DNA of 64,000 nt from Escherichia phage ukendt. Positions 1-64,000 of this stretch are shown in pieces. How positions within the stretch are numbered: position 1 is the stretch's first letter; each line of letters opens with the position of its first letter. A program made the translations under genes and the position numbers. The DNA lies in sequence record NC_052661.1, one strand, 5' to 3'. The notes beneath the pieces were generated by a model, which made no database searches, was not told where the DNA came from, and saw only the letters and a program-made list of their open reading frames with translations.

Positions 1-183
1 AGCATTTTCATTTTCTTTGTCAACCCATTCTTCATAATTAGGCCATACATGAATCTCTACTCTACTTACAATATCTTCCATTCGCACAGTCCCAATGAAA
101 TACTCTTTGAGACTGCGCATAATGAAAGCTTCTCTCTCACGCCAATAATTTTCTATGACTTGAGAGGCAAGCTCGTCGATCAT
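1..183 (-). CDS. hypothetical protein, partial (runs off window start)
   Basis: Open minus-strand frame from ATG at 183 (MIDELASQVIENYW...) with no stop before position 1. Confidence 0.35.
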   Translation of the reverse strand, partial: MIDELASQVIENYWREREAFIMRSLKEYFIGTVRMEDIVSRVEIHVWPNYEEWVDKENENA

Positions 184-974
184 TTTTTAGCACCTACTTT
201 AACAACCCACTCTCCGAACTCTTCAGATAAGAGTTTGTCATAAAGCTCTGAATCTGTCAAGTCTAAATCTTTAATGCCAATAAAACCAACATTATCATAA
301 GCATTTGCCAGTTCTTTCAGGAAGCCAAACTTCTCATTACCAACGCCAACCATGAACCAATAAATAGGTTTATTCTTATTCTCTTCGATAAGACGACGAA
401 CAGCACTAGGATCACCATTCTCACCATCAGTCTGGAAGAATACAACACCAGGGGTAACGTCAGCACCTGGTTCAGATACAGCTACAACTTTTTCACGCTC
501 TACAGACACTGTTTCAGTTTTACCAAGCAGACGATTAAAGAAGCCTTTCTTTGGAGCCTCCTCTTGTACCACTTGTTTAGTGGTAATATATTTAGTAACA
601 GTGCCGAAATACTCATCGTAGATATCCGCCATTACAGGGGCGTAATTTGTTCCACCTCCGATACGAACATTACGCATACATTTACCAACATAGTCATCGT
701 AAACATCTGCTGTTGCTGGAGTAAGCTCTTGGGAACTCGTATTGAAGGCCCACATATCAATTTGTTGATTATCGTCGAACAGCATACCAAAAGGAAGCAG
801 TTTACCTACAAAATCACTCACTACCCCACTAGAATATAGACCATGCATACTACCAGAAATATCTAGAGCACATGCTACACGAAGAACAATCTTACCTTCG
901 TTCAGGTTCTTATTCTTTTTCAGAGAGAAAGCAAGGTTTTCTTGACGTTTTTTCAGGCTGATTTTCTCGGACAT
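180..974 (-). CDS. vWA-domain protein (TerY-like)
   Basis: 264 aa; MIDAS-like DISGSM motif near N-terminus. Confidence 0.5.
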   Translation of the reverse strand: MSEKISLKKRQENLAFSLKKNKNLNEGKIVLRVACALDISGSMHGLYSSGVVSDFVGKLLPFGMLFDDNQQIDMWAFNTSSQELTPATADVYDDYVGKCMRNVRIGGGTNYAPVMADIYDEYFGTVTKYITTKQVVQEEAPKKGFFNRLLGKTETVSVEREKVVAVSEPGADVTPGVVFFQTDGENGDPSAVRRLIEENKNKPIYWFMVGVGNEKFGFLKELANAYDNVGFIGIKDLDLTDSELYDKLLSEEFGEWVVKVGAKK

Positions 975-975
975 A

Positions 976-1320
976 TTATTTCTCCTTCTTAAGTGTAATA
1001 TTGGTAACTTCTAAATCTACTTCCACCATATTTGTATCTGGTGGGATGCAATGAGTATAGCCTCGTTGTGCTAGTGATCCATTAATACAGATCGCACTGT
1101 TTGTGGAATTTTTAATGAACACCAAGTTACGGTAGGTATCCAACCCTGCGTCTTCATAGGCATCATAATACATGAATGTGGCCCCTACGTCAAGATCTTC
1201 GAAAGCAATAGGTAAATCCTGACTTTTTTCTTCTTGAATATTGAATCTAAACACGCATACCTCCTCTACCAATTTTGAAGCCCAAATCGTAAGCTTCCTT
1301 AGTGATCTTTTGTAACTCAC
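976..1320 (-). CDS. hypothetical protein
   Basis: 114 aa ORF co-oriented in gene-dense minus block. Confidence 0.45.
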   Translation of the reverse strand: MSYKRSLRKLTIWASKLVEEVCVFRFNIQEEKSQDLPIAFEDLDVGATFMYYDAYEDAGLDTYRNLVFIKNSTNSAICINGSLAQRGYTHCIPPDTNMVEVDLEVTNITLKKEK

Positions 1321-1810
1321 TTATAGGAAGTGTTACAAGAGGATCATCTTCTTCAATTTCCATCTTGTCATCTTCTGTTTCAATGAGAGTATTATGCACT
1401 TTGTGATAAGGGTTGTCAACACGTTTAAACTTATTCTTTTCTGTGCTGAAAAAACAATCTGGATCTTCTTCACCATCACCCCAACCTTGATTAGGATCTC
1501 CGTCAGATTGTTCTGTAGGGATTTCACCTGTAAAGTACTCTTCCAGCACCATAGCAATACCGTCTCTTGGATTTGAGGAATGCATTAAATCACAAACCTT
1601 ACCCCAATCCGTAGCCCATTCGAACCGTTCACGAACGCCATTTTCACCCTCTTTTCCAGAGAAAACACAACCATAACTATCATAGTTGCCATACATCTCT
1701 TCAATAACAACACCGTCCTTCAAAAGAAAGAGGTAGCAAGGTGATCCGTCGAAAGAAGTAGAAAGGGCAGCTTTGCCCGATTCTTTGCACAAAAAGCTAA
1801 AACAACCCAT
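1247..1810 (-). CDS. hypothetical acidic protein
   Basis: 187 aa ORF, Asp/Glu-rich C-terminal half; overlaps next gene by 74 nt. Confidence 0.45.
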   Translation of the reverse strand: MGCFSFLCKESGKAALSTSFDGSPCYLFLLKDGVVIEEMYGNYDSYGCVFSGKEGENGVRERFEWATDWGKVCDLMHSSNPRDGIAMVLEEYFTGEIPTEQSDGDPNQGWGDGEEDPDCFFSTEKNKFKRVDNPYHKVHNTLIETEDDKMEIEEDDPLVTLPISELQKITKEAYDLGFKIGRGGMRV

Positions 1811-2013
1811 TACAAACCCTCCTTCAGATTATCAAGAGCTACAGTGGTTTCACAAGAGTCTCCATAAGTTTTATGATGTTCCAGAAAAGCTTCGGGTCCA
1901 CCCCAGTCATTATCTTGTGTATTCCAGCCATCAATAAAAGCATCTTCAATGATTGTGATCAGTTCTTGTCGGGTTAACTGGATAATATTAGGATCGTTAT
2001 CGTAGTTAAACAT
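1810..2013 (-). CDS. hypothetical protein
   Basis: 67 aa ORF, start overlaps upstream stop. Confidence 0.5.
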   Translation of the reverse strand: MFNYDNDPNIIQLTRQELITIIEDAFIDGWNTQDNDWGGPEAFLEHHKTYGDSCETTVALDNLKEGL

Positions 2014-2179
2014 CTTCTTCCTCCTCTAAAATATGGAACCCGTAATTACAATAATCCTGAAAGGTTTCGTGCGCAAGATCTTCTATATCCTCTTGAGACA
2101 TATCATCTTCAATTTCGATATCCACAACCTCATTGCATCCACACCAAGCAGTTTCAATATTCACTCGTAATATTTTCAT
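2006..2179 (-). CDS. hypothetical small protein
   Basis: 57 aa ORF not in track; ATG at 2179 overlaps stop of upstream gene (TAATG), acidic C-terminus. Confidence 0.3.
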   Translation of the reverse strand: MKILRVNIETAWCGCNEVVDIEIEDDMSQEDIEDLAHETFQDYCNYGFHILEEEEDV

Positions 2180-2379
2180 TACTCCTCCTCCTCCTCATTG
2201 AAGTCAATATCTGCAAGGAGTTCGAATTTACGGAAGTTACGACAACCTTCATAAATATAACAATCACGACAAACTGCTAGAACACTTGGGGGATATATAC
2301 CTCCCATCGGTGCGAATCGTTTTTCGTCATCATAACGGACACCAATGTCTTCATCAATTATATAGATACGGATTCTCAT
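2179..2379 (-). CDS. hypothetical protein
   Basis: 66 aa ORF ending in EEEEE. Confidence 0.45.
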   Translation of the reverse strand: MRIRIYIIDEDIGVRYDDEKRFAPMGGIYPPSVLAVCRDCYIYEGCRNFRKFELLADIDFNEEEEE

Positions 2380-3488
2380 TTACCAAGCCCTCGTTTCACA
2401 GCAGCTACCATCCCGTCTTCCAGAGATTGAACTTCATTAATATAATCAACACGAGCAGCACGGGCTTCCGTATTGATGCGGTTAGTTTCTTCCAACATCT
2501 TAACCAAGTTTTCCTGATCGTGACGCAGAGTTTCAATATCCAACACTTGACGGTTAGCCAGTGCTGCTGCTTCGATCTGATTCTGTGTGGCAAGATCGCT
2601 ACCCAGTTTAATTGCCAGGTTAAATTCATCAAGAACGTTATTCTGCGTCTCTGCTGCTTTCATTTGACGTAAGCTCTCGATATACATTGAGAAGTTAGCA
2701 GAGTAAGCAGGAATAACATTATTTACTATGTTACGCGCAGATCGCATTAAGCTTGCAGAAACTTTTTGCATACCTTGTACACGCGGTCCCATTTGGACAC
2801 ACAGTAGGCGCAATGCTTTTAAATCTGCAATACGAATCTCCAGAAGATCCAAAGTATCCCGGATCACTTGTCGCTGTTCTACTGCATCTTCTGGAAGAGC
2901 AGCCAAAGCTTGTTCTTCTTTTTCATAGGTTGCTGTTAGAAGCTGCATATCTCGGTTCAAACTTGCAGCATATTGTCCAATAGCTTGATGTAGCTTTTCA
3001 AGATATACCAAGGAATCTTCTTCTTTGCGAATATCCATTTGAAGGTTCTTTACCAACTCTTCAATACGGTTATTAACATTATCAAACTCCCCGAACAGGT
3101 CTTCTTTCATACCCATAACTTTTTTAATGAGTTTAGTAATACCTTTGCTTTGTTTAATAGAGTTTGGATCAAGTTGTTTTGCCTGTTTAATCAAAGCTGT
3201 GAGTCGTTCACTCATCTGATCGCCTTGATTACTACGTTGATGTTTTAATACCTCGGCATTCAAGGAACGCAAGGTTGTTCCTGCCTCTGCCCCAATCTCT
3301 TCGATCTCTTGTCGGGTCATAGAAGGCAAAACTGGAACTTCTTGCGGTGCTGCTGGTGCGTAAACAGGACTGGCATCTAACACGCTTGGAGCGAATACAG
3401 ATTTACTTGCATCTGTTGTTGCAGCAAATACGCTCATTTCAGGCTTCTTCTGACCACCAGTAGCTGCTTTTAAAAATGGACTTGTCAT
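2376..3488 (-). CDS. TelA-like (toxic anion resistance family) coiled-coil protein
   Basis: 370 aa, long heptad-rich helical regions, Ala/Pro-rich N-terminus; family call from overall resemblance only. Confidence 0.4.
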   Translation of the reverse strand: MTSPFLKAATGGQKKPEMSVFAATTDASKSVFAPSVLDASPVYAPAAPQEVPVLPSMTRQEIEEIGAEAGTTLRSLNAEVLKHQRSNQGDQMSERLTALIKQAKQLDPNSIKQSKGITKLIKKVMGMKEDLFGEFDNVNNRIEELVKNLQMDIRKEEDSLVYLEKLHQAIGQYAASLNRDMQLLTATYEKEEQALAALPEDAVEQRQVIRDTLDLLEIRIADLKALRLLCVQMGPRVQGMQKVSASLMRSARNIVNNVIPAYSANFSMYIESLRQMKAAETQNNVLDEFNLAIKLGSDLATQNQIEAAALANRQVLDIETLRHDQENLVKMLEETNRINTEARAARVDYINEVQSLEDGMVAAVKRGLGK

Positions 3489-4075
3489 TCTTCATTCTCC
3501 TCTTCTGCATCTCTTATATATGGTGAAACACCGTACTCTTTAGCTACTTTAACCCAATCGTCCCATTTATACAACCATAATTTTCCTTCGGTCCCTTCTT
3601 TATCTGATTTCAACCACATATTAGGTTGCTTACCTGGGTACATGCGATTAGGTTTACGATTATAACCTCTAACACATCTTGTCGCAAACCTATCTACCAG
3701 AACAAGAACATATTTATACTCGTGGTTCAACGGCTCTTTGGAAGTGGCTTTAGGATTAGCCCCTAATTCTGCTGCCAGTTTTTGCCAATGAGCACCGTGC
3801 CTACTAAACTTACCCATACAACCATCAATAGCATGAGCAATTTCGTGCTTCATTGTATCCACGATCATATCTCTTGTGGAGTTCTTATGCAAGTGCCAAT
3901 TTACAACAACAATTTTATCTCGGTAGTTGCACCAACCGAAAGAGTTATTCACTTTGTTTCTAACACAAGCTTTATATCCTGCTTCACGTAACATGTTGTA
4001 GTAAACAGGAAAATCTTCTTTTATTTCCTGCATCACTTCCCACCACAAGAGTTGCAAGTCTCTCTCGGTATGCAT
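3485..4075 (-). CDS. SprT-like zinc metallopeptidase
   Basis: 196 aa; HEIAH zinc-binding motif. Confidence 0.55.
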   Translation of the reverse strand: MHTERDLQLLWWEVMQEIKEDFPVYYNMLREAGYKACVRNKVNNSFGWCNYRDKIVVVNWHLHKNSTRDMIVDTMKHEIAHAIDGCMGKFSRHGAHWQKLAAELGANPKATSKEPLNHEYKYVLVLVDRFATRCVRGYNRKPNRMYPGKQPNMWLKSDKEGTEGKLWLYKWDDWVKVAKEYGVSPYIRDAEEENEE

Positions 4076-4078
4076 AAC

Positions 4079-4672
4079 TTACACCTTAAAAGCGAAATGC
4101 GTGGTCGTGGCTTCAAAATCAGGGCCAGATAAACTTGCACTGAAATCTGAAATATTTGTAATTAAAAAGCTTTTATACATACCTAACACAGCCACGCTTT
4201 CAATATCTTCTACTAACATTTCAATCATGTTAGAAACATGGCTGAACGTATAGTTTTGTTTTTTGATGGTGTAGAAAGAAAGACTCCCACCTGCTGTATA
4301 AGATACCTCTTCAAAATCTTTAATCGTATATTGTGTGCCATCAGTAAAGAAAATGGTAGCTTTATTAGTAGCACGTTTCTTGTTTTTTGGTCCTTTTTTA
4401 CGTTTACTGCGAGTAGGCAAACCGTTTGGAAATACTGTAGCTACAAATTCTTCAGGAGAAACCTCCTTACCGAAATCATAACCGTAAGAAACAGCGTCTA
4501 TAAACTCGTCGTCTTCATTTTTAAAATAATGAAAATAGGGCCAATTTGAGAGATTATCGAGCATCTTATGCTCATCCACAGCAGAGAACGTATCCCTCAA
4601 AGCACGTGTGATTTGCAAAGCATTAGGCAAACTTTTAACACCTGTAATGGAAGTACGAATAGAAATTGTCAT
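4079..4672 (-). CDS. hypothetical protein
   Basis: 197 aa ORF with basic patch RSKRKKGPKNKKR. Confidence 0.5.
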   Translation of the reverse strand: MTISIRTSITGVKSLPNALQITRALRDTFSAVDEHKMLDNLSNWPYFHYFKNEDDEFIDAVSYGYDFGKEVSPEEFVATVFPNGLPTRSKRKKGPKNKKRATNKATIFFTDGTQYTIKDFEEVSYTAGGSLSFYTIKKQNYTFSHVSNMIEMLVEDIESVAVLGMYKSFLITNISDFSASLSGPDFEATTTHFAFKV

Positions 4673-4686
4673 TGTTTTTCTCCTTA

Positions 4687-5124
4687 TTAACGTCGCTTGC
4701 TACGAGATGAACTCTTTTTACTTAAAGGGCTATTGTAAGATTTACGAGTTGTATAGCTACTATTTGTTTTAAAAGTTTGTCTCGGATTTTCATAAGTTTT
4801 TATCTCTTGTTTAGGCTTACCATAAAAATTAGTTTTCGGTTTAGGTGTATTATAATGCTTATTAATAATCGTTCTGTTATCGTTATAATCCCCACTGTTA
4901 CGATTACTACCACCACTCATCATATGCCCTAACAACATACCTGTAGCAAACTCACCAACACCGCTACTACTAGAACCGCCACCATTGTTGATAATAGTTG
5001 TATCTCCGTCAGATCCTTGTTGAGCGTATTGTTGAGGAGGTTGTTGGTATTGTGCAGGATTTGTTTCATCCTCGCAAGCTGTTAAAAAGATACAACCAAT
5101 TAAAATCAGGGCTAGTTTTTTCAT
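4687..5124 (-). CDS. lipoprotein, Gly/Ser-rich
   Basis: Start placed at internal Met giving signal peptide MKKLALILIGCIFLTAC with lipobox; RBS GAGGAA upstream. Confidence 0.55.
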   Translation of the reverse strand: MKKLALILIGCIFLTACEDETNPAQYQQPPQQYAQQGSDGDTTIINNGGGSSSSGVGEFATGMLLGHMMSGGSNRNSGDYNDNRTIINKHYNTPKPKTNFYGKPKQEIKTYENPRQTFKTNSSYTTRKSYNSPLSKKSSSRSKRR

Positions 5125-5311
5125 ATTTGCTTTCCTCATTTTGACTATTAATACATCTGTGTTTGAAATCTCCAGAGAAGCAATAAAGTTGCTCTCCATC
5201 TCGGTATAAACTCACTTTACTGCCGTTGATTACGCTTGTCAATACAAAAATTACAACAAACAACCCTATTGCAAAACAAATATTTTCAAACACAATCAAC
5301 AAGTATTTCAT
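5066..5311 (-). CDS. hypothetical membrane protein
   Basis: 81 aa ORF with hydrophobic N-terminus; start overlaps upstream stop. Confidence 0.35.
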   Translation of the reverse strand: MKYLLIVFENICFAIGLFVVIFVLTSVINGSKVSLYRDGEQLYCFSGDFKHRCINSQNEESKYEKTSPDFNWLYLFNSLRG

Positions 5312-5658
5312 TTTAAAAATACCTCATCATCAGTTTCATTATCCCAGAAGAACAAATCCCAACCATTCGGATCATTCCATTTGGCTGCTGGAGAAGTCCA
5401 TATTTGTTCGATATCAATATTCAAAACTTCACCGTTTCGTTTTGAAACAGCTTTAGTTAATTCCCAACGAGATACAGGCTCTACTTCCCCTGAACCACTC
5501 CCACAACAAGCTACCACGTTAGGAGGCAAATTAATTGGATCTTTGGTCACGATCATAACGCTTACCCCAGGGTAAACTTTTGAAAGATAATCTAAAACGT
5601 AATCCACATCACCAGATAAATCCCAAACAAGTTCTTGAATTTCATCAAAATTATTCAT
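5308..5658 (-). CDS. hypothetical protein
   Basis: 116 aa ORF, RBS AGGAGA upstream. Confidence 0.5.
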   Translation of the reverse strand: MNNFDEIQELVWDLSGDVDYVLDYLSKVYPGVSVMIVTKDPINLPPNVVACCGSGSGEVEPVSRWELTKAVSKRNGEVLNIDIEQIWTSPAAKWNDPNGWDLFFWDNETDDEVFLK

Positions 5659-5669
5659 AAGTCTCTCCT

Positions 5670-5696
5670 ATAAAATAGCCTCCCGAAGGAGGCTCA
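5670..5696 (-). terminator. rho-independent terminator after terC
   Basis: AGCCTCC-cgaa-GGAGGCT hairpin followed by a U-rich tract on the minus strand. Confidence 0.5.
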
Positions 5697-5700
5697 TCTA

Positions 5701-6675
5701 TTAAACAGCAGCTTCTTCTTTTTCAGGGAAGATAAAGCTTGCAATAACACCAAGAGCTAATGTGCCTAGAACAATCATCAGACTTACGTTAGGGGAAATA
5801 TCATGCGGGAGGAATGACCACTTGGCATGAAGTGTTTCACCGAACGGGTGATACATAAGTTTAGCACCGACAAATACCAGAACCACAGCAACAGCTTTCT
5901 CTAAGTGAACCAGATATTTCACAGCTACACTTAACACAAAGAAAAGTGCACGTAAACCAAGAACAGCCATCAGCATTGCAGAATAAACTAGCAGAGGTTC
6001 TTGTGTCACACCAATAACAGCCGGAACTGAATCAAAAGAGAACACAATATCTGTAAGCTCAATAACAAACACACAAAGAAGAGCAGGAGTTGCATATTTA
6101 ATACCATTCTTAATGGTAATGAACTTTTCACCATCCAGTGCGTTGTGCACAGGCAGAACTTTACCTACTAAACGAACAGCCCAATGTTTAGAGTAATCAA
6201 TATCTTCTTCTTCGTCACCACCTTTGATAATAGCAACGGCAGACCAAGCTACAATCAGACCGAACAACACTTGGACCGACCAATGCAGGTTAAACAAAGC
6301 TGTCCCTGCTGCAACAAAAACACCTCGGAAGACAATGGCACCTGCAATACCCCAAAGTAAAATCTTATGTTGGAGATGTGTGCTCTTAATTCCAAAGCTT
6401 GCAAAAATTGCCATGAACACCATTAGGTTATCTACAGAAAGACTCTTTTCCAACACATATCCACTTAGGAAAAGTGCGGCAAACTCTTTACCATGCTCTA
6501 CCCAAATGAATGCGTAATATCCTAAAGCTAAAGCAATCCAAAAAACAGACCAAAGCAAAGCAGATTTAATTCCAATTTCTTTATTCTCTTTATGACCAAA
6601 GAAATCGATACCAATAGACAATGCCAAAATACCAACTAAAACAACTACATCAATAATTGGGAAACCGAGTTGCAT
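5701..6675 (-). CDS. terC: TerC-family integral membrane protein
   Basis: 324 aa multi-pass membrane protein with EKSLSVDN and ELTDIVFSFDSVPAV motifs typical of TerC. Confidence 0.7.
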   Translation of the reverse strand: MQLGFPIIDVVVLVGILALSIGIDFFGHKENKEIGIKSALLWSVFWIALALGYYAFIWVEHGKEFAALFLSGYVLEKSLSVDNLMVFMAIFASFGIKSTHLQHKILLWGIAGAIVFRGVFVAAGTALFNLHWSVQVLFGLIVAWSAVAIIKGGDEEEDIDYSKHWAVRLVGKVLPVHNALDGEKFITIKNGIKYATPALLCVFVIELTDIVFSFDSVPAVIGVTQEPLLVYSAMLMAVLGLRALFFVLSVAVKYLVHLEKAVAVVLVFVGAKLMYHPFGETLHAKWSFLPHDISPNVSLMIVLGTLALGVIASFIFPEKEEAAV

Positions 6676-6692
6676 TCTTTTCTCCTCTCTTT

Positions 6693-6751
6693 GCGGGGAA
6701 CTATTCCCCGCTTCATGTGATATATCTTACTCTTTTTAAGAACTATGTCAA
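6693..6751 (-). promoter_or_regulatory. cassette-type promoter + 5' hairpin driving terC
   Basis: On the minus strand: TTGACA, 16 nt, TAAGAT, then ACATGAAGCGGGGAATAGTTCCCCGC hairpin, RBS, ATG at 6675. Confidence 0.55.
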
Positions 6752-6754
6752 CAC

Positions 6755-6976
6755 TTATTTTGTTGAATGAGAGGAAAAGATTCCTCGTAATACCGCCAGA
6801 ATAAACGAAACACAAACCACGGTCCAGAAGGTTACTGGGACAGTGATATCTGCATGACCCATAACTTCAGCAACATAGTTGTAAGCCAGCAACAGTAACC
6901 AAGCTGGAATCAAACTAAGCATAAAAGCAATAACAAAAAAGCTTACCACTGCAACAATACCTGCAAAAACACCCAT
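6755..6976 (-). CDS. small membrane protein
   Basis: 73 aa, two hydrophobic segments. Confidence 0.5.
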   Translation of the reverse strand: MGVFAGIVAVVSFFVIAFMLSLIPAWLLLLAYNYVAEVMGHADITVPVTFWTVVCVSFILAVLRGIFSSHSTK

Positions 6977-6988
6977 ACTAATCTCCTC

Positions 6989-7462
6989 TTAAAGTTTATA
7001 AATAGTCACATCGTGACCTGTTTTTACTAAAGTTTCTTCAATCATCACTTGGATGATAGCCCAATTACCTCCAGCATATCCAGCGCCAATCATAGGTAAG
7101 CCGATCTTACATTTTTGGTCACGGAGAAGCAAATCATTAGCCATAGCTATTAGTGCATCGTAAAGTGCATCATAGTCCAACTGACGACCTTTAGCATTGT
7201 ATCCGTAACGGTATTGTCCGTATAGATTATATACCAAAGGGTCTGATTGTTCGTCTGGCAACCCTAAACTAAAAGAACCTAACTTACTTTGATCACCAGC
7301 CATTGTGTCTAAATCTGCCGCATATGCATAAGGGAATGCTCGTTTAATTTGCGGAGCAATTCCTGCTCCCATATTACACATACAATTGCAACAATGAGCA
7401 ATAACAGTTACTTCTCCTGCTTTAGCGGCATCAATAAGATTACCTGTTTTCATTTTAAGCAT
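6989..7462 (-). CDS. macro-domain protein (ADP-ribose binding/hydrolase)
   Basis: 157 aa; VIAHCCNCMCNMGAGIA and IGLPMIGAGYAGG match the two macro-domain Gly-rich loops. Confidence 0.6.
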   Translation of the reverse strand: MLKMKTGNLIDAAKAGEVTVIAHCCNCMCNMGAGIAPQIKRAFPYAYAADLDTMAGDQSKLGSFSLGLPDEQSDPLVYNLYGQYRYGYNAKGRQLDYDALYDALIAMANDLLLRDQKCKIGLPMIGAGYAGGNWAIIQVMIEETLVKTGHDVTIYKL

Positions 7463-7476
7463 TTTTTAGCTCCTTA

Positions 7477-8304
7477 TTACAGAATATGTTGTTTTGTGTA
7501 ACGATCCAAGAATTCAAAGTTTTCAGCATACTTTGAAATTCGGTTGTAACCTTCTCCCAAACATCCAAAGAAAAGTTGCTCTACATAGTAGTGTGGCAAT
7601 TGGCTAAGAATGATTTTGAAGTCTTCGTGATTTTGGCCCATAAGATACTTAATAGGACGAACAAGGCACTGTGCATCACGTTCTTCATTAATCATTTTAA
7701 CAAACGCTTCTGGTGTATTGATGTAGTTAAAATTCAGTTTAGCTTCAGTATCTGCTTGATTACCTTCATATTTTGCAAAATACAAGAAGTAAACATCATT
7801 TTTAACTTGATTTTCATCAAGAATCTCAATCAGTTTGTCTTCATGAGTTCCGGTGATATTTACATCATCAATGAACACAAGCTTCTTATCACCCCAGAAT
7901 TCTTTGTTGCAGTAGAATGTATCCCCATCAATAAGTTTCTTACGACTAGCTTTATCCAAGAAACCATAATCGTTGATATAGCTAACTTTACGATGAATAA
8001 TATCCAGTTCTGCTGAACGACCTTGATCATATTGTGCTTGCAACATATTAAAGTAATTAATAAAATGATCTGTCATCATTGTTGCAGCATTATGCACATG
8101 GTTATAAGGAGAAGGGATGATAACAAATTGTTCCCCAATATGTTTCATTGCCACTTGAGCAAAAAACTGAAGTGCCAATTCTTTACCCATACGACGCGCA
8201 GCCTGGTTACTACCAAATTTCAATTTTGAATAGTCTTTGATATCAAAAGTAGCAGTTTCCAGGTCATCAAATTTATTTGCAAAAATTTGAGTTTGATTAC
8301 GCAT
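7477..8304 (-). CDS. type I phosphoribosyltransferase-fold protein
   Basis: 275 aa; PRPP-binding loop KLVFIDDVNITGT. Confidence 0.5.
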   Translation of the reverse strand: MRNQTQIFANKFDDLETATFDIKDYSKLKFGSNQAARRMGKELALQFFAQVAMKHIGEQFVIIPSPYNHVHNAATMMTDHFINYFNMLQAQYDQGRSAELDIIHRKVSYINDYGFLDKASRKKLIDGDTFYCNKEFWGDKKLVFIDDVNITGTHEDKLIEILDENQVKNDVYFLYFAKYEGNQADTEAKLNFNYINTPEAFVKMINEERDAQCLVRPIKYLMGQNHEDFKIILSQLPHYYVEQLFFGCLGEGYNRISKYAENFEFLDRYTKQHIL

Positions 8305-8953
8305 TTACAATTTCTCCTCTTTTAAGTTTCTCTAGTAAGTCGTTAGGGTTCTTAATATGACAGAAGTTAAATCCTAAGTCAACACATTTTCCATCATATT
8401 CTTCACTATCGCCTACGTGCAATACTTCGTGCCCTAACAGAGGGACCGGAGAATACGTGAGCGTGCGAGCAAAGAATCGCGGATCTGGTTTACAAAGTAA
8501 AGCTTCATCCGAGAAATGGGTGAACTCAAAACAATTCCAACTATCAAACTTACAAGCACGACGCAGGATATCCCCTGATATGAAGTTGGTATTGCTCTTA
8601 ATACTCAAATCATAACGCCCCGAAAGATACAGCAAGTACATCGGCAGATCCACGGCTACGTGTGGTGGAAACTTAAGGAACCACTGTTCACACTCGAAAC
8701 GAAGCTTTGCAGACTTCCAAGGCGTTATCCCAAGTTCAGAACCAAGTCTTTCCCAAGCGTATGCTGCACACTCGGCTTTGCCTTGAAGTGCTGCATTATC
8801 CAGTTCCTTTTTGATCTTCTTATAAGCTGCTCTTGCTTCCACTTCCGTAATATCTCCATATTTTGCGATAGTCCAGGCTCGCATGTCTGCGTAATTGGAG
8901 TTTGCTGTGATCAGTGTGTTCCATACATCAAAAGAGATATGTTTAATAGTCAT
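8297..8953 (-). CDS. HAD-superfamily hydrolase
   Basis: 218 aa; N-terminal FDVWNTL (DxD-type) and C-terminal HVGDS motifs. Confidence 0.5.
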   Translation of the reverse strand: MTIKHISFDVWNTLITANSNYADMRAWTIAKYGDITEVEARAAYKKIKKELDNAALQGKAECAAYAWERLGSELGITPWKSAKLRFECEQWFLKFPPHVAVDLPMYLLYLSGRYDLSIKSNTNFISGDILRRACKFDSWNCFEFTHFSDEALLCKPDPRFFARTLTYSPVPLLGHEVLHVGDSEEYDGKCVDLGFNFCHIKNPNDLLEKLKRGEIVNA

Positions 8954-8954
8954 A

Positions 8955-9560
8955 TTAAGCCCACCATGCGTCTAAGTTAAGATTACTGTCTACCACAACT
9001 TGTTCTATGTGGTAGCCTTTTATCTGTATCCCACTGTTCAAGAGCATATCATATGCTTCATTGAAACGCAACTTGTCTTCTGCGGAATATAAGCGAGCAT
9101 TATAAAATCGGTAATCAATTTCTTCAGCATTAGAAGAAATACGGAAGAAGTTTGTTTCTACTTCGGGATCACTTGCTGAAGTCTTAATGTGAACTTCTCC
9201 ATAATTTTCTTTGCTTAGATCCATGAAAAGAACACAGGCAACATGTTTAAACATTCGTTCCAGTTTGTAACGAACAACATTGAAACCTGCATTCTCAAGT
9301 TTTTCTACACACTGCAACATTAAAGTAGTGTCGAGATCGCTTTGATACTTTGTTAACATACGATCACGTTGAGACTTTGTATCCCGATGTAAATCAATTG
9401 TTGTGCATTTGGCACCAATAATCTTAGCTGCTTTCATCAACTCTTCAGAACTAACGTTAGATAAAGTAAGATGAAAATGGGCTTTCCACACTTTTTTAGC
9501 AGGGACACCAAAAGATTTATCCCCACTATTCGGCATGTTGACTACTACACTATGTTGCAT
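8955..9560 (-). CDS. hypothetical protein
   Basis: 201 aa ORF. Confidence 0.5.
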   Translation of the reverse strand: MQHSVVVNMPNSGDKSFGVPAKKVWKAHFHLTLSNVSSEELMKAAKIIGAKCTTIDLHRDTKSQRDRMLTKYQSDLDTTLMLQCVEKLENAGFNVVRYKLERMFKHVACVLFMDLSKENYGEVHIKTSASDPEVETNFFRISSNAEEIDYRFYNARLYSAEDKLRFNEAYDMLLNSGIQIKGYHIEQVVVDSNLNLDAWWA

Positions 9561-9575
9561 TACTTATCTCCTCAC

Positions 9576-9800
9576 TTAAAATGGAAGTCTTTGAAGTTCA
9601 TCTCCTCCGATATCAAGTAATTTAGCAACATCTCGATCAGAAAGCAACTCTTTTCTTTGTAAAATATCCACAAGGGTTGCAAGAATGTCCTTAACGTCCC
9701 GATCACTGTTCTTCAAAAGTTCTCCTGCCGTCCCTACCCTATCTCCTACAGCAAAATATGTAACCATAAAACCTCCTACGCTAATCTGATTGCCAACCAC
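9576..9800 (-). CDS. hypothetical protein
   Basis: 74 aa ORF overlapping nrdG 3' end by 20 nt. Confidence 0.3.
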   Translation of the reverse strand: MVGNQISVGGFMVTYFAVGDRVGTAGELLKNSDRDVKDILATLVDILQRKELLSDRDVAKLLDIGGDELQRLPF

Positions 9801-10251
9801 TCGCCGTTTTTGTCCATAATCTTTGATTATCTGACCCTCTGAAAGGTTTTGTGGTTGGATTGTTTATTTCATACTTTCCGTCTACAATAATGTCAACAAG
9901 ATTTTTAATATACAAAGGCACTTCCTCAAAAGTATATCCTGTATACACCATTATATCTTTGCTTGACCCATAAACGTCTCTAACCTTTTCTATAAGGTTT
10001 TTAACATTGTAAATATTCTGCGGATCTAATGGTTCTCCTCCTAAAATTGTTAAACCTTTTACAAACGGTCTTGACAAATCTTTTAAAACTTGCTCTACAT
10101 TTTCGTTAGTGAACGGTTTCCCATAAGAATAAGACCAGGCTTTCTGGTTAAAACAGCCACGACAACCGTGGCTACAACCACTAACCCAGAGGGAGCACCT
10201 AACTCCCTCACCATTAATAAGATCTACAGGTTCATATCCTGCAAAATTCAA
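9781..10251 (-). CDS. nrdG: anaerobic ribonucleotide reductase activating protein (radical SAM)
   Basis: 156 aa; CSHGCRGC cysteine cluster; immediately downstream of nrdD with overlapping stop/start. Confidence 0.75.
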   Translation of the reverse strand: MNFAGYEPVDLINGEGVRCSLWVSGCSHGCRGCFNQKAWSYSYGKPFTNENVEQVLKDLSRPFVKGLTILGGEPLDPQNIYNVKNLIEKVRDVYGSSKDIMVYTGYTFEEVPLYIKNLVDIIVDGKYEINNPTTKPFRGSDNQRLWTKTASGWQSD

Positions 10252-12062
10252 AGATGTTTCTCCCTTTGCAAAACTTCCTGCATTTTACCTTTGTTATAAG
10301 GCCGTGAATTAGGGGCAGAAAGATACCCTGATACACGTCTAACTACAGAAATAGTTTCTTCTTCATGGTTGCCACAATTAGGACACTCAAACCCTTTAGC
10401 CGTTGCCTTAAATTCTCCATGAAAACCACACTTAAAGCATTGATCCACGGGCTGATTAATACCAAAATAGTGAATATGTTCATAAGCGTAGTCTACTAAA
10501 GTCTCCAAAGCTTCTAAGTTATTCTTTAAGTTTGGTGTTTCGACATAACTTATGTTACCACCATTGCTAATCTGTGCAAAACCTGCTTCATAATCCCATT
10601 TTTCAAAAGGATTTGTTACCAACCATACAGGTTGATGAAAAGAATTAGTAAGATAATCTCTTTCTACCAGACCTGGATATTTTTCATTTAAAGCTGTTGC
10701 AAATTTATAGCACAAGGATTCTGCTGGAGTTCCATAAAGACTAAATGCCAACTTAGATCGTTCTTTAAACACAGCACACACATCTTTCATATGTTGCAGA
10801 ATGTTTTTACCTAGTGCCTTTTTATCTTTTTCCTCTGGATAAAGGATTTCCAAAGCTTCGGCAAGACCTACATAACCAATACTAATAGAAGCATAACCAC
10901 CTTCAAACAAAGCACCAATTTCATCGTTGGCATTTAAACGCGCTAAAGCCCCTTCCATGAAAAGAATAGGGTTTTCAGATGCTTTGGTATGTCTGATACG
11001 GTTTACACGTAGCATGTGAGCATCGTAGGCTATCTCCATATGTTTATTAAGAAGATCGGTGAAAGATTCTCCTTTACTTCTCGCTTCCGCAGCAATCAGA
11101 GGCAAGTTGATAGAAACTACTCCAAGGTTGAATCGTCCATCATATTTTTCTCCTTGTTCGGTGGCATAGTACGACAAAAAGGAACGACAACCCATACTCG
11201 TAACAGTACCATCTGCTGATCCCGTAACTTCTTTGTTCAAAGGAACAGAAATAAAGTCTGGATAAATACGATCAGCACAACATGCCAAAGCTTGTTGCTT
11301 AAGGTCATAGTTAGGATCACTAGGTTTCATGTTAACGCCTTCTTGTAAAAAGAAAATAACTTTAGGGAATACAGGCGTTACATGATCTTTGCCTAGACCA
11401 TTACTATGCACTTTAAGATAGTTAGCTGTGATCATTCTGCCAAAAACAGAGGTATCCAGACCCATACTGATTGTAATAAAAGGAGATTGTCCATTTACAC
11501 TCATTAAAGTATTAACCTGATACAAGAGAGTTTGCATAGCATCATATACATCTTGTTCGGTCATTTCCAGGGCTTCTTTCCTTGCATAACAGCCGTAGCG
11601 ACGTTTGGTTATCTCCATGTTTTTAAGGAAACTAGCTTCAACATAAGGACTAAGACCTTTATCAATGTGCGCACACGTTTGACCTCCATACTGACTGGAG
11701 GCAACAGCTTGAATGATTTGAGTTAGCACTGTAGTAGCTACCCCAATAGATTTTGGTTTTTCTATCTGTGCGGCTCCGATCTTAAAACCATTCTCTAACA
11801 TATCTTGATAATTAACAAGACAACAGTTTGTAAGAGGAGAGAGCAGATAATCCAAGTCGTGAATATGCCCAAAACCTTCTGTATGCCATTCTGACAAGTT
11901 TTTTGGCAGTATCTGTGTCATTGCCATATGTTTGCTTAAAATCCCCGCCAAGAGATCCCTATGCGTGTTAACGAGGTGGGAAGGTTTATTTGCATTCTCT
12001 CTAGTGTATGTTTCTGAAGTGCGATCTAAAAAAGAAAAAACATCTTGGTACAAATCTTTCAT
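10248..12062 (-). CDS. nrdD: anaerobic ribonucleoside-triphosphate reductase (class III)
   Basis: 604 aa; C-terminal glycine-radical motif RRVSGYL preceded by CxxC..CxxC zinc ribbon. Confidence 0.85.
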   Translation of the reverse strand: MKDLYQDVFSFLDRTSETYTRENANKPSHLVNTHRDLLAGILSKHMAMTQILPKNLSEWHTEGFGHIHDLDYLLSPLTNCCLVNYQDMLENGFKIGAAQIEKPKSIGVATTVLTQIIQAVASSQYGGQTCAHIDKGLSPYVEASFLKNMEITKRRYGCYARKEALEMTEQDVYDAMQTLLYQVNTLMSVNGQSPFITISMGLDTSVFGRMITANYLKVHSNGLGKDHVTPVFPKVIFFLQEGVNMKPSDPNYDLKQQALACCADRIYPDFISVPLNKEVTGSADGTVTSMGCRSFLSYYATEQGEKYDGRFNLGVVSINLPLIAAEARSKGESFTDLLNKHMEIAYDAHMLRVNRIRHTKASENPILFMEGALARLNANDEIGALFEGGYASISIGYVGLAEALEILYPEEKDKKALGKNILQHMKDVCAVFKERSKLAFSLYGTPAESLCYKFATALNEKYPGLVERDYLTNSFHQPVWLVTNPFEKWDYEAGFAQISNGGNISYVETPNLKNNLEALETLVDYAYEHIHYFGINQPVDQCFKCGFHGEFKATAKGFECPNCGNHEEETISVVRRVSGYLSAPNSRPYNKGKMQEVLQREKHL

Positions 12063-12133
12063 TATTAATCCTTATTTTGTGAGTAGAACTATTATTCTAC
12101 CTCTTCCAACCGAAAAAAGCTTTGAGGAAAATC

Positions 12134-12160
12134 AAAAAAGGCGCAAACTGCGCCTTTAAG
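12134..12160 (-). terminator. rho-independent terminator
   Basis: AAAGGCGC-5 nt-GCGCCTTT hairpin followed by TTTTGATTTT on the minus strand, just past the stop at 12163. Confidence 0.6.
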
Positions 12161-12162
12161 TT

Positions 12163-13524
12163 TTATTGTTTGGAGAGGAATTGTCTTCCCATGATCTTAC
12201 CGTTCTTTACAGCGGTCCCATCATGTCCATTATAATCCCAAGTTCCATCGATATTACGCAAGAAGCTATCACGAACAGTGTAGGCTTTACCGTTCTCTAC
12301 TTTACTTTCTTCAACAATGATTGCCATAACAAGCTTATTTTCAATTTCGGTAGTAACTGATTCTTTAATACCCTTTGTAACTTCACGATCATATTGGATA
12401 TAAACTCGCTCCTCGGTCACTTGCACGTCTACCACATTTTTAAATGTGTATGTCTGCTGTGTAGTGTAAAGGACACGAACGACACTCTTCTTACCTACTG
12501 GCGGCTTCTGACGACGCTTGCGGTAACGTGGTTTAGGGTTGTTAGTTGGAAGCCAACCAACAATATCCCGATCCTGTTCATGATGACCCCAAGTGAAATG
12601 CGTAGCCGATCCACTATCCGTAGTTCCGTCACGGAAGAGAACTTCTACGTGACCACCACAAGGGCGGTGTCCACCATTATGATAGTTGTATTTTGCCGTG
12701 CGCGGGAGAATGAAGTATTCTTTAATCGCCCATTCTTCCAGATCGTGATTATTGTCAACACTCCAGTTGAATACTGTCCCCTTAGCAACCTCTGTTTTAC
12801 CGTTGTTGAAGCGAACCTGCACGAAATCTTCTGAAGGCATAACACCTGTATTAGGAATATAGGTAGGCTCTGTGTCTTCTGGTTCAAAAGTCTCTTTTTG
12901 TTGTTCCACATCTTCCACTTTTCTTACATGTTTAGTATAAAACATATCTTTAAACTCCTGTGCTTCAACCTCAACTGCAAATTCATGTTCTCTGACAGCC
13001 GGAGGCACAAGGCTTCCACACTCAAGATGTAGAGCATCCAGACCTGCCATTTTATCGTAAAAGATAACTTTTCGATACTTCTTACCGTCTTCTGGAATAG
13101 CAGGGTCTACTCGTTTAAGACGGGAAGCATCGCTTTTAGTCCAAAAACTCTTCCCTGTTGTATTATTGAAAGTAGTAATCATTTCTCCAATTTCTTCTTC
13201 AGAAAGGTTACTAGTGTCTGTGTAAACATCTTCAATTTTTAGCATTTTAGTTTTCTTAAAAATTAAATCTAGCATTGCATCTCCTGTAAAACGTAGTTCA
13301 TTATCTCCTACTGTCGGCTCTCCAGAAAATTCATCGGTCCCGACTGTGTGACAGATGTATGGAAAATTTGTGCAACCGTGTAAAAGAGCATATTGTCCTG
13401 TAAGTTTAGGATCTGTCTCTTTAGTCCAACCATATGCAATCTCAATAGCTTTGCAAAGCCTATCGAACAAGCCCCGATTGTTTGCCGCTGTTACCAAATC
13501 TTGCTTATGTGCATATACATTCAT
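12163..13524 (-). CDS. hypothetical protein (weak RNase III-like signature)
   Basis: 453 aa; ELRFTGDAM resembles the RNase III ERLEFLGDA signature, no other support. Confidence 0.5.
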   Translation of the reverse strand: MNVYAHKQDLVTAANNRGLFDRLCKAIEIAYGWTKETDPKLTGQYALLHGCTNFPYICHTVGTDEFSGEPTVGDNELRFTGDAMLDLIFKKTKMLKIEDVYTDTSNLSEEEIGEMITTFNNTTGKSFWTKSDASRLKRVDPAIPEDGKKYRKVIFYDKMAGLDALHLECGSLVPPAVREHEFAVEVEAQEFKDMFYTKHVRKVEDVEQQKETFEPEDTEPTYIPNTGVMPSEDFVQVRFNNGKTEVAKGTVFNWSVDNNHDLEEWAIKEYFILPRTAKYNYHNGGHRPCGGHVEVLFRDGTTDSGSATHFTWGHHEQDRDIVGWLPTNNPKPRYRKRRQKPPVGKKSVVRVLYTTQQTYTFKNVVDVQVTEERVYIQYDREVTKGIKESVTTEIENKLVMAIIVEESKVENGKAYTVRDSFLRNIDGTWDYNGHDGTAVKNGKIMGRQFLSKQ

Positions 13525-14075
13525 AATAACCCTCCTCGTTTTATTGCAATAGATGCCCTAGGCTCTGCGATACCAGTGGCGTATAAATATGGATGACCTT
13601 GTGGAGAAGTTCTCATCCCAAACGAACCTAATTCTAACCCATACATATCTTCCACGTCAAGACCAATATCTGTCTCTATGATTTGAGTTTGAACTTTGTA
13701 ATACGTCCAAAAGAAATAGCGCATAGTTTCGGCATATTCTTTGACGGACGCTCCTGGATAAAACTCAATAATTTCCAACTTTAAGAAAATGTTAAAATGA
13801 GCATCATCCAACTCTTCTTCTGTTCGGTAGCAAGGTGTTAGAGCCATATAAGGATGATCTGTTGAAAATTCAAACCCATCTTTCTCCATCTGGAGGAAAG
13901 ACTGCTCTGCACTGGCTACGTAGAACTTACCATTAGGATGCCCCAAGGGGCGATCCTCTTTACCTTCTGGTAATGTATATGCAAGGATATCCGCATCTAC
14001 AAGATAAGGGACTTCCAACATCTCCGCAAATCGCCCGTAGTAATCAATAGCTTGAGCAATAACAGCTACGTTCAT
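13521..14075 (-). CDS. hypothetical protein
   Basis: 184 aa ORF, stop/start coupled to neighbours. Confidence 0.5.
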   Translation of the reverse strand: MNVAVIAQAIDYYGRFAEMLEVPYLVDADILAYTLPEGKEDRPLGHPNGKFYVASAEQSFLQMEKDGFEFSTDHPYMALTPCYRTEEELDDAHFNIFLKLEIIEFYPGASVKEYAETMRYFFWTYYKVQTQIIETDIGLDVEDMYGLELGSFGMRTSPQGHPYLYATGIAEPRASIAIKRGGLL

Positions 14076-14323
14076 GATCTTCCTCCTGTGCGGAAAGCGC
14101 GTTTAGTAATGCCGGACATAATGATTAAATCTTGTAAAGTCATATCTGGGAACTGTTGTTCTAAAACTCCTTCAACAGCCCCTATAATATCTGATAATTC
14201 AACAAGTTGCATTATTTTGCAATCCTGTTCAACAGCATCAAAAAGTTCTTCTACTTCCTCTTTAATCTTTTCTATGCTGCCATAAGGTTGTTTCTTAATG
14301 TCTGTTATGTGATACCCTGCCAT
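14072..14323 (-). CDS. small all-alpha protein, possibly MazG/HisE-like NTP pyrophosphohydrolase
   Basis: 83 aa; EExxE-rich helical pattern. Confidence 0.35.
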   Translation of the reverse strand: MAGYHITDIKKQPYGSIEKIKEEVEELFDAVEQDCKIMQLVELSDIIGAVEGVLEQQFPDMTLQDLIIMSGITKRAFRTGGRS

Positions 14324-15916
14324 TTAACGATCCTCTCTGATTTGATTAATCTTACGAGCAAGGGCAGCTATAAGTTTATCTTCTTCGGATATAGGAGCCG
14401 TGCTCTTACCTAAACGATGCATGTCTAGAATCTCTTGAACAGTCCGGTTCCATTGTAGACATTTAATACAACGTGTATGTGCAACATACAGAAGATTTCG
14501 TTCTGATTCTTCAAGACCTACCCACTCACCCTTCTTATCATAATTAGAAGGAAAGTCATTTGCAACAATAACCTGATCCCACTCCAAACCTTTTGATTTA
14601 TGGGCCGTAGTTAAAGTAACTTTAGCCGTTGGAGAGTTACGGTGCATACGTAAAGTGTATGCAATATTATTAGCTTTACCAGAAACAACAATGTTTAAAA
14701 GTCGTTTTGCATCAGGATCTGATTCTGCACACTCTACAAATTCTTCCCAAGAAGTGTAAGGTAGAACTGTCTCATGCTTAACTTTGTCCAAATCACCTCT
14801 ACGTAAAGCATTAACACTATCAACCATAGAAATGAAATCTTTGGTATCTACGTTAATAATAATCTCTTCTCCGTTAGCGATTCGATCCATAGCTTCGAGC
14901 AACAGGGTCAAATTCTTACGGAAAATAATGGTGTAAGGTTTACTATAATCTACCACATCAGAATGAAAACTTCCAGTGACAGTATCATAACCTTTCCCTA
15001 CCAGCGGATGCTTCAGAGGTGAGCGATCAGAAAGGATCGCATTAGCAATGTCCGCAACTTTAGGACCAAAGCGAAAACAAGCTGTCAGAGGCAACTCAAC
15101 CCCATATGTAGCCGTTTGCTTCATCATGTTCTGGCTTCCACGGAACTGATAAATACTCTGAAATTCATCACCCACAACAACAATACGTTTAGCCGATTTA
15201 GCATTGCGAAGGATAGACAGGAATGCAGGGTTAACATCCTGGAATTCATCTCCAAAAATAATATCGTATCCTAAATCTTCTTTACTCAATTCAAAGAGTT
15301 TCACATAGGTGTCATGAGTCATAATGGTTTCTGATTTAGGATCAATACGCTCACGCCAAAGTTGCTTCGCATATTTAACAACTTCGTTAATAAGTTTTTG
15401 TTCGTTGATGTTCTTACGTTTAAGATCTGACATATGCACTTTAGGAAAATGTTTATGTCCAATATGTTCATCGTCAGAAAACTCATATTTAGCTAAAGTT
15501 TGTTTTACCATTAACCCGATCATTGCACGAGTCAGTAGCACTTTACCATTCTTATCAATCAAGTTCTGAATCTTGAATTTTTTGGCAATCTCACTACCAG
15601 TTCCAGCTACGTTAACATATTGGCCTTCTGGACGAGACAATTTGTGTCGAAGGTTTTGTGGAAGACGCTGGTAACAGATTGAATGTAGCGTTCGGCACAT
15701 AACATTAGGCGGCATTTTACGTCGAGCTTCCTCTGCCATACTTTTGTTAAACGCCAAGTATAGAATACTATCATTTGTGCCATTAGCCAACATATACAGT
15801 GTTGACGTTTTACCTGATCCAGATTTAGCTTGAATTGTAACGAAACGATTTTCTTGATACCCACTTTCAATAGCGTATTGTTCATCGGTAGGTGTAAAAC
15901 TCAATTGTGTAGACAC
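14324..15916 (-). CDS. SF1 DNA helicase (UvrD/Dda-like)
   Basis: 530 aa; Walker A AKSGSGKTS near N-terminus, DEFQ-type Walker B. Confidence 0.6.
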   Translation of the reverse strand: MSTQLSFTPTDEQYAIESGYQENRFVTIQAKSGSGKTSTLYMLANGTNDSILYLAFNKSMAEEARRKMPPNVMCRTLHSICYQRLPQNLRHKLSRPEGQYVNVAGTGSEIAKKFKIQNLIDKNGKVLLTRAMIGLMVKQTLAKYEFSDDEHIGHKHFPKVHMSDLKRKNINEQKLINEVVKYAKQLWRERIDPKSETIMTHDTYVKLFELSKEDLGYDIIFGDEFQDVNPAFLSILRNAKSAKRIVVVGDEFQSIYQFRGSQNMMKQTATYGVELPLTACFRFGPKVADIANAILSDRSPLKHPLVGKGYDTVTGSFHSDVVDYSKPYTIIFRKNLTLLLEAMDRIANGEEIIINVDTKDFISMVDSVNALRRGDLDKVKHETVLPYTSWEEFVECAESDPDAKRLLNIVVSGKANNIAYTLRMHRNSPTAKVTLTTAHKSKGLEWDQVIVANDFPSNYDKKGEWVGLEESERNLLYVAHTRCIKCLQWNRTVQEILDMHRLGKSTAPISEEDKLIAALARKINQIREDR

Positions 15917-15930
15917 GTATTTCTCCTCTC

Positions 15931-16446
15931 TTAATAAAAACTCTTGACAATCCTCATCATTTCCTTAGCTCTGCTGGCGTAAGGTTCTTTTAGATTAGGT
16001 GGCAAATGTGCATTAATGTATCCCATTTGTTTTTCCCATGTCCACTTATCTTTAAATCTTGGCATGGTGTCTCCTGCTAAACTGTTTTCTTTTCGTGTTT
16101 GAATAATCCAATTACATGGAAAATGCACACCACCTTTACGGAAGGGAATATAATGTCCCAATGTGAATGCCTTATTGTTCTTTAAACGTCCAGCTAAATT
16201 AAGATTAACAATAAGACTACGAAACACGTAGTATTGATAAAGATTGTCAACAGTATATACAGAGTAGTATGCTCTAAGTGCATTATCTCGACTAAGATTA
16301 CCAACATCCAAACTGCACCAGTTTAAATTACTTGGATCGTAGTTGTGATTATCAATCCATTCTTCTCTTTCCTCAAATTCTGCATTAACAGCAGACTGCC
16401 CTGTTGTAGATACAAAAAGAGAATTTGCATCAAAGAACATACTCAC
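15931..16446 (-). CDS. hypothetical protein
   Basis: 171 aa ORF. Confidence 0.5.
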   Translation of the reverse strand: MSMFFDANSLFVSTTGQSAVNAEFEEREEWIDNHNYDPSNLNWCSLDVGNLSRDNALRAYYSVYTVDNLYQYYVFRSLIVNLNLAGRLKNNKAFTLGHYIPFRKGGVHFPCNWIIQTRKENSLAGDTMPRFKDKWTWEKQMGYINAHLPPNLKEPYASRAKEMMRIVKSFY

Positions 16447-16454
16447 TCCCCCCT

Positions 16455-16808
16455 CTAGTTTACATCGTTTAGAGCATTACCAATCTTTAAGATAATAACA
16501 TCATTAAGAGCTTCTTCTCCATTAAGGCCAGAGAAAGCAGGAGTAACGAAAGTTACCATATAATAATGGTCTTCTTGTAGAATTGCGATAACGCCGTCTA
16601 GTTTAACATCTCCTGTGAAACGAAAAACTTTCAACTTTTGTTCTAAAGGAAGATCTCCTTCAACATTTAAAACCATATCTCCGACACCAAACTTTTCTGC
16701 CCCGATGTAGATGTAAGCTTGGTCCTCTTTTTTATGATAATACAATGTTGCTTGTTTGTCTTGTAGTGTTGTGATACCAAACACATCTACATCAATAATA
16801 TTTTTCAA
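16455..16808 (-). CDS. hypothetical protein
   Basis: 117 aa ORF. Confidence 0.5.
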   Translation of the reverse strand: MKNIIDVDVFGITTLQDKQATLYYHKKEDQAYIYIGAEKFGVGDMVLNVEGDLPLEQKLKVFRFTGDVKLDGVIAILQEDHYYMVTFVTPAFSGLNGEEALNDVIILKIGNALNDVN

Positions 16809-16820
16809 AAAATTCTCCTC

Positions 16821-17364
16821 TTATTTTGTGTTGACCTTATTTCGCATTAACCTGTGGGATACAGAGTTGCGAGATCTGTTTAGAACCTTACCAATCCCTG
16901 CATGACTATACCCTTCACTATTTAACTTTTCAAGAATCTGGTCTTCTTCCTCTGTCCAGTAGCGGCGTTTAGCTTGTCTATCATCCACACCATACATGAT
17001 AGGTTGCTTTACATCCATCACTTTTAGCAATCTGACAGCCTCTTCCGCTTTCTCTTTTTTTGAAACGGAGATAAGGGATTAAATTCTCAAGCAATCTTAT
17101 CACACTTTCTCTGCTGCTAACATTGATATTATACATCAAATTATCATATTTTTCAGCCCAAGCTACGCGCGATGTGAAAGAGACAGTATATCCATAACTT
17201 TCCAACTCTTTAGCCAAATCGGTCATTTCTTCTGCCGATCTCTCGTGTTGTGTAAGGTTTACTGTGTAGGAGTCTGAAGTCTCCCTGTTTCTGCTTATAA
17301 TAGACCCATCACAATCTATGCAACCTGCGTAGTAAGCATAAAACAGTTGTTCTTTTATGTCCAC
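16821..17364 (-). pseudogene. LAGLIDADG homing endonuclease, split by a frameshift at an A7 run
   Basis: Upstream ORF carries YYAGCIDCDGSI (LAGLIDADG-like); the downstream frame opens at the A7 run 17055-17061 and encodes an HTH-like tail. Confidence 0.45.
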
Positions 17365-17368
17365 AATA

Positions 17369-17731
17369 TTAACCTAAACACATACGTGCGATCAGACCCT
17401 GGATGAGTTTATCTGCTTCTTCACGATCATAGTCGGTATCTTCTATACCACCATCTTCGTCACGATAAACTTTACCTTCCAGGTACCCAGCATCGATCAA
17501 ACCAATAATCAAATCAAACTGCCAGCAAGAGTTACCGAAAGGGCGTTTTCCACTGAAACTGTCTTCTTCTTCCCAAAGTGTAGAGAGCAGTCGTCTGAAA
17601 TATTCACGCACAGTAACAGTTCCAAGATCATCGTCTTCAAAAACAACATCTAAAGCGTCTGGTTCAGCTTTCTCTACAACAGGCACATAACGTTGACCAT
17701 TAATAACAACATCTACAATCGTTTCTCTCAT
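17369..17731 (-). CDS. hypothetical protein
   Basis: 120 aa ORF. Confidence 0.5.
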   Translation of the reverse strand: MRETIVDVVINGQRYVPVVEKAEPDALDVVFEDDDLGTVTVREYFRRLLSTLWEEEDSFSGKRPFGNSCWQFDLIIGLIDAGYLEGKVYRDEDGGIEDTDYDREEADKLIQGLIARMCLG

Positions 17732-18090
17732 TTTTCCTCCTTCTTGTATTCTAAGAACATGTCAACTTCATAAGCTGTCCGTTCATTAAATTTACTAGGA
17801 TCTACTAAAATAAAAAGTTGTTTATTTATATCTTGAAACTCTTTTACTACAATGTAAAGGTGTTTCTTACAAGAGAAGCCTGTTGCTTGATAAGCATCGC
17901 CCCAATCATCCACACCTTTTAATGTTTCTACATACTTACATTTTATTTTATCTTTACCGTCTTGGTAAAGTGCTTCACCTCCGAACCATGTGAAGAATTT
18001 AGTGCGATCTGCCCCAACCTTAAAGCCGTCACGAGCAAAAACACCAGCAGAGGCTAATAACAGCAAGGCAAACAGCACTTTTCTCATCAC
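17728..18090 (-). CDS. secreted protein
   Basis: 120 aa; signal peptide MMRKVLFALLLLASAGVFA. Confidence 0.5.
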   Translation of the reverse strand: MMRKVLFALLLLASAGVFARDGFKVGADRTKFFTWFGGEALYQDGKDKIKCKYVETLKGVDDWGDAYQATGFSCKKHLYIVVKEFQDINKQLFILVDPSKFNERTAYEVDMFLEYKKEEK

Positions 18091-18395
18091 ATCTCCTCGT
18101 CGGACTTCAAGGCTTTAGAGAATACTACATTAAACATTTCACCGCAACCATTATTAACATAATACATGATGTAATTATCATCTTCGTCTACAGGCGCACG
18201 ATACTCCAATTCATAACTATACAGATTAGAATTACTTGTGCAACCTTGTGGATACCAAAAGTAAAGTTCACCACAAGATTCTACCCATTTAAGACCAGTC
18301 CGATCTTCAAACACCAATGTAGAAGGGTTTTCTGAATCTTTCACAGCTTCTTCATACTGTTGATGTACCATAACTGCTAATGATAATGTACTCAT
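18087..18395 (-). CDS. hypothetical protein
   Basis: ORF 18087..18398 in track; ATG at 18395 with GGAGG RBS preferred. Confidence 0.5.
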   Translation of the reverse strand: MSTLSLAVMVHQQYEEAVKDSENPSTLVFEDRTGLKWVESCGELYFWYPQGCTSNSNLYSYELEYRAPVDEDDNYIMYYVNNGCGEMFNVVFSKALKSDEEM

Positions 18396-18568
18396 CACGC
18401 CTCCAAATAGTGTTTACAAATGACAAAACGCCATGTTTGTTTATAATAGTCTCTTTTTTCAAGAGCCTCTTTGTAAGAGGGTATACGTTGCGACAGAAGC
18501 ATCCATTCACAATCTGCACCCATTCTTCCATAAAGCGCGTAACGGATGTTACTTTGTTTATCTCCCAT
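18395..18568 (-). CDS. hypothetical small protein
   Basis: 57 aa ORF not in track; RBS AAGGAGG; stop overlaps next start (ATGA). Confidence 0.3.
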   Translation of the reverse strand: MGDKQSNIRYALYGRMGADCEWMLLSQRIPSYKEALEKRDYYKQTWRFVICKHYLEA

Positions 18569-18611
18569 AAATGCCTCCTTAATCTTGTTTACAAGTATAC
18601 CCTCTAATTAG

Positions 18612-18809
18612 TTACACTTTTTCCCAAGTACCAAAAGCACAGGAAGGGTAGATTCCAACTTGAGGGTTTCCGTTATCATCTTTGAAAGTAAAACTGTTGT
18701 TGTCTTTATCAAGAACTGTAGAATAAATCTTACCAACAGTAACGCAGTTGGAAGCTTGACCCAGTTCAGTGAGAGTAAGACATTTCATTTTCTGTTTCTT
18801 TGTAGCCAT
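18612..18809 (-). CDS. hypothetical protein
   Basis: 65 aa ORF with sigma70-like promoter upstream. Confidence 0.5.
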   Translation of the reverse strand: MATKKQKMKCLTLTELGQASNCVTVGKIYSTVLDKDNNSFTFKDDNGNPQVGIYPSCAFGTWEKV

Positions 18810-18839
18810 TTATAAAATCTCCTTAGTAAGTGAATCTTT

Positions 18840-18869
18840 ATTCTACACAAAGAGCTTTGCACATGTCAA
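18840..18869 (-). promoter_or_regulatory. sigma70-like promoter
   Basis: On the minus strand: TTGACA, 18 nt, TAGAAT, upstream of the gene starting at 18809. Confidence 0.45.
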
Positions 18870-18891
18870 GTAACTCTTTGTCAGATTAGTC

Positions 18892-19161
18892 TTAATGATT
18901 AGTGATGTTGATGACAATCTTAGTTTCAACCTTAGCCCAACAGTAGTCTGCTTCATTAAAACGACTAGTCACAATGTATTCTCCTGCACGAGAACCTGTT
19001 AAGCACACTGCACCTGTATCTGTAGCTAAGTAGTAGTCCCGTTCTTGTTCACTTACTTCTGAATCGTAGTAGTAGAAAACAGACATAGGTTCAATTTCAT
19101 CTAAACGATATAATTTTGGAACAGGGGATTTCTCGATAAACTCGATAGAAGTCTTACTCAT
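18892..19161 (-). CDS. hypothetical protein
   Basis: 89 aa ORF. Confidence 0.5.
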   Translation of the reverse strand: MSKTSIEFIEKSPVPKLYRLDEIEPMSVFYYYDSEVSEQERDYYLATDTGAVCLTGSRAGEYIVTSRFNEADYCWAKVETKIVINITNH

Positions 19162-19394
19162 TTGTTTTCTCCTAGATCTAAACTAATTAAGAAGTCACGA
19201 AGGATGATCATTTGTTCTGTAGATAATGATAATACACCTTCTCCATAAATATCACCAGACCATTCAGCAGTTAGATCTAGTGTACCAGTACCAGGAAACC
19301 AATCAATAGTGATCTGATTACCATTAGAGTCAGGTAGTATTTCACTAACTAACATAACACACTCTCCTATTATTGTTCTTGATCTTACGATCAT
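19158..19394 (-). CDS. hypothetical protein
   Basis: 78 aa ORF. Confidence 0.5.
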   Translation of the reverse strand: MIVRSRTIIGECVMLVSEILPDSNGNQITIDWFPGTGTLDLTAEWSGDIYGEGVLSLSTEQMIILRDFLISLDLGENK

Positions 19395-19464
19395 CTACCG
19401 ATAAGAACAAGTACTTAAATCTCTGTTCTTCGAACATCTAACGATAGAGATTAATCTATTACAT

Positions 19465-19528
19465 AATCTATACTCGCTATCGCTCGACCCTTCGGGGTTA
19501 GGGTAGCATATTTTTTGAAAAAAGTCAA
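19465..19528. repeat. conserved 65-bp intergenic element, copy 1
   Basis: AATCTATACTCGCTATCGCTCG, hairpin ACCCTTCGGGGT, then TTAGGGTAGCATATTTTTTGAAAAAAGTCAA. Confidence 0.55.
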
Positions 19529-19881
19529 CACTTATTTTTGGTAAGTAGAGAAATCAATTGTTCACCTGCTTCTGGTGCATATAGTGCTTTAGTATCGAAG
19601 TCAAAGAAGTGAGTGACCCCTGTTACTTTGGATGCCTGAATAGATAATCGTGCAAGCTTAAGCAGATTATCCATTTCCGCAATCTTTGCACGAAACACTG
19701 CACGTGTAGCGTCAAAAGCTGTATGTGGCATGTATTTACGATTTAGACTACTACGTTTAAATTTACGATAATCTGCAATGATTCTGTTACGTTCTTTGTT
19801 CAAGTGTTTTACCAGTGCAGTGTATACATGTGGTTCTTTGTTAGCCATTGTTAATCTCCTCTTCATATGTTGGTAGTGCAT
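19525..19881 (-). CDS. hypothetical protein
   Basis: 118 aa ORF. Confidence 0.5.
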   Translation of the reverse strand: MHYQHMKRRLTMANKEPHVYTALVKHLNKERNRIIADYRKFKRSSLNRKYMPHTAFDATRAVFRAKIAEMDNLLKLARLSIQASKVTGVTHFFDFDTKALYAPEAGEQLISLLTKNKC

Positions 19882-20053
19882 GGTATGCGATCACAGGTGC
19901 CAAGTCAAAATAAAAATGACCATTGATAACAGCTATCGTGCCATTGCGTGTTTTGTTAACTTCACAGAATCCCTTCTTGCCGTTTGCCATGATTACAAGC
20001 CACTCTCCGATAGGAACATCCTCGGTACCAGATACTTTAATCCATCCACTCAC
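19841..20053 (-). CDS. hypothetical protein
   Basis: 70 aa ORF. Confidence 0.45.
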   Translation of the reverse strand: MSGWIKVSGTEDVPIGEWLVIMANGKKGFCEVNKTRNGTIAVINGHFYFDLAPVIAYHALPTYEEEINNG

Positions 20054-20307
20054 TTTACTCCCCCTTTGTAATCGGACACTATACCAGGTCTTACTTTTGC
20101 CTTAAGATGTTTCAACTCTACCATAGGAGTTGCCACTTGTATAGGGCTAACTTCAACCTTGTAGATAGTATATTCATAAGTCGCATATTTACCGATGGAA
20201 TGCAAATACTTAATTGCGTGTTCAGGGGAATCTGCTTCAACATACCCTAAATCTTTCGTAGTACGACCTTCGGTATCGCCTTCAGTGGTTACGTGATAAA
20301 GTGTCAT
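20050..20307 (-). CDS. hypothetical protein
   Basis: 85 aa ORF. Confidence 0.5.
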   Translation of the reverse strand: MTLYHVTTEGDTEGRTTKDLGYVEADSPEHAIKYLHSIGKYATYEYTIYKVEVSPIQVATPMVELKHLKAKVRPGIVSDYKGGVK

Positions 20308-20627
20308 AAAACCTCCTTCTGGTTGGCTGCTTCAATCATAACGTTAAGAGTCTCCATACCGCTTTCAACTGCTTGAGCAATCTCTTGGAACACTGTTTTC
20401 TTAAAGATGTATAAAGATCCTGCCTGTAAGCGTTGCACACAGCATAAGAGGGTTTGGTGATCCATAACAAAGTCTCCATAAGCACAATCAATTTTCCCTG
20501 TGATTGGGTTGTCTCGTGAGCGAGGATCGTATTCTAATGTGATATGCGTTACACCAGGTAAAGTAACAAACTGACAACGGATGTTGACACGTGGTGCAAT
20601 TGACACGCTAAACAAACTGTTTGACAT
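20304..20627 (-). CDS. hypothetical protein
   Basis: 107 aa ORF, RBS GAGGAGG. Confidence 0.5.
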   Translation of the reverse strand: MSNSLFSVSIAPRVNIRCQFVTLPGVTHITLEYDPRSRDNPITGKIDCAYGDFVMDHQTLLCCVQRLQAGSLYIFKKTVFQEIAQAVESGMETLNVMIEAANQKEVL

Positions 20628-20774
20628 TTAAACCTCCTCGTAGTAAGGCAAAGCTTTGATCAGCTGTTCTGAAGTGCCATTCTCTGTCCATGTAACCCCG
20701 TTGTCAAGAGAAACATACCCTTTCTTATCGATAAATTTACGGAGACAACCAGTGAACTTGTTTTTGTAGATCAT
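20628..20774 (-). CDS. hypothetical small protein
   Basis: 48 aa ORF not in track; start overlaps upstream stop (ATGA). Confidence 0.3.
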   Translation of the reverse strand: MIYKNKFTGCLRKFIDKKGYVSLDNGVTWTENGTSEQLIKALPYYEEV

Positions 20775-21214
20775 TTCTTCTTTCCTTTCTTTAATTTGTT
20801 GTGACCTTTACCCTTATAAAGCTTGTGATTACGAGCAGATGGGTTATTTTGGTTCTCCAGTCGGCTAACAGGTGTATTCCAAAGATTTCCTGCTACAAAA
20901 GATGCTGCCACAAGTTCTTCCAGGTATACAAAATCCAAAGCAGGTATCTTTGTTTCCCTCATCTTGCGTTCTACATTAGACAACACGCCTTCTTCCTTAC
21001 TGTCTTCTTTTTCAATTACAGACCAACCCTCTTCCTGCCAAGCTTCCCCTCTGAACCAAGTTTCCATGTTATAACCTTGTTCGTCGAGAATAACACCATC
21101 TCGCATCTCAAACCATTCGCCACCACAAAAATGGCGGTGCTCAACACGTCTACCTTCCTTCATTGCTTCTTTAGCTTCGGGCCAAGTCAGTTTGATGTTT
21201 TGGATGTTTTGCAT
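20771..21214 (-). CDS. hypothetical protein
   Basis: 147 aa ORF, first gene of minus block. Confidence 0.5.
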   Translation of the reverse strand: MQNIQNIKLTWPEAKEAMKEGRRVEHRHFCGGEWFEMRDGVILDEQGYNMETWFRGEAWQEEGWSVIEKEDSKEEGVLSNVERKMRETKIPALDFVYLEELVAASFVAGNLWNTPVSRLENQNNPSARNHKLYKGKGHNKLKKGKKK

Positions 21215-21328
21215 TTGTTTTCTCCTTTTGTTTGGTAGGAGTTGATCTTAACAAGATTAAAAAGTATGTCAATACTTGATCTGAAATTATTTTCAGGTAT
21301 CATGTATGAACATTAACAAGAGAGGTAG

Positions 21329-21622
21329 ATGATGAACATTACTTTAGCAACTAAGAATATTTCTGAAACAATTAACGGTTTTGGTGTGATTGTAGCCTTG
21401 CACGGTAACAATGAGAAATGGTTGGCTTCTTTTGAAGAGGATCGCCAACACAACATTATTTTAGATGCCCCTATAAAAGTTATGCATATCGTTGGTGAAA
21501 GCAAAGTGCTCACTTCCTCCCGTTCAAAAGAACAAATTACAAATGAATTAGTAAAACTGCTTGACAATGTTCTTAACATGTTTGATAATGCACCCATCGA
21601 TACAAAACGTGTCTTAATGTGA
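21329..21622 (+). CDS. hypothetical protein
   Basis: 97 aa, first gene of plus block, RBS AGAGAGG. Confidence 0.5.
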   Translation: MMNITLATKNISETINGFGVIVALHGNNEKWLASFEEDRQHNIILDAPIKVMHIVGESKVLTSSRSKEQITNELVKLLDNVLNMFDNAPIDTKRVLM

Positions 21623-21634
21623 GAGGAGAACAAA

Positions 21635-21922
21635 ATGTACTATTCACAAGACGAAGCAGCAAACATTAAACTGGCAGTGGGCGATCTTATTGTGTCACCT
21701 AACTACCATTGGGATAACACAGACTTGGTTGAAGTAGTAACCCATGTTGGAGTTGAAGGTATTGTGCTCTACACACTAGGTGGAGGTGTTGTTGGGGAAA
21801 TGGAACGTTATACAACGACCAAGAAACTGGTAAGCTCTTATCGCATGTTTTTACACCAAGGTTCTGAAGAGTATACAGCTTTCTTGTCGAAATTAGATGC
21901 AGATCGGGAGAATGCACGATGA
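21635..21922 (+). CDS. hypothetical protein
   Basis: 95 aa ORF, RBS GAGGAGA. Confidence 0.5.
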   Translation: MYYSQDEAANIKLAVGDLIVSPNYHWDNTDLVEVVTHVGVEGIVLYTLGGGVVGEMERYTTTKKLVSSYRMFLHQGSEEYTAFLSKLDADRENAR

Positions 21923-22275
21923 AAATTGTACACGATGAAATTCAAATAGAAGAAAGTGACCTGATGGATTTGGATGCAGCTTTGGGGAAGGTAATCTATG
22001 CAGGAATTAAAGCCTTCCGTGAGAAGGCAAACAATAGCACGTTTGTCATGATCCCCACTAAACTGATGCGTGTTTTGTATCCAAATAGAAGTGCGCCGTA
22101 TACAGATGAAGAAGAGGAGACAGGTAGAAGAGAGTGGTTAAATATTTTAGAAAAGATGGAGAATGCTTTTATTGATAGTGGTAATCCAGAAATCGTGTAT
22201 GCTGAAGATCAAAGGAAGGCACGGTTAGAGGGCCGTCTTTTATTCGCTAGTTATTTTGATAATCTTTGGAGCTAA
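21919..22275 (+). CDS. hypothetical protein
   Basis: 118 aa ORF. Confidence 0.5.
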   Translation: MKIVHDEIQIEESDLMDLDAALGKVIYAGIKAFREKANNSTFVMIPTKLMRVLYPNRSAPYTDEEEETGRREWLNILEKMENAFIDSGNPEIVYAEDQRKARLEGRLLFASYFDNLWS

Positions 22276-22277
22276 AT

Positions 22278-22454
22278 ATGTCTGAATTCTTCACAATGGC
22301 TTTCTTAGGGATCTATCTGATTATTAGTGCTGTTGGCTTAATCATGTCTCTAATAGAGGAAATGGGAATTAAGTGGAATTGTGCATTCGGTATAGCTCTT
22401 ATGCTCACTCCAGTTTGGATTTACATTTGCAAATCGGTTGAACTAATTGGTTAA
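22278..22454 (+). CDS. small membrane protein
   Basis: Start refined to ATG at 22278; two hydrophobic segments. Confidence 0.45.
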   Translation: MSEFFTMAFLGIYLIISAVGLIMSLIEEMGIKWNCAFGIALMLTPVWIYICKSVELIG

Positions 22455-22464
22455 TGGAGGTAAT

Positions 22465-22803
22465 ATGTTTAGTAAAGAAATGAGAGAGGTGATCGCTACT
22501 CTGGTAGTTGATCATGGTGTTGAAGTTGAGCGTCACGTTTGGAAAGATGAGCCTCCTTTCTTTGATTTGGCATCACGGGCTAAAAGTCACATGTATCTCC
22601 TTGAAGATGATAAGGATTTTATTCTGCGTATGCGTTATGATCGAGAGTTTAGAATTCCTCTTGACACAGATCCTGATGATGTAGTATTGTGGTTGGCAGA
22701 GCATTTCGCATTTAACGCTCTACATGGAAGAAGTTTTGGTAATGAACGTTGGGATACCATTTGTCGTAAACATAATATTGAACCAGAATACGGGAGTATG
22801 TAA
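22465..22803 (+). CDS. hypothetical protein
   Basis: Start refined to ATG 22465 after GGAGG. Confidence 0.5.
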   Translation: MFSKEMREVIATLVVDHGVEVERHVWKDEPPFFDLASRAKSHMYLLEDDKDFILRMRYDREFRIPLDTDPDDVVLWLAEHFAFNALHGRSFGNERWDTICRKHNIEPEYGSM

Positions 22804-23054
22804 TGTTAAGCGTTAAGCCTAAGATGATCAGTGAAGACCAGAAAGATTTCATTTACAAGTGTGGACGAATCTGGAGAGAGTATACCAAGGGTAACGAGGT
22901 CGTGGTGGTTACTGAACACCAGATTGAAATCTCTGATCTTTTCGGTGATTATTTGCAAGTGATCAAATTAGGCATTGACAGAGGTTTGGTGCAGGTGTTA
23001 ACATTATCCCAAGTTGAAGCAGAACACTTAGACAAAATCATTGTCGAGTTCTAA
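22803..23054 (+). CDS. hypothetical protein
   Basis: 83 aa ORF. Confidence 0.5.
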   Translation: MLSVKPKMISEDQKDFIYKCGRIWREYTKGNEVVVVTEHQIEISDLFGDYLQVIKLGIDRGLVQVLTLSQVEAEHLDKIIVEF

Positions 23055-23067
23055 GAGGAGAAAGAAT

Positions 23068-23232
23068 ATGATCTCTTTAGAATCAATAGCTTTTAAGAAA
23101 GGGTATACCGCAGGGTTCAAGTTTGGTATGTTTAATAAAGTAAATCCATATTGTCCAATGACACACAAAAAGGAATTCGAAGAATGGGAAGATGGATTTT
23201 CTAAAGGCTATCAGGCAAAGGGTTGGTTGTAA
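23068..23232 (+). CDS. hypothetical protein
   Basis: Start refined to ATG 23068 after AAGAGGAG. Confidence 0.45.
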   Translation: MISLESIAFKKGYTAGFKFGMFNKVNPYCPMTHKKEFEEWEDGFSKGYQAKGWL

Positions 23233-23241
23233 GGAGAGAAT

Positions 23242-23406
23242 ATGATTTTAAACTTCATCATCAACTTGTGTTTGACATTGGGACTACTTTGTGCAATAGT
23301 ATCCCCTTTGGTTGGTGAATATTGTTCTGAATTGGCGATGTTTATAGTTCTTGGTGCGGCTATTGCTAATATGTTTGTCGCTGCGATTTGTATGTTGTGG
23401 GAATAG
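23242..23406 (+). CDS. small hydrophobic membrane peptide
   Basis: 54 aa ORF not in track; RBS AAGGAGAG. Confidence 0.35.
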   Translation: MILNFIINLCLTLGLLCAIVSPLVGEYCSELAMFIVLGAAIANMFVAAICMLWE

Positions 23407-23417
23407 GAGGGAAGTTT

Positions 23418-23774
23418 ATGAAAAAATTAATCTTAGCCACATTGCTGGCTACCGTAAGCTTCACCACTTACGCTCAAAAATTTGTAGCAGTTAAAACGGA
23501 TATTGGTAAAGATGTTGTGATCACAGGCAACAAGTTTTACTATACACCTGGGAATGGTGTTCTAGAAGAGTGCAAAGATGTTGAGGCATATACAGGAAAA
23601 GAAGATAACACGGAACGTCCTTTTTATTCGATTATAGCTACTTGCAAAAATGAAATAGTAGCTATTAAACAATACAAAGATGCCCCTGGAGGAGAATACT
23701 TATTAATCAAGAATATTAAGAGTGAAAAAACTGCAAAGTTTACAGTAATTATTTTAAAAGGAGAAACGTTCTAA
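23418..23774 (+). CDS. secreted protein
   Basis: Start at ATG 23418 gives signal peptide MKKLILATLLATVSFTTYA. Confidence 0.5.
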   Translation: MKKLILATLLATVSFTTYAQKFVAVKTDIGKDVVITGNKFYYTPGNGVLEECKDVEAYTGKEDNTERPFYSIIATCKNEIVAIKQYKDAPGGEYLLIKNIKSEKTAKFTVIILKGETF

Positions 23775-24913
23775 TGAAATACACTATTTTTGGAGATGTG
23801 GCTGTTGTAAATAAGGAATATGGTGTTGAAGCTAATAAACTTCCTGCTGGAGTTTGGGTTGTCAACTGCGATCCGCACGGTAACTACTCTTTAGTGCGTG
23901 GCGAAAGTTTCTCTCTTCCGAACACTCTTTATGGGGAAACTAAAGACCGCGCCGCACATGTTATTAAAACATTTGCTCGTCGTAGTAAAGAAGGTAAAAA
24001 TACTGGGGTGTTACTGACAGGGACAAAGGGCAGTGGTAAGACGATGTTAGCTAAACTGATTAGCATGTCCCTAATGTCCACAGAAGGTTTAGGTATTCCA
24101 ACCATTTTGGTGACACAGCCTTACACAGATGCTGGATTCTTAGAATTTATGAGTAAAATTACAGATCGCGCTGTTGTTTTATTTGACGAGTTTGATAAAG
24201 TGTACGCTAAGAAAGAAGATCAGGAAGCACTGTTGACCTTGTTAGATGGAACAGGAAGTGGAAATAAACTTTACATCCTCACTAAAAATAGTGGCTATAT
24301 CTCGGAATATTTTGTAAACCGTCCTAGTCGTATCTATTACAGTTTCAATTACGATAAACTGTCTAGTGAAACTATGTTAGATTACTTGGATAAGAACTTG
24401 GTAAATAAAAAACACGTAGATAACTTCCAACGTTTATGGGATGTTAGCACAGAGTTGTCTTTCGATGTTATTCAAGGCATTGTAGAAGAATTGAATTTCT
24501 ATCCAAAAATGACTTTTAAAGAATGTCTTGAAATGATGGGTATTTCTTTAGGGAACGATGCTAAATGGAATGTGGCTTCTATCGTAGCTAATGGCAAAAC
24601 CTTGAAGGTGAATTGGATCAATAACTGGCACGACTTCACCCCTACTAAGTTTTTGTCGGGTGCTTGTTCCCTGAACATCTATCTACAAAGTTTGAAAGAT
24701 GGTGAAGTGGAAGCAATGGAAACCAACAGTTATGTTATCCTGGATGAAGATGGTGATCCACATATTGATCTATGTGCAACGGCTGATGGTCTAACTTGTG
24801 ATCTGATTGAAGGTGGTAAGATTCTGGTTATGAGCACTACACCAGGAAACACTCTGCGAGTGGTGCTGGAGCCTGTAACACAACGTTCCACCACACTGGG
24901 TAGCGTGTTCTAA
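23774..24913 (+). CDS. AAA-family ATPase
   Basis: 379 aa; Walker A GTKGSGKT and Walker B VVLFDEFD. Confidence 0.55.
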   Translation: MKYTIFGDVAVVNKEYGVEANKLPAGVWVVNCDPHGNYSLVRGESFSLPNTLYGETKDRAAHVIKTFARRSKEGKNTGVLLTGTKGSGKTMLAKLISMSLMSTEGLGIPTILVTQPYTDAGFLEFMSKITDRAVVLFDEFDKVYAKKEDQEALLTLLDGTGSGNKLYILTKNSGYISEYFVNRPSRIYYSFNYDKLSSETMLDYLDKNLVNKKHVDNFQRLWDVSTELSFDVIQGIVEELNFYPKMTFKECLEMMGISLGNDAKWNVASIVANGKTLKVNWINNWHDFTPTKFLSGACSLNIYLQSLKDGEVEAMETNSYVILDEDGDPHIDLCATADGLTCDLIEGGKILVMSTTPGNTLRVVLEPVTQRSTTLGSVF

Positions 24914-24918
24914 TAAAG

Positions 24919-24940
24919 ATGCCCCGCAAGGGGCATTTCT
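24919..24940 (+). terminator. rho-independent terminator
   Basis: ATGCCCC-GCAA-GGGGCAT hairpin then TTCTT, after the AAA ATPase gene. Confidence 0.5.
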
Positions 24941-24954
24941 TATAGGATGAAATC

Positions 24955-26163
24955 ATGAGTAAAGCTAAAAGTTGGGAAGAATATAAAGCAGAATGCGAGA
25001 TCATAGCTCTCTCTAAAGGATATAAAATTTTAGGCCATAAAGAATGGAAAGGGTGTGAGACTAAACTCCTGATAGAATGTCCTGTGCACGGTGTATGGGA
25101 TACTTGTAAAATATCTAACTTTAAAAGTGGGAAGTCTTGCCCTTCTTGTGGTGAATTAACAAAAAGGGAGAAGAGAACGAAGAGCAGAGAGGACCAAGAG
25201 AAAGAGTGTGAAGAAGAAGCGTTAAAAAGAGGTTGGCGCTTCTTGGGTATCTACGGAGAATGGCTGAAAGCTAAAAAGACACGAGTAATCTTACGTTGTG
25301 ATAGGGGTCACGAGTTTAACACATCTACCATAGACAACTTTAAGAATAATAAACAAGGTTGTCCAGTTTGTCGTTTAGAGGATATAGGTAAACACAATAA
25401 GCTTTCAGACGATCAGCACATACAAGATTTCATGAGTACGGGTGTGTTTCCCGAAGGCACTACCTTCACTAATACAGGGGAAAAAGCTGGGAGGAGCGAA
25501 ATACTTTGGAGTGTATTTTGCCCTATCTGTGCTATAGACGAGTTTTCCAAAGCTGGGGTAGGAACGGGATATTTTATCGGTAGAGGTAGTTCATTAAAAC
25601 AGGGTATGCGCCCTTGTCGTTGTTCTGCCAGTTACAAATATTCTGAAGAAGAGATGACATTTAGAGCAAAAAGTGACGTAGAACGTAGAGGGTACGTGTG
25701 GTTGGGGTGGATCGGGAAAGCTTCTATACTTGGGGATTTTGAATATGGTTGCAAGGATCATGGGAAACATGTGTGTAGTGCTAACAATTGGTTAAATAAG
25801 GGGTGTGGTTGCCCTGGTTGTGCAGGTATGAATCAACAACAAGCCTACATTAATTATATTTACGATGAGCAAGATATTATCTGTGCACTGAAGTTTGGTA
25901 TTGCTAATAATAGTAATCGCCGTATCAAAGAACAAAATAGTCGTAATGTGTTTACTATGAAACAGAGCCAAGTGTGGCACTTCCCTACTGTGAAGCAATG
26001 CAAAGATGCAGAAAAGCGTTGTAAGCGTGTCCTTCACACGGAAGCAGTGAGCAAATATTCTATGCCAGATGGCTACACAGAGACAGTGGAGTTATCTTGC
26101 ATGGCATCAATACAAAATATTTATAAACTTTATGGTGGAACATTACAGGAGGAAACATGTTAG
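24955..26163 (+). CDS. Cys-rich repeat protein with four zinc-ribbon-like modules
   Basis: 402 aa; four repeats of G(Y/W)xxLG...CxxGHxF...GCPxC pattern. Confidence 0.5.
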   Translation: MSKAKSWEEYKAECEIIALSKGYKILGHKEWKGCETKLLIECPVHGVWDTCKISNFKSGKSCPSCGELTKREKRTKSREDQEKECEEEALKRGWRFLGIYGEWLKAKKTRVILRCDRGHEFNTSTIDNFKNNKQGCPVCRLEDIGKHNKLSDDQHIQDFMSTGVFPEGTTFTNTGEKAGRSEILWSVFCPICAIDEFSKAGVGTGYFIGRGSSLKQGMRPCRCSASYKYSEEEMTFRAKSDVERRGYVWLGWIGKASILGDFEYGCKDHGKHVCSANNWLNKGCGCPGCAGMNQQQAYINYIYDEQDIICALKFGIANNSNRRIKEQNSRNVFTMKQSQVWHFPTVKQCKDAEKRCKRVLHTEAVSKYSMPDGYTETVELSCMASIQNIYKLYGGTLQEETC

Positions 26164-26522
26164 TTGACGTTCAAATTATGCGCAACGAAAGAATGGACTT
26201 CTTTGAAGCAGTAGAGAAACATCTGATCCGATGGGACTATGAATTTGTTCCTGCTGGATGTGGACCAGTAGAGCATTTAGCGGAAGACGACGATGTATAC
26301 ATGATCATTCGTCAAGTGTACCAGACAGACCAGTGTGAAGAAACTCCCGAACTGATTTTGTTTGAGTGTAAAGATCTTGCAAAATATTTTGACTATGGCG
26401 GAAAAGAGGGTCATAATCTCTCCAGATACAATAAACGTCTACTTATCTTAGACTACATGCGGAACAACAAACACAAACTCATCGACGCAGAAGCAGTTTA
26501 TGGCTACTGGTGGATGGACTAA
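26157..26522 (+). CDS. hypothetical protein
   Basis: 121 aa ORF. Confidence 0.5.
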   Translation: MLVDVQIMRNERMDFFEAVEKHLIRWDYEFVPAGCGPVEHLAEDDDVYMIIRQVYQTDQCEETPELILFECKDLAKYFDYGGKEGHNLSRYNKRLLILDYMRNNKHKLIDAEAVYGYWWMD

Positions 26523-26535
26523 CAAAGGAGAAACT

Positions 26536-26715
26536 ATGGCACGTTTAGCAGATCATGAAATCTTTAAACCTATTCTGAACCACTATGATGAACTTAAAGC
26601 AGTGTTGGATTGTTATAGAGAGGATGAAGAACGTTTGGAAGTCAATCTTAAGATAGTTCTGATGAAAGCTTTTCAAGACGGGCAAGCTAAAGTTTTAGAA
26701 GGCATGAAAAAATGA
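26536..26715 (+). CDS. hypothetical protein
   Basis: Start refined to ATG 26536 after AAAGGAG. Confidence 0.45.
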   Translation: MARLADHEIFKPILNHYDELKAVLDCYREDEERLEVNLKIVLMKAFQDGQAKVLEGMKK

Positions 26716-27254
26716 GAATAACTGATGAATATGTATTCTTCTTTTCACATAAAGATGTGTTTAGTAATTGGTATATTGCACCCTTTACAGAAACTGAACC
26801 AGGTTACAATGAGACTTTCTGTTGTGTTGAGCAATATATGATGTGGCGTAAGGCTTTGCTGTTCAAGGATCATGCGATTGCAGCAGCTATCCTTGATCAC
26901 TCAACTATACGTGACAACGAGAGGAAACAAGCATACTACAAACGTATGGGTCGAGCGGTATCTGGTTTTAATAATGATATGTGGGAAGAGAACCGTGAGC
27001 GTATTGTTATGCGAGGCTTATGCTTGAAATATGTACAGAATCCAGATTTGTATGCAGACTTACACCTTTACCAATACAAAACGTTTGTTGAAGCAAGCCC
27101 CTACGATAAGGTTTACGGAATTGGAATGGGGATGTATGAACCAGGGGTGCTAAACCCTGCTACCTGGAAAGGGCAGAATCTTTTAGGCAAATATCATAAT
27201 AAACTGATCGAAATACTCTTCCAAGACAAAATACCGCAAAGACGATATTTGTGA
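26712..27254 (+). CDS. NADAR (YbiA-like) domain protein
   Basis: 180 aa; FFFSHKDVFSNWY...CCVEQYMMWRKA matches the NADAR signature. Confidence 0.6.
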   Translation: MRITDEYVFFFSHKDVFSNWYIAPFTETEPGYNETFCCVEQYMMWRKALLFKDHAIAAAILDHSTIRDNERKQAYYKRMGRAVSGFNNDMWEENRERIVMRGLCLKYVQNPDLYADLHLYQYKTFVEASPYDKVYGIGMGMYEPGVLNPATWKGQNLLGKYHNKLIEILFQDKIPQRRYL

Positions 27255-27310
27255 TATTTTAACTTTTTTCATTTTTAGAACAAAGGTGTCACTTTGTAGC
27301 ACAGAAATAA

Positions 27311-27345
27311 GGCTCCTACAGCACCGTAGAGAGCCTGTTATTTTA
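27311..27345 (+). terminator. rho-independent terminator after the NADAR gene
   Basis: GGCTCCTAC...GTAGAGAGCC hairpin followed by TGTTATTTTA. Confidence 0.45.
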
Positions 27346-27496
27346 TCCTATACAAACCCTTGTCTTTTTCAGTTTGCATCACTAGGATTCGATCTGAGTG
27401 GGTTCCTGAAGGTCTGCCAATAAGATTAAAGGTTATCTCAAATTCCCACTACCTATTATCTCAAAAATCCCTCAAATTATTTAAACTTTTTAAGAA

Positions 27497-27536
27497 TTTA
27501 CAAAAGTGAAAGTTGAAAACCAAAATTTAAAGTTTA
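27497..27536. repeat. direct repeat, copy 1 (TTTAAAGTTTA-containing unit)
   Basis: TTTACAAAAGTGAAAGTTGAAAACCAAAATTTAAAGTTTAG, imperfectly repeated at 27636. Confidence 0.5.
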
Positions 27537-27635
27537 GGAAAATTATCTTAAAATGTTAGATACAAAACAAAACTCAAAAGTCAAGGAAAATTTTAAAAAT
27601 TTTGCGCGCCCACAGTATTTAAAGTTTTTTTGCTT

Positions 27636-27675
27636 TTACAAAAATGAAAGTACAAAAGCAAAATTTAAAGTTTAC
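27636..27675. repeat. direct repeat, copy 2
   Basis: TTTACAAAAATGAAAGTACAAAAGCAAAATTTAAAGTTTAC. Confidence 0.5.
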
Positions 27676-27722
27676 AAAAATTTTTATGCAGGTGAAAATG
27701 AGAAGAGTTCTCATATGGAAAT

Positions 27723-27745
27723 GCAAATGATAATGATTCGCATTT
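27723..27745. promoter_or_regulatory. Fur-box-like operator (site A)
   Basis: GCAAATGATAATGATTCGCATTT, about 14 of 19 to the Fur consensus, 60 bp upstream of site B. Confidence 0.4.
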
Positions 27746-27761
27746 AAGTTTATAAATGAGA

Positions 27762-27803
27762 TTGATTCTTATTTAATAAGGTAAATGATAATCATTCTCA
27801 TTT
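27762..27803 (+). promoter_or_regulatory. promoter with Fur-box-like operator across the -10 (site B)
   Basis: TTGATT, 18 nt, TGATAAT; palindrome AAATGATAATCATTCTCATTT matches the Fur consensus GATAATGATAATCATTATC at 16 of 19 positions. Confidence 0.5.
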
Positions 27804-28021
27804 AGAGAATGACGCGCAGGGGCGGTGTTTGTCTCGCGCTCCCGTGTCCCCTCGCCATGTAATAAGAATAACAGATCCAGCCAGGAAAGCAAGAGATTAT
27901 TTTATCTTTACATTTCTTTACAAATATATAGCGCCCAGCCTACCGGCGATCAACCTTCCAACCAGTGCCTCTGGTATGTTAGCCCCGCCTTTACGCCGTG
28001 GGGTGGCGCTTCCTCTTCTGT

Positions 28022-28056
28022 ATGTAAAACAGTATAAGCCCGATCCCTGGGCTTGT
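28022..28056 (-). promoter_or_regulatory. sigma70-like promoter reading leftward into non-coding DNA
   Basis: On the minus strand: TTGACA, 17 nt (AGCCCAGGGATCGGGCT, itself a hairpin), TATACT. Confidence 0.4.
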
Positions 28057-28061
28057 CAAGA

Positions 28062-28328
28062 TTATTTTTTGTTTTCTTGCCAGGATAGGACACCTAACCA
28101 AAAATACATATCGCCCCGCGCCCCTGGTGGTATCTTGCTTTCCCCGCCGCCACTGCAAGCCCATAGATAACCATTTGCGAACGTATCAAAATGATCTATC
28201 TCTTCCACCTTATGATCGCCCAGGTTGAGAACGGTTTCAACCTTTAAGCCCGTTGCGCTTGCTACCTGGTGCACCGTGCCGCCTTGCCAGCCCAATGAGT
28301 GCATAAGGTGTAATGTAGTATTTGTCAT
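28062..28328 (-). CDS. hypothetical protein (divergent gene at left edge of cassette array)
   Basis: 88 aa ORF in GC-richer DNA; GC hairpin about 30 nt upstream of its ATG. Confidence 0.4.
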   Translation of the reverse strand: MTNTTLHLMHSLGWQGGTVHQVASATGLKVETVLNLGDHKVEEIDHFDTFANGYLWACSGGGESKIPPGARGDMYFWLGVLSWQENKK

Positions 28329-28437
28329 GGTATCGCCCTTTCTTTGATGTGCGCCCTGGTTGGCGCGGTAGAAAGATGATAGCCCTTTCTTTTATATATA
28401 GCAAGCAAAAAGAAAATAAAAAAGATTGAAAAAGTGA

Positions 28438-28496
28438 TTGACGTTCGCCAGGTGGCGGCATAATATTTACCACGTAGGGCGGCAATGGTGCCGCTC
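28438..28496 (+). promoter_or_regulatory. cassette promoter + 5' hairpin module
   Basis: TTGACG, 17 nt, TAATAT, then ACGTAGGGCGGCAATGGTGCCGCTCA hairpin. Confidence 0.55.
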
Positions 28497-28515
28497 ATTA
28501 TTTGGAGTTAAAATC

Positions 28516-28713
28516 ATGGCAACATTGCACATTGTGGCGAAAGCTGGACAAATAAACGTGGTAGTAAACGGTTTTACTGAGTTCAGTCATCCCCAGGATG
28601 ATCATGAAACGGTTTTATCTTTCATTGATTCACTGTTAGAAATGGGAGTAATTACAGAAGACCAGCACGCTACAAAATGCAAACGCGTTAATCAGATTGC
28701 AGGAATAGAATAA
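28516..28713 (+). CDS. cassette small protein
   Basis: 65 aa; own promoter-hairpin module; GGAG RBS. Confidence 0.5.
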   Translation: MATLHIVAKAGQINVVVNGFTEFSHPQDDHETVLSFIDSLLEMGVITEDQHATKCKRVNQIAGIE

Positions 28714-28720
28714 AAAGTAT

Positions 28721-28783
28721 TGACAACAACCAACAACCTGATAAGATGTATCACATAGGGCGGCGGAATGGTCCAGCCGCTCA
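28721..28783 (+). promoter_or_regulatory. cassette promoter + 5' hairpin module
   Basis: TTGACA, 16 nt, TAAGAT, then ACATAGGGCGGCGGAATGGTCCAGCCGC hairpin. Confidence 0.55.
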
Positions 28784-28805
28784 CAACAGAAGAGAGATTA
28801 TAATC

Positions 28806-29078
28806 ATGGCATCATATAGCGCAACAATGATCGTAGCTGGCACCACTGGTAAACCTATGAGCGGTGGCGGATCTTTCGCAAATATCAACATTGACGGGCG
28901 TTTATCCCTGGACGCAGCGATCACCGTGGCGCGGGAAACATTTAAGAAAGAATGTAAATTCAATAAACAAGATTATCTCGGTTTTGCTATTGAAAAAACC
29001 GCGCGTTTTGTTGATTATAAAAGCCCAAAAATGGTTGATACTACACTAAAAGCGCAAGATGTAGCGTTTTTGCTTTAA
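28806..29078 (+). CDS. cassette small protein
   Basis: 90 aa; promoter-hairpin module; start refined to 28806. Confidence 0.5.
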   Translation: MASYSATMIVAGTTGKPMSGGGSFANINIDGRLSLDAAITVARETFKKECKFNKQDYLGFAIEKTARFVDYKSPKMVDTTLKAQDVAFLL

Positions 29079-29082
29079 GGTT

Positions 29083-29136
29083 TGACATTAACGAATAATT
29101 TGTTAATATGTTACATAAAGCGGGAATAGTTCCCGC
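29083..29136 (+). promoter_or_regulatory. cassette promoter + 5' hairpin module
   Basis: TTGACA, 16 nt, TAATAT, then GCGGGAATAGTTCCCGC hairpin. Confidence 0.55.
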
Positions 29137-29154
29137 TATTTGTAAGGTGGTAGA

Positions 29155-29412
29155 ATGTTTTACATCAAATTAAAAGGTCACGTGATCGCGTTCAAGGATA
29201 ACGCTTTTTACAGATTAGCAAAGTATGCGTTAATACATCCCCATTATGTTTATATAAGGGGGCGTGATGAAATAAATATTTTTGATCAAACAACATGCGA
29301 GAACATCGAGATCCGCAAGGTTGGCGTACGTGACTATCGTACATCTTTCTACCCTTGCAAGGATTCAGCAAGTCTTTTTAAAGTATGCCGATTGTTGAAA
29401 AAAGGTGGTTAA
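29155..29412 (+). CDS. cassette small protein
   Basis: 85 aa; promoter-hairpin module. Confidence 0.5.
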   Translation: MFYIKLKGHVIAFKDNAFYRLAKYALIHPHYVYIRGRDEINIFDQTTCENIEIRKVGVRDYRTSFYPCKDSASLFKVCRLLKKGG

Positions 29413-29413
29413 T

Positions 29414-29971
29414 ATGGGCCGCGAATATGTGATCCAGTCTTGGGTAAAACATGAAGCAGATGATCCGCGCATCATTCCTGATTATCTTGTCGATGAATCC
29501 ACGGGCTATAGCGGGGAGCAAATAGGTAACAGATTAGCACGTAGTAACGGCAACGTAAAAGCGCGTTATGTGCGCCCTGGTTGGCTGGCAAATGGTAACG
29601 CTGATTTATCCAGTGCGGAAGATGCGAGCGACGGCGCGAAAGATAATCCCTTGTACAAAGTTGATCCGGCTTTTCGTGTCCTGGATGAATACCCCAACAA
29701 GATAGCGGCGCTTGATGAAGCACTAGAAAGTAAGCGCATCACCTGGACCGCTTACAACATGGCAAAAAACGTACTTGATGGTAAACTGATTCAAGCGGAG
29801 AGAAAATTAGCCAAAATTGCAGCCATAGCCCAGGAGGAAGACGAGGAGACAACGGAAGAGGAAGAGTACGAAGAGATCCCGCCGTTGTTGTGTGTTGATG
29901 CTTTTCCTGATTATCAGCCGACAGAGGAAGAAAAAAGGATCGCCCTAGAAAACTTTGAAAATAGTCTTTGA
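29414..29971 (+). CDS. cassette protein with highly acidic C-terminus
   Basis: 186 aa; EEDEETTEEEEYEE tail; co-transcribed with preceding gene. Confidence 0.5.
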   Translation: MGREYVIQSWVKHEADDPRIIPDYLVDESTGYSGEQIGNRLARSNGNVKARYVRPGWLANGNADLSSAEDASDGAKDNPLYKVDPAFRVLDEYPNKIAALDEALESKRITWTAYNMAKNVLDGKLIQAERKLAKIAAIAQEEDEETTEEEEYEEIPPLLCVDAFPDYQPTEEEKRIALENFENSL

Positions 29972-30026
29972 CATATCGCCGCCACTAGCATAATATTTAC
30001 CACGTAGGGCGGCAATGGTGCCGCTC
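29968..30026 (+). promoter_or_regulatory. cassette promoter + 5' hairpin module
   Basis: TTGACA, 17 nt, TAATAT, then GCGGCAATGGTGCCGC hairpin. Confidence 0.55.
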
Positions 30027-30053
30027 ATAGTGAAATTATACAAGAGGCTTACA

Positions 30054-30149
30054 ATGATTAATAAAGAAAATAGCTTGACGGTTGGAACGATTAACGGTAT
30101 CATTCTAGCCGTTCCATTTTGGATTGTAGTAGCGGTTATTATTTTCTAA
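30054..30149 (+). CDS. cassette hydrophobic peptide
   Basis: 31 aa; own promoter-hairpin module. Confidence 0.35.
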   Translation: MINKENSLTVGTINGIILAVPFWIVVAVIIF

Positions 30150-30157
30150 AAATATTC

Positions 30158-30218
30158 TTGACAACGTTTTTTAATCTGATAAGATGTATCACATAGGGCG
30201 GCGGAATACTTCCCCGCC
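30158..30218 (+). promoter_or_regulatory. cassette promoter + 5' hairpin module
   Basis: TTGACA, 16 nt, TAAGAT, then GGGCGGCGGAATACTTCCCCGCC hairpin. Confidence 0.55.
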
Positions 30219-30239
30219 AAAACAAAAAAGGGTAACACA

Positions 30240-30602
30240 ATGAGCAAGCAAATCAATACTATCATGTTTAATCTGGTATCTTTCCGCGATGATATGAAAA
30301 ATTTACCACGTGAAACGGTTGATATTCATGTTTCAGCTTATCGCGCCCTTATTGACATGTTACCGCTAAAACGTGATCAACATGCCGCTAATATGATGCT
30401 TAATGCTATGCTTAAAAAGATGATTCAAACGGATCTTACTCTGGCATATGAGTATCAAGGGCGCTTATATGCAACTTACAACAAGGCGGTACCTGGTCTG
30501 GGAAGTACCGAAGAGTTGCACGGCTTAAACCTGGATCAAAACACTTGGGATAGTATGCGCCGCGTTATGGTATGGGCCGAAAGCGGTAAAATTTACGAAT
30601 AA
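30240..30602 (+). CDS. cassette small protein
   Basis: 120 aa; promoter-hairpin module. Confidence 0.5.
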   Translation: MSKQINTIMFNLVSFRDDMKNLPRETVDIHVSAYRALIDMLPLKRDQHAANMMLNAMLKKMIQTDLTLAYEYQGRLYATYNKAVPGLGSTEELHGLNLDQNTWDSMRRVMVWAESGKIYE

Positions 30603-30608
30603 AAACGG

Positions 30609-30668
30609 TTGACACTGTTTAAACTTCTGGTATAGTTTACCACATAGGGCGGGAAGTGGTTTCCCGCC
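30609..30668 (+). promoter_or_regulatory. cassette promoter + 5' hairpin module
   Basis: TTGACA, about 17 nt, TATAGT, then GGCGGGAAGTGGTTTCCCGCC hairpin. Confidence 0.55.
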
Positions 30669-30690
30669 AACAATTAAAAAGGTTATCATC

Positions 30691-31056
30691 ATGGCTATTA
30701 ATATTAATGTTTCCTCTTATGCTACCCTGGCTGACACGGCTAAAATTGAATTATCCAGCATTGAGGCGGTGCATATTAGCGCCCGTCGCTGGTTTCAACA
30801 GTCCTACGGTAACACATATTTTTCTTTAATGGTTGACGTTGAGATCGGCGGTAAACTGATCGAGGTGGTTAACGTTCCGTTTCAATATGGTTATGGTGAT
30901 CATTTTGATACCGTCGCCCTGGAAGAATTTAGCAAGGTCGTTAATATGGAAGGTAAAGAGTTTTCACGCGGCGCGTATCTTTCCCGTTTTTGCCGTGACA
31001 ATGGGATCACTGTATACAGTCATGCAAGCGATGTTAAACGTAAAAAAGATCTATAA
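30691..31056 (+). CDS. cassette small protein
   Basis: 121 aa; promoter-hairpin module. Confidence 0.5.
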   Translation: MAININVSSYATLADTAKIELSSIEAVHISARRWFQQSYGNTYFSLMVDVEIGGKLIEVVNVPFQYGYGDHFDTVALEEFSKVVNMEGKEFSRGAYLSRFCRDNGITVYSHASDVKRKKDL

Positions 31057-31063
31057 AAAGCAT

Positions 31064-31121
31064 TGACAGCACGAATAAAAAGAGTAAACTGTATTACATA
31101 GAGAGCGGGAACACTTCCCGC
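31064..31121 (+). promoter_or_regulatory. cassette promoter + 5' hairpin module
   Basis: TTGACA, 16 nt, TAAACT, then GCGGGAACACTTCCCGC hairpin. Confidence 0.55.
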
Positions 31122-31145
31122 CTCACTGAAAAAGAGAGAAAAATC

Positions 31146-31385
31146 ATGGCTAAATCTAAAATGTACAACGGTCACAAAAACAAAACTCATTGGAATGTAA
31201 GCCTTTGGATTAATAACGATGAATCATTGTATCGGTTTGCATTGGGATTGATCAATGAGTGCGGTAATAAAGATCAGGCGGCTGATTTAATGTGCTACCG
31301 TTTGAAACAGGATGGAATCACTACAACGCCAGACGGCTTTAAGTATAGTAAAACTGCAATCCGCGCCGCTATGGTTGGAATGTAA
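31146..31385 (+). CDS. cassette small protein
   Basis: 79 aa; promoter-hairpin module. Confidence 0.5.
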   Translation: MAKSKMYNGHKNKTHWNVSLWINNDESLYRFALGLINECGNKDQAADLMCYRLKQDGITTTPDGFKYSKTAIRAAMVGM

Positions 31386-31394
31386 TAAAAACAG

Positions 31395-31454
31395 TTGACA
31401 ACGTTTAAAATTAGTGTAAGATGTATCACATAGGGCGGGAAGTGGTTTCCCGCC
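31395..31454 (+). promoter_or_regulatory. cassette promoter + 5' hairpin module
   Basis: TTGACA, 16 nt, TAAGAT, then GGCGGGAAGTGGTTTCCCGCC hairpin. Confidence 0.55.
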
Positions 31455-31476
31455 AACAACAGAGAGATTAAAGATT

Positions 31477-31704
31477 ATGGCTATCAATATTGTTCGTGTA
31501 TCCGGCACCGTTGGCAGTTCCCAGGTTGTAGCAGTTATCACAGAGAAGAAAGGGGATGATCTTCACTCTTCCTTGAATAGCTGGGCGGTCGCTAACTTCG
31601 GGCAATGGTCGAGCGTTGAGTACATCGAATCCTACCAGGTGCCGACGATTAGCCTAACCGATCTCAACGTTGATCGCTTGTTGTGCCTGGATGAATTAAT
31701 CTGA
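31477..31704 (+). CDS. cassette small protein
   Basis: 75 aa; promoter-hairpin module. Confidence 0.5.
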   Translation: MAINIVRVSGTVGSSQVVAVITEKKGDDLHSSLNSWAVANFGQWSSVEYIESYQVPTISLTDLNVDRLLCLDELI

Positions 31705-31714
31705 AAAAAGATTG

Positions 31715-31772
31715 TTGACACCGGAAAGAAAAAGAGTAGAATATATTACATAGGGCGGCAATGGTGCCGCTC
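31715..31772 (+). promoter_or_regulatory. cassette promoter + 5' hairpin module
   Basis: TTGACA, 16 nt, TAGAAT, then GCGGCAATGGTGCCGC hairpin. Confidence 0.55.
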
Positions 31773-31795
31773 ACAACAGAAGAGAGATTATCACG

Positions 31796-32011
31796 ATGGC
31801 TAATATCCGCACTTTACTGAAAAATGCAAGTCAAGTTTTATTTTCAGATGACGAGTATTTCAATAAAGACATTACAGGCGTGAAAAATTTAAAAGACGTG
31901 AAGGATGTTATCGGTATTCGTGGATCTTTACGTAAAGGTGATTACTATGGTAACAAGGTGCAATATAAACTGTCAAAGGATTACAATTTTACTTTGACAA
32001 TTATTTCATAA
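31796..32011 (+). CDS. cassette small protein
   Basis: 71 aa; promoter-hairpin module. Confidence 0.5.
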   Translation: MANIRTLLKNASQVLFSDDEYFNKDITGVKNLKDVKDVIGIRGSLRKGDYYGNKVQYKLSKDYNFTLTIIS

Positions 32012-32017
32012 AACCGC

Positions 32018-32077
32018 TTGCAATACTGCAAAAATAAAGTAAACTATATTCATCAAGGCGGGGAATGGTCCGCCGCC
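32018..32077 (+). promoter_or_regulatory. cassette promoter + 5' hairpin module
   Basis: TTGCAA, 16 nt, TAAACT, then GGCGGGGAATGGTCCGCCGCC hairpin. Confidence 0.5.
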
Positions 32078-32101
32078 TAACAAAGAGAAGAGGAAAACAT
32101 C

Positions 32102-32275
32102 ATGATCACTTTCGCTACCCGTGAAGCCGCTCGCAACGTTGCACGTAAAGTTAACGCCGCCAACCTGGGCGCTACACTTAAAGCCCCGGTGAAAGATGAA
32201 TCAGGCAAATGGATCTTCCCTGGTCTGCGTCATGCTGACAAGTTAGGTACTTTAAGCCTTAAAAATAATCGTTGA
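32102..32275 (+). CDS. cassette small protein
   Basis: 57 aa ORF not in track; promoter-hairpin module. Confidence 0.4.
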   Translation: MITFATREAARNVARKVNAANLGATLKAPVKDESGKWIFPGLRHADKLGTLSLKNNR

Positions 32276-32309
32276 CTTTTCGTTATAGCGCCTTACAATG
32301 GGCGCTATA
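32272..32309 (+). promoter_or_regulatory. variant cassette promoter with palindrome across the -10
   Basis: TTGACT, 16 nt, TACAAT, embedded in TATAGCGCC...GGCGCTATA inverted repeat. Confidence 0.45.
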
Positions 32310-32342
32310 GAGAAGAGAAACCACTATTAACAAGGAAACATC

Positions 32343-32564
32343 ATGATTACTTTTGCTATTGTCGCCGTTGTTGCTGGTCAGGTTTACGTAAATGATACAT
32401 TCACCACAGAAGACAAGGCAGCAGGAGACATCACCGCCGCTTATAATGAGTGCAAGGCAGTAGAAAGGATGTTAGCGCCTTGTATGCTAATGAGTGAACG
32501 CCAGGACGGAATAACAGTATTTACTAACATTGAAACAGGGTACCAAATGGTAGTAACAAAATAA
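32343..32564 (+). CDS. cassette small protein
   Basis: 73 aa; variant promoter with palindrome. Confidence 0.5.
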   Translation: MITFAIVAVVAGQVYVNDTFTTEDKAAGDITAAYNECKAVERMLAPCMLMSERQDGITVFTNIETGYQMVVTK

Positions 32565-32567
32565 AGC

Positions 32568-32624
32568 TTGACACCGATTTAATTTTTAGTAAACTGTTAC
32601 ACGTAGGGCGGGAATAGTTCCCGC
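32568..32624 (+). promoter_or_regulatory. cassette promoter + 5' hairpin module
   Basis: TTGACA, 16 nt, TAAACT, then GCGGGAATAGTTCCCGC hairpin. Confidence 0.55.
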
Positions 32625-32643
32625 TCAAAAAGAGAGAAAGACC

Positions 32644-32997
32644 ATGAAAGCACAAAATGCAATTAAAGAGTACATCCTTGCCGCTATCGATTTTAATGAT
32701 TACGGTATTACAACCGAAAAAGAGAAGATCGCGGAATTGATGCGCCGTTTTAATTCCGAGTACTGGTACCCTGATAACCAATCACGTTTTAATTATAGTA
32801 TTGTTAAAGCACTTGCATCATGGTTACAAGGCTTGCCATCAGATATCAATATCGCTTTCGAATATTGGGAAATTGATCGCCTGTTAACATCCTGGGGATA
32901 CATTAAAGAGAATAGCAGCGATGATAAAATCCAACGAGAAAGGGAAAATTATTGGCTTTATATTGCAGGCGTGATCCTTGCTTGCTCTTATGAATGA
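32644..32997 (+). CDS. cassette small protein
   Basis: 117 aa; promoter-hairpin module. Confidence 0.5.
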   Translation: MKAQNAIKEYILAAIDFNDYGITTEKEKIAELMRRFNSEYWYPDNQSRFNYSIVKALASWLQGLPSDINIAFEYWEIDRLLTSWGYIKENSSDDKIQRERENYWLYIAGVILACSYE

Positions 32998-33003
32998 TAA
33001 ACC

Positions 33004-33058
33004 TTGACAATTTTACAAAACAGTTTAAATTAACAATATAGCGGCAATGGTGCCGCTC
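33004..33058 (+). promoter_or_regulatory. cassette promoter + 5' hairpin module
   Basis: TTGACA, A/T-rich -10 region, then GCGGCAATGGTGCCGC hairpin. Confidence 0.5.
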
Positions 33059-33076
33059 ATATGAAGAGGAAACAAA

Positions 33077-33223
33077 ATGAATACATCTAATCGCGCAGAA
33101 AAAATTCAATCTTCCAAGATCCGCAAGGCCTGGAACGAGGAAGTGATCCGCAAAGGCGACAAGCGCAATAAAACAAAGCGCGGGAAGAGTGACAAATATA
33201 ATTGGATGGATTTAGAGGATTAA
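33077..33223 (+). CDS. cassette small basic protein
   Basis: 48 aa Lys/Arg-rich; promoter-hairpin module; followed by terminator. Confidence 0.4.
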   Translation: MNTSNRAEKIQSSKIRKAWNEEVIRKGDKRNKTKRGKSDKYNWMDLED

Positions 33224-33230
33224 CATAACA

Positions 33231-33257
33231 AGGGCGCATCAAGCGCCCTTTCTTTTT
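33231..33257 (+). terminator. rho-independent terminator inside the cassette array
   Basis: AGGGCGC-ATCAA-GCGCCCT followed by TTCTTTTT. Confidence 0.6.
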
Positions 33258-33278
33258 ACATGTAGAGGATAAACAAAA

Positions 33279-33464
33279 ATGATTTTAAACGAGCTTAAAA
33301 CAGCCTACAACGCAACATTAAAAATAGCCGTGCGTTACCGTGATGCGTACGGTTTTATCGCGCAGGGCGTGATCCTGGGCTTTTCTGACGATGGTTTGAT
33401 CTATGTTGATGCACATCACAACAAGGTTAAACCGGAAAACGTTATCAATATAAAATATCTTTAA
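33279..33464 (+). CDS. cassette small protein
   Basis: 61 aa; RBS GAGGA. Confidence 0.45.
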   Translation: MILNELKTAYNATLKIAVRYRDAYGFIAQGVILGFSDDGLIYVDAHHNKVKPENVINIKYL

Positions 33465-33470
33465 AAGTGG

Positions 33471-33527
33471 TTGACACCATAACCGGACCTGTTAAACTGT
33501 ATTACATCAGGCGGGGAATAGTTCCCC
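33471..33527 (+). promoter_or_regulatory. cassette promoter + 5' hairpin module
   Basis: TTGACA, 16 nt, TAAACT, then GGGGAATAGTTCCCC hairpin. Confidence 0.55.
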
Positions 33528-33550
33528 CACCATACAAAAAGGTAAATATT

Positions 33551-33757
33551 ATGATCACCGCAAAACAAGAAAAAATCATTATCGACGTTGCAGCCGTTGC
33601 CGCTATTGCTATTATTGGATCTTATTATGATACCCGTTTCCCGTCGGCTATGCATGAGATCGCCGCCGTTGCATCAGTCGGCGTGCTGTTTTACGTTGGT
33701 AAACGCTATTTATCACCAATGATTAACAAGCTGACACCGTGGAAAAATAAAGGTTGA
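33551..33757 (+). CDS. cassette small membrane protein
   Basis: 68 aa; promoter-hairpin module; start refined to 33551. Confidence 0.5.
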   Translation: MITAKQEKIIIDVAAVAAIAIIGSYYDTRFPSAMHEIAAVASVGVLFYVGKRYLSPMINKLTPWKNKG

Positions 33758-33810
33758 TCCTGTTTTATATTGTGTTATAGTTATCGTGTAGGGCGGCAAT
33801 GGTGCCGCGC
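33754..33810 (+). promoter_or_regulatory. cassette promoter + 5' hairpin module
   Basis: TTGATC, 16 nt, TATAGT, then GCGGCAATGGTGCCGC hairpin. Confidence 0.5.
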
Positions 33811-33829
33811 CCCCTTTGAGGATGAAATC

Positions 33830-34114
33830 ATGAGTAAAGCTAACACCGTGCTAATGTTTTCCCTGATTAATGATCCCGCTTACTTGTCCAACATGACGCA
33901 GGAGGGTAACACATTAACGGCAACATTCACCAATAAGCTTGACCGAGTGATCATCATCTCACTGAAAACAGTTAGTAAAGGCTTTTACTCGTTAGCTTAT
34001 CATTGGATCACCGATACCGATGAGACAAGCCAGGACTATAGCGCCCCTTTCCCTGAATCAATGGCACGGGAGATCATCGCCGCCGTTGTAAATGATGGTT
34101 TGTTTACTGCATAA
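33830..34114 (+). CDS. cassette small protein
   Basis: 94 aa; shares 25-nt initiation region with gene at 24955. Confidence 0.5.
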   Translation: MSKANTVLMFSLINDPAYLSNMTQEGNTLTATFTNKLDRVIIISLKTVSKGFYSLAYHWITDTDETSQDYSAPFPESMAREIIAAVVNDGLFTA

Positions 34115-34131
34115 ATAATTTAGAAAAAGGC

Positions 34132-34188
34132 TTGCAATCATTTTGAGATAGTGTATATTTAATTCATAGGGCGGCGGGAATAGTTCCC
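34132..34188 (+). promoter_or_regulatory. cassette promoter + 5' hairpin module
   Basis: TTGCAA, 16 nt, TATATT, then GGGAATAGTTCCC hairpin. Confidence 0.5.
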
Positions 34189-34211
34189 AAAGCAAACGAG
34201 AGGATTACACG

Positions 34212-34330
34212 ATGAGCAAGTACACAGTAGAATACACGGTAGAAAATCCGGCAGTATCCGAAGGTAAAAAGATGACATTTGCCATCAGTATAATCGCTTT
34301 CGTTGTCACTATCTTATCAATCATCTTATA
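34212..34330 (+). CDS. cassette hydrophobic peptide
   Basis: 39 aa with C-terminal TM segment; promoter-hairpin module. Confidence 0.35.
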
Positions 34331-34341
34331 AGGTGCACACC

Positions 34342-34503
34342 ATGAAAACAACAGATATTATCAAAGAGATCGCCCTTGCCGCTGGCGTTGAGATCGAGGA
34401 AGTGATCGCGCTCAATCTTACAGAAAACGATCTGCGCAACTATGAAGCGGAAAGCGTGAAAGCAAGCGGTGCGATCCTGGCATATAATCCGGCTAACAAG
34501 TAA
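34342..34503 (+). CDS. cassette small protein
   Basis: 53 aa ORF. Confidence 0.35.
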   Translation: MKTTDIIKEIALAAGVEIEEVIALNLTENDLRNYEAESVKASGAILAYNPANK

Positions 34504-34512
34504 GGGGATAAC

Positions 34513-34623
34513 ATGAATCCGAAAGATATGCAAGCATGGAAAGGGTACGACGATCTGAGCGCCTTGCGTAATAAGTCCAGCCGTAACCTTAGACGATTGC
34601 AAGCAAAGAAAAAGAAAAAATAG
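34513..34623 (+). CDS. cassette small basic protein
   Basis: 36 aa ending KKKKK. Confidence 0.3.
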   Translation: MNPKDMQAWKGYDDLSALRNKSSRNLRRLQAKKKKK

Positions 34624-34624
34624 T

Positions 34625-34682
34625 TTGACAAGTCCGCTTAATCTGATAATATGTATCTTGTAGGGCGGCAATGGTGCCGCTC
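34625..34682 (+). promoter_or_regulatory. cassette promoter + 5' hairpin module
   Basis: TTGACA, 16 nt, TAATAT, then GCGGCAATGGTGCCGC hairpin. Confidence 0.55.
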
Positions 34683-34701
34683 ACAAGAAGAGAGAAAAAT
34701 C

Positions 34702-34986
34702 ATGAAAATCACAAAAAGCCTAACTAATTATGCAGCACGTCGCGGATTATGTTTAACCGTTGAAAACTTAGGGAAAGAAGACTTTTTGTGTTTTTGGGAG
34801 CTTGAAAACGATTGCGAGTGGATGTTTTCCTATTCTATCTGCGAAGATCAAAACGGTTGTTTGTTAACCTGGCGCGGTAATATTTATTTACCGGAAGAAA
34901 TTAAAGAGGAATTACCAGGTACGATCATGACAGAGAGACAGCTTAAGGAAATGATTAATTTTGTAGGGCAAAACATTAAAAAATAA
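34702..34986 (+). CDS. cassette small protein
   Basis: 94 aa; promoter-hairpin module. Confidence 0.5.
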   Translation: MKITKSLTNYAARRGLCLTVENLGKEDFLCFWELENDCEWMFSYSICEDQNGCLLTWRGNIYLPEEIKEELPGTIMTERQLKEMINFVGQNIKK

Positions 34987-34987
34987 T

Positions 34988-35050
34988 TTGACAGCACGCA
35001 AACAACGTAGTAAAGTTTACCACATAGGGCGGCGGAATGGTCCACCGCTC
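34988..35050 (+). promoter_or_regulatory. cassette promoter + 5' hairpin module
   Basis: TTGACA, 17 nt, TAAAGT, then GGGCGGCGGAATGGTCCACCGC hairpin. Confidence 0.55.
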
Positions 35051-35071
35051 ACAACAGAAGAGAAACAAATC

Positions 35072-35242
35072 ATGATCCCGACTATGTTTTATGTATCGCG
35101 CAAAGGTCACAATATTTTTTGGTCTGAAGATTTAAATGAAGCCATGACGTTTGCCCGTGATCGTGTTGCTATCGGTGGCGTTAACATCACCGTAACCGAT
35201 GAAAATGGCATTGAATACTATAACGGCGACGATGAAGAGTAA
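35072..35242 (+). CDS. cassette small protein
   Basis: 56 aa; promoter-hairpin module. Confidence 0.45.
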   Translation: MIPTMFYVSRKGHNIFWSEDLNEAMTFARDRVAIGGVNITVTDENGIEYYNGDDEE

Positions 35243-35249
35243 TTAATGA

Positions 35250-35267
35250 GGCGGGGAGTACCCCGCC
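35250..35267 (+). promoter_or_regulatory. cassette-type GC hairpin without recognisable -35/-10
   Basis: GGCGGGGAGTACCCCGCC, 20 nt upstream of the ATG at 35287. Confidence 0.4.
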
Positions 35268-35286
35268 GTCAATAAAGAGGTAAATC

Positions 35287-35556
35287 ATGAAAATATCATT
35301 GGACGTTGCAATCAAGGCCATCGAATCCGGTTACATCCTGGTAAAAGATGATAAGGCTAAAATAGTGCATCATGTTAACAAGGAAACAGGCGAGAGCATG
35401 ATCACATATAAAGCCGCCTACTTTCTCCAATCAGTAGCAGATCCGCGCGTACAACGCCAGGTTACAGCGGCTATTGCTAAAAAATTATGTGCTTTACAGG
35501 GTGCAAGTTTTAACGAGATTGCCCCGTGTTTTGAGTGGTCAAGCTTGAAAAAATAA
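35287..35556 (+). CDS. cassette small protein
   Basis: 89 aa; preceded by GC hairpin only. Confidence 0.5.
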   Translation: MKISLDVAIKAIESGYILVKDDKAKIVHHVNKETGESMITYKAAYFLQSVADPRVQRQVTAAIAKKLCALQGASFNEIAPCFEWSSLKK

Positions 35557-35557
35557 T

Positions 35558-35619
35558 TTGACAACAATTATAAATCGGGTAGAATGTATTTCGTAGGGCG
35601 GGGCAATAAGGCAACGCCC
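35558..35619 (+). promoter_or_regulatory. cassette promoter + 5' hairpin module
   Basis: TTGACA, 16 nt, TAGAAT, then GGGCG...CGCCC hairpin. Confidence 0.5.
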
Positions 35620-35634
35620 ATTAATGAGGGTAGA

Positions 35635-35742
35635 ATGATGTTAGAGAAAATTTTCACGGTTGTAATAGTGGGCCTGGCGTTATCGGTTGGAGTGGTTGCA
35701 ACTATGGCTAACATGATCCTATCTTCCCACGGTATCGGCTAA
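35635..35742 (+). CDS. cassette hydrophobic peptide
   Basis: 35 aa single TM; promoter-hairpin module. Confidence 0.35.
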   Translation: MMLEKIFTVVIVGLALSVGVVATMANMILSSHGIG

Positions 35743-35752
35743 GGTGAAACAA

Positions 35753-35968
35753 ATGATCACGAATAAGACAGGTAAAACGGAATTTTTACGCGGCTTGCAA
35801 GTTGGTAAACCTGAGATCTGGCATTGTACTAAATCCGCGCATAATGAAATGAAAGATTTTACCGCTACTTTACAACGTGTTAAAATATCTATCACACAGA
35901 AAAAAGCCTTGTTAGTAGTAGAAAACGAGATCCCGCAAACTATTATTATTGTCGAGCGTACAGCATGA
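35753..35968 (+). CDS. cassette small protein
   Basis: Start refined to ATG 35753. Confidence 0.45.
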   Translation: MITNKTGKTEFLRGLQVGKPEIWHCTKSAHNEMKDFTATLQRVKISITQKKALLVVENEIPQTIIIVERTA

Positions 35969-36351
35969 AAACAGAAATCATTATTGAAATCATCAACGGT
36001 TATAAAGAAGCCTTTATTTTTGCTGAATCAGCAAGGGATCATGAAGGTAATTTTATTGAAAACTTAGACGATTATGATTTTTCTCCTAGCGCGGACGAAC
36101 GGATCGCCCAGGATGTAACAGCCTTTATTAATGCTAATCTTGCCGCTATCTCTGAGGCAATGAGCGACGGCGCAACAGCCAACCAGATCGGGAATGATTT
36201 ACATTTTACCCGTAACGGTCACGGCGTAGGCTTTTGGGATCGCCCTGAAATATACACCACTAACACGGCGAACCGCCTAACCAATGCAGCTAAGTTTATG
36301 CCGAACGTGTCGGCTTACATTGGTGAAGATAATTTGATTTATATTGAATAA
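35965..36351 (+). CDS. cassette small protein
   Basis: 128 aa; translationally coupled. Confidence 0.5.
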   Translation: MKTEIIIEIINGYKEAFIFAESARDHEGNFIENLDDYDFSPSADERIAQDVTAFINANLAAISEAMSDGATANQIGNDLHFTRNGHGVGFWDRPEIYTTNTANRLTNAAKFMPNVSAYIGEDNLIYIE

Positions 36352-36357
36352 AAAGTA

Positions 36358-36415
36358 TTGACACAGATCGCCAGTGTGCTAATATTTACCACGTAGGGCG
36401 GCAATGGTGCCGCCG
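36358..36415 (+). promoter_or_regulatory. cassette promoter + 5' hairpin module
   Basis: TTGACA, 16 nt, TAATAT, then GGCGGCAATGGTGCCGCC hairpin. Confidence 0.55.
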
Positions 36416-36432
36416 ATAATGAGGAAAGTAAA

Positions 36433-36732
36433 ATGGAAACTATCGCTATTGTTACCGTAGAAAAACTGGTTGTTGGTGATGTATTCGCGTTAATGGTGCC
36501 TAACAGCAGCAAGCTGGGCGCTTATGAAGTAATGGATCATAAAAATGAATCATTTGGCGACGGTTGCACAATGGCGGTAAAATCTTTAAAGGATGGAATT
36601 ATCCGCCAGGCTAACTGGCACAAAGGGAATCAAGTCGGTTTAATATCAGCTAATTTCTTGCCAGAAGAGCAAACGTTAGACCAACTATCAGGCGGTAAGA
36701 CGTTAGCCGAACTACTGGAAACAGCGATCTAA
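36433..36732 (+). CDS. cassette small protein
   Basis: 99 aa; promoter-hairpin module. Confidence 0.5.
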   Translation: METIAIVTVEKLVVGDVFALMVPNSSKLGAYEVMDHKNESFGDGCTMAVKSLKDGIIRQANWHKGNQVGLISANFLPEEQTLDQLSGGKTLAELLETAI

Positions 36733-36739
36733 TCGACAA

Positions 36740-36755
36740 GGGGCGGCAACGCCCC
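36740..36755 (+). promoter_or_regulatory. cassette-type GC hairpin without recognisable promoter
   Basis: GGGGCGGCAACGCCCC between stop at 36732 and ATG at 36786. Confidence 0.35.
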
Positions 36756-36785
36756 CATTAAACGCAATAGGAAGAGGATAGACAC

Positions 36786-37076
36786 ATGAAAAAGATGATC
36801 GCAGTAGTTGCCCTGGTTGTTGGTATTAACGCGCCTGTAATGGCGAAAGAGTTGCCAGAATCCATCACGTTAACCGATATCAACGCAATAAACCGGATCG
36901 GCGTTAATTATCGCCTATGCCTTGCCGCTAAAACTTTCCAGGACGGCACAACAGAGTACTACGGATTCGAGGGTACCCGCTGCGGTGAGCTTGCACGCGA
37001 CCTTAAGGAAGATCCAGACCTTGAGGCCATACCGATGACCGTAAACGGTAAAGCTTACGTAAACCGCCAACAATGA
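36786..37076 (+). CDS. cassette secreted protein
   Basis: 96 aa; signal peptide MKKMIAVVALVVGINAPVMA. Confidence 0.5.
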   Translation: MKKMIAVVALVVGINAPVMAKELPESITLTDINAINRIGVNYRLCLAAKTFQDGTTEYYGFEGTRCGELARDLKEDPDLEAIPMTVNGKAYVNRQQ

Positions 37077-37207
37077 GAAAGGTAATCATCACAATGGGGA
37101 TCGTAGTAGCAACGCTGGCGCTTATCCCCTTCATGGTTGAACATGTGCTGATCAGTGTTGTCCTTGTAGTCAGTGACCTATTGGAAACGGTTGGCACCTG
37201 GTTTTAA
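37073..37207 (+). CDS. cassette hydrophobic peptide
   Basis: 44 aa ORF overlapping upstream stop (ATGA). Confidence 0.35.
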   Translation: MRKVIITMGIVVATLALIPFMVEHVLISVVLVVSDLLETVGTWF

Positions 37208-37381
37208 GATAATAAATAGGGCTTGCAATAGTCCTATTTTTTGTTATACTTATTGAACGGGCGGCACCTGGGAGCAGGGGAAGATAATCACCGGAAGACC
37301 CCGCTATATATTGATAACTAACGCCTATCAAACAACAAAACATCAAAGGAACAAACTATCAAATCTTTACAATTCTACCTA

Positions 37382-37410
37382 TTGACACCGGATCACGCTT
37401 ACATTATTAT
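37382..37410 (+). promoter_or_regulatory. sigma70-like promoter with degenerate hairpin
   Basis: TTGACA, 17 nt, TATTAT, then ACGTAGGGC without the complementary arm. Confidence 0.45.
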
Positions 37411-37456
37411 TTATCACGTAGGGCAAATCATTTTAAACGGTAAACGAGGAATCACC

Positions 37457-37840
37457 ATGAGCAATATCATCAACCTGGCAGCGACTGTAAACGGTAAAGA
37501 CTTTAACGGCGCTGTAGACCGTGATCCTATGTGGTGCTTGTCAGTGTTTAAAGGTGACTTGGTTGAAGTTAGAACAACCGAAGGGTATAGCGATGATTAT
37601 AAATGCGAGATCCATTTACATAACTGGTACACGGGTAAAACTTATGCGCTGAATCATGCGTTTATCGGCAAGGTTGAATATAGAGAAATGATCGACGATG
37701 AAACGGGGCAGGATTTTAGCGAAAACGTTTATATTCGTTCCGAGACATTAGCCGAACGTTTGATCGAGAAAATGAAAGCAAAAAATAAAATTAATTTATC
37801 TCATTGGATTGATATAACAAACGATCCAGCTTATCAGTAA
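37457..37840 (+). CDS. cassette protein
   Basis: 127 aa; promoter without hairpin; followed by terminator. Confidence 0.5.
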   Translation: MSNIINLAATVNGKDFNGAVDRDPMWCLSVFKGDLVEVRTTEGYSDDYKCEIHLHNWYTGKTYALNHAFIGKVEYREMIDDETGQDFSENVYIRSETLAERLIEKMKAKNKINLSHWIDITNDPAYQ

Positions 37841-37855
37841 ATAACATTTCATACC

Positions 37856-37882
37856 AGGGCGCACAAAGCGCCCTTTCTTTTT
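37856..37882 (+). terminator. rho-independent terminator at the right end of the cassette array
   Basis: AGGGCGC-ACAAA-GCGCCCT followed by TTCTTTTT; near-identical to the terminator at 33231. Confidence 0.6.
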
Positions 37883-38019
37883 GCCCGAACAATGTTGATA
37901 GCTTTCGCCTATGAAAAACCGACACAGAACAAAACTGAATAAATCACGGTATCAAGCTAATCGACCATTAAACGAATAACCATACATCCCAGGGCAACAG
38001 GCTGTTAGAGAGCTATTTA

Positions 38020-38360
38020 GAGCGGTTAAAATCGATCAACAACCAACAACAAACCATCAAAAACACCCTTTTACCTCCTTTCTAGTGCAATGATAACCAT
38101 TATCATCTACCCATGATTATCTATGCAATATAAGCGCATAATTATAATGTTGATAATAGTTCGCAACAACTAACCAACAAACAACATAAAACAATAAGCA
38201 AACTAATCATAATCAAAGGAATAATAGCAAGATGATTGATAACGACAAACAATCAAACCATGATGAATACTAAGCAAAACAACGATAACACGACAAAACA
38301 ACCAACTAACGAACAATAACAAACGAAACCATTAAAATAACAACTATTAGCAAAATAGTG
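38020..38360. repeat. A+C-rich low-complexity tract with AAC/CAA repeats
   Basis: Long runs such as CAACAACCAACAACAAACCATCAAAAACACCC with almost no G on the plus strand and no ORF. Confidence 0.55.
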
Positions 38361-38489
38361 CCTAAATGAAATCATTACAAAACGAATCATTCACAGGATC
38401 ATCATTAGCACGCTATGCCGGACACATAGCGAGCTAATAATAAGCCAACTACACCCCAACAATCATAACCATCGGTGACGGTTATTTCT

Positions 38490-38520
38490 TGTTACTGCGT
38501 AGCTTGCAATAATTGCAAGC
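38490..38520. repeat. perfect palindrome CTTGCAATAATTGCAAG
   Basis: 17-bp inverted repeat within the non-coding region. Confidence 0.45.
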
Positions 38521-38843
38521 GTAATGACGCTTACACTTATTGCGCTGGCTTATTATTAGCATTATATGTAATTACCAAGATCATAACATTAGCGCAATAA
38601 CAATAATCATTGTGGTAATTACAAGATGAAATCATTAGCAAGATGAATAATTGCACGTAGCAACATGAGCGAATAGCGACAGGTTGCATAGTGTGCACAT
38701 AGTGTATAAACATACAAGAAAATAAAGGCTAATCTTTTGGGGGCGAATACTATCGCGTAGCGATATGTTGAGCACCTTCTCTTAAACGTAAATAAAATCA
38801 GAAAATTCTTGATTTATTTTAGTTTTTATGTTAATAAACGTTT

Positions 38844-38864
38844 AAATAATAATCATTCTCATAT
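38844..38864. promoter_or_regulatory. Fur-box-like operator (site C)
   Basis: AAATAATAATCATTCTCATAT shares the core AATCATTCTCAT with sites B and D. Confidence 0.4.
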
Positions 38865-39002
38865 AAATAATAGTCTGCTTGTCATGAGCGGGATTAGTTG
38901 ACAATGTTCCGTCATATGATGAAGTTGCCAAACCATTGATAAATAAGTGTTTGTGTGATTTATAATCAAGTGGCCCACCTTGTCGCTATGTTGGCATGAG
39001 CC

Positions 39003-39044
39003 TTGCATAAGTCATTGAATACGAATGATAATTATTCTCATTCG
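39003..39044 (+). promoter_or_regulatory. promoter with Fur-box-like operator across the -10 (site D)
   Basis: TTGCAT, 17 nt, TGATAAT; palindrome CGAATGATAATTATTCTCATTCG. Confidence 0.5.
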
Positions 39045-39374
39045 CATGATATTTGGGAATTGTCGCTGCGTGGACCTGACGGCCCGAAAATTCGCGTTAA
39101 GCACTTCTTACGTATGCGCCATGATTTTTGCCATATGATATTGATTCTATTAGATATTCTTGCCATGAAACAAGGTGTGTCGAAATAATCTCTCCCCGTA
39201 GATATTTTGGGTTACTTTTTATACAAGAGTGGGGTGTCAAAAATAATCGGTATATATGGGATAATTGATAGGAATCCCCTATGGTAATTCGATTGTAATT
39301 CCTTAAGATTGATCGTATGATGTTGGTGATTGATGATTGCCATGAAAGATGGCTAACGATGAGAGGAGATTGTC

Positions 39375-39749
39375 ATGCAAGAGAGTAAAAATATTCCGTT
39401 GAGTAGTGCAACATTGCTTCGCTTCTATAAAGCATGGATTGCCAACTATCCTGCAATGAATCGCACAACGAGTGGCTTATGTGGTTGTCTGGTAGATTAT
39501 GTAGATGATTTTGTTGGTGAGACAACTAGAGAAGAAGATAGAAGATGGCGTGATCATTTGTTGGACCGTTTGAAATATGAAATGAGGAAACAATTTACAT
39601 GTGCAGGGCTGGACTACAATCTTCCGTTCAATGCAGATTGCATGGATTACCTTTCAGAGTGTATAAACTTGGCGTGTCATACCAACACGTTACGTCTTCA
39701 ATGGGTGAAAGATCGGATTGAAGATGCAAATAATGCTTGCATTGAATAA
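39375..39749 (+). CDS. family A paralog (WVKDR motif)
   Basis: 124 aa; GLCxxL...LPF...RLQWVKDRI shared with four other ORFs. Confidence 0.55.
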   Translation: MQESKNIPLSSATLLRFYKAWIANYPAMNRTTSGLCGCLVDYVDDFVGETTREEDRRWRDHLLDRLKYEMRKQFTCAGLDYNLPFNADCMDYLSECINLACHTNTLRLQWVKDRIEDANNACIE

Positions 39750-39798
39750 AGATGTTTGTATAATGGATGACATAACAGATAGCCAATGAGGAGATGAA

Positions 39799-40008
39799 AT
39801 GAAGAATTTGAAAACTGTCACAATGTTCTTGACTGATCCTACACGTGTGCAAGCACTGGCTAAAGCCAGCCGTGTAGCTGTAGAATTCCAAAACTTTAAG
39901 CCGTCCGTTGTGACAGGCAGTGAAACGTGTGTTATCGATTTCATTAACGAATACTTCCGAGGGAATCCGGTTGGTCGTTACTTTATTAAGGGTCTGAAGG
40001 ATGCATAA
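39799..40008 (+). CDS. hypothetical protein
   Basis: 69 aa; RBS GAGGAG. Confidence 0.5.
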   Translation: MKNLKTVTMFLTDPTRVQALAKASRVAVEFQNFKPSVVTGSETCVIDFINEYFRGNPVGRYFIKGLKDA

Positions 40009-40231
40009 CATGAAACGCATGAAAATTCGTATTGAGAATGGTGGTGGTTATAAAGGATTGGCACATGCAAAATTTCCACTTGTGTTGGAAGCTACAGTGG
40101 AATACAGTGGGCTTGCTCATGTGCGATTCTCGAAGATGATGGAAGTGCAGGAATGGTTTTGGGACGAGATAGATGCACGAGAAGGAGAAGATTATGTTTT
40201 CTTTCCTCACGAATATAACATTGTCTATTAA
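40001..40231 (+). CDS. family B paralog (EGxDYVFF motif)
   Basis: 76 aa; WFWDE...EGEDYVFF shared with 44336..44557. Confidence 0.5.
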   Translation: MHNMKRMKIRIENGGGYKGLAHAKFPLVLEATVEYSGLAHVRFSKMMEVQEWFWDEIDAREGEDYVFFPHEYNIVY

Positions 40232-40243
40232 AGGTTGTGTGCA

Positions 40244-40483
40244 ATGATCACACCACAACAGAATGAAGCAGCAATGGATCTTCTTGATAGTTTGTATTTC
40301 GATAATTGGTACTCTGAATGTGAATGGATGAATGTGCAAACTCTGAAAGAGAAGACAGAAGCGTTGATTACCGTAGATCAATTTCTTGCAGAGACGGAAA
40401 GAATGAATTATGATATGGCATCTCGCGCACGACGCGTTTCCATTTTCAATAAAATGTTAGCATTATGGGGAGGTAGAAAATGA
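40244..40483 (+). CDS. hypothetical protein
   Basis: Start refined to ATG 40244. Confidence 0.45.
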   Translation: MITPQQNEAAMDLLDSLYFDNWYSECEWMNVQTLKEKTEALITVDQFLAETERMNYDMASRARRVSIFNKMLALWGGRK

Positions 40484-40941
40484 GACAATTCACTATACTG
40501 GCAGCTTATGTGCAATGTGTTCACGACTATGTTAGTGCTCATACAGGTGTGCTGGAAGTTACCAGTAAAATTGAAGGTAATATGGGTACTGTCTGTGTGC
40601 AACATACTTTATCCAATGTGCCGTTTAAAGTGTTCACTGTTGTAGCTGCCGATTACAATCGTGTAGATGTGCGTTTCTTGGATCATAATTTTCGTAACGC
40701 ACTAGATAATATCGAAGATTATCTTCCCGTGAAACCTTTGTCATTTCCACCGAGTCGTGCAAATAATGTAGTGACAAACCTTAATGAAAGGAATGTGGCT
40801 ATGCACAAAAAAGTTCGTCAATTGAAAATGCTGATGGAAATGCAAGAAGAGATTGAAAAAGAACTGAAAGAAGATTTCGGTATGCTTCCAAAAGACGCTT
40901 TGAAATGGTATGATGAACTAGGAGGAGAAAGTTATGAATAA
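40480..40941 (+). CDS. hypothetical protein
   Basis: 153 aa ORF. Confidence 0.5.
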   Translation: MRQFTILAAYVQCVHDYVSAHTGVLEVTSKIEGNMGTVCVQHTLSNVPFKVFTVVAADYNRVDVRFLDHNFRNALDNIEDYLPVKPLSFPPSRANNVVTNLNERNVAMHKKVRQLKMLMEMQEEIEKELKEDFGMLPKDALKWYDELGGESYE

Positions 40942-41128
40942 AGGAACTACTGTATATTTAGTGACTAAGAACACCCCAGGTTGGAATCAGTGCACAACAA
41001 CTCCATATAAAGTCTGTGCAACACTGGAATTAGCACAACGTGCAGAAGCAGAAGTTGATGCTATGCAATACAGCTACGGTGAAATCATTCCTTTTACTCT
41101 TGAACAAGAAGGAGCACATCATGTTTAA
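40934..41128 (+). CDS. hypothetical protein
   Basis: 64 aa ORF. Confidence 0.45.
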   Translation: MNKGTTVYLVTKNTPGWNQCTTTPYKVCATLELAQRAEAEVDAMQYSYGEIIPFTLEQEGAHHV

Positions 41129-41906
41129 AGTAGGTTTTGTTTATAATTTCAAATCGGAAGATACCAAAAAGAATTTTGGTAAAGCCAGTATTCGTAACGC
41201 TTTCTTTGTAGGTTGCATTCAAGATAGTAAGTTTAAAGTTTTAGATGTTGATTTTCTAGGTTCTGTGTCAAAGGTGAAGGTATTAGACACAAATAAGATC
41301 ATCGAAGGTAGTTCTGGGCTTTTTCCTGAAGGCTATAAGCTTGTAAGTTGTATAGATTATAGTCGTTTTGAAGAACATCCTCCTGAAGATTATGAGGATT
41401 CTCCTACAGGAGGTTGTGTCTTTGTAGAAGGTGGTGTCTATAAGTTTGCAAGTGAACAAGATCGTAAGCTTTTCGCCAATTATATTGACGGCGGACAAAC
41501 GACAAACAATGTAAACCGAAAAATTTCCGATCTTATTGGCGATGATCCTTTCGTGATCACAAAGATGGTTGGACAAGATGTAACAGCAATCCGTAGGCTT
41601 GTATGTAATACAAATCATGTAGCAGGTGAAGGTTGGTTCAAGGAAGCTTGTGCGCTGCTAATCAAAAGTGATAACCCTTATTTTAAAAATATTAAAGATG
41701 TTGTTGAGCCTAAACAAGAGGAACCCGCAGCGAATTTTAAACACTATGCTATTGTTAAAGGTATGAATGTCCAACTGGTGTCACATTCTTACGAAGAGAT
41801 CGCCACAGAAGCAAAAAAGATGAAGGAAGAATACCCAATTTCTACTGTTGAGATCTATGAGCGTATTGGTGTTGTTAGTATTGAGCCTACTGCGGTAATA
41901 AAATAA
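41121..41906 (+). CDS. hypothetical protein (MFKV family)
   Basis: Start refined to ATG 41121; N-terminus MFKVGFVYNFKS paralogous to 41916..42353. Confidence 0.5.
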   Translation: MFKVGFVYNFKSEDTKKNFGKASIRNAFFVGCIQDSKFKVLDVDFLGSVSKVKVLDTNKIIEGSSGLFPEGYKLVSCIDYSRFEEHPPEDYEDSPTGGCVFVEGGVYKFASEQDRKLFANYIDGGQTTNNVNRKISDLIGDDPFVITKMVGQDVTAIRRLVCNTNHVAGEGWFKEACALLIKSDNPYFKNIKDVVEPKQEEPAANFKHYAIVKGMNVQLVSHSYEEIATEAKKMKEEYPISTVEIYERIGVVSIEPTAVIK

Positions 41907-41915
41907 GGAGCTATT

Positions 41916-42353
41916 ATGTTCAAAGTTAATGCTGTTTACTGTTTCAAAAGCAAAGCTGCATGTGAAGCTTTCTCTATGATCTCTGATGAAAATTTCAAAA
42001 TGGCAGCTTTGATTGAAGGGTCTTGTTTCCGCGTCGAAGATGTTAGTGAATCAGGGTCTGTTTGCTCATTGACTTTATTGGACAGCGGAGATATTATTGA
42101 AGCTGGACAGTATCCGTTCAGAAGTTGGGAGATATTGTTAGCTCGCGGAGAGCGTAACTTTTTTATGTGCGTGTCTGCGGGGGAAGTTGTGAAAGAAACT
42201 AAGGATGTTTCTGTTTACAATTCTGAATTTATAAGTTATAGTGAGTATCAACATCTGGAAGGCATTGTTGGTCACTTGTTATCTCTGATTGACATTGAAT
42301 GTGACTTGCCTGAATCATTGAAAGAAGAGTTGAAAGCATTAGATCTGCTGTAA
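41916..42353 (+). CDS. hypothetical protein (MFKV family)
   Basis: 145 aa; N-terminus MFKVNAVYCFKS. Confidence 0.5.
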   Translation: MFKVNAVYCFKSKAACEAFSMISDENFKMAALIEGSCFRVEDVSESGSVCSLTLLDSGDIIEAGQYPFRSWEILLARGERNFFMCVSAGEVVKETKDVSVYNSEFISYSEYQHLEGIVGHLLSLIDIECDLPESLKEELKALDLL

Positions 42354-42380
42354 TGTTCCGCACAACGAAAGGAGAATAAA

Positions 42381-42680
42381 ATGAATCTGACCGAACAGTT
42401 ACGCCGTATTGCAAAAGAAGCTTCCTTCAACTTCCCTGTTGAAGAAGTGATCGAGACATGTTTTGCTGAAGCACGAGCGGGAAACTCTTCAAGAAATTTC
42501 ACGCCATCTGATTTTGGTCTGGATAATTCCCCTACCCACCCAGGGGAGATCTACAATCAGGTGAAGTGGATGGATGAAGCAGTAGCAATTCTTCGTGAGC
42601 GTGGGCTTATTGTTTATAAAGAAATGGATCTGAACGGGGCATACGAGTGGATCACTATTGATTGGTCGGAGGTGAAATAA
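42381..42680 (+). CDS. hypothetical protein
   Basis: 99 aa; RBS AAAGGAG. Confidence 0.5.
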   Translation: MNLTEQLRRIAKEASFNFPVEEVIETCFAEARAGNSSRNFTPSDFGLDNSPTHPGEIYNQVKWMDEAVAILRERGLIVYKEMDLNGAYEWITIDWSEVK

Positions 42681-42889
42681 TGGTTACTATCACATTGACA
42701 GTTACACAAGAGCAAGCAGAAGAATTACGTGATGCAGTGGCATACATGGGACGCTCTTATTATATGCCTTATAAATCACAAGATGTTTTTGCTACAGCCA
42801 TTGAGAAAGCTTTAAACAAATATCGAGAAACTCATGCCGTTCCTAAAGTATCAGCAGAAGAGTTTGGCACTTGGCACGAAGTTAACTAA
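42680..42889 (+). CDS. hypothetical protein
   Basis: Start refined to ATG 42680. Confidence 0.45.
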   Translation: MVTITLTVTQEQAEELRDAVAYMGRSYYMPYKSQDVFATAIEKALNKYRETHAVPKVSAEEFGTWHEVN

Positions 42890-42899
42890 GGAGGTATCG

Positions 42900-43133
42900 A
42901 TGAAAGGTAACAAGATGAAAGTTAATCAGGTACCGAGTGCATACACTTTGTGGCTTGCGCGAGCGTTACACCAGACGATCAAAAATCCTAAGAAGCCAAT
43001 GAAGAGTGGGAAGAAGTTTATGTCTAAGGGCAAAACAACCTTTGGCTTCACTCGTATGTCTGTTAAGATGGAAAGGCTGGGGTACAAGCCAAACTACGCT
43101 CGTTACCCTTCCGAATACAACTGGTTTGACTAA
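42900..43133 (+). CDS. hypothetical basic protein
   Basis: Start refined to ATG 42900 after AAGGAGG. Confidence 0.45.
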   Translation: MKGNKMKVNQVPSAYTLWLARALHQTIKNPKKPMKSGKKFMSKGKTTFGFTRMSVKMERLGYKPNYARYPSEYNWFD

Positions 43134-43148
43134 AGAGGAGAACAAAAC

Positions 43149-43433
43149 ATGAAAACATCTATTCGCGTGAAACATGATCCGAACAGCAGTTACCCATACG
43201 TGTATGTTGAACGTCATGAAGGGGACTATTACACCATAAAACGTAAAGTCCCAACTGACACAGGGTTTAACTTCGATGTTATCGCACTGGATGATCAAGG
43301 TGTTGATAATCTGGTGAATGCATTACTCGCATTGAAGGAAGTACGACATGAAAATCAGACTAAAGGTAAAGTGGCTTTCGATTCTTGTGATCGTTTAGCC
43401 GAAGAGATTGCCGAATGGCGTGATACTCACTAA
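43149..43433 (+). CDS. hypothetical protein
   Basis: 94 aa; RBS AGAGGAG. Confidence 0.5.
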   Translation: MKTSIRVKHDPNSSYPYVYVERHEGDYYTIKRKVPTDTGFNFDVIALDDQGVDNLVNALLALKEVRHENQTKGKVAFDSCDRLAEEIAEWRDTH

Positions 43434-43448
43434 AACAGGAGAAAGATT

Positions 43449-43625
43449 ATGGCTACTTTTCAACAACTCAAAGATGTTTCACGTTTAGTAAGAAAAATCC
43501 GAGAAGCAGACGCTGCTGTGCGGAATGCATTAACGCCAGCAGAGCGTGAAGATCTTGAAGAGGAGGTGAAAACAGCCGAGAATGCTTTTGCTGCGTATCT
43601 TTCAACACTGTACACAGGAGGTTAA
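43449..43625 (+). CDS. hypothetical small protein
   Basis: 58 aa ORF not in track; RBS CAGGAGA. Confidence 0.35.
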   Translation: MATFQQLKDVSRLVRKIREADAAVRNALTPAEREDLEEEVKTAENAFAAYLSTLYTGG

Positions 43626-43940
43626 ATGTCAGAAGAACTTAAAGAATTTTATCAGGCATATCATAACTGGCTGTTAGCTGGTGCTCCAGATAATAATCCT
43701 TTCTGGCACGATAAAGGGTTATGTAGTTGCCTCTACCTTTGGACTGGTGGTTACGATGATCTAAATTATGAAATGCAAATGCAATTTCGAGAAGCAGGGT
43801 TGTCTGAAGAATACCCGTTTGATGACGGGGACAGGTTTAAATATGATTTTGCACAAAGAAACGGGCTGCTACATTTGAATGCTGCCCGTATAAAATGGGT
43901 AAAAGATCATGCTACACAGGAGGATGTGCAATGCCTATAG
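43626..43940 (+). CDS. family A paralog (WVKDR motif)
   Basis: 104 aa; WLLAGAPDNNPF...GLCSCL...RIKWVKDH. Confidence 0.55.
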   Translation: MSEELKEFYQAYHNWLLAGAPDNNPFWHDKGLCSCLYLWTGGYDDLNYEMQMQFREAGLSEEYPFDDGDRFKYDFAQRNGLLHLNAARIKWVKDHATQEDVQCL

Positions 43941-44131
43941 TGTTTGTTTTCTTGGCGATTGTTATTGTAGTTCTTTTCGCTGCATGGCTTTGGGATTTTG
44001 ACCCAGGAGCCGCGCAGCAAAGAGCTACAGACTTGAAAGAACAATGTATTGTGCTCAAACATGAACGAAATGCGGAGAAATTTCTTGACCTGGAGTGTGA
44101 TCGCCTTGTAAGATACAAGCAAGATAAATAA
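43931..44131 (+). CDS. small membrane protein
   Basis: Start refined to ATG 43931 (MPIVFVFLAIVIVVLF). Confidence 0.45.
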   Translation: MPIVFVFLAIVIVVLFAAWLWDFDPGAAQQRATDLKEQCIVLKHERNAEKFLDLECDRLVRYKQDK

Positions 44132-44145
44132 CCTTGAGGTGCAAA

Positions 44146-44334
44146 ATGGTAATTGAGATTAAACTTGAATATGCTGGGGCTGTTGCCTTGATCGCACAAA
44201 TGCTTGGAGCAAAGATTGAAGAAGTGTATATCAATGCCTGGAGCGTAGAGATTGATGTTCCTATGGATAACATTGCTAATCGCTTGCTGGTAGCAGAGTG
44301 TGAACGCACCAACATAATCTACAAAGGAGCATAA
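44146..44334 (+). CDS. hypothetical protein
   Basis: Start refined to ATG 44146. Confidence 0.45.
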   Translation: MVIEIKLEYAGAVALIAQMLGAKIEEVYINAWSVEIDVPMDNIANRLLVAECERTNIIYKGA

Positions 44335-44335
44335 T

Positions 44336-44557
44336 ATGAAAATTAGAGTTTGTGATGTATTGGGTTATGTTGGTTTTGAGAATGTTCAGATTCCTTTTGT
44401 TGTTGAAGCACATCTTGTTAGCGATGATATGACAACATTCTTTGTTACGATAGAAGAAATGTCTAAAGTTGAGGGATGGGAGTGGTTTGAAGAAGATGTT
44501 TGGGAAGGTTGTGATTACGTATTTTTCTCTGACGAAGTGAATGTTCTTTCGGAGTAG
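44336..44557 (+). CDS. family B paralog (EGxDYVFF motif)
   Basis: 73 aa; WEWFEEDVWEGCDYVFF. Confidence 0.5.
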   Translation: MKIRVCDVLGYVGFENVQIPFVVEAHLVSDDMTTFFVTIEEMSKVEGWEWFEEDVWEGCDYVFFSDEVNVLSE

Positions 44558-44559
44558 GT

Positions 44560-44766
44560 ATGTCTTGTTTTACAAAAGCAGTGTCCATATGTAAGAAACA
44601 GTATGAAAGTGATTACGGAATATTTAATCTTCCAGTGGATCATACGGAGTATTGTTCATGTGGTGGCAGGATGAAGAAAACAGTGATTTATGCGGATAAT
44701 GGAGATGAACTTGTTCCGGTTATGGTTTGCAAAGCTTGTCATTCTGTTAAAACATTAAAAGCGTAA
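44560..44766 (+). CDS. zinc-ribbon small protein
   Basis: 68 aa; CSCGG...CKAC. Confidence 0.45.
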   Translation: MSCFTKAVSICKKQYESDYGIFNLPVDHTEYCSCGGRMKKTVIYADNGDELVPVMVCKACHSVKTLKA

Positions 44767-44861
44767 GGAGTCGGGACACCCGACGATTGGAGCTAAAAAT
44801 TTTGCGTACAACCCTTTCCGCCCAACAGGGGCGCGTCGGGTAAATAAAGAGGAGAGTTTAT

Positions 44862-45260
44862 ATGAAAAAGATCATCGTAGGTTTCTTGTTACTCATTGCA
44901 TCACTTGGAACAGCAAGTGCGTCTCAAGTTTATGAGTGTGTGTCAGATGTGGTTGTTAAAAATCTGAAAGGTGAAGTGATTTCTGGTCCTAAGAAAATGG
45001 CTTCTGTTATCATTAATAAAGATAACTCCTTTATCCTTAAAAATTCGGGTGGTGCTTTGATGAGTGGCATTCTGCAATACACAGGAGAAAAAAGTAAAGA
45101 TGGTAGTGCTATGTACGGTTCACAACAGTTTATTGGCACTACTGAAGTTGTGATGATGCGCACAGAGTATCGAGACACTTTGGCTTGGTTTGCATTTCTA
45201 AAAAATGATAAAACAATAACGAATGTTCTTACTCTAGAAGCTGATTGCACGCAACGATAA
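44862..45260 (+). CDS. secreted protein
   Basis: 132 aa; signal peptide MKKIIVGFLLLIASLGTASA. Confidence 0.5.
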   Translation: MKKIIVGFLLLIASLGTASASQVYECVSDVVVKNLKGEVISGPKKMASVIINKDNSFILKNSGGALMSGILQYTGEKSKDGSAMYGSQQFIGTTEVVMMRTEYRDTLAWFAFLKNDKTITNVLTLEADCTQR

Positions 45261-45269
45261 GGGGTATTT

Positions 45270-45716
45270 ATGACTAAAATGAGACATTATGCTGTAAACT
45301 GTAACGATGTTTGGCGTTTGTGTCCTGATGATCCGACAGAAGGCACATTTGTAAGATATGAGGATTATAAAGAGTTATCAGATGCTGTGATCGCATTGTT
45401 AACTGATATCCGTTCACGTTATCCAGGACAAGATTTCACTTGCCCTCACATCAAACTTCTTGCTTGTCTGGTAGAAGGTGAGAAAGAAGTGGAAGATGGC
45501 TTCAAGCGTGTAGAGTATCAAGGTGAAACTTTAGAGGTTCCTGAATTTGTTAATTATATTGCAACAGATTCGAGTGGCGAGCGTTATGGCTACAGCCATA
45601 AGCCAGAGATTCCTGATTGGATTCCCGCTTGGAGATATTCCGTTAGTACCGGAGACTATATCTTCCTTGGTGTAGGTAGTAGTAAGGATTGGCGTTTCTC
45701 TTTGACAGAGGTTTAA
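45270..45716 (+). CDS. hypothetical protein
   Basis: 148 aa ORF. Confidence 0.5.
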   Translation: MTKMRHYAVNCNDVWRLCPDDPTEGTFVRYEDYKELSDAVIALLTDIRSRYPGQDFTCPHIKLLACLVEGEKEVEDGFKRVEYQGETLEVPEFVNYIATDSSGERYGYSHKPEIPDWIPAWRYSVSTGDYIFLGVGSSKDWRFSLTEV

Positions 45717-45720
45717 TAAT

Positions 45721-45984
45721 ATGAAAGAGACATTGCCAGCAGCATACCGTTTGAATGATGAACGTATTTGGGAGTGGACCGACGTTTCTTGTTTTTACCC
45801 TGAAATAGTTCAATATTGGCGAGCGAAAGGGTGTGTTGTAGTTATCAACCCTTGTGGACCAGTAGATGAAGATTGCTTGTATCTCGATGGAAAGTGGCAC
45901 AGTTATTGTCGCTGGCCTTTTGAGTGGATGTGTAAAGAAGATCTCCCAGAGGGTTGGGAGTATCCAAAAGCAAATAGGAGATAA
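45721..45984 (+). CDS. hypothetical protein
   Basis: 87 aa ORF. Confidence 0.5.
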   Translation: MKETLPAAYRLNDERIWEWTDVSCFYPEIVQYWRAKGCVVVINPCGPVDEDCLYLDGKWHSYCRWPFEWMCKEDLPEGWEYPKANRR

Positions 45985-45985
45985 T

Positions 45986-46348
45986 ATGTCTAAAGATTTT
46001 GTTGAAGTGTTTGTCAAAGACGAAGAAACTGGTTTAGGCACAGGTTTCATTTGTGAAGAAACCTTTAAGCGTGAACAAGAAAAAGCTATTCTTATGCGAA
46101 ACTATGATCACGCATTAGAACAATGGAAAAATGCAGAACAAAAATGCAAAAACCTTTATGCAGAAAATAGAAAACTACAAGATCAAATGGAGTTGTTAGC
46201 TATCAGTTTACGATCTCTCATTTTGGCTGTAGAAGATGGTTTTAAAAATCCAGATGGTTTTCCTGTGAGCGATATTGAACATGATTTGTATCTTGCTCGT
46301 GGTGCTTACTTTTATGTTAAACAGAAGTCTGTAGAAGGAGAGAAGTGA
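45986..46348 (+). CDS. hypothetical coiled-coil protein
   Basis: Start refined to ATG 45986 after AGGAGA. Confidence 0.45.
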   Translation: MSKDFVEVFVKDEETGLGTGFICEETFKREQEKAILMRNYDHALEQWKNAEQKCKNLYAENRKLQDQMELLAISLRSLILAVEDGFKNPDGFPVSDIEHDLYLARGAYFYVKQKSVEGEK

Positions 46349-46545
46349 TGGAAGAAAAACTGGAACGTATTATCGAGTTAGCCATGTCTATTGGCTACGA
46401 CGATTGTTTTATCCAAACTATTGGAGAAACACAGAACGATTACGACTCTTGGGTGAAAGAGTTGGAAGAACTCAAAACTTCCTTGATTGCTGACTTTGCT
46501 GAAGCAGAGGATAAAGCAGATCGTTACAACTATCTGTGTCGATAA
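46345..46545 (+). CDS. hypothetical protein
   Basis: 66 aa ORF. Confidence 0.45.
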   Translation: MMEEKLERIIELAMSIGYDDCFIQTIGETQNDYDSWVKELEELKTSLIADFAEAEDKADRYNYLCR

Positions 46546-46607
46546 ACCTTGACATTTATTTTATGTATGGTATACATACATTATCAACGTGAGCAAGGTG
46601 GTGTAAT

Positions 46608-46880
46608 ATGAATAAAGATCGGTTTCTTTCTTTAGTCGCGGAAGCGCCTTTTGATGTTCTTGGGGTGAGATTATGGAAAGACAGAAACTATGGGTTAGAT
46701 GTTCAAACATATTCTCTTTGGTTGGTTGGGGAGCACAGCTTAGATGAAAGCTTGTGCATGGGTAGGGATTCTCGTTCCCTTTGTTTAAAGTTCAGAAGCT
46801 TAGAACGCGCAAACAAAGAGCAAGAAAAACTAACGAGGTGGCTAAATGAAAACAAGCACAGGGTTGATGGAGTTTTATAA
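46608..46880 (+). CDS. hypothetical protein
   Basis: 90 aa ORF. Confidence 0.5.
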   Translation: MNKDRFLSLVAEAPFDVLGVRLWKDRNYGLDVQTYSLWLVGEHSLDESLCMGRDSRSLCLKFRSLERANKEQEKLTRWLNENKHRVDGVL

Positions 46881-47172
46881 AATTTATCTAGCATGGATTG
46901 ATGTTGGTGCTCCTGATGGTAAACCTTTTCGGCGGGATTGTGGTTTGTGTGCCAACTTGTTCGATTATGTGCACAGAGGTAATTACAACCCCATTATAAC
47001 AACCTTGTCAGATGAAATGCACGCACAGTTTTACCATAAAGGGTTGAATCAAGGACTCCCTTTCAATGAGAACTACGATGCATATGTCTTAGAGTCAGAT
47101 GCAGATGCCTGTCACCTGAACGTGGACAGAATTAATTGGGTAAGAGATCGTATTGCAGAGGAGGATGAATAA
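46846..47172 (+). CDS. family A paralog (WVKDR motif)
   Basis: 108 aa; WIDVGAPDGKPF...GLCANL...RINWVRDRI. Confidence 0.55.
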   Translation: MKTSTGLMEFYKIYLAWIDVGAPDGKPFRRDCGLCANLFDYVHRGNYNPIITTLSDEMHAQFYHKGLNQGLPFNENYDAYVLESDADACHLNVDRINWVRDRIAEEDE

Positions 47173-47399
47173 TGTCGGATTATAACTGGTATGAACTTGA
47201 AGCTGTTTGTCAGTTTTATGATTCAATAGTTCTACGTGATCCAATCTGTCAAGAATTGAGTCGCCGTGCAAGTGCATTGGCAATCCGTGTTAAAATAAAT
47301 GGTTGGAACCCAGACTTGGAAAAAGAGTTGGAATTTCTCTTAGAAACAACACGTGTCTTCCACAAAGTGTTCCCTGAATGGTTCGAGATGGAAGAATGA
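47172..47399 (+). CDS. hypothetical protein
   Basis: 75 aa ORF. Confidence 0.5.
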   Translation: MSDYNWYELEAVCQFYDSIVLRDPICQELSRRASALAIRVKINGWNPDLEKELEFLLETTRVFHKVFPEWFEMEE

Positions 47400-47401
47400 T
47401 C

Positions 47402-47617
47402 ATGTGGATTGTACGTCTTAAATATGATGGCCCTGATCCTTGGGTGCATAACGTTTGCGGTTGTGATTCCGAAGAAGCAGCACATAAAGCAGGAAGAGCA
47501 GTAAGTGCCTTCTATAATGACAAACCTTTTTGTTTAGAAATGGCAGGTGTGGTTTGTATGAGCATGTTCGAATACTACTCTTATGAAATCAAAGAACACC
47601 AAGGGGAATGGAAATAA
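47402..47617 (+). CDS. hypothetical protein
   Basis: Start refined to ATG 47402. Confidence 0.45.
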   Translation: MWIVRLKYDGPDPWVHNVCGCDSEEAAHKAGRAVSAFYNDKPFCLEMAGVVCMSMFEYYSYEIKEHQGEWK

Positions 47618-47679
47618 ATCGTTGACAGAAGGATCTGTCTTTGTCATAATCATCTCATCGAAACAAAGAGGAGAAAATC

Positions 47680-48093
47680 ATGAAAAAGTTTATTTGCACC
47701 CGTTCCACTAACAGTGATATCCTTGTAGGTAAGGTTATCAAAGGAGAACTCTTCCATGCAAATGGTAAGAAATATATTCTGCTGAAAGATTCTTTCAACG
47801 GGGAATATCCGCGCTGCACTTTCTTCAATTACAACACTCCATTTGCTTTAGAAGGAGATGCTTGGGAATGGGCTGAACTCAATCCTTGTTATGAGGAAGA
47901 AGAATCTATGTTCTTAGGTTTAAACGTTTACCGTGTAGATTACACCATGTGCGGAGCGGAACATTCTGTTCGCGTAGAAGCCGAATCCAAACTACAAGCA
48001 CCTTTCAAGGCAGGATTGACTTTGGGTCATTGTTTGGCAAACATTGAAGATGTTGTGATCCAAAGAGTTGTTTTAGAGAAAGAGGCTATTTGA
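47680..48093 (+). CDS. hypothetical protein
   Basis: 137 aa; RBS GAGGAG. Confidence 0.5.
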   Translation: MKKFICTRSTNSDILVGKVIKGELFHANGKKYILLKDSFNGEYPRCTFFNYNTPFALEGDAWEWAELNPCYEEEESMFLGLNVYRVDYTMCGAEHSVRVEAESKLQAPFKAGLTLGHCLANIEDVVIQRVVLEKEAI

Positions 48094-48147
48094 CAGAAGA
48101 CGGTACAATATTTAAAATATAAAGATTAACCACAAAAGGAGAGAAAC

Positions 48148-48447
48148 ATGCAAGTTGAAGACCTGATCAAGATTCTGAATAAAGCCAAAGAGAAGGGTGC
48201 TATCAAAGACTGGAAACGTGAAACAAGTGAAGATTTATCTCATTGTTGTCGAGAATTTTACATTGAAGGTATTGCTAACGATCATTATACTATTGAATGG
48301 TATATTAACTTAATGACTCTTAAACACGGTTCATTTGAGGTTTGGTTTGATGACATTGATGTAAATGGTTTTCATCCTGGCTATAAAATCGCTATGCAGT
48401 TATCTTATCGTAGAGAAGTTGTAGCACATTTGGGTTTACATAACTAA
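48148..48447 (+). CDS. hypothetical protein
   Basis: 99 aa; RBS AAGGAGAG. Confidence 0.5.
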   Translation: MQVEDLIKILNKAKEKGAIKDWKRETSEDLSHCCREFYIEGIANDHYTIEWYINLMTLKHGSFEVWFDDIDVNGFHPGYKIAMQLSYRREVVAHLGLHN

Positions 48448-48457
48448 GGAGAAAAGA

Positions 48458-48781
48458 ATGCAAGCAGTTGTTAACGAAGCTATTATGAACTTATCCTTCT
48501 TGTTAGCTGGTTTAGGAGGTGTTCTCATAGGTTTGGCTCTTATCTGGTGTATTCGTCGATTAATCGGGTACCGACAAAAAGGTGTTTCATGTTTTGTATC
48601 TTACAATTTTACAACTGCTTACAGCAATGAGGTTGGATCTGGTAATGCTCAAGCATTTTTACCAACATATCCTCCTACGGTGGAAGATATTCGAAACTTG
48701 GAAGTAGAACTTATGGGACTAAGTGATAACTATACATCTCTCGTTATTCAAAATATTTTTCGACTAAAACAGGAGGCGTGA
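48458..48781 (+). CDS. membrane protein
   Basis: 107 aa; N-terminal TM segment. Confidence 0.5.
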   Translation: MQAVVNEAIMNLSFLLAGLGGVLIGLALIWCIRRLIGYRQKGVSCFVSYNFTTAYSNEVGSGNAQAFLPTYPPTVEDIRNLEVELMGLSDNYTSLVIQNIFRLKQEA

Positions 48782-48994
48782 ATGAAGGCACATTACCCTC
48801 ATCCCTTTGATCCTAAAAACAAAGCCGTAATTCTTCGTCAGTGGCAACGGGTTTGTCGTACTAAATGTCCAATTAATAGCCAACACAATGTGGACAAGGA
48901 TTATCTTGGGACATTTGTTGAATACACTTACATAGACAAAAACAAGCGTAAACAACATGTCGAGGAATACTGCTTAAAAGTAGAATGGCTGTAA
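48782..48994 (+). CDS. hypothetical protein
   Basis: 70 aa ORF. Confidence 0.45.
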   Translation: MKAHYPHPFDPKNKAVILRQWQRVCRTKCPINSQHNVDKDYLGTFVEYTYIDKNKRKQHVEEYCLKVEWL

Positions 48995-49064
48995 ATAATA
49001 AATACCTTGACAAGTGTTTATTCGTTTTGTAAAGTGAGAATACAGCAATGGTTTAGGAGTGGTT

Positions 49065-49736
49065 ATGAAAAAGTTTGTTGTTTACAGTCGTCTTTCTAAA
49101 CAGAAAAAAGGTGAGGCACAATATGGTATGGAGAGCCAAGAGAACGATATCCGTTACTTCTTAGACTCTGTGCCTGACGCTGAAGTTATTGGTCAATTTT
49201 CTGAATACTATTCGGGTAAGGGCGATTGGAAGCAACGTAAGGAACTGGTTAAAGCGGTTGAAATGTGTAAAGCTACCGGAGCAACTTTATTGGTAGCTAA
49301 AGTTGACCGCTTGGGTCGTAACAACGCCTCCGTAGCAACTCTCCTAGAAATGATCGATGTTAAGATAGCCATCATGCCAGACGCAGATAAAATGGTTATA
49401 CAGCTTCTGTCTGTTTTGGCTGAACAAGAAGTTAGAGGTATTGCTGATCGTATTAAAAAGGGTCTTGCTGTAGCAAAAAGCAAAGGTGTTTTATTAGGCA
49501 GTGCTAATCCTAAAACTGCCGCTGCACGTAGAAAAGGAAAAATGGAATACAACTCTGTTAAAGCAGACGCTTTTGCAGAGACATTCCGTGAACGCTTGGA
49601 GATCCTTAGAGATTTAAATACACCTTACAAAACTATTGCTGAAAAATTTAATAGTAAGAAAATAGCAACAGCACGTGGTGGTAAATGGGATGCTAAGACT
49701 GTTTCTCGTTTGTGTGCCAGACTGAACATTAAATAG
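49065..49736 (+). CDS. serine recombinase (resolvase/invertase family)
   Basis: Catalytic-region motifs VVYSRLS and VAKVDRLGRN; C-terminal HTH-like segment; start refined to ATG 49065. Confidence 0.6.
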   Translation: MKKFVVYSRLSKQKKGEAQYGMESQENDIRYFLDSVPDAEVIGQFSEYYSGKGDWKQRKELVKAVEMCKATGATLLVAKVDRLGRNNASVATLLEMIDVKIAIMPDADKMVIQLLSVLAEQEVRGIADRIKKGLAVAKSKGVLLGSANPKTAAARRKGKMEYNSVKADAFAETFRERLEILRDLNTPYKTIAEKFNSKKIATARGGKWDAKTVSRLCARLNIK

Positions 49737-49744
49737 GAGAGGAT

Positions 49745-50167
49745 ATGAAACAAGAAAATGAATCTGTAGATCACTTAATCATGCTGTCAGCCCTTTTTGC
49801 AGGATGGGACGTATTTTTTGAAAATTTGTTCAATTCTGCTACAGATGGTTCCGATTTTATGCGCCAGTTTAAACGACGAACTGTTGAGGACTATGCTTTC
49901 TATTCAGGTCGGATTGAAAAAGGTTACGAAGATACAAATACAACACTCACCATTAAAGTTTTAGATGTGATGTTTAGTGTTATAGATGCTATCGACGAAA
50001 GTCTTCCGATCCTAGACAATTGTAATACGAAAGCCTATGTTTACAAAATAGCTCGTGCTTATGTGTCTGCAAACAGTTGCCTTCTTTCCACCCAGATTGC
50101 CGTGAACAATCTTGCCAACTTGTTCGATGAAGGAGAAACTTTTTATGACAATCGATTTGAAGTGTAA
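49745..50167 (+). CDS. hypothetical protein
   Basis: 140 aa ORF. Confidence 0.5.
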   Translation: MKQENESVDHLIMLSALFAGWDVFFENLFNSATDGSDFMRQFKRRTVEDYAFYSGRIEKGYEDTNTTLTIKVLDVMFSVIDAIDESLPILDNCNTKAYVYKIARAYVSANSCLLSTQIAVNNLANLFDEGETFYDNRFEV

Positions 50168-50510
50168 GAGGATTCTTTTAGATTTCTATAATAATTGGTT
50201 AGAACACCTCCGTCTCTTTCCAAGAGAAAGTGGTTACGCTGATGTTGGCTTATGCCGAGGTCTACGTATGTATATAAGTGATGAATTTCGGGCCGAGCAT
50301 TCTTTAGCATATTCTGTTTATGGTATGCAATTAGCCAGTTTTGAAAACGCTGGCTTAGATACAACTTTCCCATTTAACACAGCAAAATCTTTTGAGCAAG
50401 AGTGTAAGGAAAAACGTTGCATGTTTAATGAAAAACGTGTACAGTGGGTTAAGGATCGAGTTAAACAACTGGAACAAGAGTTGGATTTCTTCTATGATGA
50501 GGCAGAATAA
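50145..50510 (+). CDS. family A paralog (WVKDR motif)
   Basis: Start refined to ATG 50145; GLCRGL...FPF...RVQWVKDRV. Confidence 0.5.
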   Translation: MTIDLKCKRILLDFYNNWLEHLRLFPRESGYADVGLCRGLRMYISDEFRAEHSLAYSVYGMQLASFENAGLDTTFPFNTAKSFEQECKEKRCMFNEKRVQWVKDRVKQLEQELDFFYDEAE

Positions 50511-50782
50511 TGGATAGACAAACCTTAAAAACAATGGCAGATGCCACTAATTCCCCGTACTTTGAAAAAGTAAGTAAATTGGTAGCTCAAGCCGCAGAGG
50601 AAGGATATTATAACATAAACATCCACAACCCAAGTCTTATACTAGAAATGCCAAGTGATAAGAAGATACAAGAGAGTATCTGTGAAGGTATTGTTAGTTA
50701 CTGGCGCGAGCGTGGGTGTGGTGCAAACATGGCTTTAGACAGTGCAAACATTGTAAGATATATAAATATTTCTTGGGGGTGA
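50510..50782 (+). CDS. hypothetical protein
   Basis: 90 aa ORF. Confidence 0.5.
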   Translation: MDRQTLKTMADATNSPYFEKVSKLVAQAAEEGYYNINIHNPSLILEMPSDKKIQESICEGIVSYWRERGCGANMALDSANIVRYINISWG

Positions 50783-50786
50783 TTTT

Positions 50787-51398
50787 ATGATTCAATGCAC
50801 TCATATCCAAATTACTTGGAGAGATGAACTTTACCATTTGGGACAATTTACTGTAGGGGAAACATACCCTATCATTAAACATAATCCTAACATCGCAAAC
50901 TTTGACAGGATGGTTCTTGTTGAGGACGATCTAGGTCAAACTTATTCTTTAGATCTAAAATATCCGTTTTCTTACGGCTACGATTGGATCGTTACTTTTG
51001 AAGACGTGGAGGAAAATAAAACAATGAACGAAAAAAATTCTTGGTATTATCGTTGTGAACTGCCACCAGTAGGTGAAAAGGTTATCTTTGTCCCTGATTT
51101 GGAAAGATATTCTTGGGACAGTTCTTATTCTGTTCCTAAAGAAGGCACCGAAGTTGAAGTTATTGCACATCGCACAACTTCGCATGGTAACGATGTAGCA
51201 GTTGTTTTCTGGGATGATGAAGGCGCTGCTTGTGCAGGTGGCTTTGTTGCAGGTAATTTTGAACCCCTGCCAGATCCTTTGAAGGAGGCAATTTTAGGCG
51301 TAGCTTCTTTTGGACTCTCTTACACATCTGCACAAGAGATCGTAGAAGGTATTTTAAACGGTACCGTTCCAAACGAAATTTTTAAACAGATTAAATAA
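50787..51398 (+). CDS. hypothetical protein
   Basis: 203 aa; followed by terminator. Confidence 0.5.
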   Translation: MIQCTHIQITWRDELYHLGQFTVGETYPIIKHNPNIANFDRMVLVEDDLGQTYSLDLKYPFSYGYDWIVTFEDVEENKTMNEKNSWYYRCELPPVGEKVIFVPDLERYSWDSSYSVPKEGTEVEVIAHRTTSHGNDVAVVFWDDEGAACAGGFVAGNFEPLPDPLKEAILGVASFGLSYTSAQEIVEGILNGTVPNEIFKQIK

Positions 51399-51404
51399 TA
51401 GTTG

Positions 51405-51430
51405 CACCCCGTTCTGCGGGGTGTTATTGT
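51405..51430 (+). terminator. rho-independent terminator
   Basis: CACCCCG-TTCTG-CGGGGTG followed by a T-rich tract. Confidence 0.5.
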
Positions 51431-51449
51431 ATATGTAAAGGAGGCGCTA

Positions 51450-51788
51450 ATGTATTACACTGAAGACTACATATTGTATAACTTTTTTAAAGGTTGGTTG
51501 AAATGGGCGGAACAAGCTCCTGTCGGAGATTGTGTTTTTCCTTGGGATTCTCGTCAAGGCTTGTGTCGTTGTTTGGAAGATTGGCTTATAACCACAAACT
51601 ACAATTCAGAAACTAAGAAATCTACATCAAACAGATTAAAAATGTTATTTGAAGAAGATGGTTTAGATCCAATTTATCCTTTCGGTGCTGAAAGCTTCCA
51701 CAATAGTCTTTTTCTTGGCACTCAACATTATGACAAAGATCGCGTAGATTGGGTAAAAGAAAAGGTAGCACAGTATGAATGGGGCTAA
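51450..51788 (+). CDS. family A paralog (WVKDR-like motif)
   Basis: Start refined to ATG 51450 after AAAGGAGG; GLCRCL...YPF...RVDWVKEKV. Confidence 0.5.
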   Translation: MYYTEDYILYNFFKGWLKWAEQAPVGDCVFPWDSRQGLCRCLEDWLITTNYNSETKKSTSNRLKMLFEEDGLDPIYPFGAESFHNSLFLGTQHYDKDRVDWVKEKVAQYEWG

Positions 51789-51978
51789 GACTTATCATCG
51801 TTGGTTAGAAAGTTATATTAAGAAATGTGAACTTGGTGTTCCAGGTTATACTTACGACACGGACGAGATTCTTGATGAGATGGAAGTTTGGTTTAAAGAG
51901 CCTCGTGAACTATTGTCAAATATTCTAATGGCTTGGGATGGTACAGCACAAAGCATCGGAGGAGGTAGAAATGAGTAA
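51775..51978 (+). CDS. hypothetical protein
   Basis: 67 aa ORF. Confidence 0.45.
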   Translation: MNGAKTYHRWLESYIKKCELGVPGYTYDTDEILDEMEVWFKEPRELLSNILMAWDGTAQSIGGGRNE

Positions 51979-52105
51979 GAAATTGTTTAATATTCGTGAG
52001 AACCGTGATGGATCGTTCTCTGTAGTTAATGAGTTTAACGTTTCGGTTGGGACTTTTATTACTAAACGTCAAGCAGAACAAGTAAGAGATACTTTAAACA
52101 AGTAA
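51971..52105 (+). CDS. hypothetical small protein
   Basis: 44 aa ORF not in track; RBS GGAGGAGG. Confidence 0.3.
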   Translation: MSKKLFNIRENRDGSFSVVNEFNVSVGTFITKRQAEQVRDTLNK

Positions 52106-52122
52106 GTTTTTAAGGGGGACTT

Positions 52123-52542
52123 ATGTTAGGTAAGATCAAAGCTTTTTTCAAACGTATTATTGAAGGAAGTCCAACAGAAGGTGCATTAGGAAGATCTCTA
52201 ACAGGAGAACCACTTTCCATAATTTCTATCAGTCGGTATGGTGGATATTCAATTCGACAAACACCTTTAGGTATAGAAGGTAGTATGCTTTCTTGGACAA
52301 TATCTCAAGTTGGTGATAACAGACTTGCAGCTATAGCGTTACTTCGTGGGGAGTATGACTACTGTTTATCAGCATCTTGTAAAAAGCACCTCATAGAGCA
52401 CATTAGAGACAGAGTAGAAAGAGAAGGCGGATACTTCTTCGAAACTAAGAGAAACGAACAAGGAACTCTTGACTTCACTAAGGTTTACTGGGACAATCAT
52501 ACTCGTCAAACTGTTGAACAACTTCTGGAGGAAAGATGTTAA
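52123..52542 (+). CDS. hypothetical protein
   Basis: 139 aa ORF. Confidence 0.5.
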   Translation: MLGKIKAFFKRIIEGSPTEGALGRSLTGEPLSIISISRYGGYSIRQTPLGIEGSMLSWTISQVGDNRLAAIALLRGEYDYCLSASCKKHLIEHIRDRVEREGGYFFETKRNEQGTLDFTKVYWDNHTRQTVEQLLEERC

Positions 52543-52745
52543 AAGCTTTTGCTATATACTCTACTGTAGGATTCTTTTATTGGATTATAGTTATTGTTGG
52601 ATGTTGGTTAGGTTCTTCTGTTGTGATGGGAGAATGGTTAACATACAATGTATTTGAATGGGATGTATTTTGTAGATCATTACTTGTTATATGGACTGTT
52701 ATTGTTTGTTGGATAACTGTTAGTCTAACATTAGATCTATACTGA
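52536..52745 (+). CDS. small membrane protein
   Basis: 69 aa; two TM segments. Confidence 0.45.
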   Translation: MLKAFAIYSTVGFFYWIIVIVGCWLGSSVVMGEWLTYNVFEWDVFCRSLLVIWTVIVCWITVSLTLDLY

Positions 52746-52839
52746 TTAATAGATGGTAGATAGATGATTATAGTTTATCTACCTTCACTTACGTTTCATA
52801 CCTCACTATCGTGAGTAACATGAAACATTATTATATAGA

Positions 52840-52904
52840 AATCTACTACTCGCTATCGCTCGTAAACATATGTTTAGGGTACCATATTTTTTTGAAAAAG
52901 TCAA
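52840..52904. repeat. conserved 65-bp intergenic element, copy 2
   Basis: AATCTACTACTCGCTATCGCTCG, hairpin AAACATATGTTT, then TTAGGGTACCATATTTTTTTGAAAAAGTCAA. Confidence 0.55.
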
Positions 52905-53105
52905 TGCTGGTTCACCTATCAATTATGTGTTTAAGATAAGTCTTACCTATCAATCCAATTCTTACTTTATATTACACCCATAGTAAGACTATTCTTATGG
53001 TTATTAATCACCTTCTTCTGTAGAATGTAATTAGATCCTTGACAAACTCACAAAGCTTGTGTTACATTATGTCTCACAGGTGAATAATACCGAACAGGAG
53101 GAAGA

Positions 53106-53321
53106 ATGAGTTCCAATTTTCTATACAAAGCAAAAGATTCACGAGATGGAGAGAACCATTGGTGGTTGATCACAGAAGATGGTGTTATCATCCTACCGTG
53201 GGACGGAGAGACGAAAGTTCAAATACTAGAGAAAGTAAAAGGCGTTAGTTTTAATGTTAGTCATGACATAACAACTTTCAAAGCTTTTGCTATGAATCCT
53301 AGTCTTATTGCTGAATGGTAA
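53106..53321 (+). CDS. hypothetical protein (C-terminal LIAEW)
   Basis: 71 aa; RBS CAGGAGG. Confidence 0.5.
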   Translation: MSSNFLYKAKDSRDGENHWWLITEDGVIILPWDGETKVQILEKVKGVSFNVSHDITTFKAFAMNPSLIAEW

Positions 53322-53334
53322 TCCAGGAGAAAAT

Positions 53335-53553
53335 ATGACTAAAATGTATGCAGCCGTTGATAAGCTGGATGGGTCTGATTCTGTTTTTATTTTGAATAAA
53401 ATGGGTGTCTTAGTTTATGCCCGAACTTCTCAAAACATAGAGCACCAAGTGGAAGCAGCACAAATTTTAGAGCAAATAACCCCTCCATACCTATACTCAA
53501 ATGTTGAGCGTTTTAACGATGCACTTGGTTTGACGTTAATAGCGGAATGGTAA
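53335..53553 (+). CDS. hypothetical protein (C-terminal LIAEW)
   Basis: Start refined to ATG 53335. Confidence 0.5.
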   Translation: MTKMYAAVDKLDGSDSVFILNKMGVLVYARTSQNIEHQVEAAQILEQITPPYLYSNVERFNDALGLTLIAEW

Positions 53554-53555
53554 TA

Positions 53556-53753
53556 ATGGCGAAAATGTTGGAAATTGATAATGTCGTAACAATCACTACG
53601 TCCATACCTTGTCCTCCTATACCTTGCCCCTATTGTGGTGGTGCAGGATATGTTATGGCAGATGTAGGTCAAATTTACGAGTGTAACCCGTGCAAAACCA
53701 CAGGCTATATCGAAATAGAATCAGAGGAGAAACACTATGAGCCAAAACGCTAA
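53556..53753 (+). CDS. DnaJ-type CxxCxGxG zinc-finger small protein
   Basis: CPYCGGAGY and CNPCKTTGY repeats. Confidence 0.45.
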   Translation: MAKMLEIDNVVTITTSIPCPPIPCPYCGGAGYVMADVGQIYECNPCKTTGYIEIESEEKHYEPKR

Positions 53754-54186
53754 AGAAAAAGAAGTAATCACGGCAATCCGTCAGATGGAAGGTGCCGAAA
53801 ACAATGCTTTTGTTACTAAGATTCTTCTTAATATCTTTGAAGATATTATTTTAAACAATCCTGGTCATAAAGATTATCAGTATGATGTTATGATGGGTGC
53901 TTTGCTTGAGATTAACAAAAACACTTTTGCTGAATATGAGCAACACATGCTTTTACCAGAGGAAGATCAGGATTATTTGTTATCTGGTGCTTTAAGTGCA
54001 CAAGAAAATTTCTACCACGTTCTTAATATGGCTTATGCAGATGAACTGGCTGTATCCCTTGAAGAGCGGATTCAAATGGTCCGTGATGTAATGAATGAAC
54101 AGATCCAAGAAGTTGAAGATTTGGTAGCAGAACCTTTAGCAGAAGTTCGTGCAGCTATTGAAAAACAAAAAGGAACTCAATCATGA
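53737..54186 (+). CDS. hypothetical protein
   Basis: 149 aa ORF. Confidence 0.5.
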   Translation: MSQNAKEKEVITAIRQMEGAENNAFVTKILLNIFEDIILNNPGHKDYQYDVMMGALLEINKNTFAEYEQHMLLPEEDQDYLLSGALSAQENFYHVLNMAYADELAVSLEERIQMVRDVMNEQIQEVEDLVAEPLAEVRAAIEKQKGTQS

Positions 54187-54350
54187 TGCAAGTAGGTGAT
54201 GTGGTTTGTCTTAAAGGTGCAAACAAACAAATGACAGTAATAGAAAGTTATGGCGAATCTTGTAAAGTAACGTGGTTCGATGAAAACGGAGAGTTGCAAC
54301 ACGCTATATTCGATCAAAAAGCTTTGCGGAAGGTTGAAGAAAAAGAATGA
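54183..54350 (+). CDS. hypothetical small protein
   Basis: 55 aa ORF not in track. Confidence 0.3.
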   Translation: MMQVGDVVCLKGANKQMTVIESYGESCKVTWFDENGELQHAIFDQKALRKVEEKE

Positions 54351-54610
54351 GCTATCCGTCAATATTCTTCTGTTTTGTAGATCTTGAAAACGAATCTTTA
54401 ATCGTTGATAGTGATGGTTACTTCACTTATTGGGAATCCGAGCACGAAACTATAAGTGTAGTGAAAGAAATTATGCAAACTAATCCAAACCTACCAGCAC
54501 ATAAGTACGGTATTGCAAAAGTGTTTGTTACTAAAACAGAGTACACAAAAGAGCGAAGCACTTTGTATCATAATATTGAAGTGATTCACTATTTCAAAGA
54601 TGTTATTTAG
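54347..54610 (+). CDS. hypothetical protein
   Basis: 87 aa ORF. Confidence 0.5.
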   Translation: MSYPSIFFCFVDLENESLIVDSDGYFTYWESEHETISVVKEIMQTNPNLPAHKYGIAKVFVTKTEYTKERSTLYHNIEVIHYFKDVI

Positions 54611-54618
54611 GAGGTTAT

Positions 54619-55227
54619 ATGGAAGAGAAGATTTGGGATGGTAAAGATCCTTTAGAAGTGGGACATGTAGCACGTGTCAAAAAATCTACTACAGGCCCTG
54701 GTTTTTCTGGTTTGTATCATATACCAGAAGAGGGTCAGCACGTTACAATTTTGGCTCGTGACAAACAAAACGGATCAACACCTGTGTGGATTGTTCGTTG
54801 GTATGACAAAGATCTTAACATTTGCTTGTCACCTATTATGGCTCATTTGCTGGAAGCCCCTTGCTCTGAAGAAGCTCTCATTTTTGTTTCGGCTTTTCAG
54901 AAAGCCACAGGTTTAACATTAGATGCAAAAGATGTGCAAAAAGCATTTGACATTATTCAGGAAGACAACGATACTACATCTAACGACGAACTGGTTGAAG
55001 TTACAATCTTATCTTCAGCAGATATTCGAGAGATTGATAATTGTGATTTTCCAATCACATTTAAAATGTCACAGAAAGACGTGCAGTCATCTGGAAGTTG
55101 TTTTGGTATACCTCGTTGGTTTTTTGATTCTATCAAAAATTCTACTACAGAGGGATCAGATTATGATCAAGATGACATGCTTTGGTTCTTAAAAAACCGA
55201 GAGATTGTTCTCTCACCACTTAAGTAA
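54619..55227 (+). CDS. hypothetical protein
   Basis: 202 aa; RBS AGGAGG. Confidence 0.5.
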   Translation: MEEKIWDGKDPLEVGHVARVKKSTTGPGFSGLYHIPEEGQHVTILARDKQNGSTPVWIVRWYDKDLNICLSPIMAHLLEAPCSEEALIFVSAFQKATGLTLDAKDVQKAFDIIQEDNDTTSNDELVEVTILSSADIREIDNCDFPITFKMSQKDVQSSGSCFGIPRWFFDSIKNSTTEGSDYDQDDMLWFLKNREIVLSPLK

Positions 55228-55236
55228 GGAGAAATA

Positions 55237-55338
55237 ATGGTTTCATTTATCGTAGGTGTAGTTGTAGGCTATCTTATTAACAAATATCAAGACGTTATCA
55301 CGGCAAAAGTAAAAGACATTTTAGACTCATCTAAATAA
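55237..55338 (+). CDS. small hydrophobic peptide
   Basis: 33 aa ORF not in track; RBS AAGGAGA. Confidence 0.3.
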   Translation: MVSFIVGVVVGYLINKYQDVITAKVKDILDSSK

Positions 55339-55390
55339 TCTATCAAAGCTGCATCTTCAATAGGTGCAGCCTTTTAAAAGGAGATACGGC

Positions 55391-55564
55391 ATGACTAAAC
55401 GCACTGATTTTAAATGTATGCATTGTGGGAAATCTTTTGGGGATCATCAAGCTCGCACATTCAATTGTCCACGTAAAGGTCGCGGAAATTTTAAAGGTTT
55501 TAATCCCGCACATGTTTATTCTCCAGATTACGATAAACCAGAAGAAGAAAAATTTGTTATTTAA
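55391..55564 (+). CDS. zinc-finger small protein
   Basis: Start refined to ATG 55391; CMHCG...NCPRKG. Confidence 0.45.
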   Translation: MTKRTDFKCMHCGKSFGDHQARTFNCPRKGRGNFKGFNPAHVYSPDYDKPEEEKFVI

Positions 55565-55576
55565 TAAGGAGGTAAT

Positions 55577-55858
55577 ATGGAACTCGTTCAAGAACTGTAT
55601 AATGCTTTAGGAGCAAAAGGAAAAGATTGGCCCGAACATGCGCTTATTGCTATAAGAGACTCCGATGGTGAGATTAAGTTTTCAAGCGTAAGTAAAGAGC
55701 ACATTGTACAAACAAAACTGGGTATTTATATGCGTGGAACTTATTGCTTATTCAACACCAGAATGGTAGAAGCCCCTGTTATCGAGGATGGAACAAAAGG
55801 TTGCCCCACAATCGTAACAAAAGCTGAATATGAGAAGTTTTTCTACGCTAAGGCTTGA
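55577..55858 (+). CDS. hypothetical protein
   Basis: 93 aa; followed by terminator. Confidence 0.5.
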   Translation: MELVQELYNALGAKGKDWPEHALIAIRDSDGEIKFSSVSKEHIVQTKLGIYMRGTYCLFNTRMVEAPVIEDGTKGCPTIVTKAEYEKFFYAKA

Positions 55859-55902
55859 CACAGAAACAATACTATAGGATAGTGATTCTATCGTAGCAAT
55901 AG

Positions 55903-55925
55903 AACCCGCTTCGGCGGGTTTTTTC
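55903..55925 (+). terminator. rho-independent terminator
   Basis: AACCCGC-TTCG-GCGGGTT followed by TTTTC. Confidence 0.6.
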
Positions 55926-55949
55926 ATATCTGTAGCAATAGGAGGTCGT

Positions 55950-56180
55950 GTGTTAAATAAAATCGAAGAAGGTTGTATGGCATTTTTGGTAGATAACCCG
56001 TTTCCGTTTATGGTTAAGATCCATGTAGGAGAGTATTTAGGTAATGACGAATGGGATTGTAGTATCAATAGCGAAATGCACTACTACCAACCAACAATAC
56101 TTAAGACGGATCAAATGGCGCGTATTACAGTAGAGGATGAATTGATCATTGAGTTATACGAGAGAGCACTGCACAAATAA
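55950..56180 (+). CDS. hypothetical protein
   Basis: 76 aa; last gene of plus block. Confidence 0.45.
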   Translation: MLNKIEEGCMAFLVDNPFPFMVKIHVGEYLGNDEWDCSINSEMHYYQPTILKTDQMARITVEDELIIELYERALHK

Positions 56181-56221
56181 GCTAGAACCCACCTAAATCG
56201 AACAGAGACGCTCTAAAATAG

Positions 56222-56250
56222 AAAAGGCACCCACTTGGGTGCCTTTGTTT
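56222..56250. terminator. bidirectional rho-independent terminator at the convergent junction
   Basis: AGGCACCCA...TGGGTGCCT hairpin flanked by an A-run upstream and a T-run downstream. Confidence 0.6.
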
Positions 56251-56522
56251 TATTCTTCGTTAGATTGCGTTTCAGATGCGTTAAATTCGGTTTCAGTACA
56301 ACTTGCTAGGTAACTTATATTTTGCATCACTACAACTACAGGTGTTTGAAGTTTATCTTCTAGCCCCGCAGCTACTTGAGCCAAGGCATTATCAATATTT
56401 GATTTCCTAACACCTGTTCCATGTCCTGTTGCCAAGTAAAGATTACCTTCCCCTTTTTGTGTAGCATTAGCAAAGTAGTAAACGTAATGTGCAAGGTAGT
56501 AATCACGGATTTCTTCAGTCAT
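56250..56522 (-). CDS. hypothetical protein
   Basis: 90 aa ORF between two terminators. Confidence 0.45.
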   Translation of the reverse strand: MTEEIRDYYLAHYVYYFANATQKGEGNLYLATGHGTGVRKSNIDNALAQVAAGLEDKLQTPVVVVMQNISYLASCTETEFNASETQSNEE

Positions 56523-56539
56523 TTTATTCTCCTAATAAG

Positions 56540-56562
56540 AAAGGGGCCGAAGCCCCTTGAGT
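56540..56562 (-). terminator. rho-independent terminator after the Sir2 gene
   Basis: AAGGGGC-CGAA-GCCCCTT hairpin. Confidence 0.45.
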
Positions 56563-56565
56563 GGT

Positions 56566-57366
56566 TTATTTGTTTAAATGGTCTTCAACCATTTTGATAA
56601 AGCCTTCATCACTGAAGACTGTTCCTGCTTTCTCTCGGTAGACAAGCACTCCACGTTCTTCGTAGAGAGTTTGTTCTACAAAATTCAAACCTGGGTTAAC
56701 TACAACCATCTTAACCCCAATATTCAGGGCAGGGAAGAGTTCCCAGTTGAAGTTGATTACTTGGTTAGAGCAGCCTACAACGATAACCATATCTTGTGAT
56801 GTTAGTTGATCCAGTTTGTGATACATGTCTGTGTAGAGCGGTGCATTCTCACCAAAAAACACCACATTAGGCTTCACATATTTGTAATCGTCTACATCAA
56901 TAGCTGCGTAACCCACATCTTTGATAATTTTGTTATCAACAACAACTTCTGGCAAGAAACCATGAACGTGCAATATTTCTTCTCTATCGATTCCAGCGCG
57001 TTCTAATAGATCGTCAACGTTAGTAGTGATGTTAATAATCCTTTCTGCACCGTATTTTTCGAACCATTCTCCAATCTGAAGATGTGCTGGATTCGGGTCA
57101 ACTTTCTCTAATTCCACGCGACGTTTATTGTAGAAGTCGTGAGTTTTACGGTAGAGGTTATATCCTTCCACATCTAAGCCACCCATAGCATCAGGAATAC
57201 CCTGTTCTTGCTGATAACCGTCACGGAAGTTGAAAATGTCACAGACTTCTGTCAAATCGTATTCATCCCATAATGCCTTTCCAGAATCTGTTTCTGTGCG
57301 AAATGTTTGGATTCCGCTGTCAGCACTTAGTCCCGCACCACTAATAAAATATACACGTCTTGGCAT
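56566..57366 (-). CDS. Sir2-family (sirtuin-like) NAD-dependent protein
   Basis: 266 aa; FISGAGLSADSGIQTFR, HG, NVVFFGEN and VVGCSN motifs; no obvious zinc-ribbon Cys4. Confidence 0.6.
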   Translation of the reverse strand: MPRRVYFISGAGLSADSGIQTFRTETDSGKALWDEYDLTEVCDIFNFRDGYQQEQGIPDAMGGLDVEGYNLYRKTHDFYNKRRVELEKVDPNPAHLQIGEWFEKYGAERIINITTNVDDLLERAGIDREEILHVHGFLPEVVVDNKIIKDVGYAAIDVDDYKYVKPNVVFFGENAPLYTDMYHKLDQLTSQDMVIVVGCSNQVINFNWELFPALNIGVKMVVVNPGLNFVEQTLYEERGVLVYREKAGTVFSDEGFIKMVEDHLNK

Positions 57367-57839
57367 TATTCGTCCTCCTCAAATGGATCATAAGAATCAT
57401 ATTCGTAAGTATCATCTTCTGAAAATTCTACTTCAAAATAAATATCAAACTCTGCAAATAGACAGAGGATGTTAGACATGCTATAATAATTATCGTAGGC
57501 AGATTCAGCTTCATAATAAACATAAAGCAAATGGTTAGCCTTATCATCTTCCAAATATTTCCCGTCTGCATAAGCATAATCCGCATATGCTTTACCTGCA
57601 TCTTCTACAAAGGAACGATCAAGCAGAGTAGGAAAGGGTTTCTCTTTTTCTTTTAGTTTGCTCACCAACCAATGTGCAATCTCACTCCAGTCTGCATCCA
57701 TTCCACTGAAACAACTGGCACCTTCACCAAATTCTGCTTCTCCTAAGTCCCCTTTAATAGTAACTACAGTAGAGCTATTGTAACCGCAATCTTCACAGTC
57801 TGAATAACTATTGTGGACATTAATTTCTACTTGAAACAT
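57366..57839 (-). CDS. highly acidic protein
   Basis: 157 aa Asp/Glu/Tyr-rich; stop overlaps Sir2 start. Confidence 0.5.
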   Translation of the reverse strand: MFQVEINVHNSYSDCEDCGYNSSTVVTIKGDLGEAEFGEGASCFSGMDADWSEIAHWLVSKLKEKEKPFPTLLDRSFVEDAGKAYADYAYADGKYLEDDKANHLLYVYYEAESAYDNYYSMSNILCLFAEFDIYFEVEFSEDDTYEYDSYDPFEEDE

Positions 57840-57854
57840 ATTCCCTCCTATAAA

Positions 57855-57880
57855 GAAAAGCCCCCTGAAACAGGAGGCTT
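57855..57880 (-). terminator. rho-independent terminator
   Basis: AGCCTCCTG-ttt-CAGGGGGCT hairpin with one mismatch, then TTTTCTTTAT on the minus strand. Confidence 0.45.
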
Positions 57881-57896
57881 TGTTCAGATGTTGGCA

Positions 57897-58550
57897 CTAT
57901 ACCAGACTTTGTAGGTATTTGTCAAGGGCTTCTTGATCACCTTGGCAAACATAGCAACGGAAGTCTTGAGACGAAGGTTGTTTATTTTCATCCCAATCCC
58001 AATAAACATTACCTTTATAACGTGAGCCAGGAAACTCAAAAGAGGCTGTATGTGTAATGTATCCTGGGCCACCAGTGAAATCACAGAATGAGAATTGAGG
58101 GTATGCCGCCTTTACTGCCTCAATAAACCAAGCTTTACGATCTAATGCTTCATTGATGCTATATGCATGTCTCTCCATTTCTTCCCAAGTTTTCCAGACA
58201 CTTCTCTCATCAGGAGAAAAGACAAGCCATTCTGGAAGGTAGAGAGTGTCATAGTAATCATCATATTCGATCTCGGAGGCGCACGAAGCTGACTCCTCCA
58301 GTTTTGAGTAATCAAAAGCCGAATATACCCACCAACCATCTTCCAGTAAGGCTTTGATAGGGACGAAGCCTTTATCAACATATTGATCGAATTGTTTGAC
58401 ACGGTGGCTTGTGCAGTCTTCAAACTCACATTCTAAACGATAGGCACCTTTTCGACGAGCCTCAAGACCGTGTGTACTGAAAATAACAACACTTCCTTCA
58501 CCATCGTTACGATCTACTTGATAAGCAACTACTGGTTTTGAATTTGACAT
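57897..58550 (-). CDS. hypothetical protein
   Basis: 217 aa ORF. Confidence 0.5.
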   Translation of the reverse strand: MSNSKPVVAYQVDRNDGEGSVVIFSTHGLEARRKGAYRLECEFEDCTSHRVKQFDQYVDKGFVPIKALLEDGWWVYSAFDYSKLEESASCASEIEYDDYYDTLYLPEWLVFSPDERSVWKTWEEMERHAYSINEALDRKAWFIEAVKAAYPQFSFCDFTGGPGYITHTASFEFPGSRYKGNVYWDWDENKQPSSQDFRCYVCQGDQEALDKYLQSLV

Positions 58551-59275
58551 TATTTCTCCTTATCTAGAAGATTGTTAGACAAAAACACGGCACGAGCAAA
58601 ACCACGTGCGGTTAGGGATCTAAGTTGTTTTGTTTTTGCACTAGCTCCACCTAAGCTTTTCCAACCCCAGAAGCAGCCTATATGATCTACTGGTTTCTTC
58701 ACTGGTTGAACAAAACCATTGCCGTGCCAAATACAAGTTTTCTTTGTATACCCATCACGGGTAGGCATTTTAGGATGAAAGCTCCCTTCCTCTTCAAACA
58801 AATACCCACCATACTCATAAGGATCAAAGTAAAAATCGGGTTTACGCCATAAGGTTGAAAGTTTACCTACTGGGTTCTCAATCATCCAAGGAACATTATA
58901 TTTGTTACCCAAAGCTTCCACTACACGAATATTAGCTAAAGCTTCATCCAATTCCTCTGTGCTACGTTCGTGTTTGCTACCACTACCTGCTAACATAGTG
59001 CAAGGTGGAAATCCAAAAATAATATCGGGTTTAGGTATCCCATGATCTTCAGGGTTGAATGTAGAATCTATCCAAGCATTCACATAGGTTATGTTTGGGT
59101 GCTCCATCCTAACCTCGTATTTACCGTGATCCCCTTCATCAGCGTTTACACAAAAACACTTGTGACCTGCTTCGGCATAACGTAACACCATGATCCCAGA
59201 TCCGTCAAACATAGACAAAACTGTTTTACTCATTACCCCTCCATTCAAGACAAGCCATAACTTTACGCCAATCAC
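58550..59275 (-). CDS. C5-cytosine methyltransferase-like protein
   Basis: LSMFDGSGI (motif I-like), FGFPPCT (PC motif-like), IENPVG (ENV-like); short, no clear target-recognition domain. Confidence 0.4.
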   Translation of the reverse strand: MIGVKLWLVLNGGVMSKTVLSMFDGSGIMVLRYAEAGHKCFCVNADEGDHGKYEVRMEHPNITYVNAWIDSTFNPEDHGIPKPDIIFGFPPCTMLAGSGSKHERSTEELDEALANIRVVEALGNKYNVPWMIENPVGKLSTLWRKPDFYFDPYEYGGYLFEEEGSFHPKMPTRDGYTKKTCIWHGNGFVQPVKKPVDHIGCFWGWKSLGGASAKTKQLRSLTARGFARAVFLSNNLLDKEK

Positions 59276-59639
59276 TTTCTGTAAGAAAAATCTCGTTTGC
59301 TTTCTTCCACAAATCTAAATCGTGAAGGGTTGGAATACGATATGTTAGTTCACAGAATCTATGCTCTTCTTCTGTAATATAACCAAAATGCAGAGCCACA
59401 TCGTGAAACCAACACCAACCATGCATCTCTCGAACAACATGGTCATGCTGAGACATTGTTTTATGCCGTAAACCTAACCAACAAGGAACAGATACTTTAG
59501 TAGTCTTTAATCTGTGATCAACAATATTAGAGTATTCAATAATAGCTGTCAGTTTCAATCGTGCTTTTTCTAAATCCTCGTGGGTCACTTTGAAATAACT
59601 TTCTGAAAGATATCCACACATATTAATAACCTCCTTCAA
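59226..59639 (-). CDS. hypothetical protein
   Basis: 137 aa ORF. Confidence 0.45.
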   Translation of the reverse strand: MKEVINMCGYLSESYFKVTHEDLEKARLKLTAIIEYSNIVDHRLKTTKVSVPCWLGLRHKTMSQHDHVVREMHGWCWFHDVALHFGYITEEEHRFCELTYRIPTLHDLDLWKKANEIFLTESDWRKVMACLEWRGNE

Positions 59640-60564
59640 AAGGCTTAACTACATGTTGATTAGCTTTAAAACGTTCAACATAGTCGTTTTCACCCATGTT
59701 TTCATATAGCTTAGTAACAACATAAAAGTTTTCCCAAGCATATTCCCTAAACCAACCACTAGTGATGGATGTGCAGACTTTAGATAAAGCCATTATAAAA
59801 CTTTGCTTAGGGGTTGGACCTCCGATCTCTCCACCGAAAGGAATTTGTGAACGTTCCAAAGCCAAAACACACGCTTCTTCATAAACACCTAACAGGCGCA
59901 CATGTTTTGGTTGAGCAAAAAACTTTTCTTTGCTGGTCATAACTTCACTTCCATCCTTCATATAAGATTTATATGCTGGAGCATCCATTACTGCGATTGC
60001 TTCATGAATAGAGTCATGATCATAAACATACGGAACCTCATCACCTTTAAAGAAGTCTTTACTTCTCACGTTTAAGTTTGGATGAGAGTAAGTGTATGTT
60101 TCTTTCTCACGCAACTCATAAATACTCTTAAGATTTTCTGGGATCTTTGCGCCTAGTGATCGCATGAAATGAATATCTTTCATAGTTTTAAAGAAGTGAG
60201 GACTATCCTTTTTAAAACGATGACTCATTTTAAGAAGGTAGAGCACATCTAAAGGAGCAACAACGTGTCCAGCGTAAGTTCGACGAATATCATCAGAGTC
60301 TTCACAATAACTAATCAAAGCTTCTGTGCTATCTCCTTGAGAAGCAATATCGTATTCCAAGTGTGCACCAGCTATCATTTTGACATGGCCCTTGTTCCCT
60401 TTACGCTCTACAAGTTCAACAAACTCATCTTGAGAGAACATTTTTGATAATTCTTCCCACTCTTGTTCTGTACAGAGATAATCTAAATCTACACAAGGGC
60501 GATACAAGTCTTTTCCCATGTCCATAGCATGAATTTGTAATGCACGGCTACCAATTAACACCAT
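59623..60564 (-). CDS. hypothetical protein (possible nucleotidyltransferase fold)
   Basis: 313 aa; N-terminal GS...DLD pattern; sigma70-like promoter upstream. Confidence 0.45.
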   Translation of the reverse strand: MVLIGSRALQIHAMDMGKDLYRPCVDLDYLCTEQEWEELSKMFSQDEFVELVERKGNKGHVKMIAGAHLEYDIASQGDSTEALISYCEDSDDIRRTYAGHVVAPLDVLYLLKMSHRFKKDSPHFFKTMKDIHFMRSLGAKIPENLKSIYELREKETYTYSHPNLNVRSKDFFKGDEVPYVYDHDSIHEAIAVMDAPAYKSYMKDGSEVMTSKEKFFAQPKHVRLLGVYEEACVLALERSQIPFGGEIGGPTPKQSFIMALSKVCTSITSGWFREYAWENFYVVTKLYENMGENDYVERFKANQHVVKPFEGGY

Positions 60565-60589
60565 AATATTTCTCCTCTATTGGTTGATA

Positions 60590-60618
60590 GGTTAAGTTTA
60601 TCAAGCTTCCAGATTTCT
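60590..60618 (-). promoter_or_regulatory. sigma70-like promoter
   Basis: On the minus strand: TTGACA, 17 nt, TAAACT, upstream of the gene starting at 60564. Confidence 0.45.
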
Positions 60619-60622
60619 GTCA

Positions 60623-60650
60623 ATAAAAAACCCGCCGAAGCGGGTTATTA
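60623..60650 (-). terminator. rho-independent terminator
   Basis: AACCCGC-TTCG-GCGGGTT followed by TTTTTTATTG on the minus strand. Confidence 0.6.
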
Positions 60651-60654
60651 TTTA

Positions 60655-60927
60655 CTAACACATTGAGGAAGAAGAGATCCAAACACCTCTTGTGGTTAAA
60701 CCATTTTCATCCAACTCTACACCATAATCTTCACAAATGAAATCAATATAGTGATCTGCGGCTGGCGTTCCTGTAGGGTAATAAGTTTCTCCGTTACCGT
60801 AGTCACCTATCCAAGCTTGTTCCTGAAACTGTTCACAAAGTTCTTCAATCTCCTTACGAAACTTTCTTTGTGCTTGTTCCATCTCTTTAACTTTCTTTTT
60901 TATCAGCAGTTCGCCTTCAGACTCCAC
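60655..60927 (-). CDS. small protein, C-terminal W-x-SSS-C family
   Basis: 90 aa; ends GVWISSSSMC. Confidence 0.5.
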   Translation of the reverse strand: MESEGELLIKKKVKEMEQAQRKFRKEIEELCEQFQEQAWIGDYGNGETYYPTGTPAADHYIDFICEDYGVELDENGLTTRGVWISSSSMC

Positions 60928-60936
60928 AATCTCTCC

Positions 60937-61197
60937 TTAACAGCTACTACTGTGCCAAACGCCTTGAGAATTAACGACGAAACCATCATCACCTTCACCA
61001 TAACAAGAAGAGGATTGCCAATCTTCAAAACAGATTGCGTCATTTTCTAAACTAAGACCAAAACCAGCATCTTCAGCTTCTTTTGTAAGTTCGTCCACTA
61101 AAGCCATAATAGCTTGGGCTTTTTCAGTTAATTCTTCAACATTACGATCACTCATTAGTATTTCTCCTCTGGTTGGAAAACTGAACGACAAGCCCAC
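60937..61197 (-). CDS. small protein, C-terminal W-x-SSS-C family
   Basis: 86 aa; ends GVWHSSSC. Confidence 0.5.
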   Translation of the reverse strand: MGLSFSFPTRGEILMSDRNVEELTEKAQAIMALVDELTKEAEDAGFGLSLENDAICFEDWQSSSCYGEGDDGFVVNSQGVWHSSSC

Positions 61198-61469
61198 ATA
61201 CTAGCTTCTTTTAAATGTTTAATAGCACAACGGATTTGATCAATACGTTCGTATGCAAGATCTAATTCTTTTTCTGTGCCGTCAAAAGACCCATGATATG
61301 CTTCACAATACTCTTCCTCTAAAGCTTTGAAGATTAAACCTAAACGCTCTTCTGCATCTTTAATAGCGTTAACCTTGCCAATCTTATCGTCAGTATGCGC
61401 CTTATAACCTTTGATATCTTCGATTCCCACTTTACCTCCTATTAACAACTTAAAGAAGATGGGTGCCAA
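61155..61469 (-). CDS. hypothetical protein
   Basis: 104 aa ORF. Confidence 0.45.
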   Translation of the reverse strand: MAPIFFKLLIGGKVGIEDIKGYKAHTDDKIGKVNAIKDAEERLGLIFKALEEEYCEAYHGSFDGTEKELDLAYERIDQIRCAIKHLKEASMWACRSVFQPEEKY

Positions 61470-61639
61470 TTTGTTCCAGTATTCTCATTTTCATCTTCTG
61501 GATCATAATAGCCACCCATCCCATATTCAGGGGAGAAACGGAAACCTTTACCAGTCTCATCTGCTAACTGCTCTGCTTCCGCTAAAGCCTCATAAGCTGC
61601 TTTTACGGCTTCTTCTACTGTTTTAAACTTGGTCGTCAT
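61442..61639 (-). CDS. small protein, C-terminal W-x-SS-x-SC family
   Basis: 65 aa; ends NWHPSSLSC. Confidence 0.45.
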   Translation of the reverse strand: MTTKFKTVEEAVKAAYEALAEAEQLADETGKGFRFSPEYGMGGYYDPEDENENTGTNWHPSSLSC

Positions 61640-61913
61640 AAAATTTCTCCTCTCCTAAAGACATGTTGACATGAAATGCACGATATGTAAATTCGTTGTC
61701 CGTTGTGTTTGAATAAAACTCAAATTGAACAACACCGTCTTGAGAAGACAGATACATGCCAATTTGAACTGTTCCTTCTGGTACCAGGTAAGCATACTCT
61801 GGACGTAGTGTTACATTGTAAAAATAAAGTTCCCCAACACCCATTTCATCCCAAGCTTCCCAAGCGGTAACGAAGTTACTTTCAAAACTTGTTACTGATC
61901 TGAACTCTGCCAT
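61623..61913 (-). CDS. hypothetical protein
   Basis: 96 aa ORF. Confidence 0.5.
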   Translation of the reverse strand: MAEFRSVTSFESNFVTAWEAWDEMGVGELYFYNVTLRPEYAYLVPEGTVQIGMYLSSQDGVVQFEFYSNTTDNEFTYRAFHVNMSLGEEKFYDDQV

Positions 61914-62404
61914 AAAACCTCCTCAATCTTGTAGTTTGACTCCATCTCCAACACATTTCCACGAACGTCTCTCCGAAGAAAGGCATAAGCTTTATTAGGT
62001 ATTGTAGACTCATATTTAACCATATCTGGCACAGCAAAAGATACTACTACTCCTGCTGGGCTTCTGTCAAGAGCCTTATTAATATTTCTAAGGATATCGT
62101 TAGCCAAGATTTCTGCCAATTCTCCAAGAACGGTTTCGGTTATATCTTTATATCCCATTAAGTATTTGTTGATATCTTTCATCTCTGTATTGTTCAGAGT
62201 ATAATCCAAAGGATAGAAATTCAAAGCGGAGTCACTTTTATGTGTCCACATGAAATGCACCCGATCCGAGCAGAATCGTAACCCTCTTTGAAGAATATCT
62301 TCTACAACAGGCAGAATTTCTTTTGTCACATCATTAACCATGTTGTAATCTAAGATTTCTGCCAAGTTTGTTCTTTGTTCACCACGTTTACGTTTAGGAA
62401 TCAC
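61892..62404 (-). CDS. hypothetical protein
   Basis: 170 aa ORF. Confidence 0.5.
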   Translation of the reverse strand: MIPKRKRGEQRTNLAEILDYNMVNDVTKEILPVVEDILQRGLRFCSDRVHFMWTHKSDSALNFYPLDYTLNNTEMKDINKYLMGYKDITETVLGELAEILANDILRNINKALDRSPAGVVVSFAVPDMVKYESTIPNKAYAFLRRDVRGNVLEMESNYKIEEVLWQSSDQ

Positions 62405-62999
62405 TTGTTATTGCCCTCATTACCAAAGGTCGTAGAAAATCGTAAATCTCTTGTTTTGTTTTCCCACGAATGTTTAAACAAGGAACATTATTGGCTTTAG
62501 CTATCTTCCAAGCCGTAGCTGTTCCGCCTTTTGCATCCCCATGTTTATCAGTATTAGCACAAGCCAACAAGAAACACGATGGAGCAGGATTCTCCAAATC
62601 TCTGCCTAACACCTGATGCACATTACGTTGGTGCAATTTTCTAGCACCCTGCTTAAGCTTTTCATAAGCTGGGTGAACATCTTTGATCCATTGCACAGAG
62701 ATAGCATAGTTCATTGTATCTGGTTTTGCAAGAACAATAACATCACCTGGAATCTGATTACCTTTGAAATTTTCCCAAGGAACATAAATCTCCTTGTTAG
62801 TAGGATTTTCAGACTCTTGGACACCTGTTTCAAAAGCAGAATCACTACCCTCTGCCTTCCCAGACCTTAATTTAAACCCAAGGTTTGAAAGCCATTTCCC
62901 TATGCCTACCATCAAAGCCCACTCTTCTTCAGATATATCTCTACTTCCAACTCCCGTATAGAACAGTTCTGCCATAATCACCTCAACAAGTAATTTCAA
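62394..62999 (-). CDS. DprA/Smf-like Rossmann (SLOG superfamily) protein
   Basis: 201 aa; GVGSRDIS, LRSGKAEGSDSAFETG and GGTATAWKIAKANNVP resemble DprA nucleotide-binding loops. Confidence 0.4.
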   Translation of the reverse strand: MKLLVEVIMAELFYTGVGSRDISEEEWALMVGIGKWLSNLGFKLRSGKAEGSDSAFETGVQESENPTNKEIYVPWENFKGNQIPGDVIVLAKPDTMNYAISVQWIKDVHPAYEKLKQGARKLHQRNVHQVLGRDLENPAPSCFLLACANTDKHGDAKGGTATAWKIAKANNVPCLNIRGKTKQEIYDFLRPLVMRAITSDS

Positions 63000-63291
63000 A
63001 AGGTGTATAGGGTTCCGTATTTCTCATGATCCAAGGACTGCTAGGATTGCTCGGATCATAAGGACCAAAAGGTTTTATGGTAGGTTGTGTTTCTTTCTTC
63101 TGAATCTCTTCAAAAATACGACGAAGTTCAGAATATTCTTGATCCACCATAAGATTCGGTGCATCCGATTCTACAGTTTGCAGGTTATCTTCCTTAAAAA
63201 CAATCTCACGAACAAGATTAACATCTTCTGTTTCTAAGATAACTTCTTTACGGATATTACCTACACTTTGAATAATTGTAATCTTATACAT
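62983..63291 (-). CDS. hypothetical protein
   Basis: 102 aa ORF. Confidence 0.5.
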   Translation of the reverse strand: MYKITIIQSVGNIRKEVILETEDVNLVREIVFKEDNLQTVESDAPNLMVDQEYSELRRIFEEIQKKETQPTIKPFGPYDPSNPSSPWIMRNTEPYTPFEITC

Positions 63292-64000
63292 TAATCCTCC
63301 TCAAGAGTTGAATAAAATTGAAGACCACCGTCCATATCGAAATAAGCAAATGTTAAGTTATTATTGAACACAGATCCAGTATCCATATAAACACGATTCG
63401 CATTGATAATAGGTGTTTTTACATAAGAGTGTCCATGGAACACATAGTCCACACCCATCACAACAGGAAGTTTCATTCCCTCTTTAGCACAGTCCACCAT
63501 ATCTCTGTCCCACATAAGTGCTTCAGCAAAACGGTTTTCCTGTGTTTTTGTCATCTTCAAAGTGTATTCTGGAATATCTGTTACAGGGAGATATTCCAAA
63601 GAAGATGGATACCCACCATGAATAAACGCAAGTTTCATGCCTCTGTAGTTAACAATGAGAACAACAGGTAAATCTTCTGTCATCATTGCTAAGGCTGTAG
63701 CTCCTTCTTCACCACATTCTTCAAGGACTGTATATCCTCCATTTTGATACCAACACTCGAAGTAGCTACGATCTCCTTCCAGCATACCTTTAATCATCAT
63801 GTCTTCATGATTTCCACGAATAGCGTAGCGATTGTGTTTACGAGTAAATTCTAAAACACAACGAAAGTTTTGCTTTCCACGGTCAGTAAGATCTCCTAAA
63901 GATACAACTACATCTGTATCTCGGATACCTAACTTTGCCTTTCCTTTTTCATACAAATTATAACAACCGTGTAGATCTCCAATTATAAAAAGATCTTGAT
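63291..64000 (-). CDS. Ser/Thr protein phosphatase (calcineurin-like metallophosphoesterase), partial
   Basis: GDLTDRG and GNHE motifs; frame stays open past 63956 and encodes GDLHG near the window end, so the true start lies beyond 64000. Confidence 0.6.
   Translation of the reverse strand, partial: QDLFIIGDLHGCYNLYEKGKAKLGIRDTDVVVSLGDLTDRGKQNFRCVLEFTRKHNRYAIRGNHEDMMIKGMLEGDRSYFECWYQNGGYTVLEECGEEGATALAMMTEDLPVVLIVNYRGMKLAFIHGGYPSSLEYLPVTDIPEYTLKMTKTQENRFAEALMWDRDMVDCAKEGMKLPVVMGVDYVFHGHSYVKTPIINANRVYMDTGSVFNNNLTFAYFDMDGGLQFYSTLEED

Follow-up and report, generated by a model that had tools for sequence, protein, structure and literature searches.

The closest described relatives of the protein studied here are Dcm-like proteins of other phages, for which others have found 5-methylcytosine (5mC) on DNA and phage DNA that is resistant to EcoRII. 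One of them is the Dcm-like protein of phage K42/KarlJaspers (Bas06), reported in bioRxiv 10.1101/2023.08.16.553469, the preprint of Wang et al., Cell Rep 2024;43:114857. This protein raises 5mC in the msDNA of retron Ec86 (Eco1), as measured by LC-MS, with a product that co-elutes with the 5mC standard, and it triggers the retron. A quadruple mutant (C82, E128, K175, K176) gives neither the 5mC rise nor the trigger. The substrate in these experiments is a single-stranded DNA hairpin, the msDNA, and the authors describe the protein as toxic. Changing either C of the CCTGG in the msDNA abolishes triggering of Ec86. The CCWGG target given for this enzyme was carried over from the host Dcm, its one experimental backing being these msDNA stem mutants (bioRxiv 10.1101/2023.08.16.553469). 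Such mutants could also upset effector binding, which clouds the CCWGG inference for K42. The assays were performed in a dcm+ host, and the Dcm of MG1655 did not trigger the retron despite the CCTGG (bioRxiv 10.1101/2023.08.16.553469); evidently, the host Dcm did not methylate or trigger the retron in that work.

Two other relatives are gp74 of Webervirus KP36 and gp52 of the Pantoea phage AAS23, which are 59% and 52% identical to our protein over the full length. The DNA of KP36 has 155 CCWGG sites and is uncut by EcoRII, and its authors overlooked gp74 and attributed the methylation to the host Dcm. The DNA of AAS23 has been reported as Dcm-methylated by restriction analysis and is also EcoRII-resistant. 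In both phages the resistance is possibly confounded by host Dcm. In the BASEL study, genes of this kind bore no simple relation to restriction resistance.

The gene analyzed here lies in a 64,000 nucleotide stretch of Escherichia phage ukendt (NC_052661.1), called the window below. The phage is a Phapecoctavirus of the phAPEC8-like group (98% identity). Judging from the sequence, the structural model and the analogy with the homologues, we consider it highly probable that the gene, taken as a whole, encodes an active stand-alone (orphan) DNA C5-methyltransferase of the compact phrog_757 family.

The gene and its start site

Several GenBank records of phapecoctaviruses already label this gene 'DNA methyltransferase' or 'Dcm', and all 63 phapecoctavirus records that matched the DNA contain it. 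The ORF listing gives a minus-strand ORF at 58550..59275 that begins with GTG and encodes 241 aa. We rejected this longer form, since the ATG at 59233 has a GGAGGGG sequence in front of it, shares bases with the stop codon of the gene upstream (ATGAGTAA), agrees with the starts of the homologues (MSK...) and is the annotated start of phAPEC8 gp194 (684 bp). This ATG is almost certainly the true start, giving a product of 227 aa, which falls inside the range of about 226-241 aa in the preliminary description. The overlap at ATGAGTAA suggests translational coupling of the methyltransferase to the upstream gene.

58550..59233, minus strand: coding sequence of the predicted C5-cytosine methyltransferase, 227 aa and stop, orthologue of phAPEC8 gp194
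59236..59242, minus strand: Shine-Dalgarno-like GGAGGGG, 2 bases 5' of the ATG at 59233, read from the sequence

Motifs and predicted active site

The preliminary description had noticed LSMFDGSGI, FGFPPCT and IENPVG in this order, and all three are indeed found so on the minus-strand ORF. To these we add an equivalent of motif VIII and a segment that resembles motif IX.

59192..59218, minus strand: motif I LSMFDGSGI, residues 6-14, putative AdoMet-binding glycine loop after beta-1
58997..59017, minus strand: motif IV FGFPPCT, residues 73-79, which holds the putative nucleophile Cys78
58865..58882, minus strand: motif VI IENPVG, residues 118-123, which holds Glu119, predicted to protonate or contact the target cytosine
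58736..58750, minus strand: YTKKT, the equivalent of motif VIII, residues 162-166, where strand beta-7 begins
58583..58621, minus strand: motif IX-like segment RSLTARGFARAVF, residues 205-217, from local hhalign and conservation

Conservation was assessed on 83 diverse family members that otherwise have a mean identity of about 33%. In the alignment, F9-D-G11-S-G13 of motif I pairs with LFSGAGG of M.HaeIII, and beta-1 takes up residues 4-8 in the predicted model. The first Gly of the motif varies across the wider family. The FDG form of motif I is like that of DNMT3 (LSLFDGIATG; aligned to DNMT3A). C78 in motif IV is invariant (83/83), with F75, P76 and T79 at least 90% conserved, and the Pro beside the catalytic Cys (P77 here) varies in the family between P, D, S and Q while P76 is kept. 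The loop that follows motif IV (residues 81-90) is modeled with lower confidence (mean pLDDT of 69), which is consistent with a mobile catalytic loop. Motif VI pairs with the ENV of DNMT3A and E. coli Dcm; among the 83 members its E119 and P121 never vary, and conservation of N120 is 90% or more. That C78 and E119 do not vary amid so low a mean identity argues for selection on catalysis.

The canonical arginines of motif VIII (QxRxR) are absent and the protein has Y-T-K-K-T instead. A global hhalign comparison pairs K164 with R790 and T166 with R792 of DNMT3A, and W169 with the Trp of FWGN. Among the 83 members Y162 and W169 do not vary, and K164 and T166 reach at least 90% conservation. The lysines K164/K165 probably stand in for the motif VIII arginines, because they match the K175/K176 that were mutated in K42 Dcm.

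Toward the C-terminus, RSLTARGFARAVF pairs with RRLTPRECARLMGF of E. coli Dcm in a local hhalign comparison that is not significant alone (E=0.14), and conservation of R205, S206, T208, P209, G211 and A215 reaches 90% or more in the same 83 members. A motif X (GN[AS]V and helix) is not recognisable after this segment, and the protein ends 10 residues later. The C-terminal helix of the model covers residues 210-219. Reading the C-terminus as a motif X of the DNMT3 type (GRSWSVP) was also considered and is unsupported by the local hhalign, which paired this segment with motif IX of E. coli Dcm.

A target-recognition domain (TRD), which typically places at least 80 residues between motifs VIII and IX, is absent, as the preliminary description had suspected when it saw no clear domain of this kind: only about 38 residues (167-204) lead from YTKKT to RSLT. 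A conserved insertion of 30 residues (DPYEYGGY...HPKMP) lies between beta-6 and beta-7.

Family and fold

The protein is homologous over nearly its whole length to the PHROGs family phrog_757, annotated 'DNA methyltransferase' (E=1.8e-84; residues 1-225 align with positions 13-223 of the 247 in the profile). NCBIfam gave no match to the protein, and the gathering score of Pfam PF00145 was missed (11.6 bits vs a cut-off of 22, E=0.18, with the match confined to the N-terminal 89 residues), with just 2 of the 83 family members reaching E<=0.01 against PF00145. We therefore based the family assignment on PHROGs, on comparison of folds and on pairwise homology. A word-index search retrieved 870 homologues and clustering at 50% identity gave 965 clusters, nearly all of 200-260 aa in either case. 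Classical C5 enzymes are about 100 residues longer than members of this family. By tblastn the protein is present in 1,486 of 50,697 phage records (about 3%). The compact family spans Drexlerviridae, Webervirus, rV5-like, phAPEC8-like and other phages, and members with about 60% identity occur in phages of Bdellovibrio, Vibrio, Xanthomonas and Arthrobacter.

Structure prediction, which the preliminary description had proposed as a check, places the protein inside the methyltransferase fold family. The AF2 model (pLDDT 93.8, pTM 0.91) has a complete seven-stranded methyltransferase sheet and shows the class I AdoMet-methyltransferase fold with the topology of C5-methyltransferases, and each of the best 50 Foldseek matches in the PDB is a DNMT3A, 3B or 3C structure, with E near 1e-8. 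The family profile aligns motifs I-IV with M.HaeIII and DNMT2. Given this alignment, the predicted fold and the invariance of C78 and E119, the motifs are not chance resemblances, and the original impression of a protein like the C5-methyltransferases holds. Even so, the low Pfam score, the Lys/Thr motif VIII, the unrecognised motif X and the variable Pro set the protein apart from the canonical PF00145 family.

Transcription unit and neighbours

The methyltransferase gene is the third gene of a four-gene minus-strand unit and is probably translationally coupled to both flanking genes by overlapping starts and stops.

60646-60629: terminator-like hairpin, with the promoter-like site at 60595..60623 just downstream; a terminator in the phAPEC8 annotation
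60595..60623, minus strand: promoter-like site TTGACA, 17-nt spacer, TAAACT, with TG, from a consensus scan only; heads the four-gene unit
57897-58550, minus strand: 217-aa gene, the last of the unit, whose ATG overlaps the methyltransferase stop (TAATG)
57857..57881, minus strand: terminator-like hairpin from a consensus scan, which closes the unit after the 217-aa gene

The five neighbour genes in the window have Sir2 or DUF7275/7277 domains or none, with no CmoA or ligase domain among them, and tblastn finds no homologues of these five in six other family loci. In the same six loci there is no conserved partner and no adjoining restriction enzyme or nuclease gene, and no Vsr-like gene adjoins the phage methyltransferase gene. 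The gene neighbours differ among KarlJaspers, AAS23, KP36 and the Bdellovibrio and Salmonella prophages, and the methyltransferase is a stand-alone gene in phages or prophages. A restriction-modification pairing was rejected, as no nuclease gene adjoins the methyltransferase in any locus looked at. The idea of a trans-acting recognition subunit, as in the split M.AquI, was also rejected, as the coupled neighbours are without known domains and without homologues at the six other loci.

Proposed function and target site

Following the chemistry of the C5-methyltransferases, AdoMet would be held in the Rossmann-type domain via the FDGSG of motif I. The target cytosine would be flipped and attacked at C6 by Cys78 of motif IV, Glu119 of motif VI and Lys164/Lys165 at the motif VIII position would hold the base, and the methyl would then be passed to C5. 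Given that there is no separate TRD, we assign the reading of the site to the catalytic loop (79-93), the beta-6/beta-7 insertion and the stretch of some 38 residues that leads from motif VIII to the motif IX-like end.

The target would most likely be the host-like Dcm site CCWGG. Methylation of CCWGG could shield the replicating phage DNA from EcoRII-type restriction, and such a pattern should create no substrates for the methylation-dependent nucleases of E. coli. Such activity would come at a cost, since retron Ec86/Eco1 can sense it. By analogy with the homologues both the CCWGG specificity and the anti-restriction role are plausible, and it is from these homologues that we infer them, as well as the activity itself, for the window protein. 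A 5-bp site is hard to square with so small a recognition surface.

A k-mer test shows no avoidance of CCWGG in the window (86 observed vs 57-80 expected), and GGCC, CCGG and CCSGG are strongly avoided. CCWGG is also not avoided in KarlJaspers, AAS23 and KP36. Using site avoidance to identify the target was dropped because T1, which is without the gene, likewise does not avoid CCWGG.

More tentatively, and with rather less than even confidence, we propose that the family is one of essentially TRD-less C5-methyltransferases that reach Dcm-like (CCWGG) or other defined specificity through a recognition mode unseen in solved enzymes. One candidate mode would use the beta-6/beta-7 insertion and the catalytic loop, possibly in a symmetric dimer on a palindrome. 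Another would be that these enzymes prefer single-stranded or hairpin DNA, of which msDNA is an example.

Alternative explanations

The most direct challenge to the CCWGG target is that the protein could be an active C5-methyltransferase that acts elsewhere, either on a motif of 2-3 bp or on single-stranded, hairpin or replication-fork DNA, which would make 'Dcm-like' a misnomer. We regard this as unlikely. The family is not orthologous to E. coli Dcm (BLASTP E=0.29; hhalign E=0.045), the span between motif VIII and the motif IX-like segment is very short, and the nearest solved structures are those of DNMT3, which reads only CpG. The members with about 60% identity come from phages of Bdellovibrio, Vibrio, Xanthomonas and Arthrobacter, hosts not known for Dcm-type methylation. 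The K42 work can be read in the same direction, as its target was assumed, the MG1655 Dcm gave no trigger on a msDNA with CCTGG, the substrate was a hairpin and the phage Dcm was toxic. However, KP36 and AAS23 carry the gene and their DNA resists EcoRII, and retron triggering was lost when either C of the msDNA CCTGG was changed. E. coli MG1655 is mcrBC+, and phapecoctaviruses with the gene have been isolated on wild-type MG1655, which is easier to reconcile with a host-like pattern than with widespread foreign 5mC.

Other explanations would change the chemistry or the substrate altogether. A catalytically dead relative that acts through binding of DNA or AdoMet, perhaps in the role of a decoy or regulator, would account for a motif VIII without the canonical arginines, a motif X that is not found and the blindness of Pfam to the protein. 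We give it hardly any credence, because the Cys and Glu are invariant across the diverse members and the K42 homologue raises 5mC in DNA while its active-site mutant is inert. The preliminary description had allowed for a non-catalytic relative, and this now looks unlikely, given also that the 50%-identical homologue loses its effect on mutation of C82/E128/K175/K176. The same description had offered a nucleotide-modifying role, for which we found no support: the demonstrated substrate of that homologue is polymeric DNA (msDNA). We rate methylation of RNA, as by the tRNA enzyme Dnmt2, or of free nucleotides in place of DNA as very improbable. The transfer of another group by an enzyme of the C5-methyltransferase fold, such as carboxymethyl from Cx-SAM as in CmoX, to start a hypermodification pathway, is extremely unlikely. 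The protein has FPPC and not SPPC, motif X is not recognisable, no CmoA or ligase is encoded by the five neighbours, and the product of the homologue co-elutes with the 5mC standard in LC-MS.

Significance

The window gene is largely ordinary: it belongs to a common phage family, its relatives have already been linked to 5-methylcytosine and it is already labelled a methyltransferase. It matters little for the window phage itself, and it is conserved in every phapecoctavirus found. The family, on the other hand, merits more notice than its annotation implies, being present in about 3% of sequenced phage genomes and invisible to Pfam and NCBIfam, and one member is known to trigger retron Ec86/Eco1, which is a bacterial immune system. 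The feature that stands out is the architecture as read from the sequence, with about 38 residues from motif VIII to the IX-like segment, no recognisable motif X and KK in place of RxR. If the TRD-less reading is true, CCWGG methylation would be convergent with the host Dcm and not inherited from it, and the family would provide the smallest natural scaffold of a sequence-specific DNA C5-methyltransferase. Defined specificity from so small a scaffold would be of interest to structural biologists and possibly as a compact epigenetic tool. It would also aid predictions of which phages used in therapy have protection against EcoRII-type restriction and which are open to attack by retron and type IV defences.

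Comparison with known systems

CmoX (8yf3; PMC12783734) is a phage DNA cytosine C5-carboxymethyltransferase of 333 aa. It has SPPC, binds the carboxylate of Cx-SAM through an Arg in motif X, and shows linkage to CmoA and a ligase (PMC12783734). The phage protein has FPPC, no recognisable motif X and no such neighbours, and it has none of the three features that mark membership of the CmoX group (SPPC, the motif X Arg and the CmoA/ligase linkage).

The catalytic domain of DNMT3A/DNMT3B (e.g. 6u8p, 5yx2) shares about 18% identity with the phage protein, and the hhalign match is marginal (E=2.4e-4) and covers the N-terminal 81 columns. DNMT3 is about 60 residues longer, with RxR in its motif VIII, a TRD loop and both motif IX and motif X, and acts on CpG as an oligomer. 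The link to DNMT3 is one of structural resemblance and not of membership.

E. coli Dcm and M.EcoRII (472 aa, CCWGG) align with the phage protein in motifs I, IV and VI, and its C-terminal segment resembles motif IX of Dcm. The product 5mC is presumed to be common to both and the target site possibly so. The similarity is not significant by BLASTP (E=0.29), and the hhalign match (E=0.045) extends over motifs I-VI only. E. coli Dcm has double the length, carries a complete TRD, a motif X and an N-terminal extension, and is encoded by a gene that overlaps vsr. On sequence comparison the phage family is not orthologous to E. coli Dcm, and if the CCWGG specificity is common to the two then it is convergent.

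The K42/KarlJaspers Dcm-like protein is of the same family and architecture (236 vs 227 aa), with 50% identity over the full length (E=1e-71). Its gene is likewise stand-alone and lies in the early or DNA-metabolism region of the phage. KarlJaspers is a siphovirus of the Drexlerviridae whereas the window phage is a myovirus of the Stephanstirmvirinae, and the neighbour genes of the two differ. The C82, E128, K175 and K176 of K42 Dcm correspond to C78, E119, K164 and K165 here, and all four are conserved.

Gene model and genomic context

In the ORF listing of the window the methyltransferase ORF lies on the minus strand at 58550..59275, with a GTG start and 241 aa. Translation most likely begins not at this GTG but at an ATG at 59233, because GGAGGGG is read 2 bases 5' of this ATG, the ATG shares bases with the upstream gene's stop codon (ATGAGTAA), homologues start at the same point (MSK...), and the annotation of the orthologue gp194 of phage phAPEC8 uses the same start. 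The product is therefore 227 aa, numbered here from this ATG. At the 3' end its stop codon and the ATG of the following gene overlap (TAATG), and a consensus scan makes the methyltransferase the third gene of a four-gene minus-strand unit.

60623-60595 (-): promoter-like site bounding the unit (consensus scan)
59623-60564 (-): first gene of the unit, 313 aa, DUF7277 (E=8e-14) and DUF7275 (E=1.6e-75)
58550-59233 (-): methyltransferase; upstream neighbours phrog_16551 and the DUF7277/DUF7275 protein, downstream neighbour phrog_8514
57881-57857 (-): terminator-like hairpin bounding the unit (consensus scan)
56566-57366 (-): Sir2-family gene two genes downstream of the unit, 266 aa, PF02146 (E=1.4e-20), phrog_2162

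The counterpart of the last gene is annotated as Sir2 in phAPEC8. From its sequence, the N-terminus of the DUF7277/DUF7275 protein (LIGSRAL...CVDLDYL) looks like a candidate minimal nucleotidyltransferase signature, G-S...D-x-D. The immediate neighbours upstream and downstream match no gene of established function. Homologues of these neighbours and of the Sir2-family gene were absent near family members in KarlJaspers, AAS23, KP36, T1 and two prophage loci, which rules out a split enzyme, and no restriction enzyme adjoins the methyltransferase in any locus examined, which rules out a restriction-modification pair. The gene is therefore a stand-alone orphan methyltransferase.

Two features of the surroundings may be recorded separately. 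A perfect 10-bp GC-rich stem with T-runs on either side (56223-56246, both strands) lies at the end of the minus-strand genes that follow the unit, and looks like a bidirectional terminator. In phAPEC8 a second small protein of 169 aa, gp177 (13845-14354), is annotated as a DNA methyltransferase; it is encoded on the strand of gp194, some 7 kb away, and its counterpart would fall about 1.6 kb past the window end.

Distribution and annotation

In a megablast search 57800-60600 matched 63 phage records (92-98% identity), without exception phAPEC8-like myoviruses (Phapecoctavirus, Stephanstirmvirinae), and by tblastn 63 records carry the methyltransferase at 99% identity or more. Its annotation there varies between hypothetical protein, DNA methyltransferase, putative site-specific DNA methylase and Dcm. 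The wider family is large and uniform in size. A word-indexed search returned 870 homologues, the best 120 of which are all 210-267 aa, and an exhaustive HMMER search gave 965 clusters at 50% identity, with most of the members listed at 200-260 aa, evident fragments aside. Matches were found by tblastn in 1,486 of 50,697 phage records, or about 3% of phage genomes, including Drexlerviridae (T1-like), Webervirus, rV5-like, PVP-SE1-like, Krischvirus and P1-like D6 phages as well as phages of Vibrio, Xanthomonas, Azospirillum and Arthrobacter. The two bacterial copies inspected, from Bdellovibrio and Salmonella, are both within prophages.

The protein matches phrog_757, "DNA methyltransferase", over its full length (E=1.8e-84). 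PF00145 reaches 11.6 bits over the N-terminal 89 residues only (cut-off 22 bits), only 2 of 83 aligned family members reach PF00145 at E<=0.01, and a search of NCBIfam gave no match.

Motifs and predicted fold

The preliminary description had named three C5-methyltransferase-like motifs, and these occur in the order claimed: LSMFDGSGI at residues 6-14, FGFPPCT at 73-79 and IENPVG at 118-123. Set against the ten canonical motifs, the elements are as follows.

F9-D-G-S-G13: motif I
P77-C78: motif IV, C78 invariant (83/83 members)
E119-N-P: motif VI, E119 invariant among the 83 members
Y-T-K-K-T: motif VIII
DPYEYGGY...HPKMP..DGY: conserved 30-residue insertion between strands beta-6 and beta-7

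The residue adjoining the catalytic Cys is P, D, S or Q across the family, while P76 before it is conserved. After beta-7 only 56 residues are left. Within these RSLTARGFARAVF pairs with motif IX of E. coli Dcm (RRLTPRECARLMGF), a match not significant alone (E=0.14), and the protein ends ten residues later; the motif X sequence GN[AS]V was looked for and not found.

An AlphaFold2 model made from the 83-sequence alignment (pLDDT 93.8, pTM 0.91) contains all seven strands of the methyltransferase sheet. Its sole soft stretch is residues 81-90, right after the catalytic Cys, as would be expected of a mobile catalytic loop. The best 50 Foldseek matches in the PDB are DNMT3A, 3B or 3C without exception (about E=1e-8), so that structure prediction places the protein inside the methyltransferase fold. 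In BFVD the matches include short viral models that are nearly identical (TM up to 0.94). Two further BFVD entries, A0A6J5SE15 and A0A6J5NPY6 (TM 0.64-0.70 to the query), are helicase-like proteins of 1,126-1,397 aa from uncultured Caudovirales in which the fold forms a single domain, which suggests that the short module also serves in large multidomain phage proteins.

Catalytic activity

Homology, fold and the invariant catalytic residues make it likely that the protein is an active DNA C5-methyltransferase of a short phage family; in homologues, active-site-dependent 5mC formation on DNA has been shown. Lesions in a 711-bp "dcm" gene were found in 4/4 mutants of phage K42 (Drexlerviridae, a KarlJaspers relative) that escaped retron Ec86. 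K42 Dcm proved toxic when co-expressed with the retron and raised 5mC in msDNA (LC-MS), and the C82A/E128A/K175A/K176A variant gave neither toxicity nor the rise (bioRxiv 10.1101/2023.08.16.553469, later published as Wang et al., Cell Rep 2024;43:114857). The Dcm-like product of the 711-bp KarlJaspers gene and the window protein share 50% identity over the full length (E=1e-71), and the four residues align with C78, E119, K164 and K165. Pantoea phage AAS23 gp52 is 52% identical; its authors detected no conserved domain in it, but HHpred matched it to a Shigella C5-methyltransferase with 99.7% probability, and they called the phage DNA Dcm-methylated from restriction analysis.

Action on RNA or a nucleotide, the latter raised in the preliminary description, is very improbable, because the better-scoring matches are DNA enzymes and the homologue has DNA as its substrate. 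Still less credence is due to the idea of a non-catalytic relative, also raised earlier, which the invariant Cys and Glu contradict. Carboxymethyl-type transfer as in CmoX is equally hard to credit, since the SPPC/Arg signature and CmoA linkage (criteria of PMC12783734) are both absent and the homologue's product is 5mC.

The active enzyme would bind AdoMet and flip the cytosine, which Cys78 would methylate at C5 with the help of Glu119 and Lys164/165. Its target would be recognised through the catalytic loop, the insertion between beta-6 and beta-7, and the short stretch at the C-terminus.

Target specificity

CCWGG would be the most likely target, and we favor it by a modest margin only. For the K42 enzyme the preprint adopted the CCWGG specificity of host Dcm. 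The msDNA stem mutants are its only support, and these could interfere with effector contacts as well. The host used was dcm+ MG1655, and its own Dcm evidently neither strongly methylated msDNA nor set off the retron. The EcoRII resistance results are confounded by host Dcm. The DNA of Klebsiella phage KP36, with 155 CCWGG sites, is uncut by EcoRII, and its authors (2013) described a phage without a cytosine methyltransferase and credited host Dcm. This attribution deserves re-examination, because gp74 of KP36 (11553-12245) belongs to the family and shares 59% identity with the window protein. It appears rather unlikely that the enzyme has some other specificity, or that it prefers single-stranded or hairpin DNA.

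Inferring the target from site avoidance failed. The k-mer counts show no avoidance of CCWGG in the window (86 observed, 57-80 expected), nor in KarlJaspers, AAS23 and KP36, nor in T1, which is without the gene. The same counts show strong avoidance in the window of CCSGG (2 observed, 9-36 expected), GGCC (29, 84-93) and CCGG (26, 75-93), and over-representation of GATC (339, 227-304); KarlJaspers avoids CCSGG similarly (2, 12-51). The BASEL study found no simple relation between such methyltransferase genes and restriction phenotypes.

With CCWGG methylated, phage DNA in replication could be shielded from EcoRII-type enzymes and would carry a mark like that of the host, at the cost that retron Ec86/Eco1 may detect the phage.

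Comparison with known methyltransferases

The gene is of a kind already known and annotated, and its architecture is the only notable point. The family deserves attention as a minimal enzyme, carried by about 3% of phage genomes, that is also an immune trigger. By sequence it is not orthologous to E. coli Dcm (BLASTP E=0.29; hhalign E=0.045, motifs I-VI only), and any specificity in common would therefore be convergent. In a global profile alignment R790 and R792 of DNMT3A (sequence identical to PDB 5yx2_A) face K164 and T166, and the Trp of its FWGN faces the invariant W169. As the preliminary description held, there is no clear target-recognition domain: where classical C5-methyltransferases have 80 or more residues plus a hinge and motif X, this protein has about 38. 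The short phage family is a minimal C5-methyltransferase beyond Pfam's capture.

Follow-up and report, generated by a model that had tools for sequence, protein, structure and literature searches.

A stand-alone SLOG-fold protein of Escherichia phage ukendt and its possible part in NAD-centred counter-defence

Escherichia phage ukendt encodes a stand-alone protein of the SLOG fold that may bind or process an ADP-ribose derivative in NAD-centred counter-defence, a reading to which we give a probability of roughly 45%. The gene lies in a stretch of 64,000 nucleotides of the phage genome (NC_052661.1), referred to here as the window. This NAD/ADP-ribose reading is the best supported of those considered, because in other phages members of the same family are fused to NADAR or DUF4326 domains or lie near NARP1 and Macro genes. 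The ligand class, catalysis beyond binding and the anti-defence role are things that we infer. As proposed, the conserved pocket would bind a NAD+-derived phosphoribosyl nucleotide, namely an ADP-ribose derivative; the protein would then hydrolyse a bond at ribose C1'', or otherwise process the ligand, to yield ADPR or a related product; and it would work alongside Macro, NADAR, DUF4326 and NARP1 enzymes where these are present, as an accessory factor by which phages counter bacterial immunity based on NAD+/ADP-ribose.

Phage ukendt, an E. coli myovirus of about 150 kb, belongs to the phAPEC8-like genus Phapecoctavirus, and phages KKP 3954 and nieznany are 98% identical to the window over positions 55000-64000. 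An open reading frame on the minus strand at 62394..62999 opens with TTG and would give 201 residues in the program's list. The true start is most likely the ATG at 62975, giving a gene at 62394..62975 (minus strand) and a protein of 193 residues. This start is preferred because a well-spaced Shine-Dalgarno sequence, GAGGTG (62981..62986, minus strand), stands 5 nt 5' of the ATG, because the stop codon of the upstream gene falls inside that ribosome-binding site, and because an identical 582-nt CDS is annotated in the RefSeq genome of phage nieznany. The upstream gene (62983..63291, minus strand; 102 residues, PHROG 15301) has no functional annotation, and its TGA stop (62983-62985) is overlapped by the Shine-Dalgarno sequence; homologues of it stand directly 5' of the SLOG gene in 3 lineages, as judged by neighbour clustering. 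Downstream, a gene of 170 residues (61892..62404, minus strand; PHROG 8569), likewise without functional annotation and without a match in a Pfam search, begins at a GTG that overlaps the SLOG stop by 11 nt. The overlap of stop and ribosome-binding site on one side and the 11-nt overlap on the other indicate that the SLOG gene is translationally coupled on both sides. It forms part of a long minus-strand gene array, in which the second gene 5' of it (63291..63956, minus strand) encodes a calcineurin-like metallophosphatase, annotated as a NinI-like Ser/Thr phosphatase (Pfam Metallophos, E=1.2e-9).

The protein matches PHROG 768 over its full length (E=2e-62), and this family, equivalent to VOG4585 and exemplified by nieznany gp059 and Phi92_gp047, is its own. 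The preliminary observation is confirmed: the reading frame is a real gene. Searched with tblastn, about 50,700 phage records contained the family in 1,441, from many hosts and lineages, and proteins 100% identical to the one in the window are encoded by other Phapecoctavirus genomes. When 1.84 billion representatives were searched with a profile, 5,946 clusters matched at E<=1e-3, with stand-alone proteins of 170-210 residues making up nearly all of them, and BFVD models of family members superpose at a TM score of about 0.8. Searching with the single protein gave no match in NCBIfam and nothing relevant among PDB sequences; its pI and net charge were uninformative. Databases, RefSeq included, label the family a "DprA-like DNA recombination-mediator protein", a name founded on remote similarity and nothing else.

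An AlphaFold2 model of the protein (pLDDT 95.8) is a 193-residue single domain with the SLOG Rossmannoid fold, and on this model and its structural matches the fold can be regarded as established. Foldseek places HpDprA first, and among PDB fold matches DprA, Moco-carrier and LOG proteins lie at much the same distance; DprA is thus the nearest family by sequence and by structure no closer than other SLOG families. The preliminary description had called the product a stand-alone SLOG protein with Rossmann loops resembling those of DprA; the fold prediction does fall inside the SLOG/DprA group, and by sequence the DprA Rossmann domain is among the closest relatives of the protein.

Conservation was counted in the family alignment (A1) and over 50 independent IMG/VR lineages with less than 70% mutual identity. 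Eleven residues are present in all 50 lineages: G39, A41, G43, D45, H101, R117, Q121, G124, G150, G151 and T152. W67 and N118 follow in 48 of 50, R12 in 46 of 48 and H115 in 45 of 50. These residues fall within a series of motifs: GxGSR after strand 1 (G8, G10, S11, R12), RSGxAxGxD after strand 2 (R37 to D45), E..PW after strand 3 (E62, P66, W67), an HP motif (H101), a HxRNxxQ helix with the pattern HxRNxxQxxG (H115, R117, N118, Q121, G124), the single residue S133, and GGTxT (G150, G151, T152, T154). Judging from the topology of the model, the GxGSR, RSGxAxGxD, E..PW and GGTxT loops at the C-terminal ends of the strands would form the canonical Rossmannoid ligand crevice. Across members that are less than 40% identical, about 15 polar residues are near-invariant, among them two histidines, an aspartate, an asparagine and a glutamine.

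Although nearly all members stand alone, 17 of the top 150 family representatives exceed 230 residues, and the fused members retain the complete pocket signature. NADAR is the commonest identified fusion partner (P0142 and P0236), and DUF4326 is fused in P0211. Polyvalent proteins of about 1,480 residues (P0121 and P0123) combine two PHROG 768-type SLOG copies with YAcAr and NADAR domains; LDcluster4 also scores on the second SLOG copy. In P0218 the partner is the A1S_2505 family (PHROG 2072 / NCBIfam NF049995), which has no assigned function and which N4-like Ruegeria phages encode immediately 5' of the SLOG gene. This partner was considered as a Macro domain and the assignment was not adopted, the resemblance being faint (hhalign 26% probability; TARG1 E about 1, non-significant). 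A further fusion partner, PHROG 9995, has no functional annotation.

Genes were called in 84 loci, and their neighbours were clustered and counted over the 50 independent lineages. Within five genes of the SLOG gene, PhoH recurs in 6 lineages, the metallophosphatase family in 5, and Macro, Namat/NAMPT-like, methyltransferase, DnaB and RNR genes in 4 each; PhoH is also the commonest direct neighbour (6 lineages), mostly directly upstream. Within 8 kb, Macro genes are found in 6 of the 50 lineages, DUF4326 in 4 and NADAR in 2. In lineages 2, 3, 10, 15, 24 and 29, Adps and/or Namat share the strand of the SLOG gene and lie no more than 8 kb away from it; in lineage 11 they lie farther off, which makes 6-7 of 50 lineages. 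The order Adps-Namat-Macro-(1-2 small genes)-SLOG occurs in four lineages, Pakpunavirus and three others, and in lineage 29 the order is TK-SLOG-Adps-Namat-x-DUF4326, SLOG and Adps sharing 4 nt. NARP1 is carried by 4.3% of phage genomes (Osterman et al.). By our own estimate, in genomes of 90-150 kb chance alone would put NARP1 within 8 kb of the SLOG gene in well under one of 50 lineages, a comparison in which the clustering of auxiliary genes, a feature of large phage genomes, inflates the signal. About 35 of the 50 lineages have no NAD or ADP-ribose gene within 8 kb, which was counted against the ADP-ribose reading; other contexts of the SLOG gene comprise replication or nucleotide-metabolism genes.

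Among an enzyme, a sponge and a ssDNA binder, an enzyme is the likelier candidate, because so many polar residues are invariant and because the fusion partners are enzymes. Two accessory proteins of the NARP1 pathway offer a model of the way in which the protein may act. The Macro protein Adpp of NARP1 operons is an ADPR-1P phosphatase, and RyDEP, a RyR-domain protein encoded inside the NARP1 operon, is a cADPR glycosidase that converts 2'/3'cADPR to ADPR, which then enters NARP1. Both occupy the same genomic niche as the SLOG gene, as an extra gene in or beside the Adps-Namat operon in some phages, whereas their folds are unrelated to that of the SLOG protein. A more specific proposal, tentative and on balance doubtful, is that PHROG 768 represents a third type of accessory enzyme in phage NAD+ reconstitution, a SLOG glycohydrolase that frees ADPR from a partner attached at C1''. 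Candidate substrates would be canonical or N7-cADPR, His-ADPR, other ADPR conjugates, or ADP-ribosylated bases in ssDNA. By its action an immune signal or lesion would be erased while ADPR was fed back into the Adps/Namat pathway; where NARP1 is missing, as in ukendt, the enzyme would work alone, erasing the signal or lesion as counter-defence.

Viral NAD+/ADPr systems have been surveyed before (Iyer, Burroughs, Anantharaman and Aravind, 2022; PMC9503650), and that survey reports SLOG domains in 7% of small phages, 19% of medium ones and 31% of jumbo phages. It also describes viral SLOG fusions to Macro, NADAR and DUF4326, and predicts that viral SLOGs either act as sensors of ADPr derivatives or break down signals of the cADPr type by attacking ribosyl N-glycosidic bonds. 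The SLOGs described there resemble PHROG 768 in standing alone, in occurring in medium-to-large phages and in having Macro, NADAR or DUF4326 fused or adjacent at the level of the family; in the window phage itself, no Macro, NADAR or DUF4326 gene adjoins the SLOG gene. They differ in that the survey places most viral SLOGs in a YpsA-like clade, whereas the PHROG 768 sequence matches only DprA and, weakly, LDcluster4. A tight linkage of SLOG genes to NARP1 operons was not found in the sections consulted.

The gene annotation, the entry in the family catalogue and the prediction of an ADPr function for viral SLOGs were thus already known. Possibly new are the tight association of PHROG 768 with NARP1 and NARP1-AP operons and the evidence that the recombination-mediator label is poorly founded. 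As accessory genes of medium and large lytic phages go, PHROG 768 is one of the commoner, carried also by therapeutic Pseudomonas, Klebsiella and E. coli phages, and the label propagates on very thin evidence. If the protein does prove to be an enzyme acting on ADP-ribose derivatives, a SLOG-fold activity would join the phage toolkit against NAD immunity (Macro/Adpp, NADAR/AdfN, RyDEP and NARP1-3), and part of the host-range variation on strains with Thoeris, SIR2, RES or DarT-type defences would be explained. Family members within NARP1 operons provide a direct experimental handle.

The strongest alternative, itself rather unlikely, is that the protein is a DprA-like ssDNA binder that coats or protects phage ssDNA and passes it on to a recombinase, host RecA for example. 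For jumbo phages, DprA/Smf SLOG proteins have been suggested as possible ssDNA binders (Iyer et al., 2021), and SLOG genes do lie among replication genes in T5-like Vibrio phages and N4-like phages. DprA is also the only family with a sequence-level match, at residues 9-52 of the phage protein, and the top Foldseek match to HpDprA is on the same side. The Pfam match (PF02481) is sub-threshold, with E=0.073 and 12.7 bits against a cutoff of 29.6, although some family members reach 29.2 bits; against TIGR00732, members score 13-17 bits, the cutoff being 191. A search of the PDB with the family profile found DprA N-terminal matches only (RpDprA, E=0.019), and hhalign against E. coli Smf aligned 39 residues at 14% probability. 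Aligned motif by motif, the phage protein and E. coli Smf have GSR, SGxAxGxD, RN and (S/G)G(S/T)xxTA in common, and the SLOG Rossmannoid core is shared with bacterial DprA/Smf generally (PF02481, TIGR00732; PDB 4LJK, 3MAJ, 3UQZ).

The differences from DprA are equally clear. The phage protein lacks the SAM and winged-helix domains, and in an insert of 30-40 residues it has W67, H101 and H115 as invariant residues of its own; by comparison with E. coli Smf these three are specific to the PHROG 768 family. Beyond the last shared strand E. coli Smf continues with PGPIGNPGSEGPHWLIKQGAILV..., whereas the phage protein, on sequence comparison, ends there in a single helix (residues 174-191). In S. 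pneumoniae DprA (SpDprA) the missing segment holds the dimer and RecA-binding interface. The EVADES preprint makes the same point on the C-terminal DprA segment for ORF83, a phage SLOG protein discussed below.

The arginines that contact ssDNA are R52, R143 and R170 in HpDprA and R139, R234 and R261 in ShosA. In the motif alignment the first two of these contacts correspond to R12 (46 of 48 lineages) and R117 (50 of 50), and the third to K149 (27 of 50). In nucleotide-binding SLOG proteins the same positions bind phosphate, and so the conserved arginines fail to discriminate between DNA and nucleotide binding. That the two best-conserved arginines are at the same time DprA ssDNA contacts was counted against the ADP-ribose reading. 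No recombinase, SSB or annealing protein recurs beside the SLOG gene in the 50-lineage neighbourhoods, and none is annotated across the whole nieznany genome. Membership in DprA proper is not supported, because thresholds are failed, the profile alignment is short, the SAM and winged-helix domains and the Smf C-terminal segment are missing, and a recombination-gene context is lacking. A DprA-type recombination role is correspondingly weakened; the protein may still bind ssDNA.

A further reading, which we consider unlikely, is that the protein acts on ADP-ribosylated ssDNA, the product of DarT-type toxins, either removing the lesion itself or recruiting NADAR and Macro hydrolases by way of a DprA-like groove. 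In phages NADAR acts as a DNA ADP-ribosylglycohydrolase by which DarTG1 is overcome, and it is the partner most often identified in fusions; the conserved DprA-type contact arginines, the presence of two family copies with a NADAR domain inside the polyvalent proteins, and the TARG1-type Macro resemblance of the fused or adjacent A1S_2505 domain would all fit. That resemblance is non-significant, however, and the NARP1, DUF4326 and Adpp-type Macro settings concern soluble ADPR metabolites; a search for DarT-related evidence in the window phage found none.

The main idea of the preliminary description, a sponge, is improbable; without being a catalyst, it would sequester immune signals derived from ADPR, for instance 2'/3'cADPR or His-ADPR. 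To our knowledge, SLOG proteins are not found among the known sponges (Tad1, Tad2, Acb2, Sequestin, Lockin), and the PDB fold matches of the model include none of these five; the paper describing Sequestin and Lockin makes no mention of SLOG. The near-invariant polar residues, some 15 in number, are more typical of an active site, the NADAR and DUF4326 fusion partners are enzymes, and a place in or beside the NARP1 operon suggests that a product is handed on, not locked away.

Still less probable is a LOG/PpnN-like N-glycosidase that cleaves NMPs or dNMPs to the base and (deoxy)ribose-5-phosphate, thereby remodelling the nucleotide pool. LOG and PpnN proteins carry a catalytic glutamate in the motif PGGxGTxxE; the window protein instead reads K149-GGTATAW-K157 (KGGTATAWK), the column equivalent to the glutamate is variable across the family, and searches of the LOG families in Pfam and NCBIfam with the protein gave no match. 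The NADAR and DUF4326 fusions would also be left unexplained. With the LOG catalytic glutamate absent, no catalytic mechanism can be named for the putative ADP-ribose enzyme, a point counted against that reading. [quoted passage not shown]

Among related phage SLOGs, only ORF83 of Escherichia phage Dru_SM1 has a phenotype: when it is deleted, plating on AVAST type III is reduced. Located in Dru_SM1 (PP596835.1) at 28641-29033, it encodes 130 residues of the YAcAr/DUF2493 type (PF10686, E=1.6e-18) and carries the published R89, N90, T112 and D114. Its motif set of GxR, RxGxAxGxD, PW, RN and GGxGT is analogous to that of PHROG 768, and YAcAr and PHROG 768 domains co-occur in the polyvalent proteins. 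It is 60 residues shorter than the window SLOG and belongs to a different Pfam family, however, and its candidacy as a PHROG 768 member was rejected, ORF83 being a YAcAr protein. The PF10686 profile does not match the window SLOG at E<=1, and hhalign against ORF83 aligns only 18 residues, with no profile similarity beyond one motif; no homologue of ORF83 was found in phages 9g and Seurat. As a distant SLOG relative with the same motifs and a knock-out phenotype on AVAST type III, it was counted in favour of the ADP-ribose reading.

The Sir2-like gene of the window (56566..57366, minus strand; PHROG 2162; Pfam SIR2, E=1.4e-20) is separated from the SLOG gene by 5,028 bp. Two predicted intrinsic terminators on the minus strand lie between them. 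The first (60629..60646), with a 7-bp GC-rich stem and a T tract, is likely to mark the 3' end of the SLOG-containing transcription unit, and a promoter-like site (60623-60595) is found just downstream of it; the second (57857..57881) has a promoter-like site (57925-57896) just upstream. Of the 50 lineages, only 3, that of the window phage included, have a Sir2 gene 8 kb or less from the SLOG gene. The distance of about 5 kb is therefore no evidence of a link, the synteny being confined to few lineages and interrupted by the two predicted terminators: the proximity is lineage-specific synteny and no association, and the linkage of Sir2 to SLOG was rejected. Nor does the window protein resemble a ThsA-type sensor, in which SLOG is fused to an effector (SIR2, TM or Macro) and partnered by a TIR gene. 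The preliminary description had proposed a role in NAD or ADP-ribose signalling and had argued for it from the Sir2 neighbour; that role survives in spirit, by way of the fusions and of the NARP1 and Macro neighbourhoods in other phages, and the Sir2 gene falls away as its basis.

The window phage also encodes a Macro-domain protein (6989..7462, minus strand), about 55 kb from the SLOG gene. It scores narrowly above the Pfam Macro cutoff (E=6.9e-5; 23.2 bits, cutoff 22). Searches of the window phage for NARP1 genes and for DUF4326 found neither. The lack of NARP1, the 55-kb distance of the Macro gene and the want of functional annotation for the genes adjoining SLOG were counted against the ADP-ribose reading; on the other side were counted the presence of both Macro and Sir2 in this phage and, in its close relative nieznany, of a DUF4326 protein as well. 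In a jackhmmer comparison the window Macro protein matches, at E=1.7e-63, the very Macro cluster that adjoins SLOG and NARP1 in other phages.

In IMG/VR loci, the gene found most often immediately upstream of SLOG encodes a PhoH-like ATPase; this holds in six of the 50 lineages (lineages 1, 5, 9, 17, 35 and 39), as exemplified by the gene at position -1 of locus L029 (Pfam PhoH, E=1.9e-47). Phapecoctavirus has PhoH and SLOG in one gene array, with PhoH about 5 kb further upstream. One fused or adjacent partner of SLOG is the A1S_2505 family domain (NF049995, PHROG 2072), which bears the motif FVFGSNxxGxHGAGAA...GCGLAG. Some proteins carry this domain fused to SLOG, for instance P0218, where it covers residues ~175-316; in N4-like Ruegeria phages it is encoded by the gene directly upstream of SLOG (4615-5004 in locus L003). 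Its similarity to TARG1/OARD1-type Macro domains is faint (E about 1).

The gene immediately upstream of the SLOG gene in the window, 62983-63291 (-), encodes a product ending in ...PFEITC. A row of small acidic ORFs at 60655-61639 (-) shares similar C-terminal motifs with cysteine as the last residue, namely ...GVWISSSSMC (60655..60927, -), ...GVWHSSSC (60937..61197, -) and ...NWHPSSLSC (61442..61639, -); a related ORF of other loci ends in ...VQWRSSSYDC. These small Cys-ending ORFs may constitute one paralogous family. Past the terminator/promoter pair near 60.6 kb, the gene at 59623-60564 (-) comes first; it encodes a 313-aa DUF7277 + DUF7275 protein (E=1.6e-75; PHROG 2141). The gene at 58550-59275 (-) is annotated in relatives as a Dcm/DNA methyltransferase; a Pfam search with it gave no match at E<=0.01. 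Directly downstream of the Sir2 unit, a bidirectional terminator with a perfect 10-bp stem (56223-56246) separates convergent gene arrays.

Elsewhere in the window, genes for a HAD-like hydrolase (8297..8953, -), a ComF-like PRTase_3 (7477..8304, -; E=6e-42) and a Macro domain (6989..7462, -) are co-directional, spanning 6989-8953 (-). In the close relative nieznany, the counterpart of this cluster is directly followed by genes annotated as TerC-like and 'tellurite resistance'. Aravind's group has reportedly described Ter-associated PRTase/phosphatase metabolite systems, which the window cluster resembles. The cluster forms a second ADP-ribose- or nucleotide-related module of the phage.

The window phage and nieznany differ at a DUF4326 locus. 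The DUF4326 gene of nieznany, gp160, is mis-annotated as 'ribonucleotide reductase NrdA-like' and lies at the position matching window 16821-17364 (-), where the window phage carries a 545-bp replacement between flanks that are 96-99% identical to those of nieznany. Within this interval, a LAGLIDADG-like ORF (16981..17364, -; Pfam LAGLIDADG_3, E=5e-4) overlaps an HTH/Myb-like ORF (16821..17030, -). In this exchange, the ADP-ribose-linked DUF4326 gene appears to have been displaced by the insertion of a homing endonuclease.
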